Virus record (IMG/VR): IMGVR_UViG_3300012956_000022
Span: 4,201 to 68,200 of that record
Direction: 5' to 3' (one strand)
Source of the DNA: a virus
Length of the DNA stretch: 64,000 bases
The notes beneath the pieces were generated by a model. That model saw nothing but the letters and a program-made list of their open reading frames with translations. It was not told the origin of the DNA and searched no databases. How positions within the stretch are numbered: position 1 is the first letter of the stretch; the number at the start of each line of letters is the position of its first letter. Below, piece after piece: positions 1 to 64,000 of the stretch. Position numbers and translations under genes: made by a program.

Positions 1-6
1 CGGCAT

Positions 7-375
7 ATGAATACCATCATAAGAGACGGAGAGGGAGTGGATGTAAGCAAGGGGTATGCATCCCTGTATGTCCTGCTGCATAACAAAAGCTGCCTTGGAA
101 AGACAATTACCATAAAGCAGAAGGACATAGACTCTACCTGTTTTAAGAATCCGGAGACGATATCTGAGCTTACCACAACACTCACTGCAGTACATCCCAA
201 AGTATTTCATCACAACACCAGTCCCATACATGAGAAACTCATTGAGGGAAAGTATCTCCGGTTTTTTGTAAAAAAGGGCTATAAGTATGAACTTCATGTT
301 GATTGTACCCTGGCAACAAAAAGTTGTATTACTTTTGATGAGAACAAGGAGGAACACTTTCAGCAGTTCTTTTAA
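7..375 (+). CDS. Hypothetical protein
   Basis: 122-aa ORF co-oriented with the dUTPase; no recognisable motif. Confidence 0.6.
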   Translation: MNTIIRDGEGVDVSKGYASLYVLLHNKSCLGKTITIKQKDIDSTCFKNPETISELTTTLTAVHPKVFHHNTSPIHEKLIEGKYLRFFVKKGYKYELHVDCTLATKSCITFDENKEEHFQQFF

Positions 376-399
376 TTTGTCAAACAAGAAAGTAAGAAT

Positions 400-906
400 A
401 TGACCAGAATCCCCATTAAGTACAGATTGGAAATAGGTGCATCGGCTCCCTGTTATGAAACAGAGGGTGCAGCAGGCTTTGATTTAAAAGCACATAGTTT
501 CAAAAAACTTTTCAGTGGCAAAAAAGAGGTTGACCTCAACGAAAACCTTGCCCACTCTCTTGCAAACGGCTATATAAAACTTCGTCCCAATGAAAGGGTT
601 CTTATAGGTACCGGCATCTATGTACAGATACCGCAGGGATATCAGATAGAAATCCGTTCAAGAAGCGGCATGTCTCTGAATAAAGGCCTTGTGGTTCTTA
701 ATCAGCCGGGTACCATAGATTCCGACTACAGGGGAGAGATAATGATTATTTTGTTTAATTCCAATGCTTTTCTTTCCGAGATATATCTCGGGGACAGGGT
801 TGCACAGGGTGTTGTCATGCAGGCTCCGAGAGCTGAATTCTTTGAAGAGGGTGAGCTTGAAGCTACACTCAGAGGCACAGGAGGTTTTGGAAGTACCGGA
901 AAATAA
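400..906 (+). CDS. dut: Trimeric dUTPase
   Basis: Shows the family motifs AGFDL, RSRSG, GTIDSDYRGEI, GDRVAQ and the C-terminal RGTGGFGSTG. Confidence 0.97.
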   Translation: MTRIPIKYRLEIGASAPCYETEGAAGFDLKAHSFKKLFSGKKEVDLNENLAHSLANGYIKLRPNERVLIGTGIYVQIPQGYQIEIRSRSGMSLNKGLVVLNQPGTIDSDYRGEIMIILFNSNAFLSEIYLGDRVAQGVVMQAPRAEFFEEGELEATLRGTGGFGSTGK

Positions 907-938
907 GTTGATTTCATTTTGTGTATGATTTTTAATTG

Positions 939-966
939 TAGGGAGACTCTTTGGTCTCCCTATTTT
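939..966 (+). terminator. Intrinsic terminator after dut
   Basis: Perfect 9-bp stem TAGGGAGAC-tctttg-GTCTCCCTA followed by TTTT. Confidence 0.75.
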
Positions 967-987
967 CACCACCTTAAATTTACTATT

Positions 988-1755
988 ATGTTTGAAAGAA
1001 AAAATGCAATCATTCTCCTGCTGATCATTCTTGTCATACTGCTGTTGCTTAAAGCCTGTGACCAGAAAGAAACAATAGAGACACAGGCCAACCTGATTAC
1101 GGCAATGGGAGACACGCTTCATGTACATACCAACTCCAAAGGACAGGAGGTAGCCAGCATAGAGGCACTGCAGGCCCAGTCTGTAAAATATTTCCTTACC
1201 ATACAGACACAGGATGCCACCATACAGAAGCTCCAGGAAGAGGTTAAGAGAAACAAGGACAGGATAAACAAGACCGGTTCAGTTACCGTAGTAACCTCCA
1301 CCACCACCGTAGAGGGTAAAAATGTCACTACCATCACTTCAGTGGATACCGTTTACAAGAATGTAGGGATAGAAACATATCCTGTCTATGAGGCATCCAT
1401 AAAACTCGGGAAGAGAAACGACTCCGCCTACTGGGTGAACAGCTATATCAAGGCATCCAAAGACAGTATCAGTCTGAGTGCAAAAATAGAGAATGCCTAC
1501 ACTGTTGTCATAGGAATGCAGAAAAGAAAAGGGTTCAAGAACCTGTTTAAGAAGAAGGTGCCGATAGTGGAGGTGACCAATGAAAACCCTTATACTTCCA
1601 CAAAGACACTGAGGGCTTATGTTACAAAATCACCAAGACCAAAAAGGTTTGGAATTGGTTTCAATGTAGGCTATGGAATTATCCTGGATAAGAAACCCGT
1701 TTTCCGGCCCTACATAGGAATAGGCCTTCAGTACAATATCATAGAATTTCTTTAA
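988..1755 (+). CDS. Putative spanin-like lipoprotein / outer-membrane lysis protein
   Basis: Start taken at ATG 988, after the terminator. Hydrophobic signal with lipobox-like LLKAC, a coiled coil, and C-terminal amphipathic beta strands RFGIGFNVGYG...YIGIGLQYNIIEF. Confidence 0.55.
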   Translation: MFERKNAIILLLIILVILLLLKACDQKETIETQANLITAMGDTLHVHTNSKGQEVASIEALQAQSVKYFLTIQTQDATIQKLQEEVKRNKDRINKTGSVTVVTSTTTVEGKNVTTITSVDTVYKNVGIETYPVYEASIKLGKRNDSAYWVNSYIKASKDSISLSAKIENAYTVVIGMQKRKGFKNLFKKKVPIVEVTNENPYTSTKTLRAYVTKSPRPKRFGIGFNVGYGIILDKKPVFRPYIGIGLQYNIIEFL

Positions 1756-1771
1756 CGATAAAACAAAAATC

Positions 1772-1990
1772 ATGACACCACCTGAAAAGACAACGGAAGA
1801 GGAACTGAAAGACAAGTTCATCCTGGTCAATGACTACTCTGAGACGGAATACAGATTGCACTGTTACAAAGTATTTCTTAAAGAGGATGAAGACGCAGAA
1901 GACTGGCTGTCAGAAAATACCTCACACCATTTGTCTAACTGTGACTGGAGTTTGCATGACAGCAGACCATTCATATTCTTTCACGACTAA
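1772..1990 (+). CDS. Small acidic hypothetical protein
   Basis: 72-aa ORF with an A-rich leader and operon-like spacing. Confidence 0.6.
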   Translation: MTPPEKTTEEELKDKFILVNDYSETEYRLHCYKVFLKEDEDAEDWLSENTSHHLSNCDWSLHDSRPFIFFHD

Positions 1991-2005
1991 TACAATTATC
2001 TTACC

Positions 2006-2464
2006 ATGAGTACAGAAATATTTATGAGGGGAAGAGGCATCTCTCCCTACGTTTTCCCGGGAATGAAGTTTAAGCCGGTGTATGACAAAGCAGAAAGGGA
2101 CGCAAAGATAATCGAGTACATCAAGCTCAATTCAACAAGGTTTTTCGGAATATCCTTTGATACTGCAACAAGAAGGACGAGAAAGCATAAGTACATCTAT
2201 ACAAGGTTCATGATAAGCAACTTTCTTCGTGTAAATAAAGTGAGCACGTTCAGGGAGATAGCTGATCTTTTCAACAAAAGTGACCACACTACGATCATCA
2301 ACTCTGTAAAGTCACATTCTGCACTTTACGATACAAATGATTTGTACAGGGACATCTACAGTTCATTCAATGAACACATGAGCAGTCTTTTTGATGTTGT
2401 TTCTTCAGATACCAAGGTATACCCTGAAAAGAAGAGCACCATACAACACAAGATTGCTTTGTAA
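2006..2464 (+). CDS. DnaA C-terminal (domain IV)-like HTH DNA-binding protein
   Basis: Motif TFREIADLFNKSDHTTIINSVK, preceded by TRKHKYIYTRFMI, matches the DnaA domain IV signature. No AAA+ domain. Confidence 0.75.
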   Translation: MSTEIFMRGRGISPYVFPGMKFKPVYDKAERDAKIIEYIKLNSTRFFGISFDTATRRTRKHKYIYTRFMISNFLRVNKVSTFREIADLFNKSDHTTIINSVKSHSALYDTNDLYRDIYSSFNEHMSSLFDVVSSDTKVYPEKKSTIQHKIAL

Positions 2465-2479
2465 AATAAAAAATCCATA

Positions 2480-2655
2480 CACCATAAGTAGAATCTGGGT
2501 TCTCCCAGCAAACTATGTGACTCTACTCTACCAAATTTGAAATATAATTTGGTAGTTGGGTGCTAACTGCAACCTCTTACAGTAAAAGGACTGGCGACTA
2601 AACCAGTATCCTGGACACTTTATCCTGCTATCTTACGGTAGCAGGCTCTAAGGTG
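2480..2655 (+). ncRNA. Candidate structured non-coding RNA / leader
   Basis: Non-coding interval with at least five stems: 2495-2508, 2488-2527, 2528-2555, 2587-2612 and 2624-2645. Closed by CACC/GGTG. Confidence 0.5.
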
Positions 2656-2684
2656 ATTTTATTCACAATTAAACTTTAAACTTT

Positions 2685-3446
2685 ATGAACGATAAAATTA
2701 TCCAGATAGGTGGAAAATCCTATGAAAAATGTAGTATAGTTATGCTTTCTACCGAAGAAAAAATAACATTTAATCATACAAACACTGAAATTGAATCATG
2801 TTCAAGTTTAGAAAATAACTTAAAGGAGTTAAAAAAAGGAAATGTAACAAGAAATCCTTTTAAAGTTCCAATTACAATTATTGAAAATGGTAAAATGATT
2901 AATTCACTTGAGAGATGTGATTTTCCTTCTAAAGAAGATAAATTTTATCATCTTTACATACTCTCTGATGAAGAGATAAAAGAAGGTGATTGGTGTTTTG
3001 ATTTAGATTTTAAAAGAGTATTTTATTGTTCTGATTCAAGTAGAGAGAAATACCTTAATAGTAAAAAAATCATAACTACAACAGATGAAAGTTTAGTTCT
3101 AAAGGAGAATATTTCTAAGTCCACAGAAGAATGTTGGAAATATACTTCATTACCAAGACCTTCAGATGATTTTATCACAGCTTTTGTTAAAGCTCAAGGA
3201 AAGATAATTGAAGTGTTGGTTGAGTATGAATTTGGTTCGATAGAAGAATCTTATTTTAATGATAATGGAGATGAAGTATTACCTATCAAACTAAAAGTAT
3301 CAAAAGATAATACCATTACAATCAAACCTATTCAGGAAGAAAAGACTTCTTGGAGTAGAGAAGAAGTTAAAAAGTTGATGGAAAGTTGGATGGTATTACC
3401 TAAAACACCTGAAAGTATTAATAACTGGATAAAAGAAAACTTATAG
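2685..3446 (+). CDS. Hypothetical protein, Bacteroidota phage family (HLYILSDEEIKEGDW motif)
   Basis: 253-aa AT-rich ORF. The motif EEIKEGDW...KKIITTTD is recalled from Bacteroidota phage proteins. Confidence 0.75.
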   Translation: MNDKIIQIGGKSYEKCSIVMLSTEEKITFNHTNTEIESCSSLENNLKELKKGNVTRNPFKVPITIIENGKMINSLERCDFPSKEDKFYHLYILSDEEIKEGDWCFDLDFKRVFYCSDSSREKYLNSKKIITTTDESLVLKENISKSTEECWKYTSLPRPSDDFITAFVKAQGKIIEVLVEYEFGSIEESYFNDNGDEVLPIKLKVSKDNTITIKPIQEEKTSWSREEVKKLMESWMVLPKTPESINNWIKENL

Positions 3447-3448
3447 TA

Positions 3449-3919
3449 ATGAATACACCAATTGTTTTTGAAATAGCACAGTTGCTAAAAGAAAAAGGGT
3501 TTGATACACCTACTTTTTATTATTATGAAAATGAAAAGTTAATAGAACCTTACTTAGAAAATGGAAGTAGTACAGATACTGAATTTAGAGTTGACTTATC
3601 AGATTTACAAGAATATTTTGGTAAGTGGTCTAATAAGGTGTCAGCACCAACCATTGCAGAAATAGTAATGTGGTTGTATGAGAAACATGGTATTTGGATT
3701 AGTGTTGAGCTTTGCATAGTAGGTTCAGATGAATGGGAATATGGTTATAAAGTATTTTACCTTCCTAAAGAATTTGAAAATGCTAAAAGAAGAGCTATTC
3801 ATTTAGCAACAAAAGAGTCTTTTCAAGAAGGAATGAGTTCTTATTCTGGTGCATGGCATACACCAACAGAAGCTTATAAAGCAGCAATTGAATATACTTT
3901 AAAGAACCTAATACAATAA
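3449..3919 (+). CDS. Hypothetical protein, Bacteroidota phage family
   Basis: Pattern FEIAQLLKEKGF...SAPT...WLYEKHGIWI...EAYKAAIEY; tightly coupled to its neighbours. Confidence 0.8.
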   Translation: MNTPIVFEIAQLLKEKGFDTPTFYYYENEKLIEPYLENGSSTDTEFRVDLSDLQEYFGKWSNKVSAPTIAEIVMWLYEKHGIWISVELCIVGSDEWEYGYKVFYLPKEFENAKRRAIHLATKESFQEGMSSYSGAWHTPTEAYKAAIEYTLKNLIQ

Positions 3920-3922
3920 GTC

Positions 3923-4153
3923 ATGAAAGAAATCTTTATCAGAGGCAGTTTTTCTAAGATAGATGCAGACAACAGTTACCCGGCTACTTTCAGAAATCTA
4001 TTGGGCTTTCTTGTTTGCAATAACGGAAGAGATTGCTTTGCCAAGTTTCAGGGAAATATCTGGATGATAACCAGAGAAGGTGCATGGGAAAGAGTCTGTA
4101 GAAACCTTTCAGATCTTACCTATAACGAGTACTTAAAATTGTCTCTATCATAA
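3923..4153 (+). CDS. Hypothetical protein
   Basis: 76-aa ORF starting 3 nt after the previous stop. Confidence 0.65.
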   Translation: MKEIFIRGSFSKIDADNSYPATFRNLLGFLVCNNGRDCFAKFQGNIWMITREGAWERVCRNLSDLTYNEYLKLSLS

Positions 4154-4355
4154 AATATAAATCATAATTTTTAATCTGTAATTTTATAGGTGTTAAGGAT
4201 AAAGTGCCTTACTATTGTGGTTATAGAGTGATGTCAATTGAAGCATCTACTGAAGGTTCACTTCTCTTTTATGATATATTTTCTATCTCTCCTATAAGAA
4301 TAGGTAAAATAGTACTGACAGAAGAAGATTATTTAACTTTAAAAACAATAATAAA

Positions 4356-4553
4356 ATGTTAAAAACAGAATTAAATATAGAAAGTTTTGTAAAACTTTCT
4401 CATGAGGATATATCCCGCATTCATGAGGCAGCTTATGCTGATGCAGTAATGAAACTTATGGATATTTCAGATTCATCTATTAATGAATTTGACCTTAATT
4501 TCTCTTACGAAATCATTTGCAAAGTAAGTATTAAACCTAAACCTAAATACTAA
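4356..4553 (+). CDS. Hypothetical protein
   Basis: 65-aa ORF with a TAATG overlap to the next gene. Confidence 0.65.
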   Translation: MLKTELNIESFVKLSHEDISRIHEAAYADAVMKLMDISDSSINEFDLNFSYEIICKVSIKPKPKY

Positions 4554-4927
4554 TGCCACAATTTCACGAAACCGGATATGGAAGAAAATTTCTTGAGGGA
4601 GATTTTCCTGATATGGTTAAACAGCTTACCAAAATAGCTGCTGCTTTAGAGGTAAAAGAGACAAAGAAGAATATTGATGAATTATATTTAGCTCTTTATG
4701 AAGAGTTAGATGTCTGGTATGTTTCTTTGCCTTTTATTATAGTACATAAAATTACAGGTATCAATCCTTTAGACTATCCTGAGCTTATAAAAATACCAGA
4801 AGATGAAGAAGACAAAGGAACTTCCAGAGAAGAGGCTATTGATTTAGCAAGAGATTCATGGAATAATTGTTCACTACAAGAAAAAATAGAATATCATGAA
4901 AGATACAAAGATGAGAGGCATTACTAA
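4553..4927 (+). CDS. Hypothetical protein
   Basis: 124-aa ORF, translationally coupled. Confidence 0.7.
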   Translation: MPQFHETGYGRKFLEGDFPDMVKQLTKIAAALEVKETKKNIDELYLALYEELDVWYVSLPFIIVHKITGINPLDYPELIKIPEDEEDKGTSREEAIDLARDSWNNCSLQEKIEYHERYKDERHY

Positions 4928-5120
4928 GAATTTTACCATGACAAGTATAAAAAGGTATCTGAAAGATCCTAATAGCTGTCCTCAATGTCAATCTCAAAGT
5001 CTCGTAGTAGATGAAGAATTTACAGAAGAGACAAAAGGGAGGGTAATCAGATGTCAGAGTTGTAATATTACTTTTTATGAGGTGTTTAAATTAATTTATA
5101 TCGAAAAAATACCAGAATGA
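4896..5120 (+). CDS. Small zinc-ribbon protein
   Basis: CPQC...CQSC pair; the true start may be a downstream ATG. Confidence 0.65.
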   Translation: MKDTKMRGITKNFTMTSIKRYLKDPNSCPQCQSQSLVVDEEFTEETKGRVIRCQSCNITFYEVFKLIYIEKIPE

Positions 5121-5154
5121 GGAATTCAAGATTAATCCAAAATGTATACCCAAA

Positions 5155-5358
5155 ATGAACAGTTATAAATTAAATGGCATGGCAGGACACTATTTCAGAC
5201 AGACCGTCTGCAAACACCTGAAAATCAGCCACACTGAAATCTATAAGACTCTGGAAAAAATCTTTCTGGATAATGTTGGAAATGTCATTATCGAAACCAA
5301 AGACGGTAAAAAATACCGGTTAACACTTACTGAGCATGAGAACACAAATCAGCAATAA
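5155..5358 (+). CDS. Hypothetical protein
   Basis: 67-aa ORF. Confidence 0.6.
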   Translation: MNSYKLNGMAGHYFRQTVCKHLKISHTEIYKTLEKIFLDNVGNVIIETKDGKKYRLTLTEHENTNQQ

Positions 5359-5923
5359 CAGACAGCAAACCGAAAAAGATGCAGAAATAGATGCCAGAGT
5401 GCTCCACCTTGCCAATCATGTGCTTTGCCTGCTGGGCAAAAGGATACTCCCTATCTACTTCTATTCACATAATCCTGAAGAGATGAACAGATGGCAGCAT
5501 AATATCTGCAGGCAGGCTCATATTCTTTGCTATATGTATCTCTACCTGTGGTTCGGAAAAGACTATGATTTGTCCTTTTACGAATCCATCTTTGAGGAAA
5601 CTGTCACAAAAAGCAGGTATGACCACAGTTGGGTGTTTCTTCAGCATAAAAGAGATGACAGTCTGATGTATCTGTGTGATGTGGCAAGAGTTTCAGAACA
5701 CATAGGATTAAAAAGAACAGCTTCCAATAATCCTGAATGTTTTCTTAAGGGCAGCCGGGAAATAACAGAAGAGAGAAGAAGGATAGATGTTGAAAACGTA
5801 TACATGGTTTCCAATGAGTACTACACAGGGAAAACAGTGCAGGAGATTTTCGAGGAAGTTACCATGCTTCTTTATCATGCAAGGGCTAACCCGGGATTTG
5901 TACACGATTTATATAATCAATAA
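5336..5923 (+). CDS. Hypothetical protein, possible Cys-His-Asp (transglutaminase/papain-like) fold
   Basis: Spacing of ICRQAH...DHSWVFL...YLCDV resembles a catalytic triad (inference). Confidence 0.6.
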   Translation: MRTQISNNRQQTEKDAEIDARVLHLANHVLCLLGKRILPIYFYSHNPEEMNRWQHNICRQAHILCYMYLYLWFGKDYDLSFYESIFEETVTKSRYDHSWVFLQHKRDDSLMYLCDVARVSEHIGLKRTASNNPECFLKGSREITEERRRIDVENVYMVSNEYYTGKTVQEIFEEVTMLLYHARANPGFVHDLYNQ

Positions 5924-5935
5924 AAAACAACTAAA

Positions 5936-6685
5936 ATGAAAGAAGAAAAACAAATTCACAAAAGCTACTTTGATGCTCTTCCAAATGAGATAAAAATGGA
6001 GTTTGCAAATGCAGTTCAGGACCTTAACAATCAGATTGTAAAAGTGGCTGATGAAGAGGGCATCCATGTAGCAATCAGTTCTGTCCATAAATTCGTGGAT
6101 GATGAGGTGGAGAAGGCGAAAATAAAATACAGCGAGGAAGGTAAGGCAATCTCCTGCAAAAGGGGCTGCAGTTTCTGCTGTTACATACATGTGGACATAT
6201 CTCCTCCTGAGGCCATGAGAGTGCTCTCTAAGATAAATCTTACAGAAAAACAGGTAGAGCATCTGGAGAGACAGAAAGGATATAACCTGAACAACTGGAC
6301 AGAGTTGCCTTATGCTCACAGAAAGTGCGTATTCCTTGAGAATGGAGAATGCAGTGTCTATGAAGACAGACCACTCTCCTGCAGAAAATACATGGTGGTG
6401 AATGAGCCTGAAATATGCAACACGGAACATGAGAATAATGTAACCACAGTCGCTGCAGCAGGAATTGTGGAAGCCATGTGTATGTCCTCTGCACTTGCCT
6501 TCAGTTCGGCCAGTATGGCACCCCTTCTTTTGACAGCCTGGAACAGCAAACCGGAAGAGATAAAAAAAAGAAGTGAAGAGTATCAGCAAAGAGTCAACAA
6601 AGATAAAAACAAGGAAAATGGATATGACGAAACAGGAGGAGCTGAAAGTGATGCTCCTGAAACAGAAACCGAGGTACTGTCATAA
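5936..6685 (+). CDS. YkgJ/FliB-like cysteine-cluster (CxxxCxxCC, Zn/Fe-S) protein
   Basis: Signature CKRGCSFCC...CVFLENGECSVYEDRPLSCRKY. Confidence 0.85.
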   Translation: MKEEKQIHKSYFDALPNEIKMEFANAVQDLNNQIVKVADEEGIHVAISSVHKFVDDEVEKAKIKYSEEGKAISCKRGCSFCCYIHVDISPPEAMRVLSKINLTEKQVEHLERQKGYNLNNWTELPYAHRKCVFLENGECSVYEDRPLSCRKYMVVNEPEICNTEHENNVTTVAAAGIVEAMCMSSALAFSSASMAPLLLTAWNSKPEEIKKRSEEYQQRVNKDKNKENGYDETGGAESDAPETETEVLS

Positions 6686-6839
6686 AAGCAAGAATATCTA
6701 CCTGCTTGTTTCTGCATGCAGGATAAAGATAAACGGAGAGTACAGGGATGGCTATATCTATGTAAATGAAAATCTCCCTGAAGAGGTCTTTGTAAGAGAA
6801 AAGCAGGATTTTGAAGATAATTTCGTGATGTTGGACTAA
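6618..6839 (+). CDS. DUF1653-like small protein
   Basis: Pattern RYCHKSKNIY...YIY...VFVREKQDFEDNF; start taken at ATG 6618. Confidence 0.6.
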   Translation: MDMTKQEELKVMLLKQKPRYCHKSKNIYLLVSACRIKINGEYRDGYIYVNENLPEEVFVREKQDFEDNFVMLD

Positions 6840-6960
6840 AGTTGGGTGTTTGGCGAAGAAGCCGAAACCAAAAGTTAAATCGAAGTACAAAACTTAAAAA
6901 TTAGAACAATATGTCAAACGAAGAACAAAACGGCTTTTTTGCCAAACCCGTGTTAGCACC
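6837..6960 (-). mobile_element. attC-like site 1 (outer core degenerate: TAAA instead of TAAC)
   Basis: Arms GGGTGTTTGGCGAAGAAGCCG (6844-6864) and CGGCTTTTTTGCCAAACCC (6931-6949), then core GTTAGCACC (6952-6960). Confidence 0.75.
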
Positions 6961-7180
6961 AGTTAATTTTGATGCTATTCACGAAGCACGTAGAAATTTC
7001 ATCTATTCAAATAATAGATACCCAACTGTAATAGTTATGCACCCTGCCGATGGTGAAAAATTCATTGACTTAATGCACAAAGAATTTGGTTATTGTGCTA
7101 TGCCTAATTTGATGAAATTTCAAGGGATGCAGATGATAAGGTCATTCGATGTCGAAGAGGGCAAGTGGTGTCTTTATTAA
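6911..7180 (+). CDS. Cassette A gene, hypothetical protein
   Basis: 89-aa ORF. Its ATG lies in the attC1 loop and its stop is 2 nt before GGTGCTAAC. Confidence 0.7.
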   Translation: MSNEEQNGFFAKPVLAPVNFDAIHEARRNFIYSNNRYPTVIVMHPADGEKFIDLMHKEFGYCAMPNLMKFQGMQMIRSFDVEEGKWCLY

Positions 7181-7182
7181 TT

Positions 7183-7318
7183 GGTGCTAACGGTTTGCGG
7201 CTTGTAGCTGAAAGGGATTTAGAAGCACAATATTTCAACTTTGCACTACTGCCGATTAGAACCATAAATGATGAATGTAGCATATCTGCCCTTTTTGCTA
7301 CAAACCGCTGTTACCTGC
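7183..7318 (-). mobile_element. attC-like site 2
   Basis: GGTGCTAAC-GGTTT-GCGGCTTGTAGC-TGAAAGGG ... CCCTTTTT-GCTACAAACCGC-T-GTTACCTGC. Confidence 0.85.
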
Positions 7319-7355
7319 TGGGCGGATTATCAGTAGGAAATTTAAAAACAACAAA

Positions 7356-7889
7356 ATGAATAAGTACAAAGAAATTGAATTTGGGTTCGGAAATATCGAA
7401 TCAGCAGTAAAAGAATTGAAAAGCCATAATGAATTAGTTTGCGGCTCATTTAATGGTCAAATGTTATATTCTGACATTGACGATTTAGATTCAGCTTATG
7501 TAAAAATTACAGGTAAAACAAAAGCCGAATGTGACGAAGCCGAAAGAATTAAACACGAAGAATATGAAGAGCAACAAAGAAAGCACAAAGAAGCTATACC
7601 CAAACTTACAAAAGAATGGATTGAAAAAGGCAATACCATTTTAGACGAAAAGTATCGTGAATTATGGGCTAAATGTGTTCCTATCAGACTTGGTGATTTG
7701 TATCAAGGAATGGAATTAGGTAACTGCCTTGAAATAGTTGAACAGCTAAACAATGGTAAAACTGTTGAAGAAGTAAAACCACTAATTGAAAATCAAGGTC
7801 ATTCTGGAATGTCTTTTGGCTTGGTTTGTTCAATGATAAAATCTTTCTGTGATAGAGGCGAGGAATTTGTCAATTATGCACGGTCGTAG
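7356..7889 (+). CDS. Cassette B gene, conserved hypothetical phage protein
   Basis: 177-aa ORF with a QGHSGMSF motif. Bracketed by GTTACCTGC (7310) and its complement GCAGGTAAC (7894). Confidence 0.85.
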   Translation: MNKYKEIEFGFGNIESAVKELKSHNELVCGSFNGQMLYSDIDDLDSAYVKITGKTKAECDEAERIKHEEYEEQQRKHKEAIPKLTKEWIEKGNTILDEKYRELWAKCVPIRLGDLYQGMELGNCLEIVEQLNNGKTVEEVKPLIENQGHSGMSFGLVCSMIKSFCDRGEEFVNYARS

Positions 7890-7893
7890 CCTT

Positions 7894-8110
7894 GCAGGTA
7901 ACGCTTAACAGATTTATTTAGTTTTAAAAGTATTATTATGACAGACTTACAAAAAAAAGCAAAAGAAATTTATAGAAGAATGACAAGTTATGCTGACTAT
8001 TCAGAAATGAATGGCATAAGTAAAAAATGGATTTTAGGGCAAATAGAAGCAGGACTTGAAGAATACCACAAGTCCGAACTTTTAAAATTGAATAAATCTG
8101 ATGTTATAAG
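7894..8110 (-). mobile_element. attC-like site 3 with a protein-coding loop
   Basis: GCAGGTAAC, then 23-bp arms 7909-7931 and 8078-8100 with two G.T wobbles, a 146-nt loop, and core GTTATAAG (8103-8110). Confidence 0.8.
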
Positions 8111-8189
8111 TTCGGTTTCTGAATCAGGCATACGTCTTGATTTGGATAAAATATTAAATGCTAAAGATACATTTAAAAAGATATTATAA
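7938..8189 (+). CDS. Cassette C gene, encoded largely within the attC3 loop
   Basis: 83-aa ORF that reads through the hairpin arm and core as LKLNKSDVISS. Confidence 0.7.
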   Translation: MTDLQKKAKEIYRRMTSYADYSEMNGISKKWILGQIEAGLEEYHKSELLKLNKSDVISSVSESGIRLDLDKILNAKDTFKKIL

Positions 8190-8238
8190 ACAGAAACTGA
8201 CTTATGTTATACGCTGGGCGGTGTTGAAAACGAAAATT

Positions 8239-8484
8239 ATGAATACATACGAAATTGAAAGAAAATTGGGAGACAAAGCAGACAAATGGGAACTGCATAG
8301 TTTACAAACAGAAAACAGGGAATTAAAAAGCCATGTTAACGAACTTGAAAGAAAGGTTGGATATTTAGAAAGCACGAATATTAATAGATACTATGCACTT
8401 GAAAGGCTTTTTAATATGATGGCAGAACACCCCCAATTTTCTGACTTGCAAAACGAAATATATCAATTGAAAGGCAGTTTGTAG
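8239..8484 (+). CDS. Cassette D gene, coiled-coil protein
   Basis: ATG 8239 after an A-rich leader. Shares its flanks (GCTGGGCGG at the 5' side, TAGCCTTGC at the 3' side) with cassette B. Confidence 0.7.
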   Translation: MNTYEIERKLGDKADKWELHSLQTENRELKSHVNELERKVGYLESTNINRYYALERLFNMMAEHPQFSDLQNEIYQLKGSL

Positions 8485-8494
8485 CCTTGCTGCT

Positions 8495-8716
8495 AAAAGT
8501 AAATACCCTGCATATTTTGTTGGTTGGGTTGGTTTTAATTGCTCTTATAGTGGAAAATGGTTTGGTGGCTTTGCAGGAGAAACAAACACCAAAATAGGAA
8601 CGGTAAGAGATTACCAAACTGAAGCAATAAACAATGTGGCAAAGCAAGTTGAAAAAATGAAAGGTGTAATATTCCAAAACAACCCTTATTATGAATTGGA
8701 ACTACCACCAAACAGT
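8495..8716 (+). pseudogene. Internal fragment of a Dam-like DNA adenine methyltransferase
   Basis: Start-less frame KYPAYFVGWVGFNCSYSGKWFGGFAG...RDYQTEAINNVAKQ...KGVIF...YYELELPPNS. It lacks the N-terminal SAM-binding motif and stops just before the expected DPPY. Confidence 0.7.
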
Positions 8717-8717
8717 A

Positions 8718-11700
8718 CTATTTTAACGCATCAGAGCTTTTAACCCGCTTCAGCATATCCTGATAGGACTCTCCTTTTTTCTTTGCCGGTATTTTCTGAC
8801 TGACTATCTTATTGATTTCATCAGGATCTTCTATGCTTTCTTTAAGCTGTCCTCTCAGTTTTGCTCTTATCTGGGAAATTTCATATTTGGCCTTGTGCTC
8901 ATCACTCCATGCCCATTTGTCTATAGGCAGTGGAACAAACTGTCTTTCCATCTGTGTTTCAAATCCGAAAGAAAGCGGGTTTGCTATCAGCGGAGGTAAG
9001 AATGTTTTGAGTGCCTGATTTACCACCTTATGCTCTCCGGCATGCTCCCCTGTAAGTATCACATCTTTTCCTTCCATGAACTCCTCGAAGTTCTTACCCA
9101 GTTTCAGACAATCAGAAAACAGCCTGATGATGGACATATCCGTTATCGTCCTGTGCATTTCATACAGGTTCAGGTACTGCACGAGGGAGGAGGATATCTG
9201 CGTGAACCGGTTAATGAAGAAATTATGTGCCTTCCTTCTTGCAGAGTCCTTATCATCATCGTCATCCCAGGCAAGCATTTTTGTCATAAGCATGAGTGCA
9301 AGAAGGGCATACATGACAGCCATATCCTGAATGTTGGCTTTCCAGTTTGCCATATCCTGTCTGGTAAATTCCCCTGTAATCTGAAGCCTGTCTCCGGCAA
9401 CCTTTCCTGAATCGGTTTCTATTATCTTACCTTTGCCTAAAATTCTCCCTGCAAGGTTTACAGGCATTCCTGCCATTTTTCTGAAAAGCATCTTATTCAT
9501 GAAAATCATCTCCTCCAGGAAATCCATGGGGCTTGTGGCATCACTGTACATTTTGGAAAAGGCTGCACCGGCAATACCTCCAACCAGTAATCCTGCCGGC
9601 CCTATGGTAAAGGCAAGTGCACCTCCTCCAATCATGGCACCTGCTCCGGGAGTAAGACTTCTGTATCTTCCCTTGAACCCTTTTGTTCCGGTAAGTATAT
9701 TATCCTGCTTTACTGCAAATCTCTTATAGAACTCTCTTGGAAGCCAGGTCTTGAACATCATCAGCAGGGTTCCTAAATGGGTGGACTTGGCCATCATGCC
9801 TGACAGCTGGTCATAATCACCGTGTGTGTCCTTTATCACCGCACTGAGCTTTGTCCTGAAATCAAGGTACTCCTGTCCTGTATTGTCTTCCCAGTTGTCT
9901 ATGTTCTTCTGTACCCCCCTGTATTCATCTTTCAGCTTGAAACCATGCTCTGTCAGTTCCATTGCATCCCATACGTTACCCTTTACTCCGTTATTGTCCT
10001 CTATTTCCGTATCCCTCAGTATGGCAACCATCAGAGGTATCTGGTTATAGGTCTCTGTCTTTGACTGTATAAAGAACGGAGCAAGTTTGCTGACACCTGA
10101 AATACCAGATTTTACGGATGCCTTCTGAAGCTCATTTTTAGAGTCCTGAAGCACATCCCAGTTTTCCATCATTCTCTGTGCAAGAATTGCCCTTGCAAGA
10201 CCACGGCCTTTCCCAAGCCTTTTCATGCTGTCTGAGTACATCAGGTCAGATAATGTCACCGTATCTATATACTCTGAAGGAAACCACATCCCTGAGGCTG
10301 CTATGGCGGCATTTGCAATCTGCCCTTCCACCACGTTTGTAATACCTGAGCTTACATTATAAGCCATCCCCTTAAAACGTATAAAGTTCAGCAGCATATC
10401 CACTATGCCGGATACAGACATATCTGCACCCAGTCTTTTGCTCATCTTTCTCACCTCCTCAAGGTCATCCTGTGAAAGGTTTGGATCTTCCATGAGCCTG
10501 TCAAGACGTTGCTTTATTTTTTTCTCTTCCTCTGTAAAGAGTTTTCCATCCCACTTTCTTCCCTTGGTGATGTATCCTATTGTTCTGGATAGACGGTCTT
10601 CAGCATCCTTGTCAGGTGTTTCTACATCCCTTTTCAGAAATCCATACTGCTTTCTCAGGTCTTTTTCTCCAAGCACCACCCTTCTGAACCAATTGTCAAA
10701 CTGTTTGTTTGCATGTGTCCTGAAACCATCATATCTTGTCTTTCCATACAGTGCACTATTGTATATCTCATCACCGGTGTTCTGTGTAGCCACATTTCTT
10801 ATCTGTTCGTAGTGCCTTTTTATAAGCTCCATGAACGGCAACACCTGCTGTCTTGCAGAATATTCAGCAGCCATTTTGGTATGCAGTTTTAATATCATAG
10901 GAAGGTCAAAGGATTGTTCTTTGGCTATCTGATGCTGTGTGTATGCCCATATTATCTTTCCAACAGGAACTCTCTTGTCAGGATACTGTTCCAGCAGACT
11001 GTCTTTGGTCAGGCCGGGAATGTATCTGTCAAGCAAGCTCACCATGGCATCCGTATTCATTCTTGTGAGATTGATATGTGTCCCTCTTGTGATTTTAGGT
11101 ATTCTCCTCTGGGTAAGAGATATGTAATCCTGAAGAAACTCCATCGCACTAAGATTGAATGCATCCTGTATCTTATTGATGTTGTTTTTCAGGAAAGAAT
11201 CATTGACAGTGTATTCAGGAACTCCTGTCACGGGGTTCACTTTAGCATAACTCATCTGGTCCTGTATCCTCACTCCAATCACAGTCTTGAACCAGTCTAT
11301 GAATCTTCTGTAGGACTCGGAAAGTATCTGAAGCAGGGTGATGTCAGGAGTGTTCAGCAAATACTCCGCAAAGGTCTTCTTCTGAAAAGGTACCGTAGTG
11401 TCCAGGTTCAGTCTTTTATCCTCAGGACTGTACTGTTCCCGTATCATGGTAGTAGCCTCCTTGGCTATATCATAAAACTTCATGAGCACATCGTTGTCTT
11501 CTATGGCCTCATACTTTGAATCATAGTAGCCAAAGTCAGCTCCGGTTTCCCTGTTGTTACGCAAAGGAATCTGTATATTGTATCTCAGTTTCGGAAAGTA
11601 TTCAGTTTCAAAACCAACTCTGGCAGGTGCATCTGTCCTGATATGTTCAGCAGTCAGAAAAGGATTGTTTTCTGCTTCCCATACCTTTATTCTGGCAATC

Positions 11701-13604
11701 TCAAAAGTGTTGAGTGCCGCAGTACTGTTTACACCGGCATCCTCCATCACCTGCTTTATATACTGGCTTTTCTGCACCTTATATTCCTGAAACTTCTGAA
11801 GCTGGCTCTCCACTATCCTTTCAAAATACTTTTCTCCCACTATGCTTTTTACATACTTTTCATACTCCTCTATCTCTCCCTGTGTATAGTTGAATTTTCC
11901 ATCTGACAAATCCTGAAAATCAGGATGGCCGGTTACTGCAGAAAGTCTGGCAGGATCTATGGTCTCCGAGTTTTCCCTAAGCCATTTGTTTCTTTTGGCA
12001 ACAGCTTTTCTTGTCTCTGAAATCACATCATTGATATCAAGCCACTCTACTGCCTTTTTCATGTCAGACCTGAACTTGGACTCCATGCTGCCCTTTATCT
12101 GAAACCACTCATGAGAAAACTTGTCGCAGATGTTGCTGAGAAACTCTCCTTTTTTAGTTACCTGCCTCATCCAGTCAAAGGATATACCATTTAATCCAAT
12201 TATACCAAGCTTGTACTTACCTCCCTCAAGCTTCTCCACCTCCTTGACTACATCCTCCATTATGTCATCCATTCTTGCAGTAAGGTTCTCTGAATAGGAA
12301 AGAGATTCCCTCATGGCATCTTCCAGGACTTTTCTTGCCAGCTGCGGCAATGTACCGTTGTGGGAAAATATCCCTGAAGTGATGTCCATTATCATCATGT
12401 CTATCCAAGTGGCATCAGCAAGGCCTTTTCCCGCCCCTGTTATCTCCGCATAGGTGAATTTCTTGCCATCATACATCTTTTGTATCATGGTGTTGTTGTT
12501 GTAGACATCTTCCAGTGCCTTTTCTTCCTGGTGTCTCAACTGGTTTTCCATCAGCCTTACCCTGTCTGCCCAATCTGCAAATGACTTTATCATTCCTTCT
12601 GACAGCAGGAACCTGCCCTCATGGAACATGTCCTCCTTTGAAAAGATAGGGTGGTTTTCAGCATCCTCCAGCCTGAAGTTGTTCATGGCATTAATGAACT
12701 GTATGATATTCCTCGCTTCTGCAAGGTCTTCAGGGTGTTTTGACTGTATAAGCTTCTCCAGCCTGCCTATTTCCTTCTCTATATAGGGGGCTATAATATG
12801 GGCACTCTTTACAGTCTGTTTTTTCAGTTCATTTATCTCTTCACGAAGTCCCGGCTCACCTTTCTCTTCGTTACCATAAATGTATTCCTGAAGGGTATTC
12901 TTTTCTCTGATGGCCTCCTCATAGGCAACCTCATCTCCACGCAGCTTTGGCAATGCCGCATTTATTGCAGACAATCTTTTGTATGCTGTACTCAGCAGTT
13001 TTTCTTTCAGCAACACAAGATGTGCAAGTCCCTTTCTTTCAGGTGCCTTTGGATCTTCCTGTGACATAAAGTCCTCTGAGTCTTCTTCTGCACTCTCTTC
13101 CTCTGTATCCTGAAACAGTCTGAAGAATACCTCACTTCCGTCAGTAGGCTGCTGAACCTCCTCTCCGTCTTCCACATCACCGGCAGCATAAAAGAACCCG
13201 TCCTCTATACCCATCTCCCTTTCCTTAGCCGCCTTTTCCGCAGCTCCCTCTTCCTTTATCTGCTCTTCAGCATCCATTGCAAGTTTCTCATACTCTACCT
13301 GATTGAGTATCCCAAGCTGTGCCCTTGTGGGTTTTATGGACACATAGACATTTCCACTTTGACTGACTTCTACATAAAACACCTGCCCTACAGCTACAGA
13401 GCTGTTTATGCTCTTATTCAGATGGTCAGCAAGTGCTTTGGCTATTCCCGGCAATTGTGTCCTACTTGTAATTCTGGACTTTATATTTGGAGGAGGAAGT
13501 ATCACCTGTATGTAATCACTGTCCTTCGTGTAGGAAAGCCAGGGCCTGTTACCTACTGCACTCTCAACTGCCGTCTTTATTCCCGTATCACAATATTTTG
13601 ACAT
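8718..13604 (-). CDS. Giant virion cargo/ejection protein (crAss-like)
   Basis: 1628 aa, helical, with C-terminal hydrophobic segments; lies immediately downstream of the virion RNAP as in crAss-like phages. Confidence 0.8.
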   Translation of the reverse strand: MSKYCDTGIKTAVESAVGNRPWLSYTKDSDYIQVILPPPNIKSRITSRTQLPGIAKALADHLNKSINSSVAVGQVFYVEVSQSGNVYVSIKPTRAQLGILNQVEYEKLAMDAEEQIKEEGAAEKAAKEREMGIEDGFFYAAGDVEDGEEVQQPTDGSEVFFRLFQDTEEESAEEDSEDFMSQEDPKAPERKGLAHLVLLKEKLLSTAYKRLSAINAALPKLRGDEVAYEEAIREKNTLQEYIYGNEEKGEPGLREEINELKKQTVKSAHIIAPYIEKEIGRLEKLIQSKHPEDLAEARNIIQFINAMNNFRLEDAENHPIFSKEDMFHEGRFLLSEGMIKSFADWADRVRLMENQLRHQEEKALEDVYNNNTMIQKMYDGKKFTYAEITGAGKGLADATWIDMMIMDITSGIFSHNGTLPQLARKVLEDAMRESLSYSENLTARMDDIMEDVVKEVEKLEGGKYKLGIIGLNGISFDWMRQVTKKGEFLSNICDKFSHEWFQIKGSMESKFRSDMKKAVEWLDINDVISETRKAVAKRNKWLRENSETIDPARLSAVTGHPDFQDLSDGKFNYTQGEIEEYEKYVKSIVGEKYFERIVESQLQKFQEYKVQKSQYIKQVMEDAGVNSTAALNTFEIARIKVWEAENNPFLTAEHIRTDAPARVGFETEYFPKLRYNIQIPLRNNRETGADFGYYDSKYEAIEDNDVLMKFYDIAKEATTMIREQYSPEDKRLNLDTTVPFQKKTFAEYLLNTPDITLLQILSESYRRFIDWFKTVIGVRIQDQMSYAKVNPVTGVPEYTVNDSFLKNNINKIQDAFNLSAMEFLQDYISLTQRRIPKITRGTHINLTRMNTDAMVSLLDRYIPGLTKDSLLEQYPDKRVPVGKIIWAYTQHQIAKEQSFDLPMILKLHTKMAAEYSARQQVLPFMELIKRHYEQIRNVATQNTGDEIYNSALYGKTRYDGFRTHANKQFDNWFRRVVLGEKDLRKQYGFLKRDVETPDKDAEDRLSRTIGYITKGRKWDGKLFTEEEKKIKQRLDRLMEDPNLSQDDLEEVRKMSKRLGADMSVSGIVDMLLNFIRFKGMAYNVSSGITNVVEGQIANAAIAASGMWFPSEYIDTVTLSDLMYSDSMKRLGKGRGLARAILAQRMMENWDVLQDSKNELQKASVKSGISGVSKLAPFFIQSKTETYNQIPLMVAILRDTEIEDNNGVKGNVWDAMELTEHGFKLKDEYRGVQKNIDNWEDNTGQEYLDFRTKLSAVIKDTHGDYDQLSGMMAKSTHLGTLLMMFKTWLPREFYKRFAVKQDNILTGTKGFKGRYRSLTPGAGAMIGGGALAFTIGPAGLLVGGIAGAAFSKMYSDATSPMDFLEEMIFMNKMLFRKMAGMPVNLAGRILGKGKIIETDSGKVAGDRLQITGEFTRQDMANWKANIQDMAVMYALLALMLMTKMLAWDDDDDKDSARRKAHNFFINRFTQISSSLVQYLNLYEMHRTITDMSIIRLFSDCLKLGKNFEEFMEGKDVILTGEHAGEHKVVNQALKTFLPPLIANPLSFGFETQMERQFVPLPIDKWAWSDEHKAKYEISQIRAKLRGQLKESIEDPDEINKIVSQKIPAKKKGESYQDMLKRVKSSDALK

Positions 13605-13626
13605 AATCTCTTATTTTACTGTAAAG

Positions 13627-16600
13627 TTAGCATTTAAAATCTTCTGTTGTCAGATCATCAGTCAAACCAAGTTCCTTATCTGACAATGCACTCTCTTCTT
13701 CAGCTCCAAATACAGAGTTTCCAGAAGAGCCTTCAAAAGGATTTCTGTTTACATTTTTCAGCTGCTCTTCTGTTTTCTTTATTTCATTGGCTATTTCAGG
13801 TTCAGATGGATTATAAAGTTCTTTTTCATGAATATCTTTTACAAGCGTATACACTTCGTTGATTGCATTAGAAATAATACTATCCGGTTTTGTATCCAGT
13901 CCCACTATCCTGAGAATATCCTTGATGGCTTCCCAAAACTGCTGGAGCAATGTCTTATCTGTTTGTTTGTAGGTGATCTTGTCCATCTTTTCTATGATAT
14001 CAGGTCTGGATGTTATCCTTGCGACAAACTCAAAGATATCCGAGCCTGAGTACAGCAACTGGTACTTATCTGCTTCGTTTCTTTTTCTTTCTGTTGTGAA
14101 CCGGTTATGTATATCGGTAAAATCCTCTCCGAACTCTTCCGTTAATTTTGAAGCCACTTCCTGAAGCACTCTGTGAAGTTTCAGTACATGTGCCGGCAGA
14201 GAAGACTCAGGTACAAGAAGTCTTCCTCTATCTTCCTTTTTTACACTGAAGTATTTGGACAGCTCTCTGACCGTCAGGGAGTGCATGAACTCTTCCAGTA
14301 CTGTTTTTGCAATCTCTTCCGCTCCACCTTCTTTTCCCGCATATTTCTGAAGATACAGCTTGTTAATGGTTATGGTGTGGTCACCCGGCATGTAATATCC
14401 TCTTCTTGTACCTATATCTTCCAGTTTTATGGTAACGGTATCATCCACAAAAGGAAGAAAAGTTTTAGCAAGGTCTGACAACACAGGTATTTCAGAATCC
14501 GCTATATCAGCAATAGTGGTTCTTACATTTCCCTGATTAAGACTGAACAGTGCACTGCTTGTAAGCTCAGGTGAGTTTTCCTCTGTGTCTTCTTCTGAAA
14601 TCCCTTCAGGCACTTTTGGTACCGGTTGTGCCTCCTCTGCAGTAAAAGAAGACTGTGTATAATCATCTTTTGCTGAATACTCTGACATCCCGAAATAACC
14701 AAGTGTACTTATCCTTACATACTTTTCTCCGTCAAATTCGTATAGCTGGTTCTTATCCTTTATGCTGAAGGCATCCTCATTGACAATAACCAGGAATGGC
14801 TTAGGCTGTGCTCTTTTTTGTTTAGGTACAAACGTATGTATCTCTTCCTTTTTGGTTGTCTTCTCTCCGGCACTGTCCTGTGTATTCTTTATTGATTTGA
14901 CATTGATTTTGGCTATACGGAAAGGTTTGTGCTGTGCATACTGTCTCATGAATCTTGAAAAAGGTGCAACAGAGTCCTGCTGAAGAAGGTATCTCAGGAA
15001 GTTGTCAGGAACTCCCTGCACAACTATGTTTGAACTGGTTTTAACAGACTGCTGTATTTTTCTTGCTGCCGGTGCAAATCCAATACTTTGAAGCAGTGGT
15101 ATAGGGACATACTTTATATACTGTACGGCCTCCTGTATACCACCTTCAAGGTAGGCATAGCTTATCATATCCATACCAAGCTGTCTTGTGGTATAGGGTT
15201 TTCCATTGAAGTCAGGCAGCGGGATATTCCTGTCCAGAAGCTCCACAATGGCCTGGTACTTGTACTCTTCGTTAAAGTCTTCTCCCTTTTCATTGCTGAA
15301 CTGTATCAGGGAAGGTTTGTTTTTATTAAAAGTATACCTGAACCGGGATATCAGGGGGCTTCTTTTTACAAACTCACTGCCTTCATCTGTATTATACAGC
15401 AGGCTATTCAGGTAATTGGACAAGGATTTGTTTCTTGATCCGGCATCTTTAAACAGTCTTGCACGTTCCTGCTGGGCATCTCCTGAGAACACACCAAATA
15501 CAGGATGTGAGTAGAAATACTTTTTCATTTCCTGAAATATTTCATACTTGAGCTGCAGTTTTTTATTTTCATTCTTGCTTTCTTCTTCTGAAACCTCATC
15601 TTGTCCGAGCATGGCCAGTATGTTATCCAGTTCCCGCTGCATGATACTGCTTTTAAAAGGGAAATAATCAGACCACAGTTCATAGCCGGCTTTGGCAGCA
15701 TGTATCATAAGGGAGCCTGAATAGGTTGTAGGTCTTACAGCCACAGAAGACTGCTTTTCATTATAGGAACGAAATACGATGTATCCATCCTCTTCCATCT
15801 CTTTCTCGTCATAAAAATCCTCTTCTGTTATAAAGTCTCCGACAAGTCCTTCTATGTTCTTCATCTTGGATGAAGAGTTAGGAAAAGTGAGGATGTTTTC
15901 ATACTTATCCAGGGAAGTGAGTGCAGACTCACCAAGTCCGCTTCTCTGTATGTTCAGCTTACTTTGTACGGACCTGAATTCCTGTGCATATGGCTTCAGT
16001 TCCAGAAATAAATCCAGTACAGCCTGTTGTGTCTTGTTATCAGGCTTCACAGCTATGTTGTCATACAGTTCCTGCCCGGTAAGGTTTACCCTGTGCTCTG
16101 CAAGCTGTTTCTTTTCATACTCCTCTTCACTGCTGTTTGTGTATTTCTGATACAATTTTCTTATTATCTCCTGTTCCCTGTCTGCATCAAACTTGGTAGT
16201 GGTACCGGATACCCTTTTCATTTCCTTCACATAGTCGGCAATGATAGGTTGTGACAGAAGGAAATAAGGAATGGAGACCTCCGCAGTCCTACCATCAGAT
16301 GTCTTTACAGAAGACTTGTTGAAACCCATCAGTGTCAGCAGACAGTCTATATTGATAGTATACTCATTCACACCAACTCTCCCCATGATCTGTTCACTTT
16401 CATTATCGAGTGCAGTCTGTAGTCTTTCATCTATAAGGGATGATATCTGTCTTTGTTCATCGGTATCCATCTCCTGTCCAAGCATGCTGTTAAATATCTC
16501 GTCTCCTATTGTAAGGACATAAGGGACCTTTTTGGCAACTATCTTTTCAGGGGCAACCTCTTCGTGTACGGTTTTAAGAAGTTGTACCGGTTTTTCAGTC

Positions 16601-19600
16601 TGCTGTAAGAGAGAGTGAAACACAACGTGGTTTGAATAGATGCCCACTGCACTTTTTCCCGCAGCACCTGTCTGCATCTTTCTTCTCTGGTAGCTTGGCC
16701 TTATAGGACTGAGCAGCCTGTTGTCTCCCCTGTCTGTCAGACTTTGAAGCAAGTCTGCCTGCTCTGAGGTGAACTGCATGGAAGATGCCCTGTTTATCTT
16801 CCTTTGAACCCTTTCATCACTGGATGTAAAAACAGATGAGTGTATTCTTGAAACCTCATTTTGAAGGAATTTGGTCCTCATTTTAGAGATGTTGTTCAAA
16901 AGGTCATATGCTCTCTGCAGGTCTTCTTTAGTGGCATTTTCTTTAAGCATCCTTCTGAGAGAAGAAATGGCTATCTTTGCATCACTGAAGCTCAGAGAAG
17001 CATTTTCTTCACCACTTTCCGTATACTCTCTGTAGGTATCTATGGTACTGAACAGTATTTTGTTAGTTTTTCTGTCATTTTTAACCGCCTGTATCAGAAG
17101 CCTTACTTCACTTTCCATCTGGTCTATTGAGGAAAGCCCGTCTACAGGATATTCATCAGATTCATCAATAGGAACTATCCTGCCATCCTTATTGACGGTA
17201 TGCCATAGTGAATACAGGTTTTGCTTATCTACGTCAAAGTCCAGTCCCATTTGCGTGGTAAAGTTCTTTGGAAGTACAATCAGGTCTCCTGCGTCTACCG
17301 GGATAAATCCCACTATTTCTATCTGGGAAGCCGTTGAGTGTGCTGCTGTAGGAATACGGAATGATGTACTTGTGAGCAGTTCCGGTGAAATCATGTCTTC
17401 TTTCAGTATCCATCTGCCTGATTTGTCCTGAACTGCATATCCGTCTTTTATCAGGTCTATCAGTTTGCCTTCCTTATTTCTGAACTTTGAGGGAGCAAGC
17501 ACCTGTGCATGCATCATGGTACCATCCTCATTCAGGGAGTTTGCCCTCAGTTTTCCCTTATAGTTTTTAGTGTAGACGATTTTTGATTTCTGCTCTTTAC
17601 TTAGTCCGTTGAGACTGTGGGCATACTTGAAGCCGGCTTCAGATGCCGCAACAAAACTGTTGCCGGGCATTTTCAGTTTCAACACCCTGTTCGCCACTAT
17701 GCTGTTCAGTAATGCCTCATATCTGTTGCTGTTAGGCAGCAACCACAAAGGGATGACAAACTGTATATCATTCGTGCCTTCATCATTGGAAGCTATGATA
17801 TCGAGTGCCTGCAAATCCTGTATAGGATATCCTCTTTTAGTAACCTCTTCCTTGAGTATCTGCTGAAGCTTCTTTACTGCCAGTTTCTTATTGACAGGCT
17901 CTCCTGTCCTTTCATCCAGTCCAAGCTGTCTGTACAATACACTCTTCTCATTGGTAATCCAATTGTCTATCATGGTATTGTAGTGAGAGTACAGGGTTTT
18001 TCCCGTTACATAGTAGTCCTTATATGGAAAGACCGTATCCTCTATCTTGGAAATACCGTCTCCAAACAGCAGCTTCATTAATTGTGTGCCAAAAGTAACC
18101 TCGTCTTTATTCTTGCTGAATGACTTAAAAGGGACATCCTGCTGTATCCTGAACTGCTCCCTGTTAAGGTACAGGGCCGGAGTATGCTTTCCATTATCAA
18201 GTCCTGCAATTATCTCAGCAGGGTTTACAGAACCTTTTATGAACCGGCCCTGATTATCCCATATCCTGATGGCATTCAGAGGTGCACCCACTTTTGCTCC
18301 TGAACTGTATACTGCCCTTACATTCTTCCCTGTCCTTGCCTGTATCTCCTCCATTGACCTTCTGAGGTTATCCAGTTCCGTTCCCTGTGTAAGTTGTGGA
18401 AGAAGCGGGAAGGAGGATGTCTTTATATAAACCACTCTCGTATGCATATCATCCTGCACATGCCCTGTATAGACGGGCTTGATGGGATTGAATACCATCT
18501 CTATGTCAGCAGCACTGATATAGTCCTCTTCCCGGATATGCTCTCCCTTCTTTTCAGATGCATATTGTCTGTCCAGTTTTCCTCTCAGCTCATCATACTT
18601 TTCCTTTCTCATCTTACCTTGCCGGTAGATGATGTCAAGAGACTCCTTTGCAGTTGTATACTCCTGTCCGTCAGTATCCTGTATATTGAAGAACTTCTCA
18701 AGTAAAGGGAATTTATCCTGCAGTTTCTTTACGGCATCCTCCACAGCCTCTGTAACATGAGACTGGTATGCAGTGGCAAGCAGTTTTTTAACTTCTGGTG
18801 TAAGCTGTCCTTTGTAGTGCAGTTCAATCAGGTAAGCTGCATTTTCCGTTATGGATTTTGCATCTTCCAAAAACAACTGTACATAAGTGTCATTGACAGA
18901 CTCTGCCAGATAGCTTCCTGGAGCTATCAGATAAGCAAGCCTTTTGCCCATGTTCACACCTATCTTGTTGTTGAACACTTCAGAATAGACCTTATCACTG
19001 GTTGGCAGGTATGGTTTGCCATCTTCAAAAAGCTCCTTACTGAACACTTTCTTTTCCACTGTAAAATTGGCTATGTCACCGGTGACGGCTGCCACCATGT
19101 TTGAGTTGTTATACAAACTGCTTATTACAAAATCCATTGCCAGATAATTCAGCCTGTCTTCATTGGAAAGTGCTCCGGGTATTCCCTGAAGGTAAGCACT
19201 GTCCATATGTTTAATATCCTCAATAGTGTCGTCTTCTCCCCTTGTTATGAAACCATTGTCTTCAAATATACCTATAAGGTCCTGCATCTCGCTGTTCACC
19301 AGCTCCTGTATGACAGCCGTTGCAGCAGGTTTGATGCTTTCTTTCAGTTCTGCTATTCTCTCTTCTGTAAGAAGGGTGGCATTCTCCGCTATATAGCGTA
19401 TCAGTCTTATCTTTTCTCCATCAGCCCCTTCTATTACAAGATTGTTCATCTCCGGAATCAGATGGAACATCTGGGCACCCTTGTTGTAATCTCTCTGATC
19501 AGTGACCTCATCAGGACTCACTCCTTTTTCAGCAGCTCTCCTGTGGTGGTCTGTAATCCTGTCAAACTCCAGCTCAACAAGCTGTCTGAAAAGAAGTTCT

Positions 19601-22600
19601 TTAACCCTTTCAGACATCTGTATCTCATCTGTATCCTCATTCATCAAATCCTTTCTTCCAAGCTTGAGAACAGCAGTATGCAGAATAAGCATGGTATCCT
19701 TATCTGACATGGTTGGGAACAGTGTCCTTCCCATCCGCATAGGTATACCGTTAAAGGTGGTTGCAGTTGTGTTTCCCTGTTTGGTATCCTGGTGCATACC
19801 CAAATTTATCAGGGTATAATCTGCTTCTGATGCAGAGGTAAGCTCCACAGGTCTGAACAGTTTTGCATTAAGCTGTTTTATGGCTTCAATACCTAAATGC
19901 TCCACTGCAAACCTTGCTCTTATGTCTTCATTTTCAGCAAGCACATGAAACAGGTCCGCCTTACCTTCAAAGGCAAGCTCCATCTTTCTTCGGAGATACT
20001 CCATATCAGATCTCAGTCTCTCCACCTGCCAGCAGGCAAATTTATCCGGAGTTCTTGCATAAACACCTTTTCCGGCATCCCTGTATGCCATAGGAGCAGC
20101 CTCCAGAGAGAATTTTCTTTCTATTTCAGCAAGTCGTTTTACGACACCCCTTGCTTCACTGAGAGGATGGTAGTCTTCAAACTCCTTATCCAGGTAGTGC
20201 AGGTTTTCTTTTTTAGTATTGGCTATCAGCTCCAGCTTTCTTGCCAGCAAGCCAAATACACCATCTGTATTGTCACTGATATCAAACATCTGTTTCCACC
20301 TGATAAATCCTCCCTTTTTCTTTCCTACCTTCTTTTTATCTGAATAGTATCCGTTTTTCAGAAGATACTTCATGGCATCATCAGACATGTCTATGCCGAA
20401 AGCCTGCAGCCACTTCTGCATCTGTTTAATTCCCGGATAAATGTTTTCCGCCTGTATTCTCAGCATCCATCCCTGGTATTCATCAAGAAGCTGCTTTGCC
20501 CTTTCTTTGTTCAGTACAAAATCATCTCTCATCGGAGAGTCTTTGGATAAACTTCTTATCTTGAAGTTTTCCATCCACTGTGTCTGTATCACACGAAGCT
20601 TTTCAGTTGAATTGGTATCATACACTTTAAGCGTATACCTGCCATTCTTTTCACTCCATATGACAAGCTTAGGCTGTATCGTATGCCGGTTCATGTTGCT
20701 TACAAAAGCAAGTTTTATATCTTCCGGCGCATTGTTCAGCTTACCTATTACATTGGTTACCCACGGAACCGTCTCTGATTTGGAGGCATTCTCCAGGACT
20801 TTCAGCATGCTATTGAAGGAAGGACGTACATGATAAGGTGTCTGTGTGACACTTCTTTCATTATTTTCATTCACGATTTCTTCCTGCATTTCCCTTGAAG
20901 AGAGTATCTCACCCACTTTTTCATAGGTATAATCAAATCCGGGATACAGTACAACACCCAGAAAACCCCTCTTTTCCCTGCCGGACTTTGTGTAGTTAGG
21001 TATTGAGGAGAAAAACCTTTTCAGCCTGGCTGTGGTAGATTCTTTTCCGTTATTTTCTATAGAGTTCTTTGAAAAATTCTTTTCTCTCTCTCCAAGGTCT
21101 TCAGGAGAGCTGTTCTGCTCATCTTCGGAAAGTATCCTTGTGATTCTCTCCACTTCCTCTGCAGTTTCTTTTTCTATGATTTTCCAGTTCTTTTCAACGG
21201 CATCCATGCTGTCAAGAAGCACCTGACTTCTTTCAGAAAGGGATTTCATTCCGGTTATACCTGACTCATACAGTTTTGTAAAGTCGTCCCTGTCTTTCTC
21301 TATTTGTGTCCTTTGGGCAAGTATTTCCTGTTCATAAACTCTCTTGATTTCAGAGAGAATATTTTCCTTGGTAAAAGGCAAGCCTTTTTCATCCATCTGC
21401 ATCTCCACACTTCTGGAAAGAAACATAACCAGCTCTCCACGGTCCCTTGAATCTATACCTTCTGCAGTATTAAGTCTCTTCTTCATTTTTGAGACTGTCT
21501 CATCAGTTACCTTGTCGTAAGACTCTACTGAACCCGGATCCTCAAACTTCTCTTCTTCAGCAGCATCTGTCTTATTGTAGTTTATCACAATGACATCTCC
21601 TGCAACTATGGCATCCTCTATGTCCTTGTTTGTATATCCCATTTTCAAAAGCAAATCAGCATTGACTACCGGTTTTACCTTTTCTTCCTTTGGAGACTCT
21701 GTATTTTCAGGTTCTGTGCTGACTTTTTCCCCGGTCTTTACAATGGCGGATCTAACAGCTTCTTTTTTCTCCCCTGCCTTATGTGTATAGTGTATGACAG
21801 GCTGGACAAAAGTAACCCATTCAGGCTCTTCCGCAGTCCCTATGTTATACCCTCTGATATTTGTCTTCAGGTTGTCTTTCAGGTAATCCTCGTAAGTGTT
21901 TCCTCCTGCTGTCCTTGAAGAGTATTCACGCACTTCCCTTACAAAACCTCCCTTTTCATTTTTCCTCAGGGAAATGGTTACCATAGGAGCCTTACTGTTG
22001 TTCTCAAGGCCTCTCATAGAGACGTTCTGGGACATCAAAGGAAGTACACTTTCATAGAGTAGTGTAAGATTGTTCATAGAAATGGACTTCATCCTATTGT
22101 CTCCTTTTGAGGAGACGCTGATAAACAGGTAGTCTTTCATCTCCACTTCCCCGGAAGCATTTTTCACCTGAAACTGGTGTCCTTTTATTCCGAACATGAT
22201 GGCTTTGTTCTGAAGAGACACGAAAGGTGTGCCATCAGGTATCTTAGAGTTGGTATTTATCAACTCCATTTTAGCCTCTTCAGAGCCGGCTTTAGCATTA
22301 TTGGTTCTGATAAACAGGTTGATGTATTCCTGAAGATCATTTGCATCAGTAAGGTCCAGTCCTGTTTTCTTAAGGACTTCCTTATGTACCTGTCTATGAG
22401 ACTCATCCAGGTTGTTTTGCATGGAATAGATGGAACAGGCCACGGCAACTGACTGTATTGCAGCAGGTTTTATCTTTCCGTATTCAGGTCTTGAAGGATA
22501 ATACAAAGGCTTCCCTTCCTTATTCTTTCCTACCGGAAACAACAGATACATATGTCCTCCTTCCAGAATGGTAAAATCTTCCCCTTCATATATCTGAGAC

Positions 22601-24009
22601 TGGTCTACGGAACCACCTGAGGTTACCACGTTTCTTGAAATACTTTTGTCTTTCTTGTTCTTCTCATTTCCAGGGACAACTCCCACTAAGGCCCCGGGAT
22701 TCATTTCACTGACAGGTTTTTTCACCTTGGCTGTATGTTTTTTACCCAGTCTCTTTTCCGTAATGGTCAGAGAAAGTTTCCCGTCAGCAGACTGCATTAC
22801 GGCAGTCCTTATCTCCAAAAGTTGTTTTCTTGCATCCTGTATCAGTTTTTCCTGCTGTGCCGGCAAATCCTCAAATCCCACATTGGAAGGATTGTACCAG
22901 TATACATCATGGACATAGGCCACCCTTTCTCCTGATTCATTCTCTATGAATACCGGTATTTTCTCCAGTATCTGCTGTTCAGTCTTTCCCTTTTTCCACT
23001 CTCCAAATTTTACAACCTCTTTTTTCTCACCGGTCTCATCATCATAAATGGTGATATCAATGTTATTCAGTTCTTCTTCTTTTGGAACCACTGCAGTGAG
23101 CTTTGTACCGGGACCATATTTATCCAGGGAAAGAAGCTCCTTTGAGTTTACCCGGCCATCTTCTGCAACAGAGTCTTCATCTGACCTTAGTATGGAAACG
23201 TATCCAAGCTTGGGAGCAGGAGACACTATCTTGTACCCTGAAGAATTTTCTTCGGTAGATTTTACAAGTGTATAGGTAAGCCCCGGAGTTTGTTCCTTGA
23301 TAAGTTCCTTTTCAAGAAGTTCCTCTTCAGTTTCAGTTCTTTCTTCGGTGATTTCAGGTTTGATTATTTCTTCTATGACGCTGCTGAGAGAAGAGCTGAT
23401 TGCCTTTGAACGCAGGTTGCCATAGTTGTTGAGCTCCCATCCAAGCTTGAGGCCATTGTATGCCTTGTCAGCAGCTTTTTCTCCTTCCAGTTCCGCAAAC
23501 CTGTCTACAAGTTCCTGAAAAGTTGGTTTATGCCCGAGGAACTGCTCTGTATCCTCATAGAACTCTTTTACACTCTGCTGGAGTATTTTTCTTTTGTCTT
23601 CAGGAATATCGTCTTCCAGCTCTGCCGGATCAAAAAACTTCTCTATATAATCGTCATCACTTTGTATCTCCCCCCTGGTCATTTCAGGAATGCTTTCCTG
23701 CTGCCGGTTAAATTCTTCTACCTGACGTTCCAGTTCCTCTTTTTTAGCCTGCAGTTCTTTAAGTGCCTCTTCTGAATATAAATTTTCCCCTAAAGAAGGG
23801 AGCTCCTTCAGACTTATCTCAGCAGTACTTACAGCCTCTCCTACAGCAGCTTTAACCTTATTAAGTTCTGAATGGAGTTCCTTTAAGTGCTCCGCAACTA
23901 TGCTCAAGGCAATGTTTTTCTGCTCCTGTTCTGAAGTCTCTTTTCCGATTGCACTTTTAAACTTCTTCTTTAGTGCAGGAAATCCGCTGAAACAATTTAG
24001 TCTTGACAT
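13627..24009 (-). CDS. Virion-packaged DNA-dependent RNA polymerase (double-psi beta-barrel, crAss-type)
   Basis: 3460 aa. Catalytic motif GLDFDVDK with DFDVD at 17227-17241, upstream FRIPT motif, and a C-terminal zincin-like region. Confidence 0.9.
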   Translation of the reverse strand: MSRLNCFSGFPALKKKFKSAIGKETSEQEQKNIALSIVAEHLKELHSELNKVKAAVGEAVSTAEISLKELPSLGENLYSEEALKELQAKKEELERQVEEFNRQQESIPEMTRGEIQSDDDYIEKFFDPAELEDDIPEDKRKILQQSVKEFYEDTEQFLGHKPTFQELVDRFAELEGEKAADKAYNGLKLGWELNNYGNLRSKAISSSLSSVIEEIIKPEITEERTETEEELLEKELIKEQTPGLTYTLVKSTEENSSGYKIVSPAPKLGYVSILRSDEDSVAEDGRVNSKELLSLDKYGPGTKLTAVVPKEEELNNIDITIYDDETGEKKEVVKFGEWKKGKTEQQILEKIPVFIENESGERVAYVHDVYWYNPSNVGFEDLPAQQEKLIQDARKQLLEIRTAVMQSADGKLSLTITEKRLGKKHTAKVKKPVSEMNPGALVGVVPGNEKNKKDKSISRNVVTSGGSVDQSQIYEGEDFTILEGGHMYLLFPVGKNKEGKPLYYPSRPEYGKIKPAAIQSVAVACSIYSMQNNLDESHRQVHKEVLKKTGLDLTDANDLQEYINLFIRTNNAKAGSEEAKMELINTNSKIPDGTPFVSLQNKAIMFGIKGHQFQVKNASGEVEMKDYLFISVSSKGDNRMKSISMNNLTLLYESVLPLMSQNVSMRGLENNSKAPMVTISLRKNEKGGFVREVREYSSRTAGGNTYEDYLKDNLKTNIRGYNIGTAEEPEWVTFVQPVIHYTHKAGEKKEAVRSAIVKTGEKVSTEPENTESPKEEKVKPVVNADLLLKMGYTNKDIEDAIVAGDVIVINYNKTDAAEEEKFEDPGSVESYDKVTDETVSKMKKRLNTAEGIDSRDRGELVMFLSRSVEMQMDEKGLPFTKENILSEIKRVYEQEILAQRTQIEKDRDDFTKLYESGITGMKSLSERSQVLLDSMDAVEKNWKIIEKETAEEVERITRILSEDEQNSSPEDLGEREKNFSKNSIENNGKESTTARLKRFFSSIPNYTKSGREKRGFLGVVLYPGFDYTYEKVGEILSSREMQEEIVNENNERSVTQTPYHVRPSFNSMLKVLENASKSETVPWVTNVIGKLNNAPEDIKLAFVSNMNRHTIQPKLVIWSEKNGRYTLKVYDTNSTEKLRVIQTQWMENFKIRSLSKDSPMRDDFVLNKERAKQLLDEYQGWMLRIQAENIYPGIKQMQKWLQAFGIDMSDDAMKYLLKNGYYSDKKKVGKKKGGFIRWKQMFDISDNTDGVFGLLARKLELIANTKKENLHYLDKEFEDYHPLSEARGVVKRLAEIERKFSLEAAPMAYRDAGKGVYARTPDKFACWQVERLRSDMEYLRRKMELAFEGKADLFHVLAENEDIRARFAVEHLGIEAIKQLNAKLFRPVELTSASEADYTLINLGMHQDTKQGNTTATTFNGIPMRMGRTLFPTMSDKDTMLILHTAVLKLGRKDLMNEDTDEIQMSERVKELLFRQLVELEFDRITDHHRRAAEKGVSPDEVTDQRDYNKGAQMFHLIPEMNNLVIEGADGEKIRLIRYIAENATLLTEERIAELKESIKPAATAVIQELVNSEMQDLIGIFEDNGFITRGEDDTIEDIKHMDSAYLQGIPGALSNEDRLNYLAMDFVISSLYNNSNMVAAVTGDIANFTVEKKVFSKELFEDGKPYLPTSDKVYSEVFNNKIGVNMGKRLAYLIAPGSYLAESVNDTYVQLFLEDAKSITENAAYLIELHYKGQLTPEVKKLLATAYQSHVTEAVEDAVKKLQDKFPLLEKFFNIQDTDGQEYTTAKESLDIIYRQGKMRKEKYDELRGKLDRQYASEKKGEHIREEDYISAADIEMVFNPIKPVYTGHVQDDMHTRVVYIKTSSFPLLPQLTQGTELDNLRRSMEEIQARTGKNVRAVYSSGAKVGAPLNAIRIWDNQGRFIKGSVNPAEIIAGLDNGKHTPALYLNREQFRIQQDVPFKSFSKNKDEVTFGTQLMKLLFGDGISKIEDTVFPYKDYYVTGKTLYSHYNTMIDNWITNEKSVLYRQLGLDERTGEPVNKKLAVKKLQQILKEEVTKRGYPIQDLQALDIIASNDEGTNDIQFVIPLWLLPNSNRYEALLNSIVANRVLKLKMPGNSFVAASEAGFKYAHSLNGLSKEQKSKIVYTKNYKGKLRANSLNEDGTMMHAQVLAPSKFRNKEGKLIDLIKDGYAVQDKSGRWILKEDMISPELLTSTSFRIPTAAHSTASQIEIVGFIPVDAGDLIVLPKNFTTQMGLDFDVDKQNLYSLWHTVNKDGRIVPIDESDEYPVDGLSSIDQMESEVRLLIQAVKNDRKTNKILFSTIDTYREYTESGEENASLSFSDAKIAISSLRRMLKENATKEDLQRAYDLLNNISKMRTKFLQNEVSRIHSSVFTSSDERVQRKINRASSMQFTSEQADLLQSLTDRGDNRLLSPIRPSYQRRKMQTGAAGKSAVGIYSNHVVFHSLLQQTEKPVQLLKTVHEEVAPEKIVAKKVPYVLTIGDEIFNSMLGQEMDTDEQRQISSLIDERLQTALDNESEQIMGRVGVNEYTINIDCLLTLMGFNKSSVKTSDGRTAEVSIPYFLLSQPIIADYVKEMKRVSGTTTKFDADREQEIIRKLYQKYTNSSEEEYEKKQLAEHRVNLTGQELYDNIAVKPDNKTQQAVLDLFLELKPYAQEFRSVQSKLNIQRSGLGESALTSLDKYENILTFPNSSSKMKNIEGLVGDFITEEDFYDEKEMEEDGYIVFRSYNEKQSSVAVRPTTYSGSLMIHAAKAGYELWSDYFPFKSSIMQRELDNILAMLGQDEVSEEESKNENKKLQLKYEIFQEMKKYFYSHPVFGVFSGDAQQERARLFKDAGSRNKSLSNYLNSLLYNTDEGSEFVKRSPLISRFRYTFNKNKPSLIQFSNEKGEDFNEEYKYQAIVELLDRNIPLPDFNGKPYTTRQLGMDMISYAYLEGGIQEAVQYIKYVPIPLLQSIGFAPAARKIQQSVKTSSNIVVQGVPDNFLRYLLQQDSVAPFSRFMRQYAQHKPFRIAKINVKSIKNTQDSAGEKTTKKEEIHTFVPKQKRAQPKPFLVIVNEDAFSIKDKNQLYEFDGEKYVRISTLGYFGMSEYSAKDDYTQSSFTAEEAQPVPKVPEGISEEDTEENSPELTSSALFSLNQGNVRTTIADIADSEIPVLSDLAKTFLPFVDDTVTIKLEDIGTRRGYYMPGDHTITINKLYLQKYAGKEGGAEEIAKTVLEEFMHSLTVRELSKYFSVKKEDRGRLLVPESSLPAHVLKLHRVLQEVASKLTEEFGEDFTDIHNRFTTERKRNEADKYQLLYSGSDIFEFVARITSRPDIIEKMDKITYKQTDKTLLQQFWEAIKDILRIVGLDTKPDSIISNAINEVYTLVKDIHEKELYNPSEPEIANEIKKTEEQLKNVNRNPFEGSSGNSVFGAEEESALSDKELGLTDDLTTEDFKC

Positions 24010-24704
24010 TCTAAAAAGGTTTTAATTATTGAGAAAACTTCCAGGTCATCATTTTTTAATCTCCTCCTGCGGAGATAGGAATTTCCAACCTCAGCAGGCT
24101 CAAGGATAAAGTTAGTATTTATATTTGGTTCTGTGGTATCCTCAGACAATATTTGATAGTTGAAAAGTACCGGAGTTGTGTCTATAATCCATCCCAGGGA
24201 AGTGTCCAGCCTGAAAAGGTAGGTTTTATCCAGTTCGACATCTTCCAGATTTATTACCGTGCTTATGGAGTCAGGTAAGATTTGCCTGTCAGAAACCAGA
24301 AGAACATCCTGCATCTGGATTAATATATCTTCAGGAGAAACTGAAAGGGCTCTTGATGCACTTAATAAAATATCCTGAAGCTGTATGGAAATATTTTCAG
24401 GAGAATCTATAACAAGCTTTCTTGCTGCACTGAGTCCGGCATCCTGAGTCTGTATATTTACCTGGAAATAGTCAGCAATCAGCTTTCTTGACAGGGTAAG
24501 TGAGACCTGCTGTGCAGAGATACTTACAGAAAGACTGTCTATAGATAGACTATAGCTTACCGGAACAGGGTAAATATACCTTACCGGCTCTCCATTCATA
24601 TAGAAAATAAGATCCCCGGTGACAGTACTGGACCTGTATACCCCGGCAACAGGCTCCCCGTTTATATAATAGGTAAGATTACCGGTATCGGATTTTGAAG
24701 CCAT
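23997..24704 (-). CDS. Putative structural protein with internal repeats
   Basis: Duplicated GNLTYYINGEPV / GDLIFYMNGEPV and roughly 22-aa beta-type repeats; overlaps the RNAP start by 13 nt. Confidence 0.7.
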   Translation of the reverse strand: MASKSDTGNLTYYINGEPVAGVYRSSTVTGDLIFYMNGEPVRYIYPVPVSYSLSIDSLSVSISAQQVSLTLSRKLIADYFQVNIQTQDAGLSAARKLVIDSPENISIQLQDILLSASRALSVSPEDILIQMQDVLLVSDRQILPDSISTVINLEDVELDKTYLFRLDTSLGWIIDTTPVLFNYQILSEDTTEPNINTNFILEPAEVGNSYLRRRRLKNDDLEVFSIIKTFLECQD

Positions 24705-24710
24705 AGCCTG

Positions 24711-27260
24711 TTATGTTGCTGTTATTGTATCAATATTCACCCAACCTGTTGTACCATCACAATCTACATAAAACTCCATTCCAACATTATCTGTAACAGC
24801 ACTTGGTAATGTATAGGATAATGTCTCCCAAGCTCCATTAGCGGCATTGGTGGCTGTTGCAGCTACTATGTCAGAATTATAGGCAGATGCATGTGCTGAT
24901 GGATTTGCCTTTAATATCAATCTTGGCTGGTTTCCATTGTAAGCAGTTCCATCTCCTACTACTGATTTTCTTACCTTAATAGATATGGTTGCTGTTGTTC
25001 CACTGGCCACTGCTATCTGAAAACTGCTGCTACTTAATTTATAAGAAGCCGAGTTAGGAGTTAATCTTTGACTTACAGAAGCAGAGTCATAAATTGCAGA
25101 GTCGTTAGATGTTATACCATCTCTTTTGACCACCCTGTGAGTTCCTGCTACCCCTCCAAACCGTTGGAATTTAAGTGTATCTGTTGATGACATTCTACTC
25201 TGATTTGAAATCAAGGTAGGAGTACCAAAAGTACAATTTCTAAATAGTCCATCTATGGAAGCTATTGCAGAGAAAGCGTTACCCATATTAATATCTGATA
25301 CCGTATGTGCCTGTACTGTACCAATTAAACAATTATCAAAGATAAGGCTATGTACTGAACCATAAGCACCAAAAGTTATAAAACCACTTGCTGTTAAAGT
25401 CACCCCTGCCTGAAAAGAACCATTTTTTATTAATATATCTTCTGCTCCATACTCTACCCCTATATGACTGCCATTGTTAATCGAGCCAAAACAAGTTATA
25501 GTATCTAATATTAAATTCTTAGGCGATATATGTACTCCTGATGTATATTGCCAGGAAGTCAGAAATATATTAGTTGTGTTTCTCCAACTTACTAAATTAG
25601 AATAAGTAAGAGATACAGCAGAAGTTGCAGTAGAATTTATAAAATTAGATATTTGAATACCATAACCGTTCATTAAGTATGCCGTGATGCCTGATATAGT
25701 GCCTACTAAAACCCCCCCTGAGTTATACCCTACATATCCTCCTGCCGAAGTGTGATTTGAAATATTAATAAGTACTGCTGTTGTAGTGTTTGATGCTGAT
25801 AATGTATCTACATGTAACATTCCTAATGTTGTTGAACCTTGTCCTATAAAGCAGCAATTTTGTATTGTTAAATAATATCCTTGAGGAACTATTGGTTGAG
25901 AAACATAAACATGAGCTAATGGAGTTCCATAACCTACACAACCATCTATAGTAACTCCTCCATTAAAATTTGTTATGGCTACTCCATAACTAAAACTTGC
26001 ATAAAAATCTCTAAATACACAATCTTTTAAGTTTGCTGATCCTATTGGTGCTTGAATCTGTAAATCTATACCTCTTTTTCCTGCGACACCTGCACCTAAA
26101 TACCTAAATTCGATATTATCGCAATCTACTGTTGCATTTTTGTATGCAATAAAATAATAAGTATTAACAGTGCTTGTTCCATACATCTGAAAATTAGATG
26201 TCAAATTAATAATATCTGCTTGTACTCCTGTTGTTGCATTTCCGCCATGCGCCCCTGATAAAGCTGCTATAGTTAATGTTGTTCCAGATGCAGGTGCAGA
26301 TAAGTTTTTTACTTCATTACCTGAACCCACATGAGAAGTAGATGCTAATCCTATTGTATCCCCATTTAACCATCCTGTGGAAACATTAGTGGTAAGAGAA
26401 GTAGCCCCAGCAGATGCATCTGCGGTTAGTTTTGCTTTTCTTGTTTTTGCAGTTCCATAAGATCTGAATGTACCATAATTTCGTATGATAATACCTGTAT
26501 TAACTGCTGTGGAGGATGTGATAGTGAACACAAAGGAAGATGTAGAAGGCAATCTCGTTCCAGTGCTTGAAAACTCTACTATCCCATTATGAGAAACTAT
26601 AAAATTCTTTGTATTATTTATAGCTAACTTATAAGCGGTTGACGCAGAGTTCTGTCCAAGTATTTTTCCATAAGCCCCTACCTCTATTAATCCATAGGAA
26701 GTGGCTGCTGTATTATCAAAAGTAATAGTATTAACTGTGGTAGTAGCTGCTGCTGTGATGTCCCCACAAATTATTATATCATCTGAAGCTCCTAATGAAG
26801 CTGTGGTTGAAGTCACTAATCCTCTGGACCAGTTACCAGCAGTTGCATTTCTGTATACAGTAACTGTGCCTGTTACTGAAGATAGTACTCTTACCTGATA
26901 GTTAGTAGCAGAAAGAAGAGTTTGAGAAGCTGCAAATTTAAAGTAGCACCACCCTCCATCATAGGCTGTGTCATTGTTTATGATATCCGTGGCATTACAG
27001 GTAACTACAGCCACCTGAACTGAGCCGGTATTATTCCACAACTGAACTGAAAAAGTCCCTGTGGGAGTTGTAGTAGTACCTTTTACTCTTAGTAATATCC
27101 CCTCTACTGTAATTGCCCCTGGCATAAAGTTAGCACTGGCAACATAAGATGTCGTAGTAGCTGTAGAAACTGCTTCACTATACAAATAGGATGTAGTATC
27201 TACTACCTTCCAAGATGCTGAAGACCAATTGATAGAGGAACCAGAGAACAGTGTTGCCAT
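24711..27260 (-). CDS. Putative tail spike / receptor-binding protein (beta-helix-like)
   Basis: 849 aa, rich in Thr/Ser/Gly/Asn with beta-helix-like repeats; visibly more AT-rich codon usage than the flanks. Confidence 0.7.
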   Translation of the reverse strand: MATLFSGSSINWSSASWKVVDTTSYLYSEAVSTATTTSYVASANFMPGAITVEGILLRVKGTTTTPTGTFSVQLWNNTGSVQVAVVTCNATDIINNDTAYDGGWCYFKFAASQTLLSATNYQVRVLSSVTGTVTVYRNATAGNWSRGLVTSTTASLGASDDIIICGDITAAATTTVNTITFDNTAATSYGLIEVGAYGKILGQNSASTAYKLAINNTKNFIVSHNGIVEFSSTGTRLPSTSSFVFTITSSTAVNTGIIIRNYGTFRSYGTAKTRKAKLTADASAGATSLTTNVSTGWLNGDTIGLASTSHVGSGNEVKNLSAPASGTTLTIAALSGAHGGNATTGVQADIINLTSNFQMYGTSTVNTYYFIAYKNATVDCDNIEFRYLGAGVAGKRGIDLQIQAPIGSANLKDCVFRDFYASFSYGVAITNFNGGVTIDGCVGYGTPLAHVYVSQPIVPQGYYLTIQNCCFIGQGSTTLGMLHVDTLSASNTTTAVLINISNHTSAGGYVGYNSGGVLVGTISGITAYLMNGYGIQISNFINSTATSAVSLTYSNLVSWRNTTNIFLTSWQYTSGVHISPKNLILDTITCFGSINNGSHIGVEYGAEDILIKNGSFQAGVTLTASGFITFGAYGSVHSLIFDNCLIGTVQAHTVSDINMGNAFSAIASIDGLFRNCTFGTPTLISNQSRMSSTDTLKFQRFGGVAGTHRVVKRDGITSNDSAIYDSASVSQRLTPNSASYKLSSSSFQIAVASGTTATISIKVRKSVVGDGTAYNGNQPRLILKANPSAHASAYNSDIVAATATNAANGAWETLSYTLPSAVTDNVGMEFYVDCDGTTGWVNIDTITAT

Positions 27261-27263
27261 AAA

Positions 27264-27476
27264 TTATTGAATGCTTTCTAACAGATATTGATTTTTGTAA
27301 AACAAACAGGAAATTGTCTTTTCATTTTCAACACGTTCCTGTAAGGTATCAGTTACCCTGAACTGTTTATCTATTCTCACCAAAGGCATTATTCCTTCAT
27401 CATCTGTAAGAACGAAAGTGGTGAAGAATGTATCTCCTTCCTGTTGGTCATTGATTTGTTCTACCTGATATGCCAT
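27264..27476 (-). CDS. Small protein, possible tail-fibre chaperone
   Basis: 70-aa ORF coupled to the spike gene. Confidence 0.55.
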   Translation of the reverse strand: MAYQVEQINDQQEGDTFFTTFVLTDDEGIMPLVRIDKQFRVTDTLQERVENEKTISCLFYKNQYLLESIQ

Positions 27477-27486
27477 ATTAATATTT

Positions 27487-27906
27487 TTAGGTTACTGTCA
27501 GAACACCATTTGTGGCTGAAAAGTCTACTGTGAAAGACTCTCCGTCATTAAGAGTAATACTGCTTCCATAGTCTGCAAAAGCTATAAGAGGACCGGCTAC
27601 AGGTGTGCTGTTGTAAAGCACTATGTATCTAAACGGACCTATTGTGCCTCCTGAGGCAGTGAATACCACATCTCCCGATACAAGCTTCAGCACCCCAAGT
27701 GTCTGGACACAGCTTGTCTGGACAGTTTGTGTCCCGCCAGCTGAGTATCCATTACCCGCAGCTATCTCAGTGATGTCTGCTTTTACGGTATTTGTCACTA
27801 CCGGGGCAGAATTTGTCAGCATTATTTTCAACGTATCAGAGCCCAGGTTATGAACCTTGTTGCTGATATCCTCGGCAAACTGATAAAATTTTGTCATTGT
27901 GGCCAT
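27487..27906 (-). CDS. Conserved small phage structural protein
   Basis: DTLKIMLTN...GYSAGG...FTASGGTIGPFRYIVLYN...DYGSSITLNDGESFTVDF, a pattern recalled from many tailed phages. Confidence 0.75.
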   Translation of the reverse strand: MATMTKFYQFAEDISNKVHNLGSDTLKIMLTNSAPVVTNTVKADITEIAAGNGYSAGGTQTVQTSCVQTLGVLKLVSGDVVFTASGGTIGPFRYIVLYNSTPVAGPLIAFADYGSSITLNDGESFTVDFSATNGVLTVT

Positions 27907-27911
27907 AAAAC

Positions 27912-28280
27912 TTATTTTATTTGTTTCGCTACTACTTCTGTAATAAGATCAGAAGAATCTCTTACAATCTCGAATGTCCACTGTGAAGGCCTTTTAGCCG
28001 GTGCTGTGGATAGTTTTTGTATCTTCTCGGTCAAAGCATCTATTGCAAGAATAAGCTCCTCAGAGTAGTCTCTTTTCTCTACAGAAGCCTCAGGAAGGCT
28101 ACCTGCAATCTTGAAAAGACTGTCTTTTATTTCAGTCAGGATTTTAACCTCCTGTACGTCTTCTTCCTTACTTTCAGACAACATACATAGTTTTTGAAGA
28201 GCAGCCAGTATTTCATTATGCCGGGACTCTGCCTGGTATTCCAGGTATTCCATGTCTGATATCTTAAGCTCTTTTTCCAT
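27912..28280 (-). CDS. Hypothetical protein
   Basis: 122 aa with C-terminal WTFEIVRD; coupled to the upstream gene. Confidence 0.7.
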   Translation of the reverse strand: MEKELKISDMEYLEYQAESRHNEILAALQKLCMLSESKEEDVQEVKILTEIKDSLFKIAGSLPEASVEKRDYSEELILAIDALTEKIQKLSTAPAKRPSQWTFEIVRDSSDLITEVVAKQIK

Positions 28281-31200
28281 TATATGCAGTCTATAATCTC
28301 TTCAAGTAAAGATACTTCTTTTTTTATTTGATTCTGTATATCAAGCATTGTCTCATCCCTTTGCACCTTTCCCAGATTTGACCTTAAAGTGATCTTCTCT
28401 CCGGTCTTCAAATCAGCAAGGATATTTTCCTCTTCTACAAACTCCATTTCCAAACCTTCTCTTACAGCCTTCTTATTTTCAAGGTAGGTCTCTGTCACCA
28501 CATCTTCCGATTTCTGTTTCTTATCCTGTAGCTCTTTTTCCTTTTTTACCAACTCCTCCTCAACAGAGTTGAGTTCTGTCTCTACAACTTTCTTCTTATT
28601 TTTTACTGAAGGTGATTTTTTTACTGTACTTTTTCCCAAAGAGTTTATTTTTGTATCGTACTCTTTTTCTATTTTTAATATTTTAACAACAAGCGGGTTA
28701 CTTAGTATTTCTTTTTGCGGAGATTCTACACTATTAAGATTAATAATTGAAGAGAAAAAGGAAAAAGAAACAGACTCTTTAGTTTTTCCATACTCAATAT
28801 CAAAATATACATTACCCATCTCCTCTGTTGAATAAGAAAAGCTCCCAGCATCATCGGAAGAACTCCACTCATTTTTCCCAGTCTTAGTGAAAATATATTC
28901 CCCAATTTGTATCTTGTCTCCTATCTTACCGGTATTGTAGATTTTATCAAGTGCTTTTCTATCTTCTTCATTAATTTCTTGCTCATACAAATCAGTTAAT
29001 TTTTCCCTTTTTTCTTTTTCTAATTTTATCCTCTGGGCCTCTATATTAGTAACATCAGAGCTCACACTATCTTTTGGCAGTTTTTCTTCCACCACTTCAT
29101 TCACCTCAGCAGATACTTCCAATATTTTAGAGGTTGTCTTCTTTACTTCAGATGGTGAAGCACTCCGTTGTACAGGTTTACTAACTGCCCCTTTATTGTC
29201 AAGTAATTCTTCTACTGCTTTTACAAGTTCAGGGTTACTGCCGTCTGCTTTCGCTTTGTGGTAGGCTTCGGAAATTGATTTATTAACTCCGCCATCTTCT
29301 CCAACATTTAATGGATAATCATTTGGAATGAGTTTATATATTTTTTCAAAATCAGTTTTGTCCACATCCTCCAATGCTTTAGCCGTACTCTCCACATCTT
29401 TCAGGGCAGGATTTTTTACTTCTTTTTCCTGAACTTGAGCTGCAGTTTCTACTGTAGTTTCTTTTTGAACAGGCATCTCTTCTTCTGCTACTGCGTTCTC
29501 TCTTTCCTGTTTTGTAAAAAGCTTTGTGGCAGCTTCAGGATCATCTGTAATATCCTCCTCTGTTTCTGTAAAGCTTATTACAGCTTTTTTCTCATCTATG
29601 CCTTTCTTAAGGTTTTCTTTTTCCTTATTTATGGAAAGTTGTTCCCGTTTTATTTTTATCCTTTTCTCCAGTTCCGGAGTCATAGTTTTACTTGCTCTAA
29701 GGGTACCTGAGATGGCATTCAGTTCATCGGCATCCTGTGCCATATTTATACGATGCAGTTCTTTTTCAGAGGTTTTTAGTTTTTGAAATTCAGGATCTGT
29801 CCAGGTAGCAAGCTCTTTTCTTGTCTTCTCCATCTGATTGTGCCCCTGCATTTCAGCCATTTTAAGCTTGAGCAGCTTATTATTTTTTGGTATTGCGTTC
29901 AGGATATCTGTATCTCTGACCGCAGTTTCCTTGTCCGGTACTTCCTCTTCCTGCAGTCTTAATATTTCAGACGTATATTTTTCAAAAAGAGTTTTATCTC
30001 CTATGTTTGCAGCTGCCTGCTGTGAGAGGGTAGCTTCATAGATAGACCTGCCTACCGGAGAAAGATTTGAATAGTCAGGTATCTCCGTTCTTGCAACAGC
30101 CATCTCTGCAGGAAGCTTGCTCATCATCTCACCAAGATTCTGAAGAATGTACTGCCTTTTGGTAATAGGAACTACAGCCTCCCTTGAATGTATTTCGGCA
30201 TTTTCATTGTACAGGGACTTCATTCTTTCTGCATCCTTAATGAACACAGGAAAATTCTGTTTGATGAAATCGACATCTACATCGGCACCAAGCTCTGCCT
30301 TTATCTGTTCAACATTCCCTGTTTTTGCAGCTTCCAGTGCTTTATTTAGGAATGTCATATAACTTGAGTAGGCTGTGTCTGTTCCTTTTAAAGCATCAAG
30401 GTGTATGCTCTGCAAGGCCTTATCTTCTCCAAGCACACGCTTCATGGCAGTAGCCTTAACCAAATCCCCCTCTCCTTCAAGCTCCTTAATCTTTTTGGCC
30501 ATCTCCATGCCATATCCATTCATGCCACTTACAAAGCTTTTTTGAGCTGCTGTTATTTTTTTACTCTCTGTTCCCTCCATCACTTTCTGAAAAAGCTTCT
30601 GTGTATTACCAAGAAGAGCCCCTCCAAGCATACCTCCGGCAAAAGAGTTCCAAAGCTCTGCATCATGCTGATACTTCATAAACCTATCAGTAAGTGTGGT
30701 ATTATCTTTAACATGCCCTGAAAGAACATCGGCACTGTGCTTTCCTTCTTCAGAAACTATGTACTGGTAATATTCTTCAAGACCTTCTGAAAGTGACTCT
30801 GCACCCTGTTGTGCAATAACTCTTCCTGCAGCATTAGGAATTTTTCCAAGAAGATTTTCAATAGCCCCCTCTCCTGCTCCTGTCATAGGGTTAATAAGCA
30901 TCAATCTTGCCTGAAGCATGTCCATAGCAACCTTAGGAATATTCCCTCTTGCAGTCTCAGATGCAGCCACAGAGGCAAGCTGAGTAATTTCATCTTCCGT
31001 GTAGTTCACACCCGTATCAGGATTTATCTTACCTGTATACTTGTTTTTTACTTCATTATAACTATCCAGACCTTCAAGATGCATTTCATTGATACCCCTT
31101 ATGGCTGCTGAAAGCATAATGGTGTTTTTTATTTTTGCACTGTTGCTTGCAACAGAGAGTAATTCACTAAGTGTACCAATTCCCCTGATCGTTTTTGCAA

Positions 31201-31876
31201 GATTACCTATAGCAGGAACTATACCCAATCCTTCCGTTGCCACAGTCTGTAAAGCAGCTCCTGCAATAGCCTGAAGCATTATACCCATAGAGTATCCCTG
31301 CTGTCCAACCTGGTTTGCCCACCAGGAAAACTGAGAAGGACTAAAACTTCCCGGATCAAGTTCATAAATAGGATTATCCTTCACACTTTGCTGCATGTAC
31401 TCTTTTCCCCAGTCTGTTAAAAAGTTACCGTATTCCTTTACAGAGCCTTTCAACATATCTGTAGTACTCAGTATATCTACAGATGCACCTGTTGCAGAAA
31501 CAAATCCTCCTACTGTACCTTTAAAAAATCTTTCTATCATTGCCCCTGCCTGTTCAGTTTTAGACTGATTTAAGACAAGGTCTTTCTGATAGTTGTCTTT
31601 AAACTCACTTAAGGATACTCCCATTCTTGCCCTTTCTTCATAATCAGGGACTGCTACCGGAGATGATGTAGGATTTACCACCTTATCACGGGATACAGGT
31701 CTGGTAATTATGTTTTTTAATCCTTTGCTTATTTCAGAAGAAGCATCAAAAGAACCCTCTGTATTTTTAGAAGACAGTCTCCCCTCAATAGGTTTGTTAA
31801 AGGCAGATTTAAGTGCCTTTGTAATGGCTATTTGTTCACCATCCTGATCTACAATGTTATTGTTTATTACAGACAA
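28280..31876 (-). CDS. Large virion cargo/ejection protein
   Basis: 1198 aa. Gly/Ala-rich hydrophobic N-terminal half with SEGLEEYYQ; charged, mosaic C-terminal part. Confidence 0.8.
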   Translation of the reverse strand: MSVINNNIVDQDGEQIAITKALKSAFNKPIEGRLSSKNTEGSFDASSEISKGLKNIITRPVSRDKVVNPTSSPVAVPDYEERARMGVSLSEFKDNYQKDLVLNQSKTEQAGAMIERFFKGTVGGFVSATGASVDILSTTDMLKGSVKEYGNFLTDWGKEYMQQSVKDNPIYELDPGSFSPSQFSWWANQVGQQGYSMGIMLQAIAGAALQTVATEGLGIVPAIGNLAKTIRGIGTLSELLSVASNSAKIKNTIMLSAAIRGINEMHLEGLDSYNEVKNKYTGKINPDTGVNYTEDEITQLASVAASETARGNIPKVAMDMLQARLMLINPMTGAGEGAIENLLGKIPNAAGRVIAQQGAESLSEGLEEYYQYIVSEEGKHSADVLSGHVKDNTTLTDRFMKYQHDAELWNSFAGGMLGGALLGNTQKLFQKVMEGTESKKITAAQKSFVSGMNGYGMEMAKKIKELEGEGDLVKATAMKRVLGEDKALQSIHLDALKGTDTAYSSYMTFLNKALEAAKTGNVEQIKAELGADVDVDFIKQNFPVFIKDAERMKSLYNENAEIHSREAVVPITKRQYILQNLGEMMSKLPAEMAVARTEIPDYSNLSPVGRSIYEATLSQQAAANIGDKTLFEKYTSEILRLQEEEVPDKETAVRDTDILNAIPKNNKLLKLKMAEMQGHNQMEKTRKELATWTDPEFQKLKTSEKELHRINMAQDADELNAISGTLRASKTMTPELEKRIKIKREQLSINKEKENLKKGIDEKKAVISFTETEEDITDDPEAATKLFTKQERENAVAEEEMPVQKETTVETAAQVQEKEVKNPALKDVESTAKALEDVDKTDFEKIYKLIPNDYPLNVGEDGGVNKSISEAYHKAKADGSNPELVKAVEELLDNKGAVSKPVQRSASPSEVKKTTSKILEVSAEVNEVVEEKLPKDSVSSDVTNIEAQRIKLEKEKREKLTDLYEQEINEEDRKALDKIYNTGKIGDKIQIGEYIFTKTGKNEWSSSDDAGSFSYSTEEMGNVYFDIEYGKTKESVSFSFFSSIINLNSVESPQKEILSNPLVVKILKIEKEYDTKINSLGKSTVKKSPSVKNKKKVVETELNSVEEELVKKEKELQDKKQKSEDVVTETYLENKKAVREGLEMEFVEEENILADLKTGEKITLRSNLGKVQRDETMLDIQNQIKKEVSLLEEIIDCI

Positions 31877-31877
31877 T

Positions 31878-34265
31878 TTATTTACCTTTTTTGTAACTGT
31901 TTTTCTTGTGTAATTCTTTTGCCCTCACATCACTCAATACTGTTGCAACCTCAGTGAGTGCAGTTGCAAGTGTTGTCTGGTCTTCTATAGAAAAACTTCC
32001 ATCTGAGTATTCCTGTGCATACTCTTCCAGATTATGTACAACACCTTTATAATCCTTAACCTTTATTTCATTTTTATAATCTCCGTCTTTATCCTGCACA
32101 AGAGACACAATAGCGTAGCCGACATCTCCGAGTTTTACAGAATAAGGCTGCATTAAAGAAACAGGATCAAGCTGGCCCGTTTTGTAGTCATACTGATATG
32201 GCCTTTTTGAAAGTTGATTTATAATATCTGCAGCAAAACCATCTTCAGCAACACTGAAGTATTTATTTACAGCCGCTGTAGGTATATTATTTCTTTGTGC
32301 AGAGCTTTTTATCGCCTCTTTTACATTACTTATATTTTTATAATTGAAGGTTATGACGTTATCACGATAAGGGTTACCATAAGCATCTTTCAAAGATACC
32401 TTATCATTTTTCATTTTCTCAAAATCTATTGTATAGACAAGTCCTGTAACAGGCTGGCCATTTTCGTTCTCATTGGTTATTGTACTCAACGTAAGATATT
32501 TTGAAATCTGATTCACTGTACCAAGGGCTTTTCCATTCATCTGCAGTTTTATAGGTGAACCTTTTTCACTGTAGGCATTGAATCCTGTCTGAACAGACAA
32601 CGCATTAGCCACATCTCTTTGTACATTCCCGGTCCTGTCTTTAGGATCAGGATTAACATACACACCTTTCTTATAACTTATGTTGTTGTCAGTGAAGATT
32701 TTTGCAGTTTCTTTCTTCTTGTCAGCATACTTATTAGCAACAGCAAAAGCATCCTTTTTAGTTTTCTCCACTCCAAAAAACAAAGCATCTTTTGCAGCTT
32801 TTATTTGCTCCATAGCACTTGCATAGCTTCTGTAATCTACAGTTCCATTACCTCCTTTGTAAGCATCTTTCCATTGTTTTTCTCTTGCCTCTATTGTGGC
32901 CATCTTTTCTTGATAGAGTTTGTTGGTTTCAGAATCTGCTTTTAAGTACTCGTCAACAGCAACATCGTCAGGATCTTCTCTTCCAGATTCATGGATAAGC
33001 ATCAGTGCAGGAAGCATTTTTTTATAGGTCTTCTCATCTATGTTGAGCTCCTTCATTGTCTGTTCCTGAATATGAAGCACATTTCTTTGTGCATTCTGAT
33101 ATCTCACTGTCGCGTCAGCTGTCCTGTCAGAAGGTGCTAATTTCTCATACTCACTTATTATATCATACATCCCTTTCAATGCATGTTTATCAGGGAACAT
33201 CTTCTGAGGTGTCTCTGTGATTACCAACGGTTTCAGAGGATTATCAATCATATCTTTCTCATGAAGTTCCTTCATTCTGTTAGCAGACTGCCTGTCATCC
33301 AGCATAAACGGATCAGCTCCTTTGTACTCCTGAAAATTCTCCTCTTTGGTTTTGCTGAAGGCCTCCCGCATTACAGCAGCTTCCAGTGGTTTGGCGAGAT
33401 AGGACTCCGGATTAAATACAAGCCTGCCCTGGGCATCTCTACCTTTTATAGGGTTTATCAGTGTTCCGTCACTGTTGTACACACCTTTCAAATAACCCAT
33501 ATCATTGCCTTGTTTAAAGTAACCGGTATATCTCGGATCTGCCATAAGGAAATTCAGGCCGGCATTATAGACTTCATCTTCTGATCTAAACTCGTTCCCT
33601 TTTTTATAGCCAGACTCTGTAATGTACTTTCCACCAACATTGACTTGTCTGAAACCTCTCTCCCAACCATTTGACTGAAAATCTTTCATCCATTTTTGCA
33701 AATCTCCATTGATGTCAGGTGCCGTTGCAAGGTCTTCAGTATAGATACTGTTACCTGACCGGGTATTAGGGTTGTAATTGGTGCCTCCCTGTTCATCAAA
33801 CCTGGAGAGAAATTTGGCTTTTGCCTTCTGATACTGTTCGACAGTGATACCTCCCTTGTCAACAGGCTGGTTAAGTCTCGTTTTTTGAGCCTCATCCCAC
33901 TTCTGAAAAGTGTTGTAGTTACTTTGTATGCTTGCAATCTCTCCCCTGTTAAAATCATTGTCCAATGTTCTGCCAAGGTCTTTTATATAAGGCATCTGCT
34001 TTCTCCATTCCAGAGGATTATTCTGAAGTGTCTTTGTAATCTCATCCGTCTTGGACTGATACTCATCAATGTATTTTTGCACCCTGTCCTTATCCTTCTC
34101 AAGATACTTTATCTGAAGCAGCTTATCTTTCAGAAGAGCAGCCTGCTGATACTGTGAGTCTATTGCTGCATCATTTAGTTGGACAGCTTTAAGCATCAGC
34201 TCTTTTGGCTGTTCATATAAAAAGTCTATAGACTCCGGTGCAGATGTTTTATAGAATCTTCCCAT
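31878..34265 (-). CDS. Virion cargo protein
   Basis: 795 aa with N-terminal MGRFYK and a coiled coil; position typical of crAss-like cargo genes. Confidence 0.75.
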   Translation of the reverse strand: MGRFYKTSAPESIDFLYEQPKELMLKAVQLNDAAIDSQYQQAALLKDKLLQIKYLEKDKDRVQKYIDEYQSKTDEITKTLQNNPLEWRKQMPYIKDLGRTLDNDFNRGEIASIQSNYNTFQKWDEAQKTRLNQPVDKGGITVEQYQKAKAKFLSRFDEQGGTNYNPNTRSGNSIYTEDLATAPDINGDLQKWMKDFQSNGWERGFRQVNVGGKYITESGYKKGNEFRSEDEVYNAGLNFLMADPRYTGYFKQGNDMGYLKGVYNSDGTLINPIKGRDAQGRLVFNPESYLAKPLEAAVMREAFSKTKEENFQEYKGADPFMLDDRQSANRMKELHEKDMIDNPLKPLVITETPQKMFPDKHALKGMYDIISEYEKLAPSDRTADATVRYQNAQRNVLHIQEQTMKELNIDEKTYKKMLPALMLIHESGREDPDDVAVDEYLKADSETNKLYQEKMATIEAREKQWKDAYKGGNGTVDYRSYASAMEQIKAAKDALFFGVEKTKKDAFAVANKYADKKKETAKIFTDNNISYKKGVYVNPDPKDRTGNVQRDVANALSVQTGFNAYSEKGSPIKLQMNGKALGTVNQISKYLTLSTITNENENGQPVTGLVYTIDFEKMKNDKVSLKDAYGNPYRDNVITFNYKNISNVKEAIKSSAQRNNIPTAAVNKYFSVAEDGFAADIINQLSKRPYQYDYKTGQLDPVSLMQPYSVKLGDVGYAIVSLVQDKDGDYKNEIKVKDYKGVVHNLEEYAQEYSDGSFSIEDQTTLATALTEVATVLSDVRAKELHKKNSYKKGK

Positions 34266-34282
34266 TTGTGAGGTGGCTTGTT

Positions 34283-34546
34283 TTAAGGTGCTGCAACGTA
34301 TACCGTTACTTCAGCATTGTTATTCAATCGAAATCTGATGTAATTTCCTGCAGGTGCATCATCAGGTTGCTTAAAAACAGTGCTGTCATCTGTAATGACA
34401 TCTAATACCGCAGGAACCTTATCAGCAATAAAAGTAGCAAAATCACCCTCTGATAAAGCACAGGTACCTTTGTTGGTCTCACCAAGGCCTACTGCTGTAG
34501 GATCTAATAGAAGAGCTTCTACTTGCTCAAGTGTTATAGCTGGCAT
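34283..34546 (-). CDS. Small hypothetical protein
   Basis: 87-aa ORF filling the gap between cargo genes. Confidence 0.65.
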   Translation of the reverse strand: MPAITLEQVEALLLDPTAVGLGETNKGTCALSEGDFATFIADKVPAVLDVITDDSTVFKQPDDAPAGNYIRFRLNNNAEVTVYVAAP

Positions 34547-34552
34547 ATTTAG

Positions 34553-36310
34553 TTATTTTAAGATTTTTTTGAATGTTCTTTTTCCTTTTCCATCATATGA
34601 AAAACCAATTCCATGTGTGCTAAGATAAGGCAATATGCTGAGAAAGTCCTCATCCATCTTGTGTTTGTTCATATTTTTACCGGTATTCTGCAACTGGTTT
34701 GCCATATTGGTTTGGTCAGAGTTTAACTGCGTATAGAAATTATCTCTGTCCCCCTTGTCTTCAAGGGCTTTCTTTTCAGCACCCTGCATAACCATTTGGT
34801 CCTGAATGTTCTCTGCCTGAGAAAGTTTGTTACCATAGGTCAACAAAACATCAGAATAGCTGTCTGCAGCTTTCCTTTTTGCACCCAGTGCCGCCATCCA
34901 GGAAGCTATGTCCAGTGCTCTTCTTGTAGATAAGCCTCTTGTGCTGTTGTTGTTTGCTCTTCTAATACCTTCCAGGGAAAGGTCAATATCCTGTTCAGAA
35001 GAATCTTTAAGGGACTTAAGCAATCCTTTATTGGTCTTGAGCTCTTTTATGGCATCAGTCCCAAAGTCCTTATAATGGTTTAAATTTTCTTCATCTCCCA
35101 TCCTGTTGGCAAAAGTGGTCATCATCGGGCCCAGTGCACCTTGTCCTATTCCGGCAAATCCGAACTTATCTCCCGTGGTATAAGGAGCTGTGATATCCTC
35201 TACCACACCGGAGCTCCTGTCCCTTTGTGATCTTCTTGTTGCAGTACCTCTTGTCTCATCATCAAAAACTGCATTAACAAGACTTTGATTTTGCACATCG
35301 CTGGCAGTATTATCTGAAGCAGTATTGCCGGCTGAAGATAAATCAAATGCAGGTGGTAAAGAAGCAAAAGGTGCCAAAGGAATAATGTCTGTGGCAGCGG
35401 TAACAGGTGCCTGGGTTGTCTGGTCTGTCTGGGTTTCTCCATTGAGTATCTTTTCCCTGTCAACAAGCCACTGATTTCCTTTGTCTATTTCTGCAGTCTG
35501 ACCAGATATGATTCTGTTTGCCAACTGTTGTAAAACATCGTAGGCAGCCTTTGTGGAGGCAACAGAATCTTCCGAAGTATCAGTAGTAAAGTATTTGTTA
35601 AAACGTGATAAGCTGGCAGTACCGGTTCTCATTTTTTGAGTCGGCTCTTCACCTCCCTCCTGTAAAAGAGTATTCTGACTGGCCTCCTGTGAGGCTTCCT
35701 TTGCTGCCTGCTGTATGATCAGGTCATGCTTCTCTTCTGTGGCAAGTGCTTCCAGTGTCCTTTTTACGGTATTCATCACAGTAGAATCCCCCTGCTTGCT
35801 ATTAAGCAGCTTTACCATCTTTTCTTTTCTCCTTTCTCTTGCCTTTTTTCTATCCGCCATCGTTTTTCCATCCACAGACAAGGCTGCAGAGTATATTTTT
35901 GTTCTCTCGGGAAGATTTGCATCTATCCCTCCATTAGGCCCCTCATGAGATTCTCCCTGAAATTCTATATTGTCTCCCTGAGGAGTCTGTGCAACCTCCC
36001 CACCTTCCACTTTCACAGGAACACCACCGACTACACCTCCTGTTCTCATTACCCTGTTTGTATTTAATCTTACAGGACGGTACTCTTCTCCCCTGGAATT
36101 AAGAGTATCCATAAGTCCACCCATTGCATTTGCAAATCCTGATGCAAGAGCTCCTGTGGCCATGTTTCCTATGGATGACATTGCGGATGCACCTCCCTCC
36201 TCTTCATTGTCTGTATTTCCACCAGAAACACCCATAAGCTTGATAAGCAGGTCACTGTTAAGAACTCCTCCTCCGCTTGTGCCTAATCCATATTTTTTTC
36301 TCTTTGCCAT
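34553..36310 (-). CDS. Virion cargo protein (VEGGE...GxSHE motif)
   Basis: 585 aa. Motif VEGGEV...GESHEGPNGG recalled from crAss-like proteins that follow the tail stabilisation gene. Confidence 0.75.
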   Translation of the reverse strand: MAKRKKYGLGTSGGGVLNSDLLIKLMGVSGGNTDNEEEGGASAMSSIGNMATGALASGFANAMGGLMDTLNSRGEEYRPVRLNTNRVMRTGGVVGGVPVKVEGGEVAQTPQGDNIEFQGESHEGPNGGIDANLPERTKIYSAALSVDGKTMADRKKARERRKEKMVKLLNSKQGDSTVMNTVKRTLEALATEEKHDLIIQQAAKEASQEASQNTLLQEGGEEPTQKMRTGTASLSRFNKYFTTDTSEDSVASTKAAYDVLQQLANRIISGQTAEIDKGNQWLVDREKILNGETQTDQTTQAPVTAATDIIPLAPFASLPPAFDLSSAGNTASDNTASDVQNQSLVNAVFDDETRGTATRRSQRDRSSGVVEDITAPYTTGDKFGFAGIGQGALGPMMTTFANRMGDEENLNHYKDFGTDAIKELKTNKGLLKSLKDSSEQDIDLSLEGIRRANNNSTRGLSTRRALDIASWMAALGAKRKAADSYSDVLLTYGNKLSQAENIQDQMVMQGAEKKALEDKGDRDNFYTQLNSDQTNMANQLQNTGKNMNKHKMDEDFLSILPYLSTHGIGFSYDGKGKRTFKKILK

Positions 36311-36328
36311 AGTGTGCCTTTTTAAATT

Positions 36329-39300
36329 TTACCTGTAGGAAAGTGTGGATATGTCTATGTTGTAATTCATAAGCAACTGTACATCCTGCAAGTTATCAAA
36401 AATAAATCTAACTATCAAGAATTTATCACGCATGTTTTCAAGCTGAGTCCAATCCTTGTTGAAGTCTATAAAATCTGTATCTATCACCTTATCTATAGGA
36501 TAGACACTCTTCAGTGACTCCCAACTCTCTGTAAAAATTGGTTTCAAATAGTCTGTCCTGTAGTCCCTTATGTCATTGATGCACCAATCTCTCTCCGTTC
36601 TGTTGACAATGATTTCTCCCGGTCTGGAAATAATCTGGTTTGCCAGATACCCGGCATTCTGTTCAGTGCTTTTTACAGTCAGCTTCAGCTCTCCTGTGGA
36701 TTGCCGGCTATTGTACATGATAACCTTATCAAAGAAGATATCCCTTATGTCCCTGTAGCTTTCATGAGAAATGTCATATTTTCTTGCAACAAGCTGCAGT
36801 ATAATAAAATCCCATATCTGTGTTTCCAAAGAGTTTCCATTCAGTACATACTCCAGTATATAAGGATACCTTATTCCGTAGTAACTTCCATAAGAGCCTT
36901 TTACATTGTGTTTCCAGATACGTTCATCGGAACATACACTGTACATAAAATCAGGTGATGATATGTAGCTGTCAGGAATGAAGCTGTGCCAGGAGGAAAG
37001 ATAATATCTGTTGTTCTCTCCCGAAAAACTAACTGTCCAGCTTTTATTCTGAAAATAGTCCTTATTAGTGAAAGGCACATCTGAAAGTACATTTCCCTGA
37101 GAAAGTGTCTGAAATTTCTTTTCCTCACTGTTCCAGGTGATTTTCCCTGCTGCAGGTGTCTGTGAATATTTGCCTTCCAAGATTAGGTAGTCTTTCTTGG
37201 TGATAAACAGTTTCTTATAGGTATGGTCATATCCGCAGCAGAAACCGGTGCCGGCTATGTTTGCCGGATTGTCTGAAAAAGGATAGGCAGTTCCTGTAAG
37301 CTCGGCAAACTGAGAGTCAAAAAATACTTTCATGTTATTTCTGAACCAGGTGGTATTACCGGTATCAGTTATTCTCATGGGCCCGTTTTCACTAAGCAGA
37401 TAGACAGCCCTGTCAAGCTCGCTGACTATACACACCCCTGCAGGAGTCTTCAGTGTACCTTGTTTGTGCTTTGTACCAAGTCCCCCGGTTTCCGTATCTA
37501 TTATCTTTTTCGGAGGTATACTGAAGAATTCCCCTGTACCTATGTAAGACACTATCTCATTGGAAACCCTTTCCTGGTAATTTGCAGGAAGCTCCCAGAG
37601 TGCTTCTGTGGTAATCAGGTATAACCGGCTGTTAAAGGTAAAGGTATCCGTTATCCTGCCCAGTTCACCCTCTATATCCCGATAATTGTTCGGAAGGAAT
37701 ATTCTGTAGTTATCTGTCAGCTCCTCCTGAAAAGACTGTTCTGAGTAGGCAGACCTTGAAGGATGATCTTCCAGACAGTCTGAACAGCAATCATAACTGA
37801 TAGGAATGGGAAAGAAGACAGACTCCCTGTTTTGTCTTGAGTAGTCCTTGTTGTAGTGATAATTTTCAGGACATGGAACACCTCTTCTTTTTCTCGCATC
37901 ACTCCCCTCTTTAAACTTATATGTCCACTTGTCTATATAATAGGACATGATATTGGACTGGTTTCTGAAAAAGTCCCCACAGTCCTGAAAAAAACGCTGT
38001 CTGAGTCCTGTATTGATAGAGCTTTCTACATAGATTCCCTTAAGAAACTCATTTGCAAAGAAAACATGCCCATTCCATATATTCACCCTACCATGTCCGT
38101 CATCTATCTCATCATCATCTGCCATCTCATCCAGATTACTGTTATCGTAAGCACTGACTATTGCATTGACTGCTGCCGCTGCTATACCTGCCGCAGCAAG
38201 AGCTATACCTATAAAACCAACTGGTGCAAACACAGATGCCACAGCAAGAACTACCATACCTATTATGGACCATATAAGCACACCAATACCTTTCTTTGAC
38301 TTTCTCCACAGACCATTTGAAAGGTTAAGCGGGGTGATAAAGGTATCCCCGCCAAAAACAAGCTGGGAACTGTTCAGTGTAAGCATGGAGTTATGTGTCC
38401 TGTAGTAAACAATGGCACTGAGAACAGGATGAACCTCTCTCTCAATTTTCATGGAACAGTAAAAGATATCCTCTCCGCTATAAGGAAGGTCATTTTCAAC
38501 GGTAGCTATCTGGACCTTATTGTCCCAGGAAAGATTGTAAGTCTCCGCACCAGGATTTATAAAAGTATCTTTTGCAACTCCATCCAATACAACCGTATCT
38601 TTTATCTTGTAATTGTGTCCGGGTAGTGTGGCCACCCCGTTGAAAGTATACTGTCTTGCTTCTATGACCACATCTGTCTCTTTACCTGTGATGGCCAAAT
38701 AATCTGGATCATCTACAATATCTGCCAGGACCGTTGTCTGGGCATGCAGGAACTTACACTCTGATTTTATATAATCCGGCTTTGAGGAGTTTCCCATATA
38801 AAGAAACTCAGGATTGAAAAAATAGCAAGACCTTGGATCATTATTGTTTCTTGTAAAATAAGAGAAAGTATGATATTCCACATCACCGGGAGTACCTGTT
38901 CTCAGTCTTCCAAAGATTCCCTTATCAAGTACTGTCCTGTTGAAAGTATCCCTGTCAGCCCTTACAAAGTAGTGTCCCACTATATCAGGATGGGGATATT
39001 CTATATTTCCAAATTCCACACCAAATACCCTTAGTATGGTACCGTCTGTAATGTTCTGGCTGGCCTCTTTTATGTCTACCCTGTAGTCAAATATGGCTGA
39101 ATAATCATCTACAACAGTTCCGGAATACGCATCTGCAGCTATATCCAGGTCTCTTATATCTCCTGAAAAAGTATAAATGTTGCTGTTGTACACAGGGATA
39201 TCAGTATTTGTGTCCAGTGTAACTGTAATAGACTGTGGTGTACCTACAGGATTTTCAAAGTCAACAATGAAAGTCACCGTACCTGCAGGAGCAGTCTCTC

Positions 39301-41005
39301 CTTCTTTCACTGTTATAGTAAGGTACAGACCTACCTCCCCTTCATACAGAACACCATCAGAAAGAAGCGGCTCTTTAGACCTGCTTGGAAATTTATGATG
39401 TCTTACCGGTGTACCTGTCAAAGGATTTCCACAGCAATCCAGCCCCCAGAAGTCTTCTCCTGAACATCCATCTCTCTTATCATAAAAGTGAGTTTCATTC
39501 TCATGATACTGCATGGCCCCATAGGTATCTCCTTCTTCAGGACCATATCTTACAGAAGTGTCCTCTACCTTGTATTTTGGAAATTGCCCGTCATAGTTTT
39601 GAAAAGCGTCATAGTTATCAAACCAGGGAAGCAAGTCTTCACTCCAGGTAATATTCCCTATGTCATCCGTAGATTCACAGAGCTGCGTGTCAAAATTCCA
39701 GTAGTTATTCTTAGGCCTGCCGGGAATGTGAAAAGCAGGTGACTCCAAGCCATTTGTAAAAACATAGACAATACCTTTTGCATATACCTCATCTCCCATG
39801 TATCCGGCAGCCTCCCAATAGGTATTCGGACACTTTACATTGCCGGGTATGTTCTGATTGGTGGCAGATATCTCTTTAACCACATATTTCGAGGCTATTT
39901 TAGATGCGTACTTTTGAAATCCGCACCAGTTTATCTGCTTTCCTGAAACTGCTGACAGGATGAGCCTGTTTTCCAGTTGTTCAATATGTTCTGCAAATTC
40001 ATAGTCGGACCTCTTTACAAAGATGTCCTCTTTTGGTATAATGGCATACCCACTGTTCTGACCTGAATAGATGAACTCAGTATTGTCTATGGATACAGGA
40101 GGAGAAGAAAGTACTCTTGTAACCTCTCCTGTAAAACTACTGGCCTCTATTATCCCTATTCTATAGTAAGGAAACTGATTGTCAAGATTGGCTAATGTTA
40201 TCTTGACTGCCTTATTGGTAAGAGTCTCCCTTCCTCCAAGGGCATCTGCCTCTATTGTCGAGCTGCCTATGATGTTCTCATAAGGAGAGGACTGAGTATC
40301 GTGATATATGCTGACTAACTGTGAACTGTATATCCAGTTGGTCTGATTAAGATCTGCATCCAGATAAGCTATGCAAAAATTGAGTGTTCCCGGAGGTATT
40401 GCACCACCATTGAATACTTCCGCATTCACCATAGACGGTATCTTGTAGGGTGCTATAAGATTGAACTTGTTACAATCCCATTTTTCTCCTGTATACTCAG
40501 CAGGATTGCCATCCGCTAAAAGAAAATCCGCATAGTCTTCACTATACAGTGCATCCAGCTTTGAAAAGTTCACATACCTTACCGGGTTAAGTTTTCCATT
40601 GGAAAAGTATACCGTATGCTCACAACCTTTTCTAAGCCTGTATTTTGCATCTATCTGATGTCCAATCTCAAAACCGAGACAGGAAGAGGTTACCTGAGCA
40701 GTATAATTGCAAAATCTGTCCAGGATACCTATTTCACTCACTCCGGTAACTGGATTAACGGAAAACACACACCATGTGTTGTCCCCCATATAAACAGAAG
40801 TCAGGATGAAAAAACCGGGAGAAACAGAGCCACAGTGCTCATTGCTTTCCATATTGGTTTTGGACATGACATCACCGGTATCAGTCTGCTCTGTTCCATT
40901 GAGGACATATCTTGCAGTGTCCTTTGGCTGGTCAGCAGGTGATGTATCTGTGATTATCCCGTTTGAAGGACGGGAAATGCCTGTTCCATTATTGTCTTTT
41001 GCCAT
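36329..41005 (-). CDS. Tail stabilisation / muzzle protein
   Basis: 1558 aa, beta-rich, with SWTVSF...SWHSF motifs; follows the tail tubular gene as in crAss-like phages. Confidence 0.8.
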   Translation of the reverse strand: MAKDNNGTGISRPSNGIITDTSPADQPKDTARYVLNGTEQTDTGDVMSKTNMESNEHCGSVSPGFFILTSVYMGDNTWCVFSVNPVTGVSEIGILDRFCNYTAQVTSSCLGFEIGHQIDAKYRLRKGCEHTVYFSNGKLNPVRYVNFSKLDALYSEDYADFLLADGNPAEYTGEKWDCNKFNLIAPYKIPSMVNAEVFNGGAIPPGTLNFCIAYLDADLNQTNWIYSSQLVSIYHDTQSSPYENIIGSSTIEADALGGRETLTNKAVKITLANLDNQFPYYRIGIIEASSFTGEVTRVLSSPPVSIDNTEFIYSGQNSGYAIIPKEDIFVKRSDYEFAEHIEQLENRLILSAVSGKQINWCGFQKYASKIASKYVVKEISATNQNIPGNVKCPNTYWEAAGYMGDEVYAKGIVYVFTNGLESPAFHIPGRPKNNYWNFDTQLCESTDDIGNITWSEDLLPWFDNYDAFQNYDGQFPKYKVEDTSVRYGPEEGDTYGAMQYHENETHFYDKRDGCSGEDFWGLDCCGNPLTGTPVRHHKFPSRSKEPLLSDGVLYEGEVGLYLTITVKEGETAPAGTVTFIVDFENPVGTPQSITVTLDTNTDIPVYNSNIYTFSGDIRDLDIAADAYSGTVVDDYSAIFDYRVDIKEASQNITDGTILRVFGVEFGNIEYPHPDIVGHYFVRADRDTFNRTVLDKGIFGRLRTGTPGDVEYHTFSYFTRNNNDPRSCYFFNPEFLYMGNSSKPDYIKSECKFLHAQTTVLADIVDDPDYLAITGKETDVVIEARQYTFNGVATLPGHNYKIKDTVVLDGVAKDTFINPGAETYNLSWDNKVQIATVENDLPYSGEDIFYCSMKIEREVHPVLSAIVYYRTHNSMLTLNSSQLVFGGDTFITPLNLSNGLWRKSKKGIGVLIWSIIGMVVLAVASVFAPVGFIGIALAAAGIAAAAVNAIVSAYDNSNLDEMADDDEIDDGHGRVNIWNGHVFFANEFLKGIYVESSINTGLRQRFFQDCGDFFRNQSNIMSYYIDKWTYKFKEGSDARKRRGVPCPENYHYNKDYSRQNRESVFFPIPISYDCCSDCLEDHPSRSAYSEQSFQEELTDNYRIFLPNNYRDIEGELGRITDTFTFNSRLYLITTEALWELPANYQERVSNEIVSYIGTGEFFSIPPKKIIDTETGGLGTKHKQGTLKTPAGVCIVSELDRAVYLLSENGPMRITDTGNTTWFRNNMKVFFDSQFAELTGTAYPFSDNPANIAGTGFCCGYDHTYKKLFITKKDYLILEGKYSQTPAAGKITWNSEEKKFQTLSQGNVLSDVPFTNKDYFQNKSWTVSFSGENNRYYLSSWHSFIPDSYISSPDFMYSVCSDERIWKHNVKGSYGSYYGIRYPYILEYVLNGNSLETQIWDFIILQLVARKYDISHESYRDIRDIFFDKVIMYNSRQSTGELKLTVKSTEQNAGYLANQIISRPGEIIVNRTERDWCINDIRDYRTDYLKPIFTESWESLKSVYPIDKVIDTDFIDFNKDWTQLENMRDKFLIVRFIFDNLQDVQLLMNYNIDISTLSYR

Positions 41006-41014
41006 TTGTTGTCA

Positions 41015-42001
41015 TTATTGCAATCCTCTGAAATACCCGTATCCGTGTCTTCCATTTGGACTATTAAAAGCCCTCCTGTCCTCAGCTCTGTTCAGCTTAC
41101 CAAAGAAACCTACATAACGCTGTGTCTGCGGTATCAGGTAGCTTCTTTGTTTCAACTGATTTTCGTACTCATCAACTCCCTTGATCATCATTGAATAGTT
41201 TCCTGCCTGCTTACAGTACCAGTGCCAATCCTGTTCTGACTTTCTGAGCCTTGACTCAGAGCCCTCCTTTCCGGCATAGAAATCCCTTTCCATAATCTTC
41301 ATGGTGATGTATTTCAGTATTGCCGTTGTGTAGCTGTAGTGGTCAGGAATCATAGGAAAGCCGGTTTCCTCATCCAGCACCTGCCGAAGATAAGAGAGTG
41401 CTATCTGGCCATCCTTAAAAGAAAACCTTAATGCGACTCCTCTCACTATGGTATATTCATCATTGCAACTCTGATAGATATCATTGTCTTGTGGTGCACA
41501 CACTATTGAGTTAAAGAAAGTGTGGTCAGATAATCCTATTGGTGTAAAGCAGTTTCTGTATACCCCGCAGCCTGTCCAGATGGAATGATCATATCTCAAA
41601 TCAAAATAGGGCCTGTAGTATGCCAAGTCATACTGCTGCAGAGGAGTTCCATTACAGTCAAGTACAACAGGACAATTGGCAGGTGGTTCATCAGCAGGGT
41701 TGTCAGCAACAGTCACCACAGGGACATCAGCGGCACAAAGCCCTCCTGTGTCTGTGGGAGCTGTCCAGCAATTATTTCTTGCAACCTGTATGATGGCATG
41801 AAACCCGGCAGGAAGTACACACTGATGATTTCTCACTTCAATAAAAGCCACGGCCTCTTCATATTGTCTTACAGCACCTATGGCCTCCAATGCCTCTGCA
41901 GTCCACTCTACGACATTTCCTTCATTAAATTCGGACATGAGGTCCCTGTCAATCTTGGAAAAGATTCTCTCTATGGATGTATATGGTATGGAGTTGCTCA
42001 T
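41015..42001 (-). CDS. Tail tubular / ring protein (P22 gp4-like)
   Basis: 328 aa with EWTAEAL...GFPMIPD...WHWYCKQA; synteny with the muzzle gene. Confidence 0.75.
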   Translation of the reverse strand: MSNSIPYTSIERIFSKIDRDLMSEFNEGNVVEWTAEALEAIGAVRQYEEAVAFIEVRNHQCVLPAGFHAIIQVARNNCWTAPTDTGGLCAADVPVVTVADNPADEPPANCPVVLDCNGTPLQQYDLAYYRPYFDLRYDHSIWTGCGVYRNCFTPIGLSDHTFFNSIVCAPQDNDIYQSCNDEYTIVRGVALRFSFKDGQIALSYLRQVLDEETGFPMIPDHYSYTTAILKYITMKIMERDFYAGKEGSESRLRKSEQDWHWYCKQAGNYSMMIKGVDEYENQLKQRSYLIPQTQRYVGFFGKLNRAEDRRAFNSPNGRHGYGYFRGLQ

Positions 42002-42012
42002 CTTTACGCTTT

Positions 42013-42309
42013 TTAATCTTCAGAGAATGCATCCGCAAGACTTTTTTCCTTAATGTTGATGGTCAAAGGATCCTCTTTTGTATACCACTTCTTGTTGTAA
42101 TAGGTGTAACCGGTTTCCGTCTCACCATCTCCCTCAGGCTTTTCATAGGAAATGTCGTAGCTCTTTGTGATGATAAAGCCGTTCTCTATCTCCTCCACAC
42201 TTGTGGTAACGGTTTTCTTAAGGATTTTAGCCCCTGCAGGCAAGCCGGTTTTATTGTCTTTAACCACCTTTTCAGTTCTTACTGAACCATTTTTCGTTAA
42301 AAGTCCCAT
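42013..42309 (-). CDS. Hypothetical protein
   Basis: Start taken at ATG 42309 (MGLLTK); contains VEEIENGFII. Confidence 0.65.
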   Translation of the reverse strand: MGLLTKNGSVRTEKVVKDNKTGLPAGAKILKKTVTTSVEEIENGFIITKSYDISYEKPEGDGETETGYTYYNKKWYTKEDPLTINIKEKSLADAFSED

Positions 42310-42310
42310 C

Positions 42311-42829
42311 TTAAGTATTTTTAATGTTATTTGTAAAATTTCTGTTATCCACCACAATATACTCTTTTCCGGATTCTATTGTATTGTTGGTGTTCCTTTT
42401 ATTTGCCCTTGTAAACACAAGAGAGTAGAGTGATTTGTTTGCAGTGAGTATATTTTTCTTTGACCAGAACAGGGAATAGATCACTCCGTTTGTGTCCTCA
42501 TTAAGGTGAAAAACAAGCTGCTTCTTCTCTTTGCATTCAGGACAGTTTTCCCATAGTTGCCGGGTACTTTTCCAGTCAGGAGGTAATGTTCCAAGAGGCT
42601 CTCCGTTATTGTCCACACCAAAATTCATTTTCTTTCCTTTTATAAAAACCTCTCCCATTCTTGCAGGCAGCTTTACTCTCTCTCCGTCAAGTATGGTTTT
42701 CATAAGGAATTTGGAAAATGCATACAGAAGATTCTTAAAGGTCTTCTCATCAGTTACCCCCCGGTTTTCCCTGAGGTAACTGACTGCCATATCCTGTATG
42801 CCGTATTTAAGCCTGGCCTGTTGCATCAT
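42311..42829 (-). CDS. IHF/HU-like protein (crAss-type)
   Basis: GERVKLPARMGEVFI...PDWKST...HLNEDTNG; conserved position next to the tail tubular gene. Confidence 0.7.
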   Translation of the reverse strand: MMQQARLKYGIQDMAVSYLRENRGVTDEKTFKNLLYAFSKFLMKTILDGERVKLPARMGEVFIKGKKMNFGVDNNGEPLGTLPPDWKSTRQLWENCPECKEKKQLVFHLNEDTNGVIYSLFWSKKNILTANKSLYSLVFTRANKRNTNNTIESGKEYIVVDNRNFTNNIKNT

Positions 42830-43499
42830 CTGAAGTATTTGATGTTTTATCCTCTATGGCACCTTTTACAAAAGTCTGCACAAGTTCCATGGAAGCAAGT
42901 TCTACGGCAGCCTCAAAAAGATCTCCCTCCATCGGGAAAGGCATGTCAAGAATGTTGATACATGGATTTTCCTCACAGCAGGTGCTGAAATTATACCATT
43001 CCACAGGATCAGCTCCCAGTGCTGAAAAGGTTATTCTTTCAGGTTTTCTCGGAGACGTGAGGTAAATATAGCTGTCTTTTATAAAAAAGTCCGTGTTGGT
43101 AGAGGTGTACTTATTGCCCTTTTTGTACTTCTTTGTATGCCACTGTGTTTCGTCATACTTGGTCTCATAGTCAACCGAAGTGACTCCCTGTATGATGTGT
43201 GCATCTGCACCGGTCATGATATCAGGAATTGGGAACTTACTTCTGAGAATGTACATGCCAAGAGGCGGTACACAGGGACACTCTATAAGTGGTATCTGTA
43301 TCATCTCCAGACAATTTATAGTCTGGTAAGACCACTGACTTATCTTTTGGTTCTTTTTGTACTCCTGTACGATAAGCCTTTCACGGACAGTTTTCAGCTT
43401 ACTGTAAACGTGCCTTCTTGTGAGTCTGAAATCAGAGCTCTGTACCCCTCTTGAGGCGAGTGACAATACTCTTTGTATGGCTTCCCTTATGGTTTGCAT
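42807..43499 (-). CDS. Putative tail ring/adaptor protein
   Basis: 230 aa with YQTINCLEM...C.C.P...ILRSK.PIP; lies in the structural block. Confidence 0.65.
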   Translation of the reverse strand: MQTIREAIQRVLSLASRGVQSSDFRLTRRHVYSKLKTVRERLIVQEYKKNQKISQWSYQTINCLEMIQIPLIECPCVPPLGMYILRSKFPIPDIMTGADAHIIQGVTSVDYETKYDETQWHTKKYKKGNKYTSTNTDFFIKDSYIYLTSPRKPERITFSALGADPVEWYNFSTCCEENPCINILDMPFPMEGDLFEAAVELASMELVQTFVKGAIEDKTSNTSDDATGQA

Positions 43500-43501
43500 C
43501 G

Positions 43502-44248
43502 TTAAATTATGAAGTTTTTATCTTCCAGCCACATTTGCAATCTCGCAGTGTAGTCGGGAGTTTTTTCAATAATGAAAGGAGGTTCCCCTTCTTTATCTTT
43601 CAACCATATCACCCATCTCTCCCTCACATCATATCCTGTCTGTTCAAACATCAACTGATAAAAAGAAAGCTGTATGCAGAACTTTCCAAAAGGACTGTCC
43701 AGGACATCCGTAAATGGCTCAAGAAGAGTTTTTCTGCGGAAGTTCTTATAGATATCCTTATTGGTTTTCCAGTCAGCTATAATAAAATATCTTTCCTGTT
43801 TGTCATAAATAATAAGGTCCGCTGTTCCGGCAAACCAGAATTTCTTATGCCACATTCTCAGCTCCTTCGATATTATAACATACCTGTCTTTATCCAGGTC
43901 GGCATAAAAAGCATCCACAGCCTCTTCTTTCTTTCTTATTGCAGCCCTTCTGAGGTGATCTTCTTCAGCATAAAAATGAACTTCAGTGCCATCTTCGGCA
44001 GCCACTTTCCCAAGTTTCTTCCAGGAGTCCAGTACTTGTTGCTTTGTAAGATTTTTCCTGTCAGCAACATTCTGTGCTTTCTCTTCCCAGTCAACGTACT
44101 CAACAAAGTTACCTATTATACCGGTAACCGATTGCATGTATTTTTTCAGTGCAGAATACCGGTGCCTTTCTTCATCAAAAACAAGCTCATCAAAAAAATA
44201 TCCTATCCTATATTGTGGCTCCTGCATACTAAGAAGCAAATATACCAT
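43502..44248 (-). CDS. PD-(D/E)xK nuclease (Cas4/RecB-like)
   Basis: GTEVH...KELRMW...AGTADLI...IIADWKT...QLSFY. Confidence 0.85.
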   Translation of the reverse strand: MVYLLLSMQEPQYRIGYFFDELVFDEERHRYSALKKYMQSVTGIIGNFVEYVDWEEKAQNVADRKNLTKQQVLDSWKKLGKVAAEDGTEVHFYAEEDHLRRAAIRKKEEAVDAFYADLDKDRYVIISKELRMWHKKFWFAGTADLIIYDKQERYFIIADWKTNKDIYKNFRRKTLLEPFTDVLDSPFGKFCIQLSFYQLMFEQTGYDVRERWVIWLKDKEGEPPFIIEKTPDYTARLQMWLEDKNFII

Positions 44249-44842
44249 TTACCCGGGACTTTCACCAGGGTTGTCCTGAGGAGATTTTATTGTCTCCGTA
44301 CTTTTGTTTTTATTTCTTTCGCTTGTGAATATCTCGTCTATATCTGCAGTCTCTGAAAAGTTCTCCATTTTTCTCATAAAGCCTATAGGAGGAAATGCCC
44401 CCTTTGTTAAAAAGAACATGTTCCTGAATATGGACCATGCAGGATAAGTGAGTATGATGGTAGAGCCAAAAAGATTCATGTAAGAAGTGTAGTCATCATG
44501 CTTGTAAGCGGCAATTATGAAAGTGTTGAATACCACCATTGTCCCAAGACAGATGATAAGCTTTTCAAATACCCCAATCAGAAACTTTTTTTCATTGAGT
44601 GACTTCAGCTTATACCATTTCCAAAGCCCGAATACTGCATCCAATCCTATCAACGTAAAGATAAGAACCACAAGGTCCATATCCCGCATCAATATCTTGT
44701 TGGCATATCCGGTAAGCTTGGCAAGTACCCATGCTGCGGGACTGATGAAAGCAGACAATATGATACTATCCATCAAGTGTATCACCTGCTGCTTCATTCC
44801 CGTAAAGGCAGCTCCTATGTTGTTTTCCAGATACTGCTTCAT
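44249..44842 (-). CDS. Putative holin
   Basis: Several transmembrane segments with the pattern LD..FGLWK...EKL...SIFRN, and a charged C-terminal tail. Confidence 0.7.
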   Translation of the reverse strand: MKQYLENNIGAAFTGMKQQVIHLMDSIILSAFISPAAWVLAKLTGYANKILMRDMDLVVLIFTLIGLDAVFGLWKWYKLKSLNEKKFLIGVFEKLIICLGTMVVFNTFIIAAYKHDDYTSYMNLFGSTIILTYPAWSIFRNMFFLTKGAFPPIGFMRKMENFSETADIDEIFTSERNKNKSTETIKSPQDNPGESPG

Positions 44843-44847
44843 CTTAT

Positions 44848-45246
44848 TTAGTTGTTTTGAGTGTCTCCAAAGAACAAATCATCAACCAGTTCCAGCAATT
44901 GCTGATCAGAAGCTGTGGATATCACTCCAAGAAGTGCTCCGATTACATCCGGATAGTATCCGTTGAAATTGGACAAAGCTTTCACCTTAGTAAGGTACCA
45001 GGTCAGAAAATCTCTTTTCTTCTGTTCTGTCCAGGTTTGCACTATGGCAAAATTACTTTGCAGACTTTCAGGAGAACCTGACAAGTCAAATCCTTCAGCA
45101 GCAACACCCTGCTGTAGTTCTTCGTCTGCACTAAAGACAGGAGGAATACTCTGTACCCCTTCTTCAAGCACCTTTCCTATTGCAAAAACAGTGTTGTTGT
45201 CTCCAATTTGAAAGATGTCAGCCAGAATAATTAATTGTGTAGCCAT
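44848..45246 (-). CDS. Hypothetical protein
   Basis: 132-aa ORF in the operon. Confidence 0.7.
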   Translation of the reverse strand: MATQLIILADIFQIGDNNTVFAIGKVLEEGVQSIPPVFSADEELQQGVAAEGFDLSGSPESLQSNFAIVQTWTEQKKRDFLTWYLTKVKALSNFNGYYPDVIGALLGVISTASDQQLLELVDDLFFGDTQNN

Positions 45247-45310
45247 TGTTTTATTTTTTAAAGATTAAGAATATGAATATAAATATAGATATATCTGTGA
45301 TTAAAATTAC

Positions 45311-46150
45311 TTATTGTTTTACATGGATAGTGGCACTTCCTGTAACCGTGTACAGGCTGCCTGTTGCAAAAAGAGCATCAGCAGTGGCAGCAGCATCATC
45401 TGCATAATTAGGAAGAGACTCCATTTTGATAGCTCCATCCTTGGTAATGCAAAACACCATTTGATTACTCTTGTTATAAATCTGTACCATGTCTCCTGAG
45501 GTAGCATCCTCATGAGGAAATATTCTAAAGGTACCTTCTGAAAAAGTTATCTCAACACCTATAGAATCAGTACCATCATTATAATCTTCATAGTCTGCTA
45601 TTTTTATTTTTGGCACTTGTGAGTTTCCAAGTTCAAAACCGATTTCCTGACGCTTGTCACCAATACTTGTATACTGGATCATACCAAGACCTGTTGAAGA
45701 TTTTGCTATTTGAAATCCTGTTAAACCAGAAATAACTTCAGGTTCTTCACCAAAGTCTTTTGATAAATTAACTACTTTCCCTTTATTAATTGAGTCTATA
45801 TCAAAAGAAGCTTCAAAATAATCAGAGTCCAGGTAGCTTGTTCCGCTCATTGCATATACACCTTTACCTTCTTCTACTTTCATTACTGTTCCTGTAGTGT
45901 CTCTTTTCAGGCCGGCATCTGATGTGACATTTCCATCACCGTCAAAATAAGCAATCTGTTCAGGTGTACCTGTAACAGCCCCGCCTCCACCGGCAGCCGT
46001 TGAAGAGATTATAGGCTTTCTTGGGTTGCGTTTGTTTATTGTGATATTAGTCCCTGCTTTAATATCAAGAAGACTTTTACCTTTAAGGGCATTGACATCA
46101 TTTATAAGTCTGTCTAAAGTTGCCTGAAGAGTTTTATCTGCACCGAACAT
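45311..46150 (-). CDS. Putative tail fibre protein
   Basis: Fibre-like motifs IKAGTNITI, GGGGAVTGT..QIAYF and LPNYADDAAA...GSLY. Confidence 0.6.
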   Translation of the reverse strand: MFGADKTLQATLDRLINDVNALKGKSLLDIKAGTNITINKRNPRKPIISSTAAGGGGAVTGTPEQIAYFDGDGNVTSDAGLKRDTTGTVMKVEEGKGVYAMSGTSYLDSDYFEASFDIDSINKGKVVNLSKDFGEEPEVISGLTGFQIAKSSTGLGMIQYTSIGDKRQEIGFELGNSQVPKIKIADYEDYNDGTDSIGVEITFSEGTFRIFPHEDATSGDMVQIYNKSNQMVFCITKDGAIKMESLPNYADDAAATADALFATGSLYTVTGSATIHVKQ

Positions 46151-46168
46151 TGTTGTATTTTTTAATGG

Positions 46169-47314
46169 TTAGTTTGTAATTTTTTGTATAAAAACGATGG
46201 TTTTGTACTTGTTGATTATATCAACAGCCGTGACTGAAGACGGAAGTTCATCAAAATCATCCCTGTTACTTGTACCGTCTCCTGTGTTCATAATATTAAA
46301 ATGAAATAATCTTGAAGTTCCACCACCTTCTCTTATGAATGGCCATATACTTGATGGTATAGCATCATGTATTGTAAAAGTCGGGGACATTCCTGGATCT
46401 AAACTATCACAATAATCAATTAGAGCATCTCTTGCGTGTACTCCATCATTGGATACAATGTCAATACAGGAATCTACATATCTATGCCTGTGTTTCGGAA
46501 TATTTGCTGTTGTGAGAGAAACACTGTCATTTCCGGCACCATCTACAGTATAATCATGAGCTGCATCACCGTGTTTGTATCCTCTGAGAGTTTCTCCCGA
46601 GAAATCCATGGTACCATTTTTACCATTACAGATTGCCCACTTGGCATATCTTTCTCCGACTTTCCCTATTCCTTTTGTTGCGGGGTTTGAAAAATCAAAA
46701 TAGTCACTGCTGTAAGGAGGTACCTTTGCAGAGCTGACAGCAATAATTTCACCTACCTCAAAGCCGGCATCCCATGCCGGTGCAAGAGTACTGTTATAGT
46801 AGTTTGCAATATAGGTATCTATGTTTGAAACAAATGTCTCCAAATCCGTAACAGAATCCTGGATAGCACTTACCGTTGAATTGAGTGTCTGAATGGTAAT
46901 GTACATGGATACCATGCTTGTGATCCTTATCAGCGGATACAATCCTTCATCACTTACTGCAAGATGAGTATCTCCCGGTGTGGTCTCACTGGCAAAACCC
47001 ACTGTCTTCAGTGTATAGATACGATGAATATCTGAATTGCAAAATCTGCACTCTGTTGTTTGCTCCGTAACTACCAGATAAGGACTGTAATTTCCTCCTG
47101 TGAAGTGGAACAACTCATTTGCCATGATAATTAGTCCGGGGGAGAATACTCCCGGGGAAGTCTCCTCTACTCCGCAAAGTATCACATTGTTACCTACAGC
47201 ACAGACAAAAGCCTCTTCCAGAGTGACTCCGTTATTGTAGAGGACATCCAGCACCTCTGCTGATATCTGTGGTCCGTCCTGCTTATTTTCTATAAAATAT
47301 ATTATGTTTGGCAT
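46169..47314 (-). CDS. Tail fibre/collar-domain protein
   Basis: Collar-like pattern GEIIA...WAICNGKNGT.D..G...G...SLTTANIPKHRH...FIQKI. Confidence 0.7.
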   Translation of the reverse strand: MPNIIYFIENKQDGPQISAEVLDVLYNNGVTLEEAFVCAVGNNVILCGVEETSPGVFSPGLIIMANELFHFTGGNYSPYLVVTEQTTECRFCNSDIHRIYTLKTVGFASETTPGDTHLAVSDEGLYPLIRITSMVSMYITIQTLNSTVSAIQDSVTDLETFVSNIDTYIANYYNSTLAPAWDAGFEVGEIIAVSSAKVPPYSSDYFDFSNPATKGIGKVGERYAKWAICNGKNGTMDFSGETLRGYKHGDAAHDYTVDGAGNDSVSLTTANIPKHRHRYVDSCIDIVSNDGVHARDALIDYCDSLDPGMSPTFTIHDAIPSSIWPFIREGGGTSRLFHFNIMNTGDGTSNRDDFDELPSSVTAVDIINKYKTIVFIQKITN

Positions 47315-47661
47315 GGGGAAAGAATATTGGTTAAAAATCTGTTTGTATAGGCCACTCCTTCATCAAGCGGTTTTGCAAAAGAGTTGCAGTCATTATCTAT
47401 CTCAAAAACACACAGGGAACATTCGGCATTGTTTACTGTAAGGGTTTCACACTCCTTCTGATACAACTGTTCACACAGAAGGTCATTATTACACCCAAGC
47501 TTCATTCTCATCAGGGCCAGCAGTGCCGCATCCCTCTCCTTTTTACCTGCCGTAATCTCCAGTTTACTTGCAAGAATAATATCACTTATGACCTGTATTT
47601 CATCACACATAAGAGAACTGTCTATCTCTTTCTTTATGAATTGAGAGTTATTAGCAATCAC
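47302..47661 (-). CDS. Cys-rich hypothetical structural protein
   Basis: 119 aa, overlapping both neighbours. Confidence 0.6.
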   Translation of the reverse strand: MIANNSQFIKKEIDSSLMCDEIQVISDIILASKLEITAGKKERDAALLALMRMKLGCNNDLLCEQLYQKECETLTVNNAECSLCVFEIDNDCNSFAKPLDEGVAYTNRFLTNILSPCQT

Positions 47662-48523
47662 AACCTGAAGTTAATGGATTTAAACCTAATTCAACAGTTA
47701 ATTTACGATACAGCTCACAAATACTTTCACATTGGCATCCGCAGTTGGCAGATTCAGTCAGTGCAAAGTACATAAGATGGATGTCTGTACTGGTCTTTAT
47801 GGTATCCAGTTTATCGGCCACTTTACATCTTGTCTCACAATCTGCAAACAAACAGCTTCTGTCAGTGATTACCGAGTTGTTTGACTTTGTGATGGTAATG
47901 TCTACCGTATAGACACCATCAGGAAATACGGAAAGTGAGGAGCTTATCAGAGAAGGAAGTATGTATACGTCATCTCCGGAGGCAAAAAGTGTCTCTGTAC
48001 TTCCGGTATAGGAAAACTGCTCTATATAAGTTTCACCATTTACCGTGTATGCCATTCTTGTAAAAATAAAGTTGGCAGGCAGGTCTGTATAGGAAAGTGT
48101 ACATCTTCCTGCAACATCAGCAGAACTGGTCTGTGTAGGAGCTGCCAGAAGATTTCCCGTAAACCAGGACTCTATCAGTTCATATAAACCACCGGGACCA
48201 AGACCTCCAAAATCATTAGTACAGTTCCAGTCAGAGTAGTTAAACGGAGAAATGACATTGTATTCAACACCGGTAACCAGGTTCTTTACATAGATACCCA
48301 TTATCTCTACATCATTATCAGGATCCTCATCATCCGTATTGAATGCGGTGACATAAAAACCAGGTGTTTCGTCAAGGTCTATTTCTGAAGTATACTGCTG
48401 TGAAGTGCAGCAGTTCTTTGTCAGTTTTATCTCCAGCTTTTTATAGCCGCCTTCTTGTATAGCAGCCTTTATTTCAGGAGAAGACAGCACAAGCTGTTTA
48501 CAGTCTATGTTCTTTATTACCAT
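47651..48523 (-). CDS. Cys-rich structural protein (tail hub-like)
   Basis: Start taken at ATG 48523, downstream of the terminator. Contains FPDGVYTV and ends GCDC. Confidence 0.65.
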   Translation of the reverse strand: MVIKNIDCKQLVLSSPEIKAAIQEGGYKKLEIKLTKNCCTSQQYTSEIDLDETPGFYVTAFNTDDEDPDNDVEIMGIYVKNLVTGVEYNVISPFNYSDWNCTNDFGGLGPGGLYELIESWFTGNLLAAPTQTSSADVAGRCTLSYTDLPANFIFTRMAYTVNGETYIEQFSYTGSTETLFASGDDVYILPSLISSSLSVFPDGVYTVDITITKSNNSVITDRSCLFADCETRCKVADKLDTIKTSTDIHLMYFALTESANCGCQCESICELYRKLTVELGLNPLTSGCDC

Positions 48524-48535
48524 TTTTCCTGCTTT

Positions 48536-48569
48536 AAAAAAGGGGGTAAATATCAACTACCTACCCCCT
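48536..48569 (-). terminator. Intrinsic terminator
   Basis: AGGGGGTA...TACCCCCT stem followed by a U-tract on the - strand. Confidence 0.7.
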
Positions 48570-48607
48570 CTCATCATTCACCAATAAAACTTAAAACATC
48601 TGTCACA

Positions 48608-50062
48608 TTATCCAATGCCATCCTCAGTGATATCATCAATATCAGTTGTAGGATACACGGTTGTACATGTAGGACATTCATCAATGGCATCTGTTGCAGG
48701 ACCAAAGTTGGTATTCAGGGAAACCGCTTTGTCAAGAATATCCAGTAAACCTTCCAGTGTGGTTGTTTCTCCGCAAGGAACAGCAATCAGCGTGTTCAGC
48801 TTATTTTTGTAACTTCCCCATCCGGCTTCACTCTCCTGTTCAGAGGTAATGTTAATCTGTACATACTTGCCTGTTTTGGAAGCAAGTACGGAGAAGTCTC
48901 CGATTGTCTCACCTACAAGAGCAGACTGTCTGTACACTCCAGGGAAGCCGTTCCAGCCACCTGCAATGGTTTCCAGTTGAGCTATGTCATAGCCGGCACC
49001 TTCTTCAAACACCAGATCCTGTACAGTGGTCACTGTTCCGTTGCAGGCAAAGCCTGTTGAAAGAACCACATCAAGGGCAGAACCTCTCGGGAACTCATAT
49101 TTCAGGTTTGTTTTACAGAAAGTGTTGAGTGCGGCAAAATTGGATGTCAGTCTCACAGCAATACACACTCCCGGATTAGCTGCCTTAAAGGCCGCAATGT
49201 CAGAAATGGCATAGTATGCGAAGTCAGGTGTGCTTGAAGCAGTCACTCCTGTTGTATCCGTATCTGTAAAAGTCACTGCTGCAGTAACTTCTGTTGCAGT
49301 TGTTTTCAGATAGAAGTAAACAGTGGTAGCTGTTGCTATGGCAATATACACACTTGTAGTGGTGTCGTTCACTGCTGCAGCAATTTTTGCAGCCACCTGT
49401 GCAATGGTATCATCCTCTACAACTTCCACTGCGAAACTCTCAGAACCCACACCAATTGTAATGGTGCCTGATGTAGTGACTGCACCTGCAGATACTACCA
49501 CAGAGCCACGGTAAACAAACGCATTTGCAGTGAAGATTGCCTCTGCATCATCATTGACGGCAGATACCAGTAAGCTTGCAAGCTCTACACAGTCTCCTTC
49601 AGGACAACCTCCGCAGGTTGTTTCACAGCAACTGGTTTTTACCACAAAGGTCTTGAACGGGTAGTTGGAACCATAATTGGCATAAGCCGTCTGATTTCTG
49701 ACACCCACCTTCAGTGTGTACTCCGTGTCACATGTTGCTTCAAAGCCTGTCAGGTCAATCTTCTGTGCCTGGTGAGGTGTGTAGCATCTTGCCGTATAGG
49801 CAGTGATGTTCTTCATCTGTATGATACCGGAAGATTTTACAACATCATCCAGAACACTGTCACCATCACGGTCAACCCCAACAGCAAGATAAATCTCTCT
49901 TGTGTCAGAGTCAGCAGTAGCGGTTGTAATGGATGTGTTATCCTTAGCACTGAATACACCAATCTGCCCTACGGCCAAATCAGTGATTCTGTTGTTGATG
50001 GCCAAAGGTGCAGAGTTACCGCTGGTAACAAGGACCTGGAAAACGTCATTATTCTTACTCAT
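48608..50062 (-). CDS. Conserved crAss-like structural protein (auxiliary capsid / gene 73-like)
   Basis: 484 aa, Thr/Ala-rich; third gene downstream of the MCP and followed by a terminator. Confidence 0.7.
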   Translation of the reverse strand: MSKNNDVFQVLVTSGNSAPLAINNRITDLAVGQIGVFSAKDNTSITTATADSDTREIYLAVGVDRDGDSVLDDVVKSSGIIQMKNITAYTARCYTPHQAQKIDLTGFEATCDTEYTLKVGVRNQTAYANYGSNYPFKTFVVKTSCCETTCGGCPEGDCVELASLLVSAVNDDAEAIFTANAFVYRGSVVVSAGAVTTSGTITIGVGSESFAVEVVEDDTIAQVAAKIAAAVNDTTTSVYIAIATATTVYFYLKTTATEVTAAVTFTDTDTTGVTASSTPDFAYYAISDIAAFKAANPGVCIAVRLTSNFAALNTFCKTNLKYEFPRGSALDVVLSTGFACNGTVTTVQDLVFEEGAGYDIAQLETIAGGWNGFPGVYRQSALVGETIGDFSVLASKTGKYVQINITSEQESEAGWGSYKNKLNTLIAVPCGETTTLEGLLDILDKAVSLNTNFGPATDAIDECPTCTTVYPTTDIDDITEDGIG

Positions 50063-50093
50063 TTTTTTTAGGTTTAAAAAGTTATTAATTTAT

Positions 50094-50822
50094 TTAAGAA
50101 TCTGTTAATTTAAGCTTTAGCTGTCTTGTCTGAAAATCCGGAACCTGTAAATCTCCTGATGTAATCAGCACTGCAATATCCACTATCTGTGCATGTACCT
50201 GCTGAGGCAATTCACAATCCTGATATCCTGTCAGTGCAGTTCCATCTGGCAGTGTATATCCTCCCGGCCTGTAGTCTTCTGCATTATGGATGTACTTCGG
50301 CTTTCTTATGTAGCTCATACAAACCTTGTCAATGCTGAATGTACCATCCGTGAATATCCTCAGACCTCCTGAATAAAACCTGCAGTTGACCTCTCTCCAC
50401 TCAAAACTGCTCCTGTCAAAAGGGCTTGACTCATGGTTGTCATTGTGCTGCCTTATGTAGACCTGCTCCATCAGCATTTTTTTGCACTTTCCCTTAGAGG
50501 CCTCTATCCTGTCTATCCCTACATAATGCAGATAATCATTTGGCAGCGGCATCTTATAGGATGTGGAATTAAACACTGTCGGCACAACCCCTGCTGAATC
50601 CGTTGTATTCACTACAATGGTGCTGATATCATCAATCGTCCTCTGGTTCATTTCAAACCCAAGAGAATTCCTCATCCTTGGTTCAGCTATCGTCTGTATG
50701 AAAATCCTCATGGCCTCATTCAGCTTCCAGTCAATCTCAGGTATAATCAGGTTCCGGTACTTTTGTCCATCCAGCTTGTTCAGCTTCTGCTTCAAATCAT
50801 AATGCATGTTTTTTACAGACAT
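50094..50822 (-). CDS. Ring / head-tail connector protein (gene 74-like)
   Basis: EIDWKLNEA...GFE..QR..DD...YIRKP...CELP..VH..IVD.AV. Confidence 0.8.
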   Translation of the reverse strand: MSVKNMHYDLKQKLNKLDGQKYRNLIIPEIDWKLNEAMRIFIQTIAEPRMRNSLGFEMNQRTIDDISTIVVNTTDSAGVVPTVFNSTSYKMPLPNDYLHYVGIDRIEASKGKCKKMLMEQVYIRQHNDNHESSPFDRSSFEWREVNCRFYSGGLRIFTDGTFSIDKVCMSYIRKPKYIHNAEDYRPGGYTLPDGTALTGYQDCELPQQVHAQIVDIAVLITSGDLQVPDFQTRQLKLKLTDS

Positions 50823-50844
50823 CCCTTATTACTTTTTATACCTG

Positions 50845-51636
50845 TTATTTGTTGAGCTTATCCAAAATGGCAAGCTTCAGCTTCTGGTTCTGAGGATTCA
50901 TAAAATAGCGGATTGCCTCTTCCGTGTCTGTGGCAAGCACATCTCCCATATACAGGATAGCCGCACCTTCCTTTGTCAGGATATTCCTGTGGATGGCCTC
51001 TAAAACAGCAGCCCTTGTATAGACCTCCTGTTTATCCATTTTTGCATAAAGCAAAAATTCAGCCGGCTTCTCTTCAATTATCCTGTCTATCTCTACGTCC
51101 ACAAAGTTTTCACTTCTTCCACGGACAGCTTTTGCAGACAGAATCATCACAAGATTTACCTTTTCATCCTTGGTGAGGTTCATCAGCACCTTCATGCAGT
51201 CCATTTTTTTCTGAACTTTTGTGGCCTTGATATTGACCTCCTCCTCTTCGGAATGTATCACATGGGTTGCTTCCGGCCACAGCCCCTCTTCCAGTTCCCG
51301 CAGAGAATTCGCAACATATTTGCTTGCCTTCAGGTTCAGCACCTTGATTTCATCCTGTGGTCTCTGTGTATCAAAGATCACCGTATGATTTGGCAGCTTT
51401 ATTCTTGCACTTTGCGTACTCCAGTAGGGATGCGGCTTCGTAACATCAAACCTGTCAGATAAGTCGTAACCTGTCAGTTTAGACAGCCTTTCCTCATCTT
51501 CAGGGCTGAGTCCCGTGGCATACTTGCCTGTTTTCTCGTCACAAAGAACTTCAATTGTGGTGGGTTGACCAAAAGCCTCTTTACCTGCTTTTCCATGCCA
51601 CCTTTTTACGTCAACTGGTTTTACTTCTACTGTCAT
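50845..51636 (-). CDS. Conserved crAss-like protein (gene 75-like)
   Basis: 263 aa, directly downstream of the MCP; YATGL...YFMNPQNQ. Confidence 0.75.
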   Translation of the reverse strand: MTVEVKPVDVKRWHGKAGKEAFGQPTTIEVLCDEKTGKYATGLSPEDEERLSKLTGYDLSDRFDVTKPHPYWSTQSARIKLPNHTVIFDTQRPQDEIKVLNLKASKYVANSLRELEEGLWPEATHVIHSEEEEVNIKATKVQKKMDCMKVLMNLTKDEKVNLVMILSAKAVRGRSENFVDVEIDRIIEEKPAEFLLYAKMDKQEVYTRAAVLEAIHRNILTKEGAAILYMGDVLATDTEEAIRYFMNPQNQKLKLAILDKLNK

Positions 51637-51663
51637 TTTCTTTTATTTTACAATTTAATACTT

Positions 51664-51710
51664 AAAACTCCTTCGGATGGAGGGGCTGTTATCAGGCAGC
51701 CCCCCTTTGT
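51664..51710 (-). terminator. Terminator/stability hairpins after the MCP gene
   Basis: On the - strand: GGGGCTG...CAGCCCC stem, then CTCC...GGAG-TTTT. Confidence 0.6.
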
Positions 51711-51738
51711 TATGAAAAACAAGAACTGTGAAAGAACA

Positions 51739-53190
51739 TTAGTTTCTTGACAGAATCAGCTCTCCGCAGCGGGACACGTCTTCAATGTGAATACCACACT
51801 GTTTTTTGACATGCATCTCATAGTAGTCTCCTGAGTGTGCAGAAGGCCCCTTGGTAACAGGTCCGTAAGGAGACTGTAAACCCTGGATGTAAGTCAATGA
51901 CATTCCGTTTGTTTTGTTCACCATGGACAGGTTTGAACTGGTACCTTCTCCTGAAAAGTCAAGGAAAGTAAATCTCATGGACTCTTTAGGGAAACCTGTG
52001 ATAGGATCAATTTCAAAGTTGATTTCACGGTCATCATAAAGAGGGTTGTGTACCAGGTCAAGTTCGGCCCCGTTAGCCATGCGGTATTTCACAAACTGAT
52101 AGCCGGCAGACAATGCATTTGCATGCAAAGGAGAGGCAACCTTATCTGTAAACACTTCCACATTCTTAATGAATCCGGATTTGTTCATCCAGTCCTGAAT
52201 GGCACGGTGGAAAATCAACATTCCGTATTCTCCTGTAAAGGCCTTGATTTTACGGCCTGCACCCGGCTTCACTCTTGAGTAGAAGATATCCATCAGATAT
52301 TCTTCAATCAGGGTAGAAGTAAGGTGAGAGTAACGGTGTACATGGGAATCTTCCAGTTGCTCCTGGATACCAGGGCCGGAGTAGATAGGTCTTCCCGTTG
52401 AACCAAGAACGGAGTTGGTGCTTCTTGAGTACCAGGAGCCTCTTTCGAGTTCCTTGTACCATTGTTGCCAGTACTCCACTTCAGCATACTTTATCCAGCT
52501 GTTCTGCATGGTTCCTTTGGAATCAGGAATTTTAACTGCCAGAACTTCGTTTGCAGCATCTCCTGTCACCATGTACTGTTTACGGTACCGGGACATTCTG
52601 TTCTTCATGGAGATTGGCAGGCTGTACTGGGTTGAACCGGATTGCTGACCTCCTTCCTCATATTGAGAATAGAGTTTTGCCCACTGTGTTCCTGCAGCAA
52701 GATACTGCAAAGGAAGATACGCTGCAAAGTCGTCATTCATCAGGCGAACTTCGTACACCCATCCTGAACCATGTCTGAATGGTGCTTCCTGGATACGGCA
52801 CTGATACTTCTTGTTAGAGGTACCCGGGCTCAATACGTCACCGGCAATAAACCAGTTCTCATCCAGTTTGATGCGGAATGGCGTTTTTCCAACACCAGGC
52901 TTCAGGTTAGAAGCAGGCTCCACATTTTCAAGAACCACCAAAGGTCTTGTGGTAGCTGACTTCAGTGACCATTCCCACTCCGTAGAATTGCTTGATCTCT
53001 CCATGCCAAACTGAGACAATATGCTCGTAAGAGGATTGTCTGAGTACTGAAATGCGGTGAACAATTTTGTCAGTTTGCTCTCGAATATCTCCGGCTTTGC
53101 AATCAGGGCTGCACCAAGATGGTTCATCTCCGTCATGTTAGCATGCCAAGGCATTCTTTTTGTGATTAATCTGCTTTCAACATTTGCCAT
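51739..53190 (-). CDS. Major capsid protein
   Basis: 483 aa, in the order portal-scaffold-MCP. Motifs GPGIQEQLE and LVHNPLYDD recalled from crAss-like MCPs. Confidence 0.9.
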   Translation of the reverse strand: MANVESRLITKRMPWHANMTEMNHLGAALIAKPEIFESKLTKLFTAFQYSDNPLTSILSQFGMERSSNSTEWEWSLKSATTRPLVVLENVEPASNLKPGVGKTPFRIKLDENWFIAGDVLSPGTSNKKYQCRIQEAPFRHGSGWVYEVRLMNDDFAAYLPLQYLAAGTQWAKLYSQYEEGGQQSGSTQYSLPISMKNRMSRYRKQYMVTGDAANEVLAVKIPDSKGTMQNSWIKYAEVEYWQQWYKELERGSWYSRSTNSVLGSTGRPIYSGPGIQEQLEDSHVHRYSHLTSTLIEEYLMDIFYSRVKPGAGRKIKAFTGEYGMLIFHRAIQDWMNKSGFIKNVEVFTDKVASPLHANALSAGYQFVKYRMANGAELDLVHNPLYDDREINFEIDPITGFPKESMRFTFLDFSGEGTSSNLSMVNKTNGMSLTYIQGLQSPYGPVTKGPSAHSGDYYEMHVKKQCGIHIEDVSRCGELILSRN

Positions 53191-53232
53191 TTTTTAGTTG
53201 TGTTTTATTTATGTTTAAAAATCGTTTTAAAA

Positions 53233-54462
53233 TCAGAATCTTTCAGCCAAAGATTTTCCTCCTCCTTCTGAGCCTGACAGTCCTCTTGTCCTTCCCTGGA
53301 ATAAGCCGGTTCTTCTTACCTTTTCCACCAGCTCCGTTGCTCCCTTTTCCTTGATACTGCTCAGGTCCAACTGGTTTTTTACCAGTTTTGCCAGTACCAG
53401 CAGTTCAGGTTTTCCCCACAGTTTCTGTATGTCAGCCTGAAGACCGGTTATGTACTTGTTCTTTGCCACCTTCACAGTGGGCTTTACAATGTACGGAATA
53501 AGACCATTCTTACTGTCCCTGTCTTCCTTTGTAAAAGTCATTCCAGAGATGGTTTTTGCAGTGGCAAGCGTATCAGAGATGTTCTTCTCAAAACCTTGCC
53601 TTTTTTGCACTTCCTCCTCTTCTTTCCTTTTAAGGTCAATGAGCAACTGGTCTTTCTTTTTCCTGTCTTCCTCTTCCATCAGGTCATGGTACTTCTTAGC
53701 ATACTTTTCGAGCTTCTTGTTTTCCACAGCCCAGTCAATCTTGCTTTCTATATCCTCTTCCTCCACATGCTCCACTGTCTTATAATAGTGTCGCAGTATT
53801 GCCTTCTGTCCCTCATCCGTTTCCAGATCAGCAGTAGGCAAGTCAAGGGAGCTGGCATAGGCTTTCATGAATGCCTGTGTACTTCCTCCGGCCCTTTTAA
53901 ACTTCATGAATGCCACTGCATCAGCATCCAGTTGTTCAAAAAAAGCATCAAAGCTCTCCTCCACACGGCTTTCAACCTCAAGGTCCTGAAGTTCGATAAA
54001 CTTATCTTCGTCTATCTCCTCTCCTTCCTCAAGTTCAATGGCCTGGAAGATGCCTTTTTCCACTAAGGTTCCTGTTAAGTTTTTAAAGAACTGCTTTTCC
54101 TCTTCAGGGGTTGCAAAAACCTTGTCTGAATCTGATGCCCGGTTCTCATCATCGGGGGTATCCTCTTTCTGTTCCTTTTCATTGAAGAAGTCATCTTCCT
54201 GCTGTGCAAATTCATCATTGTCTTCTTCCTCTTCATTTTTCTTTCCAGCACTCTTTCCTTCAGGAGCAGCCTTTGGAGCTTTTTTCTCAGGTTTCTCTAA
54301 AGGGATATCTTCGTCATCATCCCTTACCTGCTTTAGTACTTTTGACACTTCTGCCTTTTCTTCTTTCTGCGGGGGAGGAAAGAACTGGGAGTCATCATCC
54401 CAAAAACCCTCGTCCACCAATGTCAAATTCTCATCCTTTACATTTTCATTCTTGGTACTCAT
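53233..54462 (-). CDS. Capsid scaffold-like protein (gene 77-like)
   Basis: Highly acidic N-terminus plus a coiled coil; lies between portal and MCP. Start taken at ATG 54462. Confidence 0.75.
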   Translation of the reverse strand: MSTKNENVKDENLTLVDEGFWDDDSQFFPPPQKEEKAEVSKVLKQVRDDDEDIPLEKPEKKAPKAAPEGKSAGKKNEEEEDNDEFAQQEDDFFNEKEQKEDTPDDENRASDSDKVFATPEEEKQFFKNLTGTLVEKGIFQAIELEEGEEIDEDKFIELQDLEVESRVEESFDAFFEQLDADAVAFMKFKRAGGSTQAFMKAYASSLDLPTADLETDEGQKAILRHYYKTVEHVEEEDIESKIDWAVENKKLEKYAKKYHDLMEEEDRKKKDQLLIDLKRKEEEEVQKRQGFEKNISDTLATAKTISGMTFTKEDRDSKNGLIPYIVKPTVKVAKNKYITGLQADIQKLWGKPELLVLAKLVKNQLDLSSIKEKGATELVEKVRRTGLFQGRTRGLSGSEGGGKSLAERF

Positions 54463-54468
54463 GTGAAA

Positions 54469-54501
54469 CAAATTTAAGTTTAAAAATTAATATTCCTCAA
54501 G
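54469..54501 (-). promoter_or_regulatory. Putative Bacteroidota sigma-A promoter
   Basis: TAAATTTG matches the TAnnTTTG -7 element, with a TTG about 20 nt upstream. Confidence 0.5.
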
Positions 54502-54539
54502 TTTTTTTCTTAAACATTGCGTAAGAATGTTTATAGCTT

Positions 54540-56930
54540 TTATTTAGGTGATTTTTTACTTTCTATCTTCTTTCTCTCCAGTTCGAGCTTTTTCTGATCC
54601 ATTTCCTTATCATACTCAAACTTTTTCTCATCAAGATTCTGCTTTCTTGTCTTTATCTCCACATCCAGGCCATGTTTGTATATTTCAAGAACATCCGGTT
54701 CACCATCTCCGTCTTCATCCTTATTAGGATCAAAGCCCTGTGACAGCATAGCCTGTTTCTGAAGTTCTGTTTTTCTTCTTTCTTCTTCTTTCAGGATAAT
54801 CATTTCCTTTTCGTGGTCCCACTCTTCCCTCTGGTGTTCCTGTTTCTGTCTTTCCAACTGAATCTGAGACTGCTGCTGTGCCGTATTCATCTGCATATTA
54901 TCCTGACGTTTCTTGTCTTCGGCAGCCTCCAGTATTTCCTCAGCCTCCTGAACACCCTCACTTCTGATGGTCTTGATTACCGCTGAAAGGTCTATCATCT
55001 GATTTTGCATACCTGCTTGTGCCAGTGCCTCTATACTCTGTTTAGCTTCAAATGCCCTGGAAGAATTGCTTACAAACACCCCTACGGTAGAGTTTGCCAG
55101 TATCTCTGTATCCACGGTAAGCATGTGGTAGGTCATGTCATCCGTCATGTAAGCCAGTTTTCTCGGCTTCTTAGTAGAGTACACAACTTTAGCTACATCC
55201 AGCAGCTGCTGAAGAACCTCTCTTTTGATATTATTGAACAGCTCAAAGTAAGGCTCCAGTATGTAAGAGTTCTGCACTATGTTCTGTCTTGTATTGGTAA
55301 CCGCTTCATCAGGCCCTATCTGCCCTTCCATATTCTTCGGAATGCCTACTGCGTTTCCGCATCTTTCTTCTATGTATTCGGCAAGGCCTATATACTTCTG
55401 TATGTCAGAAGCAAGAGACATATCTATCTCTTTTGCAAGCGTGGTCACATCCTGGGAGTTCCTGTTGCCTTCCTCATTCGGGTTCACATACATTATCTTG
55501 GTGGCATCTGCATAGTAGTTCCACTTGGCAATATCTATACCGGCTGTCTTAGGAATGGCATTCAGGTTCATCATCAGCATCTTTCCCTTGTCAGAAGCCA
55601 TCAACAGCTCTATCCTGTAAAGAATGATATTGTAGTAGTACTGATACCCCTTCATCCTGTCCATAGGTGCAGTGATGGCTGAGTTCATGTCATCATGTGC
55701 AGCACCTATATAAGACAAAGGACATTCATACAGATTATCCATATCAAAAATCTGTCCCGGAACCGGCCTCATCAGTTTGTATATATCAGAGCCTATTCTG
55801 TATCCTTCGTGTTTTTCAGGCACCCACATCCACTCTACAGAGATATCCCCGTTCTTTTTATTAAGCTTATAGTCATCCGATACTATCATCATCTGGGGGC
55901 CTTCCTTTCCCTGATAGGAAAGAAACCCTATTTTCTTTTCACTCTTCCACTCATAATGTCTTACCTCTATGGTACCTGCCGTATCATGTATGTTCTCCGT
56001 AAAACTGAAATCAGAATAAGCCGTGCCTTCAGGATACGCTGTCTGCAGTTTTCTTCTCTCCTCATCTGTCAGGTCAAATACAGAGCATATCTGAGAGAGG
56101 TTCATGTAGTATCTTGCACATGCCCAGGAACCATCCTGTATCCTATCTATATCAGGGCCCCTGTCCCAGTCAAAGTGCAACGGATTTACTACCTTCAGTG
56201 CCGGTTCATCCCTTATCACCCCTACCCAGAATATAGCAGGACCTGCAAGTACAGAGTGCTTCCAGCCCTTATTGAACTTCTCAGGAATCCTTTCTTTCTT
56301 TATCAGATATTCCAGCAACTGATGATTCAACGCTTCAGCGGGATCCTGATGTTCCCGCTTCATGTATTTCCTTACCCTATCGGGAGTCTGTGCAGCGAGC
56401 TCCTGCTGTATTTTCTCTTCCACTTCCTTTGCCTGCTCCGGTGTCAGTTGTTTTCCCTGGGACTCTTCCTGGTATTTTTTTGCAATGCTTGCCTTCAGCG
56501 GCATCATAATGCTGTTGACCACAAACTCCTGTATCTTTCCAAACTCCACCTCCTCTTTTCTTGTTGTGGCTTCTTCATTGACAGCCATCACCTTCCACTT
56601 AAAAGGCCTCTTCATCTCCATTCCCAACAGCACCTTAATCTTACCTGATACTATATCCCTGTTTGTGAGGGTTGCAGGAAGTTCTCCCATCTCTGAACCA
56701 TAAGGCTTGCAGACATATTCAAGTTCCTTGACATTAAGTATATTATTGAAAAGGTCATAGTTCACCTTCATCCTGCTGTACTCACTCACCTGCTGAAAGC
56801 CGGTATTTCTGTTAAATGCAGTTGCTCCTATCTTATCAATGTGGCCCTTATACCACATGAAATCATCTTTCTCTTTTTCACGTTGTGTAAGTCTTTCGGT
56901 TAGCAGGTCTGCTGCAGTAAGATTATCCAT
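54540..56930 (-). CDS. Portal protein
   Basis: About 796 aa, directly downstream of TerL. crAss portal-like motifs KIKVLLG.E..RP and YQYYYNI; C-terminal coiled coil with DxDGDG. Confidence 0.9.
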   Translation of the reverse strand: MDNLTAADLLTERLTQREKEKDDFMWYKGHIDKIGATAFNRNTGFQQVSEYSRMKVNYDLFNNILNVKELEYVCKPYGSEMGELPATLTNRDIVSGKIKVLLGMEMKRPFKWKVMAVNEEATTRKEEVEFGKIQEFVVNSIMMPLKASIAKKYQEESQGKQLTPEQAKEVEEKIQQELAAQTPDRVRKYMKREHQDPAEALNHQLLEYLIKKERIPEKFNKGWKHSVLAGPAIFWVGVIRDEPALKVVNPLHFDWDRGPDIDRIQDGSWACARYYMNLSQICSVFDLTDEERRKLQTAYPEGTAYSDFSFTENIHDTAGTIEVRHYEWKSEKKIGFLSYQGKEGPQMMIVSDDYKLNKKNGDISVEWMWVPEKHEGYRIGSDIYKLMRPVPGQIFDMDNLYECPLSYIGAAHDDMNSAITAPMDRMKGYQYYYNIILYRIELLMASDKGKMLMMNLNAIPKTAGIDIAKWNYYADATKIMYVNPNEEGNRNSQDVTTLAKEIDMSLASDIQKYIGLAEYIEERCGNAVGIPKNMEGQIGPDEAVTNTRQNIVQNSYILEPYFELFNNIKREVLQQLLDVAKVVYSTKKPRKLAYMTDDMTYHMLTVDTEILANSTVGVFVSNSSRAFEAKQSIEALAQAGMQNQMIDLSAVIKTIRSEGVQEAEEILEAAEDKKRQDNMQMNTAQQQSQIQLERQKQEHQREEWDHEKEMIILKEEERRKTELQKQAMLSQGFDPNKDEDGDGEPDVLEIYKHGLDVEIKTRKQNLDEKKFEYDKEMDQKKLELERKKIESKKSPK

Positions 56931-56941
56931 ATACAAATTTA

Positions 56942-59083
56942 TCAGTTTCTACGATGAAGTTTCTGGAAAAATTCCTGCAAGTCTTTTGCATTTCCTGTGT
57001 TTTCGCTATTTCCATATTCTTTAGCCAGATCTTCTTCCTCCTCCTGAAAGAGTACCTGCATGAGTGCCATCACCCGGTCAAAGTTACCTTTTCTATTGTA
57101 CAAAATCAACTCTTCCAGCAAACCCGGAGAGTTAATATAATCTATTGTAGTTAAAACTCTTCCATTTTCATCAACATCCTGCTCCCTGAGCAGCCATGTG
57201 TTGATATACTTCTCTCCGGCATCCTTCATCTTTTCATTCATGTGGCACCCGTATACCCTGGCCACCTTGCTTTCCTGTATATTGGCTTTAATTACCCTAT
57301 CAGGCTGGGCCGCAAGAAGATGCAATTTCTTTCTCCTCATGAAATAACTCTTCACATGTGTCACCTCATTTTCATGCATGCCCTCTGTATTATACAGCTC
57401 AATCAGGTACTCAAATATCTGGTTCACCATATCTGCATTTTCAGGCCTTCCTACATATTCAGCCACAATCACATCCTTTGATGTGCTGTACTTATGCACT
57501 CCCTTTTTAACATATATTGACGAAAGTGAAGAGCCTTTATCCTGCCGGTATGGATCATATCCTATTTTATACAGTCCTTTAGGTGTCCCCTCTACAGGAT
57601 ATTCGTATATCACAACACAGCCGGCAAGATTTTCCGTTTTTGGCTTATAGTTCCATACAGGAGTAAGCTCCCCTTTCAAATCAGGCTTTGCCCGCACTTT
57701 TCCACTTTCATCTTTGTACAGCGTAACCGGCTGCCCTTTTATCACATTCAGGTTCTCCCTGTTCACCAGGTTAAGTCTGTTTCTCAATTCCACTACCGGA
57801 AAATGATTGGTGCTTACCGTCAGGAAAGCCTCTGCAGGACAAAACGGGTGTTCCTGTACCCTTTTCTGAATAATCAGTGAGCCATTGGAAGATATCTTAA
57901 GCAATCTCTCCCTCTCCTTCTTCTCATCTTCTATGGCAAGGTCCTTGAAAGATACACCTGTTTCCGTATCATAATACCCTTCCCTATTCCAGTACATAGG
58001 ATGGAAAAATCCACAGTTCGTGTTTTCAGAATCTTCATCCCAGATATTCTGCATAGGAAACAGTCCATACTCTGCAGGATTGTAAAACATGTGTGCAAAA
58101 TCTGCAGTGCCACCTTCCATATCACCACCGGTTCCAAATATGATAATCTGTCCTGTGATAAATTTACCTGCAGAAAGGCCTGGTGCCGTTGCCAGATAAC
58201 TGTCCTCCAGATTGGGAAATGCTCCGGCCTCTTCCAAAAGCACATACTCCGCATCCTTACCACGGGCAGCATCGGGATTGTCCTTGAATGTCACAGCCAT
58301 AATCGTTGACATGTAACCGGCTTCTGAAGCCACCCCTTCATTTACCTCCTTATAAGAGGCCCTTTTCATATCCTGCTTGTCCACAAACTCCCTGCTCTTT
58401 GTCCAGCCGGTATTTGTATTTAAGAAGTTCAGGTAATCAGATGCCATACCCATGGTACCCTCAGGATACAGGTATTTCTTGTCAAAGGCCCCTATGATAG
58501 TAAGACTATCAGGAACCGTATTGTATATGTTTGCACAAATGGCTCCGTTCTTATAACTGTATCCCTTCCGTCTTGCCTTACCCACTATGACATGATAGCC
58601 TCCTGTCAGGTAATCAGGCTGTACCCTTACCTCAAGTCCCAGGGAGTTGTATATTCTTTTCAGCTCTTTAGCCTGCTCTTCTGTGGGAAGAGAATATACC
58701 TCATCGTTCTGCTCCTGAGTGGTAATACCCACATCCAGTATTCCGTACCTTGCAATATCCAGTGTCCAGAAATAATTATAATCACCATCCCAAAAGTGCG
58801 GCATGGTATTTTTCTTCTTTGCAACCTTCTTTGAAATCTGTACGGCAACCTGTATGGGAGAGAAATTCAGATAGTGATAATGATGTCCGGTTATTCTGGC
58901 TCCTCCTGTGGAGTAACCTTCCCTGCATCTTTTCAACTGCTCATCCCAGTAGTCCTTCCATCCCGGAGAACCAAAAGGATCAGGACAATAGTACTTATGC
59001 TTCATGAAGTGCATGGCCTCTTCTCTGAAGCACTGCGTATTCACAAATATTCCGTCAGGATTCCTTACCGCATTAACCTGCAT
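56942..59083 (-). CDS. terL: Terminase large subunit
   Basis: ITGHHYHYLNF, Walker A-like KARRKGYSY, Walker B VLLEEAG, GTGG, and nuclease motifs GYDPY and NFDRV. Confidence 0.95.
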   Translation of the reverse strand: MQVNAVRNPDGIFVNTQCFREEAMHFMKHKYYCPDPFGSPGWKDYWDEQLKRCREGYSTGGARITGHHYHYLNFSPIQVAVQISKKVAKKKNTMPHFWDGDYNYFWTLDIARYGILDVGITTQEQNDEVYSLPTEEQAKELKRIYNSLGLEVRVQPDYLTGGYHVIVGKARRKGYSYKNGAICANIYNTVPDSLTIIGAFDKKYLYPEGTMGMASDYLNFLNTNTGWTKSREFVDKQDMKRASYKEVNEGVASEAGYMSTIMAVTFKDNPDAARGKDAEYVLLEEAGAFPNLEDSYLATAPGLSAGKFITGQIIIFGTGGDMEGGTADFAHMFYNPAEYGLFPMQNIWDEDSENTNCGFFHPMYWNREGYYDTETGVSFKDLAIEDEKKERERLLKISSNGSLIIQKRVQEHPFCPAEAFLTVSTNHFPVVELRNRLNLVNRENLNVIKGQPVTLYKDESGKVRAKPDLKGELTPVWNYKPKTENLAGCVVIYEYPVEGTPKGLYKIGYDPYRQDKGSSLSSIYVKKGVHKYSTSKDVIVAEYVGRPENADMVNQIFEYLIELYNTEGMHENEVTHVKSYFMRRKKLHLLAAQPDRVIKANIQESKVARVYGCHMNEKMKDAGEKYINTWLLREQDVDENGRVLTTIDYINSPGLLEELILYNRKGNFDRVMALMQVLFQEEEEDLAKEYGNSENTGNAKDLQEFFQKLHRRN

Positions 59084-59594
59084 CTCTCACCACCATTACA
59101 TGATTTAGTCCACGCAGGTCTTTCACCCTTACCATCATTATCTTGTCGTGTCCGTTCTTACTGTATATCTTATAGGGTGCAAAACCTTTTCCCTTTTCCG
59201 TTATTATATATTTCTGTGTCTGCCCATCTATAAGCTTCATGCTTCTAAGCACCTTTTCCGTATAATCCACCAGGTGCCTTCTTTCCACCATAAGATAATG
59301 GTTTCCCATTGCAAATGCTATGTGTGTCGCCCTTCCATATAACCACCCTCTTCTTCCCGAGCTGTTTCTCAGCTCTATCCAGGTATACTTATCAGATGGC
59401 TCCATATCAGAACGGTTTATCCTCTTCTGGCTCTTCACATCCACACTCAATCCGTTGCCAAGATACAAATCTATGTGATATTCCATATCTATCTTCCCCG
59501 TACTCCTGCATGATTCTATACTGTGATACTTCAGCAGGCATTCCCTGAACAGGTTCTCCTCCGCATCCTCCCTCTTGTAAATCTCTTTAGCCAT
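59073..59594 (-). CDS. PD-(D/E)xK-type endonuclease
   Basis: HIDL...VDVKSQKR...WIELRN..G..GWLYG.A..IAF. Confidence 0.7.
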   Translation of the reverse strand: MAKEIYKREDAEENLFRECLLKYHSIESCRSTGKIDMEYHIDLYLGNGLSVDVKSQKRINRSDMEPSDKYTWIELRNSSGRRGWLYGRATHIAFAMGNHYLMVERRHLVDYTEKVLRSMKLIDGQTQKYIITEKGKGFAPYKIYSKNGHDKIMMVRVKDLRGLNHVMVVRDAG

Positions 59595-59643
59595 GTCCGT
59601 GTTCTATACTATGTTAGTAAATTCAGCAATACAGTAATCTCAA

Positions 59644-60213
59644 TTATGCAGGTCTCCTCTCAAACATATTAATCTCCCTGTTGTTCTTTGTCTTTGTATT
59701 TTCAAACAACTCCTGCTGCACTTTCTCTTCTAAGGCATCCAGTGTCTTGAGAACATTCAGTGTATCCACCAGTGCAGAAGTGATATCTTTTGGTTTGTAC
59801 TTCGGATAGCCGGCTTTTGTTTCCGAGCTGAGGTCCACCTCTGAAAGGAACTGTCTTGTCATATTTGCAGCACCCCTTGCATCCTCCAGGTAGGCAAGAG
59901 ACGGAGAGGCATTGTAGAAAAACTCCAGGTACTGCTCCATGGCCATCTTTACCAGATTATCCGGTTTGTATACAGCCTCCTTTCCAAAAACATTCTCAAT
60001 GACTTTCTGCTCTTTTTTCTCCTTCTCGTACCCCCTGAAAGGGTTGGTTTTCTTGGGGCTGCACATAAACTCTATGTACTTGAACTGCTGCATGGCAGTG
60101 ACCTTCTTAATATCACTGTCCCTGTCCCATATCTCACTGAACGGATATATCAACAGTATCTCCTTTGTGGGCTTTACCGTGTTCCCCTCTATCGTAAACA
60201 GTTCCATAGACAT
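59644..60213 (-). CDS. Conserved protein upstream of TerL (possible terminase small subunit)
   Basis: 189 aa, helical; PFSEIWDRD...; position. Confidence 0.6.
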   Translation of the reverse strand: MSMELFTIEGNTVKPTKEILLIYPFSEIWDRDSDIKKVTAMQQFKYIEFMCSPKKTNPFRGYEKEKKEQKVIENVFGKEAVYKPDNLVKMAMEQYLEFFYNASPSLAYLEDARGAANMTRQFLSEVDLSSETKAGYPKYKPKDITSALVDTLNVLKTLDALEEKVQQELFENTKTKNNREINMFERRPA

Positions 60214-60695
60214 CAGATGATTATATAATTAGTTCCCGGAATGAATTCCCTGTTATTATACCGTATCAGCATCTGCCTCCAGTTGAGACCAAAAGTTTTC
60301 TCAAAATGAGGTAGGTCCTTAAAAGACCTGCCTGACTTAAAACCATACGACTCAAATACAGCTATCACTTCATTCCAGTCTATTTTTCCATCCCTGTCAA
60401 AGTCTTCTGTAGTGCTCCAAGATATCAGATTACCCTTCTTCAGCACACAAAAGTCCACAGCCAGTCCATAATTATGATAACTCTGACCTCCCTTTGCCTT
60501 TGTCACTATGTTGCCGGGCTCTGTTCTCCCCTGCCGGTACAGTTTATTCTGCTCTTCAAATGTACGCAGTCCCTGTACTATCCTTATTTCAGCATCCTGC
60601 CCAAGCTTTTCATCAGCTTCCAGCACAGCTTTTTTGACATCTTCCCGTATGACGGGATGCAGCAGGGCAACCCTGTCCATTGTAATCTTATCCAT
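60213..60695 (-). CDS. Endolysin, M15 family L-Ala-D-Glu peptidase
   Basis: GLRTFEEQ..LY.QGRT...SYHNYGLAVD...DLPHFE Zn-peptidase motifs. Confidence 0.92.
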   Translation of the reverse strand: MDKITMDRVALLHPVIREDVKKAVLEADEKLGQDAEIRIVQGLRTFEEQNKLYRQGRTEPGNIVTKAKGGQSYHNYGLAVDFCVLKKGNLISWSTTEDFDRDGKIDWNEVIAVFESYGFKSGRSFKDLPHFEKTFGLNWRQMLIRYNNREFIPGTNYIII

Positions 60696-60734
60696 GTCTA
60701 CCTGTTTTACTTTGTTTTTACTTTGTTTCTTATC

Positions 60735-61061
60735 TTAAGTCGTTACAGTGGCACTGAAAGAAAGCTTATCTTCCGTGTCATCTGTATACTTTACAGTAAT
60801 GTATTTTGTCGTAGTGTACCTGTTCTGGCCAGCCTGTACCAGATGCACCGGTACCTTTGACGGAACATATTCCACATTCAAGGTACCACTTTTTTCATTA
60901 AATGCAGCCACAGTGCATCCACAGGAAGCGGTAATCAGAAAACCCTTACCGTCAGGAGTCCTCTTTACCGTCTTTGATGAAGACACCATCTTATACACCA
61001 TGTTCATTTTTTTTCCCTCGGGTATCACACCCAGGCTCTTATAAGTCTCTGTCCAAATCAT
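60735..61061 (-). CDS. DUF1573-like Ig-fold protein
   Basis: Signature TASCGCT...K.ITV. Confidence 0.7.
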   Translation of the reverse strand: MIWTETYKSLGVIPEGKKMNMVYKMVSSSKTVKRTPDGKGFLITASCGCTVAAFNEKSGTLNVEYVPSKVPVHLVQAGQNRYTTTKYITVKYTDDTEDKLSFSATVTT

Positions 61062-61479
61062 ATTGCTGTCTTTTAAAATTGTCTTTTTCCTTTTTACTGT
61101 AATTAGTCAGCCGATGAAAATACAGCTTGTCTTCACTCATACTGTATTTCCATGCACCATTCTCATCAAAAACAAGCATACCCATCCTGAAGCTGATCCA
61201 TGAATATTTATCCATCATGGCAGGATAGCAGGGTTTGTCACATGCCTTATTGGCCATCTGAAGATGGGTTGTCTGGCATCCGCACATCTTACACTCCCCG
61301 GCCTGATAGCACTCTATATCCATATTCTTAATACGAAACCCTATCTGCTCCCTTATGTGCTCCCTCAGCAACCAACTCAGCCTTCTGTCGTAGTATAGTC
61401 TGTACCTTATGTTGCCAATCAGGTATGCCGTCACATTCTTCCACGTTACTTTTTTCAGTTTTTCCCTTGTGATTCCCAT
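61039..61479 (-). CDS. Cys-containing hypothetical protein
   Basis: CY..GECKMCGC...KAC...C; start taken at ATG 61479. Confidence 0.65.
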   Translation of the reverse strand: MGITREKLKKVTWKNVTAYLIGNIRYRLYYDRRLSWLLREHIREQIGFRIKNMDIECYQAGECKMCGCQTTHLQMANKACDKPCYPAMMDKYSWISFRMGMLVFDENGAWKYSMSEDKLYFHRLTNYSKKEKDNFKRQQYDLDRDL

Positions 61480-61516
61480 AACTTTTGTTTTCTGTTTTCT
61501 GTTTTCTGCTTCCTTC

Positions 61517-61864
61517 TCAGCCTCCTTTTCTTGTCTTGTCCACCTTATGCGGCCTTCTCTTCTCATACCTCTCTATAAAATCCAGCAGTACCCTGGTGTA
61601 ATTGCTGTAAGACTCATGAGAAATCTTTCCCCTGTTATAGGACCACTGGGTTTCCGTCAGTTTTGCCAGTGCATGCTTGTACCTTACCCTAAACACCCCG
61701 AAATACTTTATCCTTATCTCCGGCAGTAGCTCCTCCTGCATCTTTTTCCTGACAAATACAAACGGATACCGACACATGTCTGCCACCTGTTCCCTGGTAA
61801 GATCCGGAAAAGACTCCTTTGCCACCTCCTCATAAAACCTGTCAATCAGTTCCTGTGCTTCCAT
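61517..61864 (-). CDS. HU/IHF-like DNA-binding protein
   Basis: HU-like motif EIRIKYFGVFRV. Confidence 0.65.
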   Translation of the reverse strand: MEAQELIDRFYEEVAKESFPDLTREQVADMCRYPFVFVRKKMQEELLPEIRIKYFGVFRVRYKHALAKLTETQWSYNRGKISHESYSNYTRVLLDFIERYEKRRPHKVDKTRKGG

Positions 61865-61888
61865 ATGTTTTTTCTTTTTACAGTATAC

Positions 61889-62227
61889 TTACTTCCCACC
61901 TGTAATACTCACCACCTTACCTGATTTTCTGGTACTCTTCTCAGCTTGCTGTTGTACCTGCTTATCCATATCCTTTGGCAACAGCATATTTACCAGCACC
62001 TCCAGCTGGTGATTGGTAGCCTCAAAAAACAACCACTCATAATCCAGTGAAAAGACAGTCCTCTTTTCCCCGTCCTTATCTTCCTCCTCAAATTCCTGAA
62101 GATAGTTTCCAGGCAACTTGTTCTCCTGCACCTTCTGGATCACCATATGCAGCGGAATTTGTCTCATGATATCTACCATCAGTGACCTCATTATCAATTC
62201 TTCCGGATGTAGCTTGTTCAGTATCAC
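61889..62227 (-). CDS. Hypothetical protein
   Basis: 112-aa ORF with a GTG start. Confidence 0.6.
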   Translation of the reverse strand: MILNKLHPEELIMRSLMVDIMRQIPLHMVIQKVQENKLPGNYLQEFEEEDKDGEKRTVFSLDYEWLFFEATNHQLEVLVNMLLPKDMDKQVQQQAEKSTRKSGKVVSITGGK

Positions 62228-62266
62228 TTGTCTAAATTTATTTTATTGGTTAATGATCAATTTAAT

Positions 62267-62632
62267 CTATGCTTCCATGTTTACCAGTCTGATAATATAA
62301 TTCTGTTCCTCCATACTGGCATTCAGAATGGGATTGATTATCTCCATCCCATCCTCGGTGGCAACAATGAACTTCTTATCCTTAAAACTTTTCATGTAAT
62401 TTCCCAAGCCGCCATCAGAGAGATGAAGCAGCTTCTTTATCATTTTTCTTGCTGTGGTTCCAAACCTGTCCATAGCTATATCCCCATCCAAAGACATAAA
62501 AGCTGCCAGCACTTCCACCTCTTTAGGAGTAAGCTTTACCGGCAACAACGCATTAACTATCTGCAAATGAACTTCAAAATACTTATTCCTGTTCAATCTA
62601 AGTATCTTCCTGAGTACCTTACTGCTTTTCAT
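62267..62632 (-). CDS. Winged-helix/HTH DNA-binding protein
   Basis: LTPKEVEVLAAF...RKMIKKLL.LS...LGNY.KS.K.K.FI. Confidence 0.7.
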   Translation of the reverse strand: MKSSKVLRKILRLNRNKYFEVHLQIVNALLPVKLTPKEVEVLAAFMSLDGDIAMDRFGTTARKMIKKLLHLSDGGLGNYMKSFKDKKFIVATEDGMEIINPILNASMEEQNYIIRLVNMEA

Positions 62633-62651
62633 ATTCTTTCCTATTCTTAAA

Positions 62652-62709
62652 CAAAGTTAAGATAAAAATTAAAAATAGCAAGTAAATTGAAAATAATTTA
62701 CTAACTTTG
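62652..62709. promoter_or_regulatory. Back-to-back Bacteroidota-type promoters
   Basis: TAACTTTG on the - strand (62652-62659) and on the + strand (62702-62709); both match TAnnTTTG. Confidence 0.6.
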
Positions 62710-62838
62710 TTCCAGTTAAGTCCTACTGAAAAGGACACCAGCCATACAGGAGAAGTCTGATCAGCTTCTCCTATTTCACCCTCCTTCCAAATTTTCTGAA
62801 AAATTTTTGGTACCAAATTTCAGGTATCACAAAATTCC

Positions 62839-62877
62839 AGGTATTTTTTAAAGGTATTTTTTAAAGGTATTTTTTGA
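62839..62877. repeat. Three tandem 13-bp direct repeats (iteron-like)
   Basis: AGGTATTTTTTAA at 62839 and 62852, AGGTATTTTTTGA at 62865; degenerate GGTA units upstream. Confidence 0.85.
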
Positions 62878-63140
62878 GTGTTGCGAGAGGGTTTTCCTCC
62901 CCCACTCACACCCCCCCTAATTATTGGAAAGGGAAACTACCCCCCCGGTAGTAAGGGAACCCGAAAAGTTCCACCTCCTAAATAAATAGACAGATGATTT
63001 CTGACTGGCCTGTGACGGGACACCAGTCAGTGCTCTGCTCTGTGGTCACTGCCTTGCCTCAAGGCTACCACTCTTCCTTCCCCTGTCAGACACTGCAGGC
63101 AACCCAAGCCTGTGCCTGTCTATCAGTGGTGCACACTGCA

Positions 63141-63167
63141 CCTAAAACCCCCGTCAATTTGGGACAT
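63141..63167 (+). promoter_or_regulatory. Repeated 27-bp motif, copy 1 (putative phage early promoter)
   Basis: CCTAAAACCCCCGTCAATTTGGGACAT, 29 nt before ATG 63197. Confidence 0.6.
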
Positions 63168-63196
63168 CATTATTCATAACATTAAACAACTTTAAC

Positions 63197-63547
63197 ATGT
63201 CAAACATCATGAACATGGAGTTGGTACAAGTGACACCAACTCCTAACGCAGAAACAGCAGGCTTCATTTTGAAGTTGCAAAACAAAAGCGAGAAAATTCT
63301 CGAAACAGCTTTCGGTACGAAAGTTACCCAAAGCAGTCTTACCTACTACATGAAGGTAAACGAGCTTCCTGCAGGCCTTAAGCTGGCACCCATCCCGGGT
63401 AAACCTGGTTCCAAGAAACCGGCAGTGAAATTTACGGCTGATTTGGACATTGATTGTTTTAACGTCAAGGAGAGGTCCGATTATGAGTTTGAGGGTGATG
63501 ATGGCAACATCATTACTCCTGTAACCAAGTGGCTATCGCTGAAATAG
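63197..63547 (+). CDS. Early hypothetical protein
   Basis: 116-aa ORF with its own upstream motif and terminator. Confidence 0.8.
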   Translation: MSNIMNMELVQVTPTPNAETAGFILKLQNKSEKILETAFGTKVTQSSLTYYMKVNELPAGLKLAPIPGKPGSKKPAVKFTADLDIDCFNVKERSDYEFEGDDGNIITPVTKWLSLK

Positions 63548-63554
63548 CCCACAA

Positions 63555-63591
63555 GACAGTGCTGCACACAACGTGCAGTGCTGTTTTTTTT
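63555..63591 (+). terminator. Intrinsic terminator
   Basis: ACAGTGCTGCAC-acaac-GTGCAGTGCTGT followed by a T-tract. Confidence 0.85.
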
Positions 63592-63609
63592 CATTCAGAT
63601 GTTCTCCTT

Positions 63610-63636
63610 CCTAAAACCCCCACAAATTTTGGACAT
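63610..63636 (+). promoter_or_regulatory. Repeated 27-bp motif, copy 2
   Basis: CCTAAAACCCCCACAAATTTTGGACAT, 23/27 identical to copy 1; lies between a terminator and ATG 63683. Confidence 0.6.
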
Positions 63637-63682
63637 AAGGGGACTTATTTTTTAACTCATTCACTTTTTAAATAAATCAGTT

Positions 63683-63901
63683 ATGTTATTAGCAGTAGTA
63701 AACGGTGTAGATACCGATACCTTTAGTAGAGGCAGGGCAACATCAGTACATGTCTACGAGAAAGACATCAAAGGAGACCTTACAAAACAGAATGTATTTA
63801 AGTACATTATGAGTCTAAGCATGAGGATAGATAATATCCACTACTCTCCTTACTATGAATGTCTGCCCAGAAAAGAGATACACAAAGTTCCAGTGGAATA
63901 A
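63683..63901 (+). CDS. Early hypothetical protein
   Basis: 72-aa ORF after the motif and an AT-rich leader. Confidence 0.65.
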   Translation: MLLAVVNGVDTDTFSRGRATSVHVYEKDIKGDLTKQNVFKYIMSLSMRIDNIHYSPYYECLPRKEIHKVPVE

Positions 63902-64000
63902 CAAAAGAGGTCTGATAAACAGACCAGCCATTAGAACTTCGATGTTATCTACCTCAACAAGTGCCTGCAGGGATTAAAAGCAGGTCACAACTTACACAGT

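Follow-up and report, generated by a model that had tools for sequence, protein, structure and literature searches.

The 64-kb stretch of phage DNA analysed here (the window) raises the question of whether the hairpins and small genes found between positions 6840 and 8717 form an array of mobile gene cassettes and, if so, of which kind and served by which enzyme. An earlier note on this DNA had interpreted them as an integrase-less, attC-type array in a phage. Our analysis supports that interpretation, with corrections to the polarity of the units, the enzyme involved and the state of the array. We think it very probable that this segment is an integron-type (attC-like) gene-cassette cluster devoid of a recombinase of its own and acquired by a crAss-like phage.

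A foreign insert with hairpin-bounded units

The assignment to a crAss-like phage, already made in the earlier note, is borne out by the major capsid protein, portal and terminase, all of which match PHROGs at E <= 1e-163. The capsid protein shares 64% identity with that of Flavobacterium phage FpV4, and Bacteroides crAss-like phages were also matched; the host of the array is probably a crAss-like phage of Flavobacteriia that has acquired it. The insert lies between two convergent stop codons, that of the backbone ORF 6573-6839 on its left and that of a 1628-aa gene on the minus strand (8718-13604) on its right, in agreement with the earlier placement of the array at the convergent end of the + strand block. 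Its CpG observed/expected ratio is 0.77, versus 0.34-0.38 in the backbone; the enrichment previously noticed by eye thus holds and the insert is compositionally foreign. This contrast, and the absence of such sites from FpV4 (the closest cultured relative) and from two distant crAss-like contigs, argue for its foreign origin. Contigs from other runs cover only modules within the insert, with homology ending at 6955/6, 7188, 7903-5, 8107 and 8717. No integrase is encoded in the window, as had been claimed, and the scan for a tyrosine recombinase in the whole 68.2-kb record, estimated by CheckV to be 72% complete, likewise yielded no PF00589 hit and, with five integrases as tblastn queries, nothing below E 0.39.

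The array is made up of three attC-type hairpins (TAA[C/A]G...TGTTA), clustered and co-oriented on the + strand between 6837 and 8106, and of four units, followed by a fragment of a Dam methylase gene (Table 1).

Table 1. Features of the insert and its array (window coordinates)
Feature	Position	Strand	Basis or remarks
Whole foreign insert (cassette array and Dam fragment)	6840-8717	+	CpG observed/expected ratio, module ends in other contigs, ORFs
attC-type site A, TAAA 6837-6840 and GTTA 6952-6955	6837-6955	+	R1 score, relatives, DNA fold
g1, 89 aa	6911-7180	+	first 14 codons from the hairpin A loop and its 3' arm
Unit 1 body, complementary ends GTTAGCACCAGTTAAT ... ATTAATTGGTGCTAAC	6952-7191	+	6952-6967 with 7176-7191, 16 nt, 94%
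attC-type site B, TAAC 7188-7191 and GTTA 7310-7313, both cores intact (TAACG ... TGTTA)	7188-7313	+	R1 score, DNA fold, shared stem base
Unit 2 body, ends GTTACCTGCTGGGC ... GCCTTGCAGGTAAC around g2	7310-7902	+	7310-7323 with 7889-7902, 14 nt, 86%
g2, 177 aa	7356-7889	+	in unit 2; family of 1323 proteins
attC-type site C, TAAC 7899-7902 and GTTA 8103-8106, both cores intact	7899-8106	+	R1 score
g3, 83 aa, predicted ORF	7938-8189	+	mostly in the site C loop, reads through its 3' arm and core
Unit 3 body, GTTATAAGTTCGGTTTCTG ... CAGAAACTGACTTAT	8103-8205	+	read from sequence; direct repeat D13
Unit 4, without hairpin, GTTATACGCTGGGCGG ... g4 ... GTAGCCTTGCTGCTAAA	8206-8497	+	repeats D3 88%, D15 82%; closing core TAAA
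g4, 81 aa, coiled-coil-like	8239-8484	+	weak coiled-coil Pfam hits only
D12-class (Dam) adenine methyltransferase gene fragment, no start codon	8496-8743	+	stop-to-stop frame 8471-8743

All the elements of the earlier description, three long imperfect hairpins bounded by TAAC (TAAA in the first) and GTTA, are present in the sequence. The degenerate 5' core of site A (TAAA) overlaps the backbone stop codon; its 3' core is TGTTA, its loop contains the ATG of g1, and its 17-nt arms (6848-6864/6931-6947) are 88% complementary. The arms of site B (7197-7216/7289-7308) are complementary at 85% over 20 nt and those of site C (7909-7931/8078-8100) at 91% over 23 nt, the latter enclosing a 146-nt loop with the start and most of g3. 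Folded as DNA, sites A and B reach -14.7 and -16.9 kcal/mol, respectively (z -2.35 for both), the + strand being favoured by fold energy at site A but not at site B.

A covariance model, which the earlier note had proposed as a check, was built from 19 such hairpins including the three window sites (model R1) and matched the 64-kb window solely at the array, with 79.6 bits at site B, 69.0 bits at site A and 26.8 bits (E 0.015) at site C, the weakest of the three although itself a training sequence. The next match, at 8107-8239, has only 17.5 bits (E 0.72), and no further R1 sites were found in the 68.2-kb record. As the model had been trained on these three sites among others, this support is partly circular. 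Independent of that training are the 74% identity of site A with Muminvirus DNA, where homology stops just past GTGTTAG, its 97-99% identity with hairpins of many IMG/VR contigs, and the stem base of site B, which is common to the hairpins 5' of g2 in four other contigs (L268, L274, L284 and L270). Rfam returned no hit.

That each segment is closed by its own complementary cores, as first proposed, holds for units 1 and 2 (Table 1) and, with one mismatch and one indel by eye, for unit 3 (8103-8121 with 8191-8205). The proposed alternation of hairpins with small genes holds in part: the hairpins and ORFs are there, but the third "cassette" (8103-8205) has no gene of its own and contains only the 3' end of g3. 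The closing TAAC of this unit and the hairpin that should follow are missing, leaving a scar at which R1 gives only the 17.5-bit match. The ends of unit 4 resemble those of unit 2, yet pair poorly with each other (7/14 positions by eye). Neither g1 nor g3 matched any Pfam or PHROG family; g1 has a copy of 94% identity in viral contig L087, and the g2 protein recurs at 94-97% identity in L268-L270. Homology of the Dam fragment to other DNA spans 8496-8717, with a same-orientation match to a Vibrio phage D12 methyltransferase and 57% identity to contig L002 across 75 aa (tblastn). With TAAA at site A, the fourth hairpin lost and TAAA at the right end, the window array is decaying, and unit 2 (g2) is the only one that may still be flanked by two sites with both cores preserved.

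A site family with co-varying cassette ends

Alignment of the 19 hairpins revealed 15 consensus pairs, eight of them with compensatory changes, and invariant TAA(C)G and TGTTA. Sites of this family are hairpins mostly of 70-130 nt (a few below 70 nt, the longest of about 208 nt), all in the same orientation, with an outer stem of 10 bp and, at the seventh position out from the cores, T (95%) facing G (83%). A strict site scan of 80 IMG/VR loci (705,441 bases) found 252 sites versus one in reversed-sequence controls, and R1 gave 213 hits at E <= 0.01 on the same loci. When the 10 nt beyond the cores were compared in 171 cassettes, the two ends of a cassette matched at 7.5/10 positions and the two flanks of one hairpin at 3.3/10; a perfect run of at least five was found in 74% of cassettes versus 2.4% of hairpin flanks.

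The family is widely distributed. One of its 20-mers occurs in at least 119 IMG/VR contigs, 15 sites were found in a single 38-kb Flavobacterium Muminvirus genome, and the generic site pattern was identified in at least 120 stretches, mostly from Bacteroidota genomes. Flavobacterium qiangtangense and Bacteroidetes bacterium UKL13-3 carry chromosomal sites arranged as classical gene-then-site arrays, and arrays are also present in genomes labelled Treponemataceae, Chlorobiaceae and Ignavibacteria. Methyltransferases are the commonest cassette genes (40/80 loci).

Several comparisons bear on the movement of these units. Hairpin A and g1 together (6850-7192) recur at 96.5% identity in L087, both flanks changing at TAAC|G. 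Homology around g2 stops exactly at ...GGTAAC in all six aligned copies (the window and five contigs), after which there are five different continuations, and g2 homologues of different lineages have five different, mutually compensating end pairs. Three Muminvirus genomes share a methyltransferase cassette end (...gccacTAAC) followed by three different hairpin-plus-gene units, and phage tooticki lacks exactly one such unit. Together, these alignments indicate that cassettes are gained and lost as blocks, apparently by crossover in the conserved core. The earlier view of the units as shufflable is upheld, in that homologous genes elsewhere have the same kind of flanks and contexts change exactly at the cores; on the very points where the earlier note had allowed that its reading could fail, the outcome favoured cassettes. 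No excision joint of 7191 to 7903 was seen in the contigs of four runs, a type of data that cannot show rare forms.

Polarity, putative partner recombinase and alternative readings

In the phage cassettes the hairpin precedes its gene, the ORF being in the sense of the site strand in 249/255 cases versus 25/177 in bacterial loci, where 152/177 cassettes have genes antisense to it. The phage units are therefore not classical integron cassettes, in which the ORF precedes its own attC: their hairpin travels with the downstream gene, and the alignments point to a unit consisting of hairpin and downstream gene, with its crossover at TAAC|G, the mirror image of the classical cassette.

An Xer-like integrase, or a remnant of one, flanks the array on its 3' side and has the orientation of the sites in all 13 distinct loci holding both (15 were examined, one being siteless and one a duplicate; viral contigs account for three of the 13). 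The integrases linked to arrays in relatives reach 208.7, 170.3, 126.1 and 133.3 bits against a TIGR02249 cut-off of 265 and are without about 37 residues found in bona fide IntI. The IntI-type partner proposed earlier thus calls for correction, since the enzyme beside the arrays of relatives appears to be Xer-like and devoid of the IntI-specific domain. Canonical IntI reads attC by means of this domain, and its absence counts against the integron reading. Nor did we find a complete integron, with such an IntI beside an attI: the window has no integrase and the enzymes of relatives fall below the TIGR02249 cut-off. A tyrosine recombinase is missing from four of the five other array-bearing phage records, namely three at 96-100% CheckV completeness and a complete Muminvirus genome. 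Given that most array-bearing phages are without one, their arrays may be inherited passively most of the time.

Hairpin A, at 97-99% identity, precedes unrelated genes in IMG/VR contigs, a recurrence that crossover at TAAC|G as the sole exchange point leaves unexplained and that also counts against the integron reading. It would fit regulatory modules (promoter, translation start, terminator) shuffled at conserved linkers by phage homologous or single-strand-annealing recombination, with no site-specific recombinase involved. Elements of this kind, termed PeSL, were reportedly described in T4-type phages by Arbiol and colleagues in 2010, who are said to have ascribed their shuffling to homologous recombination at promoter-stem-loop repeats; there, too, small phage accessory genes are bounded by conserved stem-loop intergenic elements and shuffled between genomes. 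In line with such a role, the loops of our family provide both an A-rich leader and the ATG for the gene that follows, one leader peptide encoded by a hairpin is fused to unrelated proteins, tyrosine recombinases are missing from most array-bearing phages, and genes of ERF-like, exonuclease and NinG/Rap-like type are often found beside the arrays (the ERF-like, exonuclease and NinG clusters among the ORFs of the 80 loci were named by eye from their sequences; elsewhere the names exonuclease, PF05766 "recombination protein" and NinG/Rap are the records' own annotation). Homologous exchange, however, explains neither the co-variation of core-adjacent bases between the two ends of one cassette nor breakpoints that fall exactly at a fixed core, TAAC|G, and a tyrosine recombinase is linked to the arrays at the polarity-consistent end in 13/13 loci. 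Moreover, with bacterial genes lying opposite to the site strand, the function that is conserved cannot be that of a promoter or start codon. We regard this explanation as unlikely.

The inner core pair is G.T in 19/19 hairpins. This pair, the T opposite G seven positions outside the cores and the coincidence of the folded and coding strands in phage cassettes would be in keeping with conserved G.T(U) pairs of an RNA structure, that is, an mRNA segment closed by end pairing whose 5' hairpin controls processing, stability or translation, mobility being secondary. In the bacterial arrays, however, the site strand is antisense to the genes and the structure would not be in the mRNA, and a DNA-level mechanism is needed to account for the gain and loss of exact units and for the neighbouring recombinase, which makes an RNA function decidedly improbable as the explanation.

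Non-autonomous single-strand transposons of the IS200/IS605 kind have a hairpin end cleaved beside a short target such as TTAC and are moved by a Y1 HUH transposase. The hairpin ends, the four-base boundary motif TAAC and the pairing of the far end of a unit with the hairpin foot, reminiscent of guide pairing, recall these elements. Against them, Y1_Tnp (PF01797) was found in none of the five array-bearing phage records and no such family was conspicuous among the 40 largest ORF clusters of the 80 loci (named by eye); each unit has one hairpin only, rather than one at each end as in a PATE, and the units of an array follow one another in strict tandem and in one orientation, a tyrosine recombinase lying at one end. 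We give this possibility very little credence.

Relation to known systems and significance

Classical integrons have sites that are folded imperfect palindromes with AAC/GTT cores, and the two ends of a cassette pair only in the circle; in sedentary chromosomal integrons with near-identical attC sites (Vibrio-type repeats), many cassettes share one attC type. The family described here has all of these features. It also shares with integrons the unpaired stretch that separates outer from inner stem, and arrays in tandem, uniform in orientation and flanked at one end by a recombinase. It differs in its partner enzyme, in phage genes that follow the site and are co-directional with the recombinogenic-type strand, in the longer outer stem (10 bp, with the conserved T.G at position 7), and in having no defined attI or Pc. 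A folded single-stranded hairpin is likewise the substrate for the Xer-dependent integration of CTX phage, in which only one strand is exchanged; CTX-phage and pdif systems, the latter including modules on Acinetobacter plasmids, rely on the housekeeping XerC/D and a dif-like 28-bp site. A Xer-family tyrosine recombinase acting on the site of a mobile element is common to both, but our arrays are linked to a dedicated enzyme gene and their hairpins do not alternate in orientation as the 28-bp sites of pdif/Xer modules do.

If the phage insert is an attC-like cassette cluster, a unit on the + strand would read G, imperfect hairpin, TGTTA, variable end of 6-10 nt, gene, complementary end and TAAC. 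In the free circle the two unit ends would pair, lengthening the hairpin into one long folded site, and a tyrosine recombinase, probably the Xer-like enzyme found at the 3' end of the arrays of relatives, would bind the folded + strand, cut the 5' core within TAAC|G and exchange one strand with a second site, resulting in the insertion or excision of a whole unit. As the record encodes no recombinase, we infer that any movement in this phage depends on an enzyme supplied in trans, from a host platform or a co-infecting phage. For their expression the cassette genes probably rely on the hairpin loops, which would supply the A-rich leader and the ATG.

Integrons have been surveyed elsewhere (PMC9024848, PMC4889954, PMC8618304). 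Closest among the published cases that we found are the phage-borne CALINs, attC clusters without an integron-integrase, reported by Qi, Rajabal, Ghaly, Tetu and Gillings (2023, Front Microbiol, PMC9892861). According to the accessible text of that paper, virulent phages can carry CALINs, one example being Polaribacter phage P12002L with its methyltransferase cassettes, and bacterial IntI1 recombined one of the two P12002L attC sites tested, P12002L_attC2 (section 3.4). P12002L infects a flavobacterial host; between its genes lie hairpins with the TAACG...TGTTA cores of the window family, in a short variant on which R1 gave no hit. For sites with these cores, detection as attC in print is confined to P12002L. 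The likeness extends to integrase-less rows of attC-bounded cassettes; a difference lies in scale, with 17 CALINs reported there and their association with phages termed infrequent, as against the contig and Muminvirus counts given above. The same text does not describe mirror polarity, loop start codons or an Xer-like partner enzyme, and its main part does not contain the word "crAss".

The array is one case of a widespread but little-described gene-trading system of Bacteroidota and their phages. The chances seem to us about even that it belongs, as an outpost, to a distinct integron-like system shared by these bacteria and phages, of which we found no published description. That system would be run by a dedicated Xer-like recombinase without the IntI-specific domain, and its mirror-polar phage cassettes, with the start codon in the loop, would serve to trade accessory and anti-defence genes, DNA methyltransferases among them, and reach even crAss-like phages. 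The array shows that a crAss-like phage can acquire ready-made integron-type cassettes, and it ties this phage to a very large cassette pool that Bacteroidota chromosomes share with numerous unrelated phages. Should the Xer-like enzyme prove to be the true partner, these arrays would represent a natural experiment on integron-like recombination without the IntI-specific domain, and on cassette making too; standard integron finders, which require this domain, would miss such platforms. Finally, mirror polarity and loop start codons offer a testable idea of how promoter-less cassettes may be expressed in phages.

Layout and state of the array

The 1.9-kb insert at 6840-8717 closes the + strand gene block of the window phage, its left bound being the stop codon of an ORF at 6573-6839 and its right bound that of the convergent gene for a 1628-aa protein. 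Its observed-to-expected (o/e) CpG ratio is 0.77, against 0.34-0.38 in the backbone on both sides. Both the position at the convergent end of the block and the relative richness in CG claimed in the earlier note are thereby borne out, as is its description of three TAAC- or TAAA-to-GTTA hairpins (sites A, B and C) alternating with small genes (g1-g4) [Table]. Each inter-hairpin segment was also said to be flanked by its own complementary cores, and we find the segments closed by inverted repeats of 16 nt (94% complementarity), 14 nt (86%) and, read by eye, approximately 15-19 nt interrupted by a single mismatch and a single indel.

Table. Hairpin sites and reading frames of the window insert
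Feature	Position	Strand	Description
Site A	6837-6955	+	long imperfect hairpin, outer cores TAA(A/C)G ... TGTTA
Site B	7188-7313	+	long imperfect hairpin, outer cores TAA(A/C)G ... TGTTA
Site C	7899-8106	+	long imperfect hairpin, outer cores TAA(A/C)G ... TGTTA
g1	6911-7180	+	ORF
g2	7356-7889	+	ORF
g3	7938-8189	+	predicted ORF inside the loop of site C
g4	8239-8484	+	ORF

No Pfam or PHROG family was found for any of the four ORFs. The g2 product belongs to a family of 1323 proteins at E <= 0.001 (the best 120 of these at 75-95% identity) that is itself without a Pfam domain; its AlphaFold model (pLDDT 94.4), a small beta hairpin with a bundle of long helices, has no Foldseek match in the PDB at E <= 0.001, and the best VIA-align score (Z 6.7), to a designed helical repeat, is not a convincing match. 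What follows g4 is a fragment, devoid of a start codon, of the gene for a D12-class adenine methyltransferase. A minus-strand methyltransferase gene in two pieces was considered and dropped, the phage-record matches being co-oriented with the + strand, as was a fourth hairpin site at 8107-8209, where the stem is formed by the paired ends of unit 3 and the closing TAAC is missing. An Rfam search (evalue mode) of 5000-10000 returned nothing beyond chance microRNA-like matches.

The array is partly decayed. Site A carries TAAA in place of the expected TAAC, and its first 13 bases are unlike those of its near-identical relatives. Both the TAAC that should end unit 3 and an entire hairpin are gone from its junction with unit 4, CTTAT being joined straight to GTTATACG; unit 4 closes with TAAA and adjoins the methyltransferase fragment, which is truncated at both ends. 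Both cores are kept in sites B and C only, and at most unit 2, the segment carrying g2, could still be excised, solely with an enzyme supplied in trans. The absence of an integrase stands as first described for the window, not even a remnant being left. Folding energies are -14.7 (+ strand) versus -10.9 kcal/mol (other strand) for site A and -16.9 versus -17.5 kcal/mol for site B, where the + strand is not favoured. Circular cassettes, for which read mapping had been proposed, were sought at the contig level: the Logan contigs of four runs contain neither a joint from 7191 to 7903 nor a circle junction, and the short-sided joints present in such contigs (7330 to 7884, 7930 to 8059 and others) are those of other organisms' cassettes with common ends. 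Gaps in the coverage of the window by the other runs carry no weight either way.

The phage carrying the array belongs with the crAss-like phages: PHROG matches with E <= 1e-163 were obtained for its capsid, portal and terminase, and the capsid protein is 64% identical to that of Flavobacterium phage FpV4 and also matches Bacteroides crAss-like phages. No close relatives of the backbone were found, and megablast of 4500-11000 against phage records gave no match. Depletion of CpG in the backbone is strong while GpC is near 1, and may come from the phage avoiding a site targeted by restriction or methylation in the host. Directly upstream of the array, a backbone ORF of 249 aa (5936-6685) encodes a CxxCxxCC putative zinc- or iron-chelating domain (PF03692, E 1.3e-8).

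A family of sites shared among phages

Sensitive blastn of the insert against phage records revealed that Flavobacterium Muminvirus matches hairpin A at 74% identity; the match spans the gap between two methyltransferase genes, reaches into the opening codons of the second gene and ends just past GTGTTAG. As the reading frames differ between the two phages, it is the DNA and not the peptide that is conserved. The early region of Muminvirus proved to be a row of about 15 similarly built units, each running from TAACG through a hairpin to TGTTA and on through a variable end, one or several genes and the end complementary to the first, to close with TAAC; the ends of one unit, gp016-gp013, do not match. 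Sixteen Muminvirus hairpins were aligned with the three of the window and used to train a covariance model (R1). The consensus fold has 15 pairs, with compensatory changes in 8, and comprises a 5-bp outer box TAACG/TGTTA (with G.T in all 19), a 5-nt bulge on the 5' side and an inner stem.

R1 matched the three sites of the window plus a weak extra one at 17.5 bits, found nothing further over the rest of the 68.2-kb record, recovered 15/15 Muminvirus sites and gave 213 matches at E <= 0.01 in 80 IMG/VR loci. Since the window sites are in its training set, independent support comes from plain sequence similarity. A 20-mer of hairpin A is present in at least 119 IMG/VR contigs. A strict scan of the 80 loci for TAACG...TGTTA with paired ends yielded 252 sites, versus 1 in reversed-sequence controls, and the logo of 229 unique sites reads A-T-T-G-C-NNN-TAACG ... 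TGTTA-NNN-G-C-A-G-T, with a conserved T (95%) facing G (83%). Matches to the 1628-aa protein, at 27-28%, came from three IMG/VR loci; R1 sites are absent from these and from FpV4.

The 642-kb genome of an uncultured phage (LR756502.1) has three R1 matches at 1751-2519 (34.9, 26.8 and 21.7 bits) and also matches window 7293-7362, where the g2 unit begins, at 87%, from which we conclude that the cassette pool extends to jumbo phages. In Muminvirus filifjonk9-1 (1397-1660), the array ends in ...TTCTTATAAC|TACAAT with no hairpin and adjoins a 65-aa protein with, by eye, the look of a ribbon-helix-helix DNA binder; this could be the attI-like end in integrase-less phages.

Paired ends and movement of units

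Over the 10 bases outside the cores in 171 cassettes, the two ends of one cassette match at 7.5 positions and share a perfect run of 5 or more in 74% of cases, versus 3.3 positions and 2.4% for the two flanks of one hairpin. Such predicted pairing of a cassette's own ends is the hallmark of integrons. Homologues of g2 in different contigs have five different, mutually compensating end pairs; among 18 loci, 8 have at least 11/14 matching bases, 2 are weak (8-9/14) and 8 have no end pair inside the search margins.

The unit-wise gain and loss at the cores for which the earlier note had proposed looking is evident in several comparisons. One methyltransferase cassette end is common to three Muminvirus genomes and is followed in them by three different hairpins, each with its own downstream gene; one Muminvirus genome is without exactly one hairpin-plus-gene unit. 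Window 6850-7192, which spans hairpin A and g1 up to its TAAC end, recurs with 96.5% identity in an unrelated 22.6-kb viral contig whose flanks differ on both sides of TAACG. The g2 protein recurs at 94-97% identity in three other contigs. In all six aligned copies (the window and five contigs) similarity on its 3' side stops at ...GGTAAC, past which the other contigs have five different continuations, one of them non-hairpin; on the 5' side it passes TGTTA into the hairpin base. These shared and changing flanks define the unit as a hairpin with its downstream gene and place the junction within TAAC|G. The contigs of the four runs give the same modular picture: what other samples share with the window is limited to hairpin A, portions of hairpins B and C, the cassette of g2 and the Dam fragment, with homology ending at 6955/6, 7188, 7903-5, 8107 and 8717. 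In an activated-sludge run (X1) the g2 cassette contigs have depths of 123-136, some 15 times those of the phage backbone contigs (7-9).

Hairpin A also recurs at 97-99% identity ahead of unrelated genes. Its loop and 3' arm (6911-6955) encode a leader peptide (MSNEEQNGFFAKPVLA...) that forms in-frame fusions with g1, a phosphatase-like protein and other unrelated proteins. In one contig (L014, leader at 13162-13210) the phosphatase-like ORF carries an HCxxGxxR motif; the homologous Muminvirus hairpin is read in another frame. The presence of hairpin A before unrelated genes is not explained by a single crossover point, and may bear on how cassettes are made.

Bacterial arrays, recombinase and relation to known integrons

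A generic pattern derived from the logo matched at least 120 stretches of GTDB genomes, mostly of Bacteroidota (Flavobacterium, Chitinophagales, Pedobacter, Kaistella, Bacteroidales), the remainder belonging to Treponemataceae, Leptospira, Chlorobiaceae and Ignavibacteria. Arrays in Flavobacterium qiangtangense comprise 10 or more sites each, and in a 157-kb array of a genome labelled Treponemataceae (G001:C5:769017-926158) the pattern matches at least 39 sites, each about 145 nt long. Genes in the bacterial arrays run against the orientation of the sites, in the classical gene-then-attC order: among 177 cassettes containing an ORF of at least 50 aa in 120 bacterial loci, 152 are antisense to the site and 25 sense, versus 6 antisense and 249 sense among the 255 such cassettes of 119 viral loci. 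One chromosomal array of F. qiangtangense (G005:C21:155564-167308), with 13 or more cassettes in classical polarity, includes genes for a beta-lactamase-fold protein (PF00144), a CN hydrolase and a RibD_C protein.

The earlier note had suggested an IntI-type partner, which the enzymes found in relatives do not favour, the array-adjacent one being Xer-like. A bona fide IntI (TIGR02249, 450 bits) occurs in one of five genomes, that of the Treponemataceae, on a contig other than that of the array (C3:97196-98137); a Xer-like integrase (399-aa frame) is encoded in the same genome at C5:931910-932710. In Bacteroidetes bacterium UKL13-3, a 309-aa tyrosine recombinase (L264, 5274-6200) directly precedes five gene-plus-site cassettes. 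It scores 227 bits with NF040815 (cut-off 220) and 208.7 bits with TIGR02249, under the cut-off of 265, and is without some 37 residues found in true IntI, which we take to be the IntI-specific domain that recognises extrahelical bases in attC. A 72-aa C-terminal integrase remnant lies at the corresponding end of the F. qiangtangense array. Of the 120 bacterial loci, 10 have homologues of the array-linked integrase, as do three viral loci. Fifteen loci with an integrase match were examined; leaving aside one without sites and one duplicate, all 13 have the gene 3' of the array, as defined by the direction of the sites. Viral contigs L271 and L021 both encode a Xer-like integrase. In L271, a hairpin-free stretch of about 55 nt separates the last TAAC from the start codon of the integrase; this stretch would be the place of an attI-like site. 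Most array-bearing phages are without such an enzyme: four of five records had no match to PF00589, and none of the five a Y1 transposase.

Integrase-less clusters of attC sites (CALINs) have been published for phages: Qi et al. (2023, PMC9892861) describe 17, one of them with methyltransferase cassettes in the virulent Polaribacter phage P12002L, and report that IntI1 recombined 5/6 tested phage attC sites via the bottom strand. For the window sites, the predicted bottom strand is the + strand. R1 has no match in P12002L; the methyltransferase spacers of this phage contain short hairpins with TAACG...TGTTA cores as in the window family. The Muminvirus description paper has no occurrence of hairpins, palindromes, cassettes or integrases, and the IntegronFinder 2 survey names Salinibacter ruber as the sole Bacteroidetes with a complete integron. 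No paper on mirror-polarity arrays (hairpin first, gene second) or on a Xer-like partner in Bacteroidota phages was found in a search of literature listings, abstracts and article passages. By comparison with the published CALINs, we class the window feature as a CALIN-type array, a kind already known, and as a variant that departs from the classical integron in its gene polarity and likely enzyme.

Follow-up and report, generated by a model that had tools for sequence, protein, structure and literature searches.

Hairpin-first cassettes in a crAss-like phage: a likely decayed array of an integron-like system of Bacteroidota

Small genes strung between regular hairpins, as they are in the crAss-like phage analysed here, raise the question of what kind of element such an array is and of whether each hairpin belongs to the gene before it or to the gene after it. 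In the window (the whole stretch of phage DNA that was analysed, 64,000 nucleotides), the array lies on the + strand at 6837–8497 and consists of four one-gene units joined by TAAC...GTTA hairpins. Integrons are the textbook case of recombination through a folded single strand, which replication then resolves, and their logic depends on a single orientation rule, whereby genes without promoters of their own are transcribed from one located where cassettes enter. We consider it likely that the phage locus is what remains, after decay, of an array belonging to an integron-like cassette system that Bacteroidota share with their phages; the genome record contains no integrase.

The sites and unit boundaries of this array are shown, and all of the features that follow are on the + strand. 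Three hairpins and one scar lie inside 1.4 kb with no integrase, which as a layout agrees with that of a CALIN (at least two attC sites of one strand inside 4 kb, without an integron integrase near them). The array opens directly after a backbone stop codon with hairpin 1 (6837–6958, long type), whose left core has decayed to TAAA (6837–6840) and shares its TAA with the stop codon that closes the backbone gene at 6839, whose arms (6848–6864 and 6931–6947) are 88% complementary, and whose right core is GTTAGCA (6952–6958); an intact version of it, TGCTAAC-GTTAT, is present in locus L274. Unit A (6840–7190) is made up of hairpin 1 and an 89-aa ORF (6911–7180), and its closing core, TGCTAAC (7185–7191), is complementary to GTTAGCA. 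The same TGCTAAC opens hairpin 2 (7185–7316), which continues with a 5-nt spacer (GGTTT), the arms GCGGCTTGTAGC ... GCTACAAACCGC, a 1-nt spacer (T) and GTTACCT (7310–7316), and which together with a 177-aa ORF (7356–7889) forms unit B (7191–7901), closed by AGGTAAC (7896–7902), complementary to GTTACCT. Hairpin 3 (7896–8109), again of the long type, runs from AGGTAAC through its arms to GTTATAA (8103–8109); measured from TAAC (7899–7902) to GTTA (8103–8106) it is 208 nt long, its arms (7909–7931 and 8078–8100) are 91% complementary, and its loop contains the start codon of ORF C. With this 83-aa ORF (7938–8189) it forms unit C (7902–8190), whose closing core, TTATAAAC (8184–8191), has one extra A relative to the expected TTATAAC. 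That core is also the left end of the scar of a fourth hairpin (8184–8212), followed by 14 nt and the right core GTTATAC (8206–8212). Unit D (8191–8497), the scar plus an 81-aa ORF (8239–8484), has no hairpin after its gene and ends in a decayed core, TGCTAAA (8491–8497), that is not complementary to GTTATAC. The sequence GCTGGGCGG is found after both the scar and hairpin 2, and the 3' end of unit D, TAGCCTTGC, matches that of unit B. A start-less open frame of 84 aa (8489–8743) lies outside any unit, between the array and a convergent 1628-aa gene. Under a strict hairpin definition the window contains two distinct sites, against a mean of 0.23 in mononucleotide shuffles, 2 of 100 of which reached two or more.

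An initial annotation, made from the sequence alone, had described much of this correctly. Its letters for site 2 were exact, with a 1-nt spacer followed by a 5-nt one on the - strand (an order that it likened to the Bacteroidota attC layout); the array does start with a hairpin after a backbone stop codon and end without one; and the proposed limits of units A and B were exact. Its boundary between units C and D, 8205/8206, failed: the closing core of unit C lies at 8184–8191, and unit D therefore starts at about 8191, the boundary being 8190/8191.

Loci for comparison, 120 viral and 120 genome loci among them, were fetched with a hairpin pattern of our own design, and the sample is therefore biased towards one hairpin subtype. 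Counts of cores, orientation, units and strand folding, and the smaller of the two co-travel tests below, omit loci L021–L023, which lie on the contig of L010, along with every hairpin whose spacers did not differ by 3–5. Spacers of 5/1 or 1/5 nt were found in 248 of the 444 hairpins of the fetched loci. TAAC and GTTA are invariant by definition of the search; the three bases outside them vary freely rather than as the YYY/RRR of the classical attC cores (5'-RYYYAAC / GTTRRRY-3'). The three bases after GTTA were fully complementary to the three before the next TAAC in 184 of 244 same-orientation neighbour pairs, as against 28 of 379 within single hairpins, and the window has the corresponding pairs across its genes (GTTAGCA/TGCTAAC, GTTACCT/AGGTAAC and GTTATAA/TTATAA(A)C). 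Neighbouring hairpins were almost always co-oriented (244/246), and the genes of 184 units, viewed from the side of the 5-nt spacer, were sense in 173, antisense in one, ambiguous in eight and absent in two. Within this pattern-biased sample, the hairpin-first layout is widespread in Bacteroidota and their phages.

Which hairpin travels with which gene can be seen in unit A, as window positions 6850–7192 are 96.5% identical to positions 336–678 of L274 with both flanks unlike. The match begins inside hairpin 1 and stops at the closing TGCTAAC; it is hairpin 1, rather than hairpin 2, that accompanies the window's unit A. The gene of unit B is present in 20 viral loci, and homology of this unit to L001, L002, L003, L007 and L017 spans 7293–7309 to 7902–7906. 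Contigs from three runs span 7301/7304 to 7905 and diverge after 7903/7905, while other metagenome contigs match hairpin 2 from 7188 on, the preceding sequence being unlike. The outer stem of the hairpin upstream of unit B (GCGG/CCGC) is kept in five of six contexts, and the downstream hairpins all differ. The arms of hairpin 3 recur with other loops in L271–L273.

A broader co-travel test comprised 95 homologous gene-segment pairs from 34 families, with L021–L023 and L270 excluded and the left spacer required to exceed the right by 2 nt or more; both flanks were unlike in 46 of these pairs (19 families). Under such unlike flanks the upstream hairpin was at least 0.85 identical in 34 of the 46 pairs (13/19 families) and less than 0.75 identical in the other 12 (6/19 families). 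The converse arrangement, in which the 96 nt downstream were alike and the upstream flank unlike, occurred in none of the 95 pairs. Identity started at TAAC and stopped at the closing TAAC in all 12 representative pairs. In a smaller test, hairpin identity reached 0.8 in nine of 28 pairs sharing the downstream gene only and in none of 18 sharing the upstream gene only, with a background of 0.7%. The unit thus runs from TAAC through the hairpin to the gene, so that the hairpin belongs to the downstream gene. Identical hairpin bodies were rejected as proof of co-travel, as hairpins of the same array are alike whatever the gene; near-identical bodies adjoin unrelated genes within one array (HP02 and HP04 of L001).

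These results bear on the central claim of the initial annotation, that the unit is inverted (hairpin plus downstream gene) and would be refuted by cassettes travelling with the downstream hairpin. The inverted unit is supported, as cassettes never kept the downstream hairpin (0/95 pairs) and the upstream one was kept in 13 of 19 families, though not in six. For the crossover, the annotation had predicted the left TAAC of the coding strand, and this is where the break lies in 12 of 12 example pairs, with the limit that break points do not resolve the position of a crossover inside the invariant TAAC.

The asymmetry between the two strands is also shown. With DNA parameters, the coding strand was the more stable in 320 of 371 hairpins, the less stable in 49 and equal in two, which is the result of the strand comparison that the annotation had suggested. 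Its remark that arm mismatches at sites 1 and 3 are mostly G.T wobbles on the + strand is matched by the folding, as it is there that the + strand folds better as ssDNA (-15.6 versus -12.3 kcal/mol at site 1, -24.3 versus -17.9 kcal/mol at site 3), the strands being equal at site 2 (+, -17.7; -, -17.6 kcal/mol). At free stem positions, unconstrained by the search pattern, G.T plus T.G mismatches numbered 437 versus 13 for A.C plus C.A, and the three outer free positions were fully paired in 205 of 271 cases versus 26.6 with shuffled partners. Co-varying arms and strand-specific G.T pairs point, if only indirectly, to selection on a folded single strand; the G.T excess could equally reflect mRNA structure. 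Recombination through a single strand remains an inference. The annotation's proposal that the + strand is the recombinogenic one gains support from the better folding, while the strand actually cut is inferred by analogy with IntI.

The window's genome record, estimated to be only 72% complete, yielded no match to PF00589 or a tyrosine recombinase, and nothing comparable to an attI-like site (a hairpin-less TAAC with a TATAT-type box beside a recombinase) was seen in the window. Among the relatives, which had been picked by the hairpin pattern alone, homologues of the recombinase of L010 occur in eight of 120 viral and 15 of 120 genome loci. This 277-aa Xer-like tyrosine recombinase scores 170 bits against TIGR02249 (cut-off 265) and, aligned to VchIntIA (2a3v), has 21 aa where IntI has 64; it lacks the IntI-specific insert of the catalytic domain, and IntI chemistry may therefore not carry over to it. 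Its position relative to the arrays is shown: it always lies at the array 3' end, in either of two arrangements (A and B), with the arrays pointing towards it, and the junction on its side is a gene end without a hairpin. In seven loci the closing core lies 52–53 nt before the recombinase start codon and is followed by a TATAT-type box. Five Flavobacterium-type genomes have one such recombinase gene each, beside a one-sided array of up to at least 18 hairpins. We infer, without functional data, that the hairpin-less TAAC by the recombinase is a candidate attI.

One alternative retains the classical orientation, such that the - strand recombines, G|TTA on the right (+ strand) is the crossover point, and the unit is a gene plus the hairpin that follows it. 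Several observations favour it. Of 173 units, 47 have their stop codon 9 nt ahead of TAAC and 36 use the TAA of TAAC itself as the stop, the start codon follows GTTA at a median of 25 nt, and the - strand has its larger unpaired spacer on the 3' arm, as do the extrahelical bases of classical attC sites (PMC5027507). In addition, a few homology boundaries are at the right GTTA, and the strands of site 2 fold equally well. However, no pair (0/95) combined a retained downstream hairpin with a differing upstream flank, unit A of the window goes with hairpin 1 and not hairpin 2, the recombinase-side end of an array is a gene without a hairpin, and folding favours the coding strand (320/371). Classical orientation can be considered practically ruled out.

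Hairpin-first transfer does not account for every family. In the six of 19 informative families in which the upstream hairpin was unconserved, the genes were still 82–94% identical; the left TAAC is therefore not the sole break point, and a second kind of exchange exists. On the one hand, homology in some exceptions starts at the right GTTA (L037/L122, L074/L120, L002). On the other hand, there are exceptions in which the arms were kept and the loop replaced (window/L001/L003, L071/L125).

A second rival holds that the hairpins are regulatory stem-loops of the transcript, such as terminators or processing sites, and that genes are shuffled by homologous recombination between them, as proposed for the PeSLs of T4-type phages and without any site-specific recombinase. 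In its favour, the G.T excess falls on the mRNA-like strand, no integrase is present in the phage record (72% complete), and hairpin bodies, short stretches of gene ends (5' and 3') and loops are sometimes swapped independently, with joints from 7330 to 7884; a promoter-carrying module would also look like a hairpin plus its downstream gene. Against it, breaks fall exactly at the 4-base core in 12 of 12 pairs, the three variable core bases co-vary across the gene (184/244), which homologous exchange does not predict, and the hairpins are tightly linked to one recombinase family at the fixed 52–53 nt spacing. Moreover, the Bacteroidota -7 motif TAnnTTTG had no positional peak, its 94 hits being scattered over 742 units (phage-specific promoters were outside the scope of this search). 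We judge this explanation very unlikely.

We hold in similarly low regard a third, in which TAAC and GTTA are ordinary duplex sites of a recombination like that of Xer/dif modules, both hairpin ends are crossovers and the palindrome is incidental. It can draw on a recombinase that is Xer-like and without the insert through which IntI recognises folded DNA, on break points at both TAAC and GTTA, and on inverted cores that flank each gene segment as in pdif modules (PMC7399989). However, co-varying arms and the strand-specific G.T pairs (437 versus 13) indicate selection on a folded single strand, equivalent ends would not predict the asymmetry between upstream and downstream hairpins (13 families versus none), and the sites measure 60–210 nt rather than about 28 bp.

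Under the integron-like reading that we prefer, the mobile unit begins at the C of the TAAC core, passes through an imperfect hairpin to GTTAxyz and a single same-strand gene, and ends in x'y'z'TAA. The coding strand would fold and, by analogy with IntI chemistry, be cut at the 5' TAA|C. New units would enter beside the recombinase, since the candidate attI adjoins it at the array 3' end, and all genes point towards the recombinase; this role of attI is inferred. The mode of expression is inferred as well, and is probably read-through from upstream (in this phage, from the + strand block), because no promoter on the attI side can read the genes. As for the window, its array has TAAA in place of TAAC at either outer core and a mere scar for one hairpin, and no recombinase is in the record; the array is therefore probably fixed, or else mobile only through a recombinase supplied in trans.

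Much of this recalls classical and sedentary chromosomal integrons, which likewise have one-gene cassettes between imperfect palindromes with AAC/GTT cores, a cassette-start core complementary to the inverse core of its own site (184/244 in the loci compared here), single-orientation arrays on one side of a tyrosine recombinase, a recombinase-side junction without a hairpin, and long chromosomal arrays (at least 18 sites). In contrast to them, the genes here are on the folding strand and face the recombinase, which puts them out of reach of a Pc-type promoter at attI; the order of gene, then attC, does not apply, the upstream hairpin accompanying the gene; the 277-aa recombinase is without the IntI insert and below the TIGR02249 cut-off; and a 5 x 1 nt asymmetric spacer plus a conserved C.A mismatch replace the described extrahelical bases. 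The evidence supports a description of the relatives' layout as a classical integron in which only the genes are reversed. Inverted-integrase integrons of the Treponema type also have the recombinase gene in either orientation, as do arrangements A and B here, but there only intI is turned (PMC4889954), whereas here the genes are turned in both arrangements. In the Treponema type, cassette genes point away from attI and have attC at their 3' end.

Two groups of phage elements are also comparable. The phage CALINs are integrase-less attC-type clusters in virulent phages, one of them the Bacteroidota phage Polaribacter P12002L (Qi et al. 2023, PMC9892861), in which we found short hairpins of the same layout beside methyltransferase genes and oriented with the gene strand. 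Their sites, however, were treated as ordinary attC recombined by IntI1; 'divergent directions' in P12002L were noted, and no inverted unit or dedicated Xer-like recombinase was proposed (PMC9892861). The PeSLs of T4-type phages (PMC2839356, PMC4122927) bracket small accessory genes of hyperplastic regions with repeated stem-loops and are shuffled as modules, but the literature presents them as combined promoter and terminator motifs whose exchange depends on homology, whereas here there are exact breaks at a 4-base core, co-varying cores, a dedicated recombinase and an attI-like site.

IntegronFinder surveys found almost nothing in Bacteroidetes (PMC9024848), and the arrays, their inverted unit and the linked recombinase are undescribed in the open-access literature that we searched (excluding the supplementary attC coordinates of PMC9892861, which may bear on P12002L). 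A bolder reading, towards which we lean by a modest margin, is that Bacteroidota and their phages harbour a separate, phylum-wide integron lineage, in which an insert-less Xer-like recombinase acts on the coding strand of attC-like hairpins, cassettes are hairpin-first, point towards the recombinase and are expressed by read-through, and recombinase-less virulent crAss-like phages draw from a shared pool. If true, the orientation rule of integrons is not demanded by the mechanism, as site geometry is kept with genes reversed and no IntI insert; integron-type gene exchange extends to a phylum in which surveys had come up nearly empty; and Bacteroidota phages, crAss-like ones included, have a concrete route for trading small accessory genes.

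The surroundings of the array offer few comparisons. Megablast of window 5300–9800 against phage records gave no match, the 249-aa backbone protein had no relatives among viral contigs, and a search with the last 400 aa encoded by the 1628-aa gene matched only three loci, at 26–28% identity and with chance-level hairpin hits; with only such distant backbone relatives, the insertion boundaries of the whole array are therefore not mappable on a sister genome. Scans of the window gave no Rfam match at gathering scores and no tRNA. A reading of the 84-aa frame as a Dam-like fragment found no support from Pfam, where the frame had no match even at E = 0.1. Read cover was absent at 7007–7107, in gene A, and at 8320–8420 in four runs, from which we draw no inference.

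As for the cargo, searches with the four ORFs of the array gave neither a Pfam hit above cut-off nor a PHROG family; sub-threshold hints of Tad3/Tad4 are leads only. For gene B, the predicted structure is a confident model (pLDDT 93.9) with no Foldseek match in the PDB at E <= 0.001, and its best VIA-align hit (Z = 6.7), to a designed helical repeat, is within noise for helical proteins. The fetched loci contain no close relative of ORF C or ORF D; for ORF C there are partial protein relatives in L271–L273. ORF A (89 aa) has one full-length relative, and a further 36 loci match only its residues 1 to 15–33, the part encoded by the hairpin.

Four one-gene units on the + strand, A (6840–7190), B (7191–7901), C (7902–8190) and D (8191–8497), each comprising a hairpin, or in D its scar, and the gene 3′ of it, lie between a + strand gene block ending at 6839 and a convergent 1628-aa gene ending at 8718. 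Hairpin 1 runs from TAAA (6837–6840) to GTTAGCA (6952–6958), hairpin 2 from TGCTAAC (7185–7191) to GTTACCT (7310–7316) and hairpin 3 from AGGTAAC (7896–7902) to GTTATAA (8103–8109), while a hairpin scar, TTATAAAC (8184–8191), 14 nt and GTTATAC (8206–8212), precedes gene D; the array terminates at TGCTAAA (8491–8497). Right cores and the left cores that follow them are reverse complements (GTTAGCA/TGCTAAC, GTTACCT/AGGTAAC, GTTATAA/TTATAA(A)C). Under a strict site definition, the window holds two distinct sites, against a shuffle mean of 0.23. None of the four + strand ORFs (A, 6911–7180; B, 7356–7889, 177 aa; C, 7938–8189; D, 8239–8484) matched an above-cut-off Pfam family or any PHROG family.

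This hairpin is widespread. A search pattern derived from the ends of the hairpins occurred in at least 120 viral and at least 120 genome stretches, the latter nearly all with Bacteroidota titles (Flavobacterium, Chitinophagaceae, Saprospiraceae and others). Hairpins also occur in cultured Flavobacterium phages and in Polaribacter phage P12002L, whose sites were reported as CALIN (Qi et al. 2023, PMC9892861). Across 1.36 Mb of loci there were 444 hairpins versus 28 in shuffled sequence; spacers were 5/1 or 1/5 nt in 248 of the 444, and 244 of 246 neighbouring hairpins shared orientation. Across the gene, 184 of 244 cases had complementary bases at the three free core positions, as opposed to 28 of 379 within one hairpin, and this complementarity across the gene rather than within the hairpin is the signature of an integron cassette.

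The initial annotation had proposed that each gene travels with the hairpin upstream of it, a claim to be abandoned if cassettes moved with the downstream hairpin. From 773 candidate units we obtained 95 homologous gene-segment pairs in 34 families, and in none of the 95 were the downstream 96 nt kept while the upstream flank differed, an outcome in favour of the claim. Twenty-four pairs were syntenic on both sides and hence uninformative, one was intermediate, and another 24 (four families) had a common upstream side and diverged immediately past the closing TAAC. Among the 46 pairs (19 families) with both sides different, the upstream hairpin was at least 0.85 identical in 34 (13 families) and less than 0.75 identical in 12 (six families). 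In all 12 representative pairs the identical stretch opens at TAAC and stops at the closing TAAC, and in 11 the three bases before the starting TAAC differ, in line with the further proposal of a crossover at the left TAAC. The six discordant families, which include homology starting at the right GTTA or conserved arms with a replaced loop, do not fit this, and we infer that they record less frequent events, either involving the opposite strand or taking place inside loops.

Individual units behave likewise. Between 6850, within the left arm, and 7192, at the closing TGCTAAC end, unit A is 96.5% identical to its counterpart in viral locus L274, with unlike flanks on both sides; the left core lost from the window version is intact in L274. 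The outer stem GCGG/CCGC of gene B's upstream hairpin is kept in five of six contexts with differing upstream genes, while its downstream hairpins are all different, and contigs from three unrelated runs span 7301/7304 to 7905, diverging after 7903/7905.

Gene orientation is nearly invariant: of 184 units, 173 have their gene on the strand where the order is TAAC, 5-nt spacer, arm ... arm, 1-nt spacer, GTTA (one antisense, eight ambiguous, two without a gene). This coding strand was the better folder in 320 of 371 hairpins, and at stem positions left free by the search pattern G.T plus T.G mismatches numbered 437 versus 13 A.C plus C.A. The arms co-vary, with 205 of 271 fully paired at the three free positions versus 26.6 with shuffled partners. 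Within the window, DNA folding gave the + strand the advantage at hairpins 1 and 3, matching the earlier remark on G.T wobbles there; at hairpin 2 the strands were equal. In the coding-strand reading, stem position 4 bears a conserved C.A mismatch in 186 hairpins across the family and position 13 a conserved G.T in 207; these could possibly be recognition features replacing the classical extrahelical bases.

A Xer-like recombinase accompanies some arrays. In L010, a 39 kb phage record estimated to be 98% complete, a 277-aa tyrosine recombinase follows the array on the same strand. Its two best profiles both fell below cut-off: XerA scored 196.6 bits against a required 220, and TIGR02249, the model for integron integrases, 170 against 265, split into two stretches. 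Aligned to VchIntIA, the enzyme has 21 residues in the place of 64 in IntI; the IntI-specific insert is therefore absent. The family, labelled XerD by naming sources, comprises 2880 clusters at E ≤ 1e-20 with a length of about 277 aa. Homologues occurred in eight of 120 viral and 15 of 120 genome loci picked by hairpin pattern alone, and by our own rough enrichment estimate a recombinase within 8 kb of a hairpin would rarely arise by chance; five genomes of 2.8–5.8 Mb have one such gene each, plus two weaker Xer-like matches. Only two arrangements were seen, the recombinase after the array on the same strand or the array converging on the recombinase gene's 3′ end, and never, among recombinase-bearing loci, was the recombinase at the array's upstream end. 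Phage loci more often showed the array upstream on the same strand. Arrays in three Flavobacterium-type genomes are one-sided, including two on Flavobacterium chromosomes that converge on the gene's 3′ end (G006:C8:25906-45381, at least 18 hairpins; G007:C2:60505-76590, at least 10). In seven loci the last closing core lies 52–53 nt ahead of the recombinase start codon; this core is followed by a TATAT-type box and no hairpin.

Followed outwards from the recombinase, the order is that of a classical integron, an attI-like site and then units closed by a hairpin each, except that the genes occupy the strand corresponding to the bottom one. Classical IntI cleaves the bottom strand, in its folded form, at 5′-AA|C-3′ in the 5′ arm, and promoterless genes are readable from Pc if correctly oriented (PMC5027507). 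By analogy, breakage of the coding strand, the better folder, at its 5′ TAAC would fit IntI chemistry with the genes turned round. Because the Bacteroidota −7 promoter motif showed no positional peak, we favour the inference that cassette genes are expressed via read-through, here from the phage + strand block. CALINs in phages have already been published (PMC9892861), and the yield of IntegronFinder surveys in Bacteroidetes was limited to In0 elements plus a single complete integron (PMC9024848); in the literature searched, we found no description of the inverted unit, a dedicated Xer-like recombinase or Bacteroidota-wide spread.

The window array itself is probably fixed, since its outer cores have decayed, one hairpin is a scar and no tyrosine recombinase was found in the virus record (68.2 kb, 72% complete by estimate, 64 kb of it in the window). 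From its giant − strand genes (3460, 1628 and 1558 aa) we read this record as crAss-like, a reading rather than a test. TAAA replaces the expected TAAC at both outer ends (6837–6840 and 8494–8497), and the terminal TGCTAAA resembles unit A's closing core, not the complement of unit D's GTTATAC. A start-less 84-aa open frame (8489–8743) extends to where the convergent 1628-aa gene terminates; it matched no Pfam family, so a methyltransferase origin is unconfirmed.

Gene B is present in 20 viral loci, one of which (L001) has 13 hairpins with one gene after each. It is widespread in viral contigs with and without hairpins, and near-identical copies occur in wastewater, fish-associated and lake metagenome runs. 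Its predicted structure, of high confidence (pLDDT 93.9), is mostly helical, with no convincing solved relative of the predicted fold.

The unrelated genes B and D have common short 5′ ends (GTTAnnnGCTGGGCGG, 7310–7330 and 8206–8221) and 3′ ends (TAGCCTTGC, 7884–7902 and 8482–8497), and metagenome contigs link 7330 to 7884 by way of other content, as though the ends served as reusable adapters. Some hairpins belong to a longer subtype, about 210 nt in length (window 7896–8109; viral loci L271, 2384–2600 and 3591–3808, L272 and L273), whose arms are 95–98% conserved; the loops differ and apparently code for small proteins related to one another (in L271, 55% identity over 40 aa). In 54 of 173 units the longest ORF has its putative start within the upstream hairpin loop. 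The first 15–33 residues of ORF A come from the hairpin 1 loop and right arm (6911–6958), and recur in 36 other viral loci (L275–L310) with unrelated sequence downstream.

Follow-up and report, generated by a model that had tools for sequence, protein, structure and literature searches.

A probable integron-type cassette array without an integrase in a tailed phage of a Bacteroidota host, with start codons inside its attC-type hairpins

Introduction

What are three hairpins, each with a start codon in its loop, doing between the small genes of a virus? The question arises in viral record IMGVR_UViG_3300012956_000022, of which we analyzed positions 4,201-68,200 (64,000 nt; this whole stretch is "the window," and coordinates are counted from its first letter). 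Imperfect hairpins bounded by TAAC...GTTA boxes stand at 6840-8496, the left box of site 1 being degenerate. Their loop ATGs lie at 6911, 7268, and 7938, and each open reading frame (ORF) that begins there reads on through the 3' arm and the GTTA box. A reading made from the letters of this DNA (hereafter the sequence-only reading) had taken the hairpins for attC-type recombination sites that double as translation starts. When the window was re-read, the three hairpins, their positions, the loop ATGs, the read-through ORFs, and the shared loop words all proved to be as described.

Our answer, to which we assign a probability of about 0.7, is that 6840-8496 is a small, partly decayed cassette array of the integron type, free of an integrase (CALIN), inside a tailed phage of a Bacteroidota host. 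Its units would read C-hairpin-gene-TAA with a crossover at TAA^C (the caret marks the point of crossover), the attC lying on the minus strand and the gene running antisense to it.

The Array in the Window

The coordinates of all features are collected in Table 1.

Table 1. Sites, genes, and unit borders of the array and its right flank (window coordinates)
Feature	Position	Strand	Details
Site 1, attC-type hairpin	6840..6955	+	5' arm 6848-6864, loop 6865-6930, 3' arm 6931-6947, GTTA 6952-6955
ORF89	6911..7180	+	89 aa, ..NGFFAKPVLA..; starts at site 1 loop ATG and runs through arm and box; forms unit 1 with site 1
Unit 1 body start (GTTA box and extension)	6952..6967	+	Complementary to own end 7176-7191 (16 nt, 94%)
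Unit 1 end	7176..7191	+	Extension 7176-7187 with ORF89 stop codon, TAAC 7188-7191; putative crossover TAA^C
Site 2	7188..7313	+	TAAC 7188-7191, arms 7197-7216/7289-7308, GTTA 7310-7313
22-aa upstream ORF	7268..7336	+	Begins in site 2 loop
ORF177, gene of unit 2	7356..7889	+	Own ATG 46 nt past GTTA box
Unit 2 end	7887..7902	+	Extension 7887-7898 (opens with ORF177 stop TAG), TAAC 7899-7902; complementary to unit start 7310-7323 (14 nt, 86%)
Site 3	7899..8106	+	TAAC 7899-7902, arms 7909-7931/8078-8100, 146-nt coding loop, GTTA 8103-8106
ORF83	7938..8189	+	83 aa, ..LKLNKSDVISS..; about 47 codons in loop, 13 in arm and box (..LLKLNKSDVISS), 24 in short unit body
Unit 3 body	8107..8204	+	Start 8107-8121 pairs with end 8191-8204; fold z -3.3
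Unit 4, hairpin-less	8206..8496	+	GTTA 8206-8209, ORF81 8239-8484, end extension 8482-8493, TAA 8494-8496; compared with intact relatives
D12/Dam-type DNA methyltransferase gene fragment	8497..8727	+	Cut at both ends; 70-82% identity to phage Dam genes; phrog_56, weak

The arms of site 1 (17 nt) are 88% complementary, and its left box reads TAAA at 6837-6840 where TAAC is expected. The site is 74% identical to the one upstream of the methyltransferase (MTase) gene of Flavobacterium phage mumin, and a full-length homologue of ORF89 (94% identity) stands behind an intact site in another locus, L077.

Site 2 has arms of 20 nt that are 85% complementary. It shares with site 1 the loop words GAAG(T/C)ACAA and ATTAGAAC(A/C)AT, and its 3' arm together with the following 25-mer has exact matches in 35 viral contigs. 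Both the ORF177 cassette and conserved site parts are present in several samples (four sequencing runs, all contigs), and contigs of other samples part from the window at 7903/7905. From the sequencing-run evidence we left out uncovered parts, depths, joints with short sides (20-36 nt, likeness under 95), and the habitat labels of runs holding a small word share. A 594-nt contig from an RNA library (X19) spans 7334-7905, which is no proof of transcription.

Site 3 has the longest arms (23 nt, 91% complementary). Its type recurs as four copies in three other viral contigs (two in L161, one each in L162 and L163), in three covarying versions of the inner stem. Relatives of unit 3 have the same end, followed by TAAC and the next hairpin. 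A candidate fourth site, the hairpin 8107-8121/8191-8204, was rejected: it is a very short cassette body whose start pairs with its own end, and its model match is non-significant (12.6 bits, E 0.24).

The GTTA of unit 4 abuts the end of unit 3, which indicates that the stem-loop of unit 4 has been deleted. The array ends on the right as TAA^A after 8494-8496, and the methyltransferase fragment beyond it is a flank of the array, not a cassette. Pfam and PHROG searches returned no family for ORF89, ORF177, ORF83, or ORF81.

Three sites lie within 1.3 kb, and the 68.2-kb record has no match to PF00589. Judging from its mutated left box, its deleted hairpin, and its right end set against a gene fragment, the array looks inactive; no circular cassette or empty site was observed.

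Are the Hairpins Real?

Folding as single-stranded DNA reproduces all three hairpins. The plus-strand z-scores are modest for site 1 (-1.9) and site 2 (-1.4), and reach -3.6 for site 3, where 0 of 200 shuffles fold as well. Taken alone, the first two are unremarkable, and this is what could be said for seeing the hairpins as chance inverted repeats, or as ordinary terminators between small phage genes. The comparison with relatives has already refuted that explanation, and we give it practically no weight. Among 85 aligned sites of the site 1 type, 94.6% of the cells pair and six pairs carry compensatory changes (125 cells), a result matched by 0 of 500 shuffles. With the covariance model built from these 85 relatives, site 1 reaches 122.6 bits and site 2 reaches 51.2 bits (E 2.5e-11), whereas site 3 is missed. 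A generic structural scan (TAAC, spacer, 14-nt stem, GTTA) had no matches in the 64-kb window other than site 2 and site 3, the latter with a stem score of 13 of 14. The same scan made two matches in 524 kb of shuffled sequence versus 421 in related loci.

The relatives number in the hundreds. Exact copies of the site 1 arm 20-mer are present in at least 119 viral contigs and at least 120 genome contigs, the latter nearly all from Bacteroidota. The covariance model gave 323 and 263 matches at E <= 0.01 in 156 loci, some reverse-strand shadows included, and among these matches are same-strand arrays of up to about 20 sites. Weak model matches also occur at 2621-2742 and elsewhere in the window (E 0.27 to 9). 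Rfam (window 1-12000, E up to 5) and ARAGORN returned no match at the sites.

In form, the sites have an inverse box that ends in AAC and a box that starts with GTT (TAAC/GTTA at 7188/7310 and 7899/8103; for site 1, GTTA at 6952 with TAAA on the left), and their structure is kept while the sequence varies. The G.T wobbles are conserved and keep to the same DNA strand in both gene orientations. The internal loop is asymmetric, with 5-6 nt facing 1-2 nt. Strand choice in classical attC sites is set by extrahelical bases and an unpaired central spacer; clear extrahelical bases were not seen here. The view that the hairpins are attC-type recombination sites, which the sequence-only reading had put forward, is supported by covariation, and also by the pairing of cassette ends, the breakpoints, and the recombinase and attI-like motif found beside bacterial relatives.

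Where Does a Cassette Begin and End?

Each cassette start turns out to be complementary to the inverse box of its own end, not to that of its own hairpin. Across 215 unique cassettes, the 12 nt before TAAC and the 12 nt after the previous GTTA pair at a mean of 8.0 of 12 positions (mode 10), compared with 4.04 for the flank of the same hairpin and 4.05 for random pairs (Wilcoxon p 2e-30). The two ends of unit 1 and the two ends of unit 2 are the examples in the window.

Breakpoints between related loci point to the same borders. Shared blocks have 227 unique right ends, 80 of which fall within -1..+5 nt of TAAC (36 exactly there), with a random expectation of 2.9%; the same interval around GTTA holds 0 of 227. 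Left ends fall at TAAC in 84 of 194 cases. Both counts come from loci picked for one conserved 20- or 25-mer, which biases the left ends toward the edge of the conserved site. Homologues of ORF177 (67-97% identity) occur in another four viral loci. In each of these the hairpin that comes next, immediately past TAACG, is a different one, so that over five contexts the divergence begins right after this word. Two records of cultured phages share blocks that are 99.5-99.9% identical and differ by whole units at TAAC^. Neighbors of shared cassettes were compared in seven pairs only.

A classical layout, in which recombination would occur at GTTA and each hairpin would go with the gene upstream of it, was considered first and is rejected by the breakpoints. 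As judged by comparison rather than from an observed event, the units are bounded at TAA^C when read along the gene strand and at G^TTA when read along its complement. By these borders, the hairpin belongs with the gene that starts in it, not with the preceding one, and it is in the TAAC box rather than the GTTA box that the crossover falls. Because shared blocks break at TAA^C, hairpin and downstream gene travel together, and the start codon does not lie across a recombination junction.

The polarity of the cassettes differs between phages and bacteria. In viral loci, 205 of 227 cassettes have their gene on the strand of the site model, past the hairpin and beginning in it (1 is opposite, 16 are ambiguous, and 5 have no ORF), whereas 40 of 58 in genome loci have it on the opposite strand, which is the classical polarity. 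The classical arrangement, in which a gene lies upstream of and sense to its own attC, is not that of the viral loci, all units of the window included.

The mobile unit would accordingly be read on the plus strand as C, spacer, 5' arm, loop, 3' arm, GTTA box, gene, end extension, and TAA. An attC-type crossover would take place at TAA^C on this strand, or G^TTA on the minus strand. In classical terms the attC would be on the minus strand with the gene antisense to it, and the hairpin therefore stands before its own gene. The cassettes hold very varied genes (223 proteins in 190 clusters), and DNA methyltransferases make up 14 of 150 cluster representatives.

Is the Start Codon in the Loop Used?

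In the phage form of the site, the variable loop would have turned into an A-rich leader with a start codon, and the 3' arm and box would code for the next 10 to 15 residues. The plus strand would fold, and the loop ATGs would be used. An ATG in the loop is open through the box in 81 of 84 unique viral sites of type 1, versus 23 of 115 in genomes, and the 20 nt upstream of it are 57% A. Among 194 sites followed by a long frame, that frame starts in the loop in 141, and the GenBank annotation starts the mumin methyltransferase gene at the loop ATG, so that its protein would begin MIDRITEQ... Together with the arm-encoded LNKSDVISS of ORF83, invariant in 21 of the 21 homologues aligned (30 were found), these observations support, for this family, the claim of the sequence-only reading that a site also contains a start codon and the first codons of a gene.

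It is worth weighing whether the sites are true attC sites whose loop ATGs and frames are untranslated by-products of an A/T-rich loop, the genes starting downstream and the open frames reflecting gene callers and data selection. One and the same arm is crossed by two different frames among site 1 relatives (FAKPVL and FCQTRVS), so that this arm is conserved as DNA and not as a peptide. Moreover, 15 of 84 loop ORFs end within 40 codons, the gene of unit 2 has its own ATG, and the 22-aa ORF upstream of it is found only in loci of the same loop type (L150, L152, and L153), other versions of the cassette differing in loop and frame; its frame is not conserved. The homologues of ORF83 came from a protein database, which holds open frames only. 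Against this stand the contrast between viral loops and their bacterial copies and the 141 of 194 long frames with no ATG between loop and gene body. In five independent copies of site 3, the part coded by the loop, which can reach about 47 codons, remains open in DNA that is AT-rich. Among the first 46 matches listed, all 13 MTase cassettes that begin with GTGGCAGTAC follow a loop of frame B, which suggests that cassettes pair with the loop type giving the right frame. We consider the by-product explanation quite improbable.

The outcome that the sequence-only reading named as speaking against it, a lack of conserved frames among homologous sites, did not occur, although the relatives of site 1 use two frames. 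In that reading, ribosomes might also melt the hairpin of the mRNA and couple expression along the array. It also saw the loop as a place where new coding sequence is captured, and this is borne out in part: the sequence coded by the loop does vary. Three different hairpin interiors occur on the same ORF177 cassette, and ORF83 relatives keep the arms and body with unrelated loop-encoded N-termini. The N- and C-terminal modules of ORF83 combine independently.

What Would Move the Units?

The units may move as circles through a tyrosine recombinase acting in trans, either a host enzyme or a Xer-like one of the kind that adjoins such arrays. None is encoded in the 68.2-kb record of the window (72% complete), nor in three of another five viral records with arrays, each of the three being 96-100% complete. 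Genome loci contain homologues of a Xer-like tyrosine recombinase in 14 of 120 cases, viral loci in 5 of 155. In six of these genome loci a TATATAC-type, attI-like motif abuts the TAAC^ end of the array, and Flavobacterium silvisoli combines the recombinase and this motif with at least eight sites. Its recombinase has 580 aa, with a TATATAC..GTTAG region downstream, and the phage enzyme of locus L159 has 298 aa.

The array-linked recombinases score below every curated cut-off. The integron-integrase model TIGR02249 gives 155 bits (cut-off 265) over two stretches only, which implies that they lack the IntI-specific insert, and their closest solved relative is an archaeal XerA-like protein. A complete integron, having IntI with its extra domain and an attI, is thus found neither in the window record, which has neither element, nor in the relatives, whose recombinase is sub-cut-off and whose attI-like motif is present.

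Could the hairpins instead be modules of regulatory RNA, leaders that display a start codon in the loop and that spread and shuffle genes by homologous recombination between their conserved parts alone, like the promoter-stem-loop cassettes of T4-type phages, with no site-specific recombinase at all? The loop does hold a start codon and an A-rich leader, the wobbles are G.U-compatible on the sense strand in phages, most phage records are without a recombinase, and a Rad52-family cassette is among the cassette proteins. There are also hybrid hairpins (L010, L019, and L071) and half sites, the 5' arm being missing in 15 of 120 type 1 matches; hairpin interiors are swapped, and modules are shuffled at the conserved arm. 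Homologous recombination within sites does occur as well, as the hybrids, the swapped interiors, and the shuffling of N- and C-modules show, and it could explain part of the mosaicism. What recombination of RNA modules leaves unexplained is that the start and the end of one cassette pair with each other by a sequence that is specific to the cassette and compensated, and that junctions with unrelated DNA are base-precise at TAAC. Bacterial arrays have the same sites antisense to their genes, with the wobbles on the same DNA strand, and adjoin a tyrosine recombinase and an attI-like motif. A site of a related phage has, in addition, been reported to be recombined by IntI1 (PMC9892861). On balance we find this explanation unlikely.

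How Does the Array Compare with Known Systems?

The array resembles classical systems in several respects. An integron cassette consists of a promoterless gene followed by its attC. Set beside the classical cassettes and attC sites covered in the accessible text of Cury et al. 2016 (PMC4889954), the hairpins here are likewise imperfect, with AAC/GTT boxes, a structure that is kept while sequence varies, and a crossover that would fall at the G^TT of one box. The cassettes likewise start with sequence complementary to their own inverse box and carry very diverse small genes in arrays, and the bacterial relatives show the classical order of gene then attC beside a tyrosine recombinase. Unlike the classical case, a gene of a phage array is antisense to its attC and begins inside it, pairing extends for about 12 nt past the boxes, the two spacers differ in length (5-6 nt vs 1-2 nt), and the adjoining recombinase is Xer-like and without the IntI insert.

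The promoter-stem-loop cassettes of T4-type phages are reportedly homology patches that carry a promoter. As in these mobile regulatory cassettes (Arbiol et al. 2010, PMC2839356), conserved stem-loops here stand between small accessory phage genes and mark the borders of insertion, deletion, and replacement. In contrast to them, the ends of a unit here pair with each other, breakpoints are base-precise at the box, and the same sites occur beside a bacterial tyrosine recombinase. The pairing of cassette ends and the precision of block ends argue against homologous recombination alone.

In bacterial loci L208, L222, L198, L232, and L186, the recombinase gene runs in the direction of the array's top strand, as in the reverse integrons of Treponema. 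There, "reverse integron" describes which way intI points; it does not mean that genes run antisense to their attC, and we know of no start codon described inside a site in that system.

The closest precedent is that of Qi, Rajabal, Ghaly, Tetu & Gillings 2023, whose accessible text (PMC9892861) reports 17 CALINs in 10,705 phage genomes, each with at least two predicted attC sites. Five of six phage attC sites recombined there with attI1 under IntI1, including one of Polaribacter phage P12002L. In this phage, which has a Flavobacteriia host, our model makes weak matches (25.9, 22.4, and 17.4 bits) with the same layout between MTase genes, linked to the published sites by layout and position only. 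Those CALINs and the present array have in common attC-type hairpins between small genes of lytic phages, the absence of an integrase, and DNA methyltransferase cassettes. Different here are the large family, the arrays of 10 to 20 sites, the cassette polarity, the start codon in the loop, and the recombinase platform of Bacteroidota, none of which is described in the accessible text of that article. Likewise, neither an inverted polarity of cassettes, nor a start codon in an attC loop, nor a Xer-like platform in Bacteroidota turned up in a literature search that lay mostly outside subscription journals and supplements.

Conclusions

Taken further, and offered tentatively at somewhat less than even odds, the comparison suggests that one integron-like system is common to Bacteroidota and their phages, with Xer-like tyrosine recombinases that lack an IntI domain as its enzymes. 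Phages would hold a distinct, inverted form of cassette in which the attC loop is a portable translation-start module or N-terminal leader and, in the site 3 type, most of a gene. The same family of sites serves both polarities, classical in bacteria and inverted in phages. In scale, attC-type arrays are a frequent feature of phages that belong to a single host phylum: the site 1 word by itself occurs in at least 119 viral contigs, compared with the 17 CALINs reported earlier from 10,705 phage genomes.

If the shared system is real, each cassette carries a start signal of its own, and phages can shuffle methyltransferases and further accessory genes as plug-in units. The richness of the cassettes in DNA methyltransferases points to the shuffling of genes against host restriction. 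The recombinase beside bacterial arrays, which is not a canonical IntI, bears on the origin of integron integrases from Xer-like enzymes.

Experimental systems are at hand in the cultured Flavobacterium phages mumin and filifjonk and in the isolates Flavobacterium silvisoli and Daejeonella oryzae. With a loop that holds a start codon, and at times tens of codons, the inverted form makes the idea of a recombination site as an expression signal directly testable, and it touches on how integron cassettes are expressed and where new ones come from.

A hairpin family with start codons in its loops

Sites 1, 2 and 3 are the attC-type hairpins of the array at 6840-8496, and their family is very large: at least 119 IMG/VR contigs contain an exact match to the site 1 arm 20-mer, and 35 contain a site 2 25-mer. 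An alignment of site 1 with 84 unique viral relatives ("type-1 sites") gives a common plan of variable flank, TAAC, 5-6-nt spacer, 19-bp stem in which two G.T wobbles are conserved, loop of roughly 45 to 95 nt, return stem, 1-2 nt, GTTA, and variable flank. Covariation is seen in the six inner pairs, where 125 cells have both-side changes, a value reached in 0 of 500 shuffles. R1, the covariance model built on such sites, gives 122.6 bits for site 1 and 51.2 bits for site 2. In the related loci used for comparison (L-numbers) it finds same-strand arrays, the largest with about 20 sites over 8 kb (L156); L096 has 13. A structure-only scanner returned 421 matches, whereas shuffled sequence (524 kb) gave 2; in the 64-kb window it picked out sites 2 and 3 alone. 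Site lengths are bimodal, at about 75-86 nt and 116-125 nt.

The genome of a 642-kb uncultured phage (L002; LR756502) has family sites at 2509-2597 and 2921-3034 (34 and 63 bits); its copy of the site 2 arm and cassette start is 87% identical to that in the window.

The sequence-only reading had proposed that these recombination hairpins double as translation-start and coding sequence. Its coordinates, arms, loop ATGs, and peptide words all proved correct when the window was re-examined, and the doubling itself is supported by comparative evidence. In 81 of the 84 unique viral type-1 sites a loop ATG is open through GTTAG; 55 of these frames continue for at least 40 codons, 11 reach the locus end, and 15 stop early. 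The 20 nt upstream of the ATG are 57% A, and the dominant leaders are MIDRITEQPFCQTRVS (25 copies), MLIEEQNGNFAKPVL (12), and MSNEEQNGFFAKPVL (12; that of the window). Of all 352 scanner sites, 194 have a frame that stays open for 40 codons or more beyond the box; it starts in the loop in 141 cases and downstream in 43 (median +31 nt). Short-loop copies in the alignment are without the loop ATG.

Cultured Flavobacterium phages have a methyltransferase gene whose start, together with the stretch immediately before it, is 74% identical to site 1; its ATG likewise lies within the hairpin loop. Because the two are read in different frames through the 3' arm (FCQTRVS there, FAKPVL at site 1), the conservation of site 1 is at the DNA level.

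Site 3 follows a longer plan, and four more DNA copies have it in full (L161 twice, L162, L163): TAACG, 5-nt spacer, 23-24-bp stem, a loop of about 150 nt opening with ATG, return arm, AT, GTTA, a body of about 110 nt with paired ends, TAAC, and the next hairpin. The inner part of the stem covaries, in three versions. Its gene, ORF83, has 30 database homologues, and LNKSDVISS (encoded by arm and box) is invariant in 21/21 aligned proteins. The loop-encoded N-termini form unrelated groups, and these combine independently with C-termini that are either the 24 residues of the window or Cys-rich tails. In this type, the hairpin loop is thus predicted to encode most of the small protein.

In a short-loop cassette of ORF177, the gene of unit 2 (L156:11600-11700), a loop-started upstream ORF has a TGA overlapping the ORF177 ATG (ATGA), an arrangement typical of translational coupling. 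A 1-nt difference between window 7310-7358 and this short-loop version alters the frames.

What is the mobile unit?

Integron cassettes have start-end pairing as a classical signature, and the phage cassettes show it too. In 215 unique intervals from one site to the next, the 12-nt segment ahead of TAAC was compared with the one behind the preceding GTTA, where the same cassette starts; the two pair at 8.0/12 positions (mode 10), against 4.04/12 for the same hairpin's flank and 4.05/12 for random starts. In the window, 6952-6967 pairs with 7176-7191 and 7310-7323 with 7889-7902. Such pairing would imply a circular form where both ends meet.

Breakpoints were located by comparing 157 loci all against all (megablast), which yielded 250 alignments 250 nt or longer. 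The shared blocks have 227 unique right ends: 80 of these fall within -1 to +5 nt of TAAC (random 2.9%), 36 of them exactly there, and 0 within the same distance of GTTA. Left ends lie at TAAC in 84 of 194 cases, a figure biased by the choice of loci for a conserved site; right ends are free of that bias. Other block ends lie inside gradually diverging genes.

Individual cassettes are precise to the base. One methyltransferase cassette ending in ...CACCTAAC is followed by a hairpin in L008, but in L010, L051, and L074 by a different, unrelated sequence each time. The ORF177 cassette recurs in L156, L125, L145, and L140 at 67-97% identity, and 5/5 copies share the end ...TAGCCTTGCAGGTAACG, followed by five different hairpins. 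In addition, contigs from other samples diverge from the window at 7903/7905. The breakpoints at TAAC and these base-precise cases together indicate that the unit is a hairpin plus its downstream gene, cut at TAA|C. Compared with classical attC, this cut corresponds to the G|TT crossover at the attC end, on the other strand.

The hairpin of unit 2 has a different interior in L156, L145, and L140, and yet another in L125; its outer stem and the gene stay the same. Many sequencing runs from different studies (contigs X1, X2, X19, X20) contain the ORF177 cassette (7310-7903, about a quarter of the stretch searched), and two of these runs are RNA libraries.

Bounded units yielded 223 unique proteins in 190 clusters, and 150 of the 190 representatives were scanned against Pfam. 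DNA-modification enzymes account for 14 (9 N6_N4_Mtase, 2 C5 methylases, 2 D12 methylases, 1 Mom), a few fall into YopX, Rad52, or other families, and for about 130 no Pfam family was matched at 1e-5.

Gene polarity and the bacterial counterpart

With one genome per species searched, the site 1 20-mer occurs in at least 120 genome contigs, nearly all from Bacteroidota among the matches listed, isolates included. Classical integrons have the order gene then attC, as do these bacterial arrays, whose ORFs are on the other strand from the site model. Of 227 cassettes in viral loci, 205 have their gene on the site-model strand and 1 on the opposite strand (16 ambiguous, 5 with no ORF); for 58 cassettes in genome loci the counts are 10 and 40 (4 and 4). 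The arm carrying the G.T wobbles keeps the same DNA strand in both settings, which argues that the folded form under selection would be that strand as single-stranded DNA (in classical terms, the bottom strand) rather than mRNA.

Bacterial copies of the type-1 site have a different, highly conserved loop, with an open loop ATG in 23 of 115. This loop is nearly identical over 85 nt across distant Bacteroidota (L208, L252, L212, L199, L198, L186, L222, L202) and contains an internal direct repeat (CCACAAATGT..GCGGAG, twice), which might bind a protein; phage copies have the start-codon loop in place of this bacterial loop.

A tyrosine recombinase beside the sites, initially spotted in two viral records, has homologues in 14 of 120 8-kb genome loci and 5 of 155 viral loci. 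This Xer-like enzyme stays under every curated cut-off: the best model, XerA, gives 206 bits (cut-off 220), and the integron-integrase model 155 bits (cut-off 265) in two stretches. The closest solved structure is 4A8E. In six genome loci, about 120 nt after the recombinase gene, a TATATAC-like motif abuts GTTAG and a cassette-type extension, a position equal to the TAAC| end on the gene strand of the array; phage arrays have similar TATATAC words after the last TAAC. Flavobacterium silvisoli RD-2-33 has the order recombinase (580 aa), TATATAC-like motif, and then at least 8 sites.

Bacterial array-linked recombinases (e.g., 580 aa, L208:301-2043) far exceed the phage enzymes (285-298 aa) in length; those of L208, L202, L222, L198, and L232 have a long extension at the N-terminus. 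The first cassette past the recombinase and attI-like motif of F. silvisoli contig20 (L208:2144-3673) encodes a 509-aa protein with, by eye, a reverse-transcriptase-like YRDD motif. A recurring module (L159:356-2079, L011, L147, L179) consists of a type-1 site, an N6_N4 methyltransferase with leader MIDRITEQPFCQTRV, and, 25-60 nt past TAAC in the same direction, an Xer-like recombinase.

State of the array in the window

Portal, large terminase, and major head protein are named by PHROGs at E <= 1e-160, and the window is from a tailed phage. Its - strand carries giant ORFs of 3460 and 1628 aa; from such gene sizes the phage may be crAss-like. Between a backbone ORF (end 6839) and the 1628-aa gene lies the array block (G+C 30-37% vs 42-46%), with four small + strand ORFs and imperfect hairpins between them.

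Units of the array and neighboring elements in the window
Feature	Position	Strand	Remarks
Unit 1 (hairpin + ORF89)	6840-7190	+	left box mutated to TAAA; intact version in L077
Unit 2 (hairpin + ORF177)	7191-7901	+	long-loop hairpin version
Unit 3 (site 3 unit, ORF83)	7902-8205	+	
Unit 4	8206-8496	+	stem-loop lost; end of unit 3 directly joins T-GTTA and the unit 4 extension
D12/Dam-type DNA methyltransferase gene fragment (..YPAYFVGWVGFNCSYSGKWFGG..), 230 nt	8497-8727		without start; directly adjoins the right array end, TAA|A; cut again at about 8727, where the - strand 1628-aa gene ends
Solitary AGTTGGGTGCTAAC	2554-2567		resembles cassette end + TAAC box; G+C falls here to 27-33% for 2.6 kb (2600-5200)

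No tyrosine recombinase is encoded in the source record, an IMG/VR contig of 68.2 kb with 72% completeness. We infer that the block probably came from a phage of a different Bacteroidota lineage and has lost full mobility.

The 9-mer AGTTGGGTG occurs both at the solitary element and at 6840, the left edge of the array. No hairpin sites were found around it or in the adjoining low-G+C region, which may be a remnant of another acquired block.

Relation to known integrons

Bacteroidota are among the phyla with integrons, as stated in a review (PMC8618304). For phages, Qi et al. 2023 (PMC9892861) give 17 CALINs (attC clusters lacking an integrase) in 10,705 genomes surveyed, among them one in Polaribacter phage P12002L with two methyltransferase genes, and IntI1-mediated recombination at 5 of 6 tested phage sites. 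Our model has weak matches, in the same layout, between the methyltransferase genes of P12002L. The literature searched yielded no description of the inverted polarity, the loop start codon, the family size, or the Xer-like platform.

We class the window's array as a variant of integron cassettes and attC. The sequence-only reading needs one correction here: each hairpin belongs to the gene that starts inside it.
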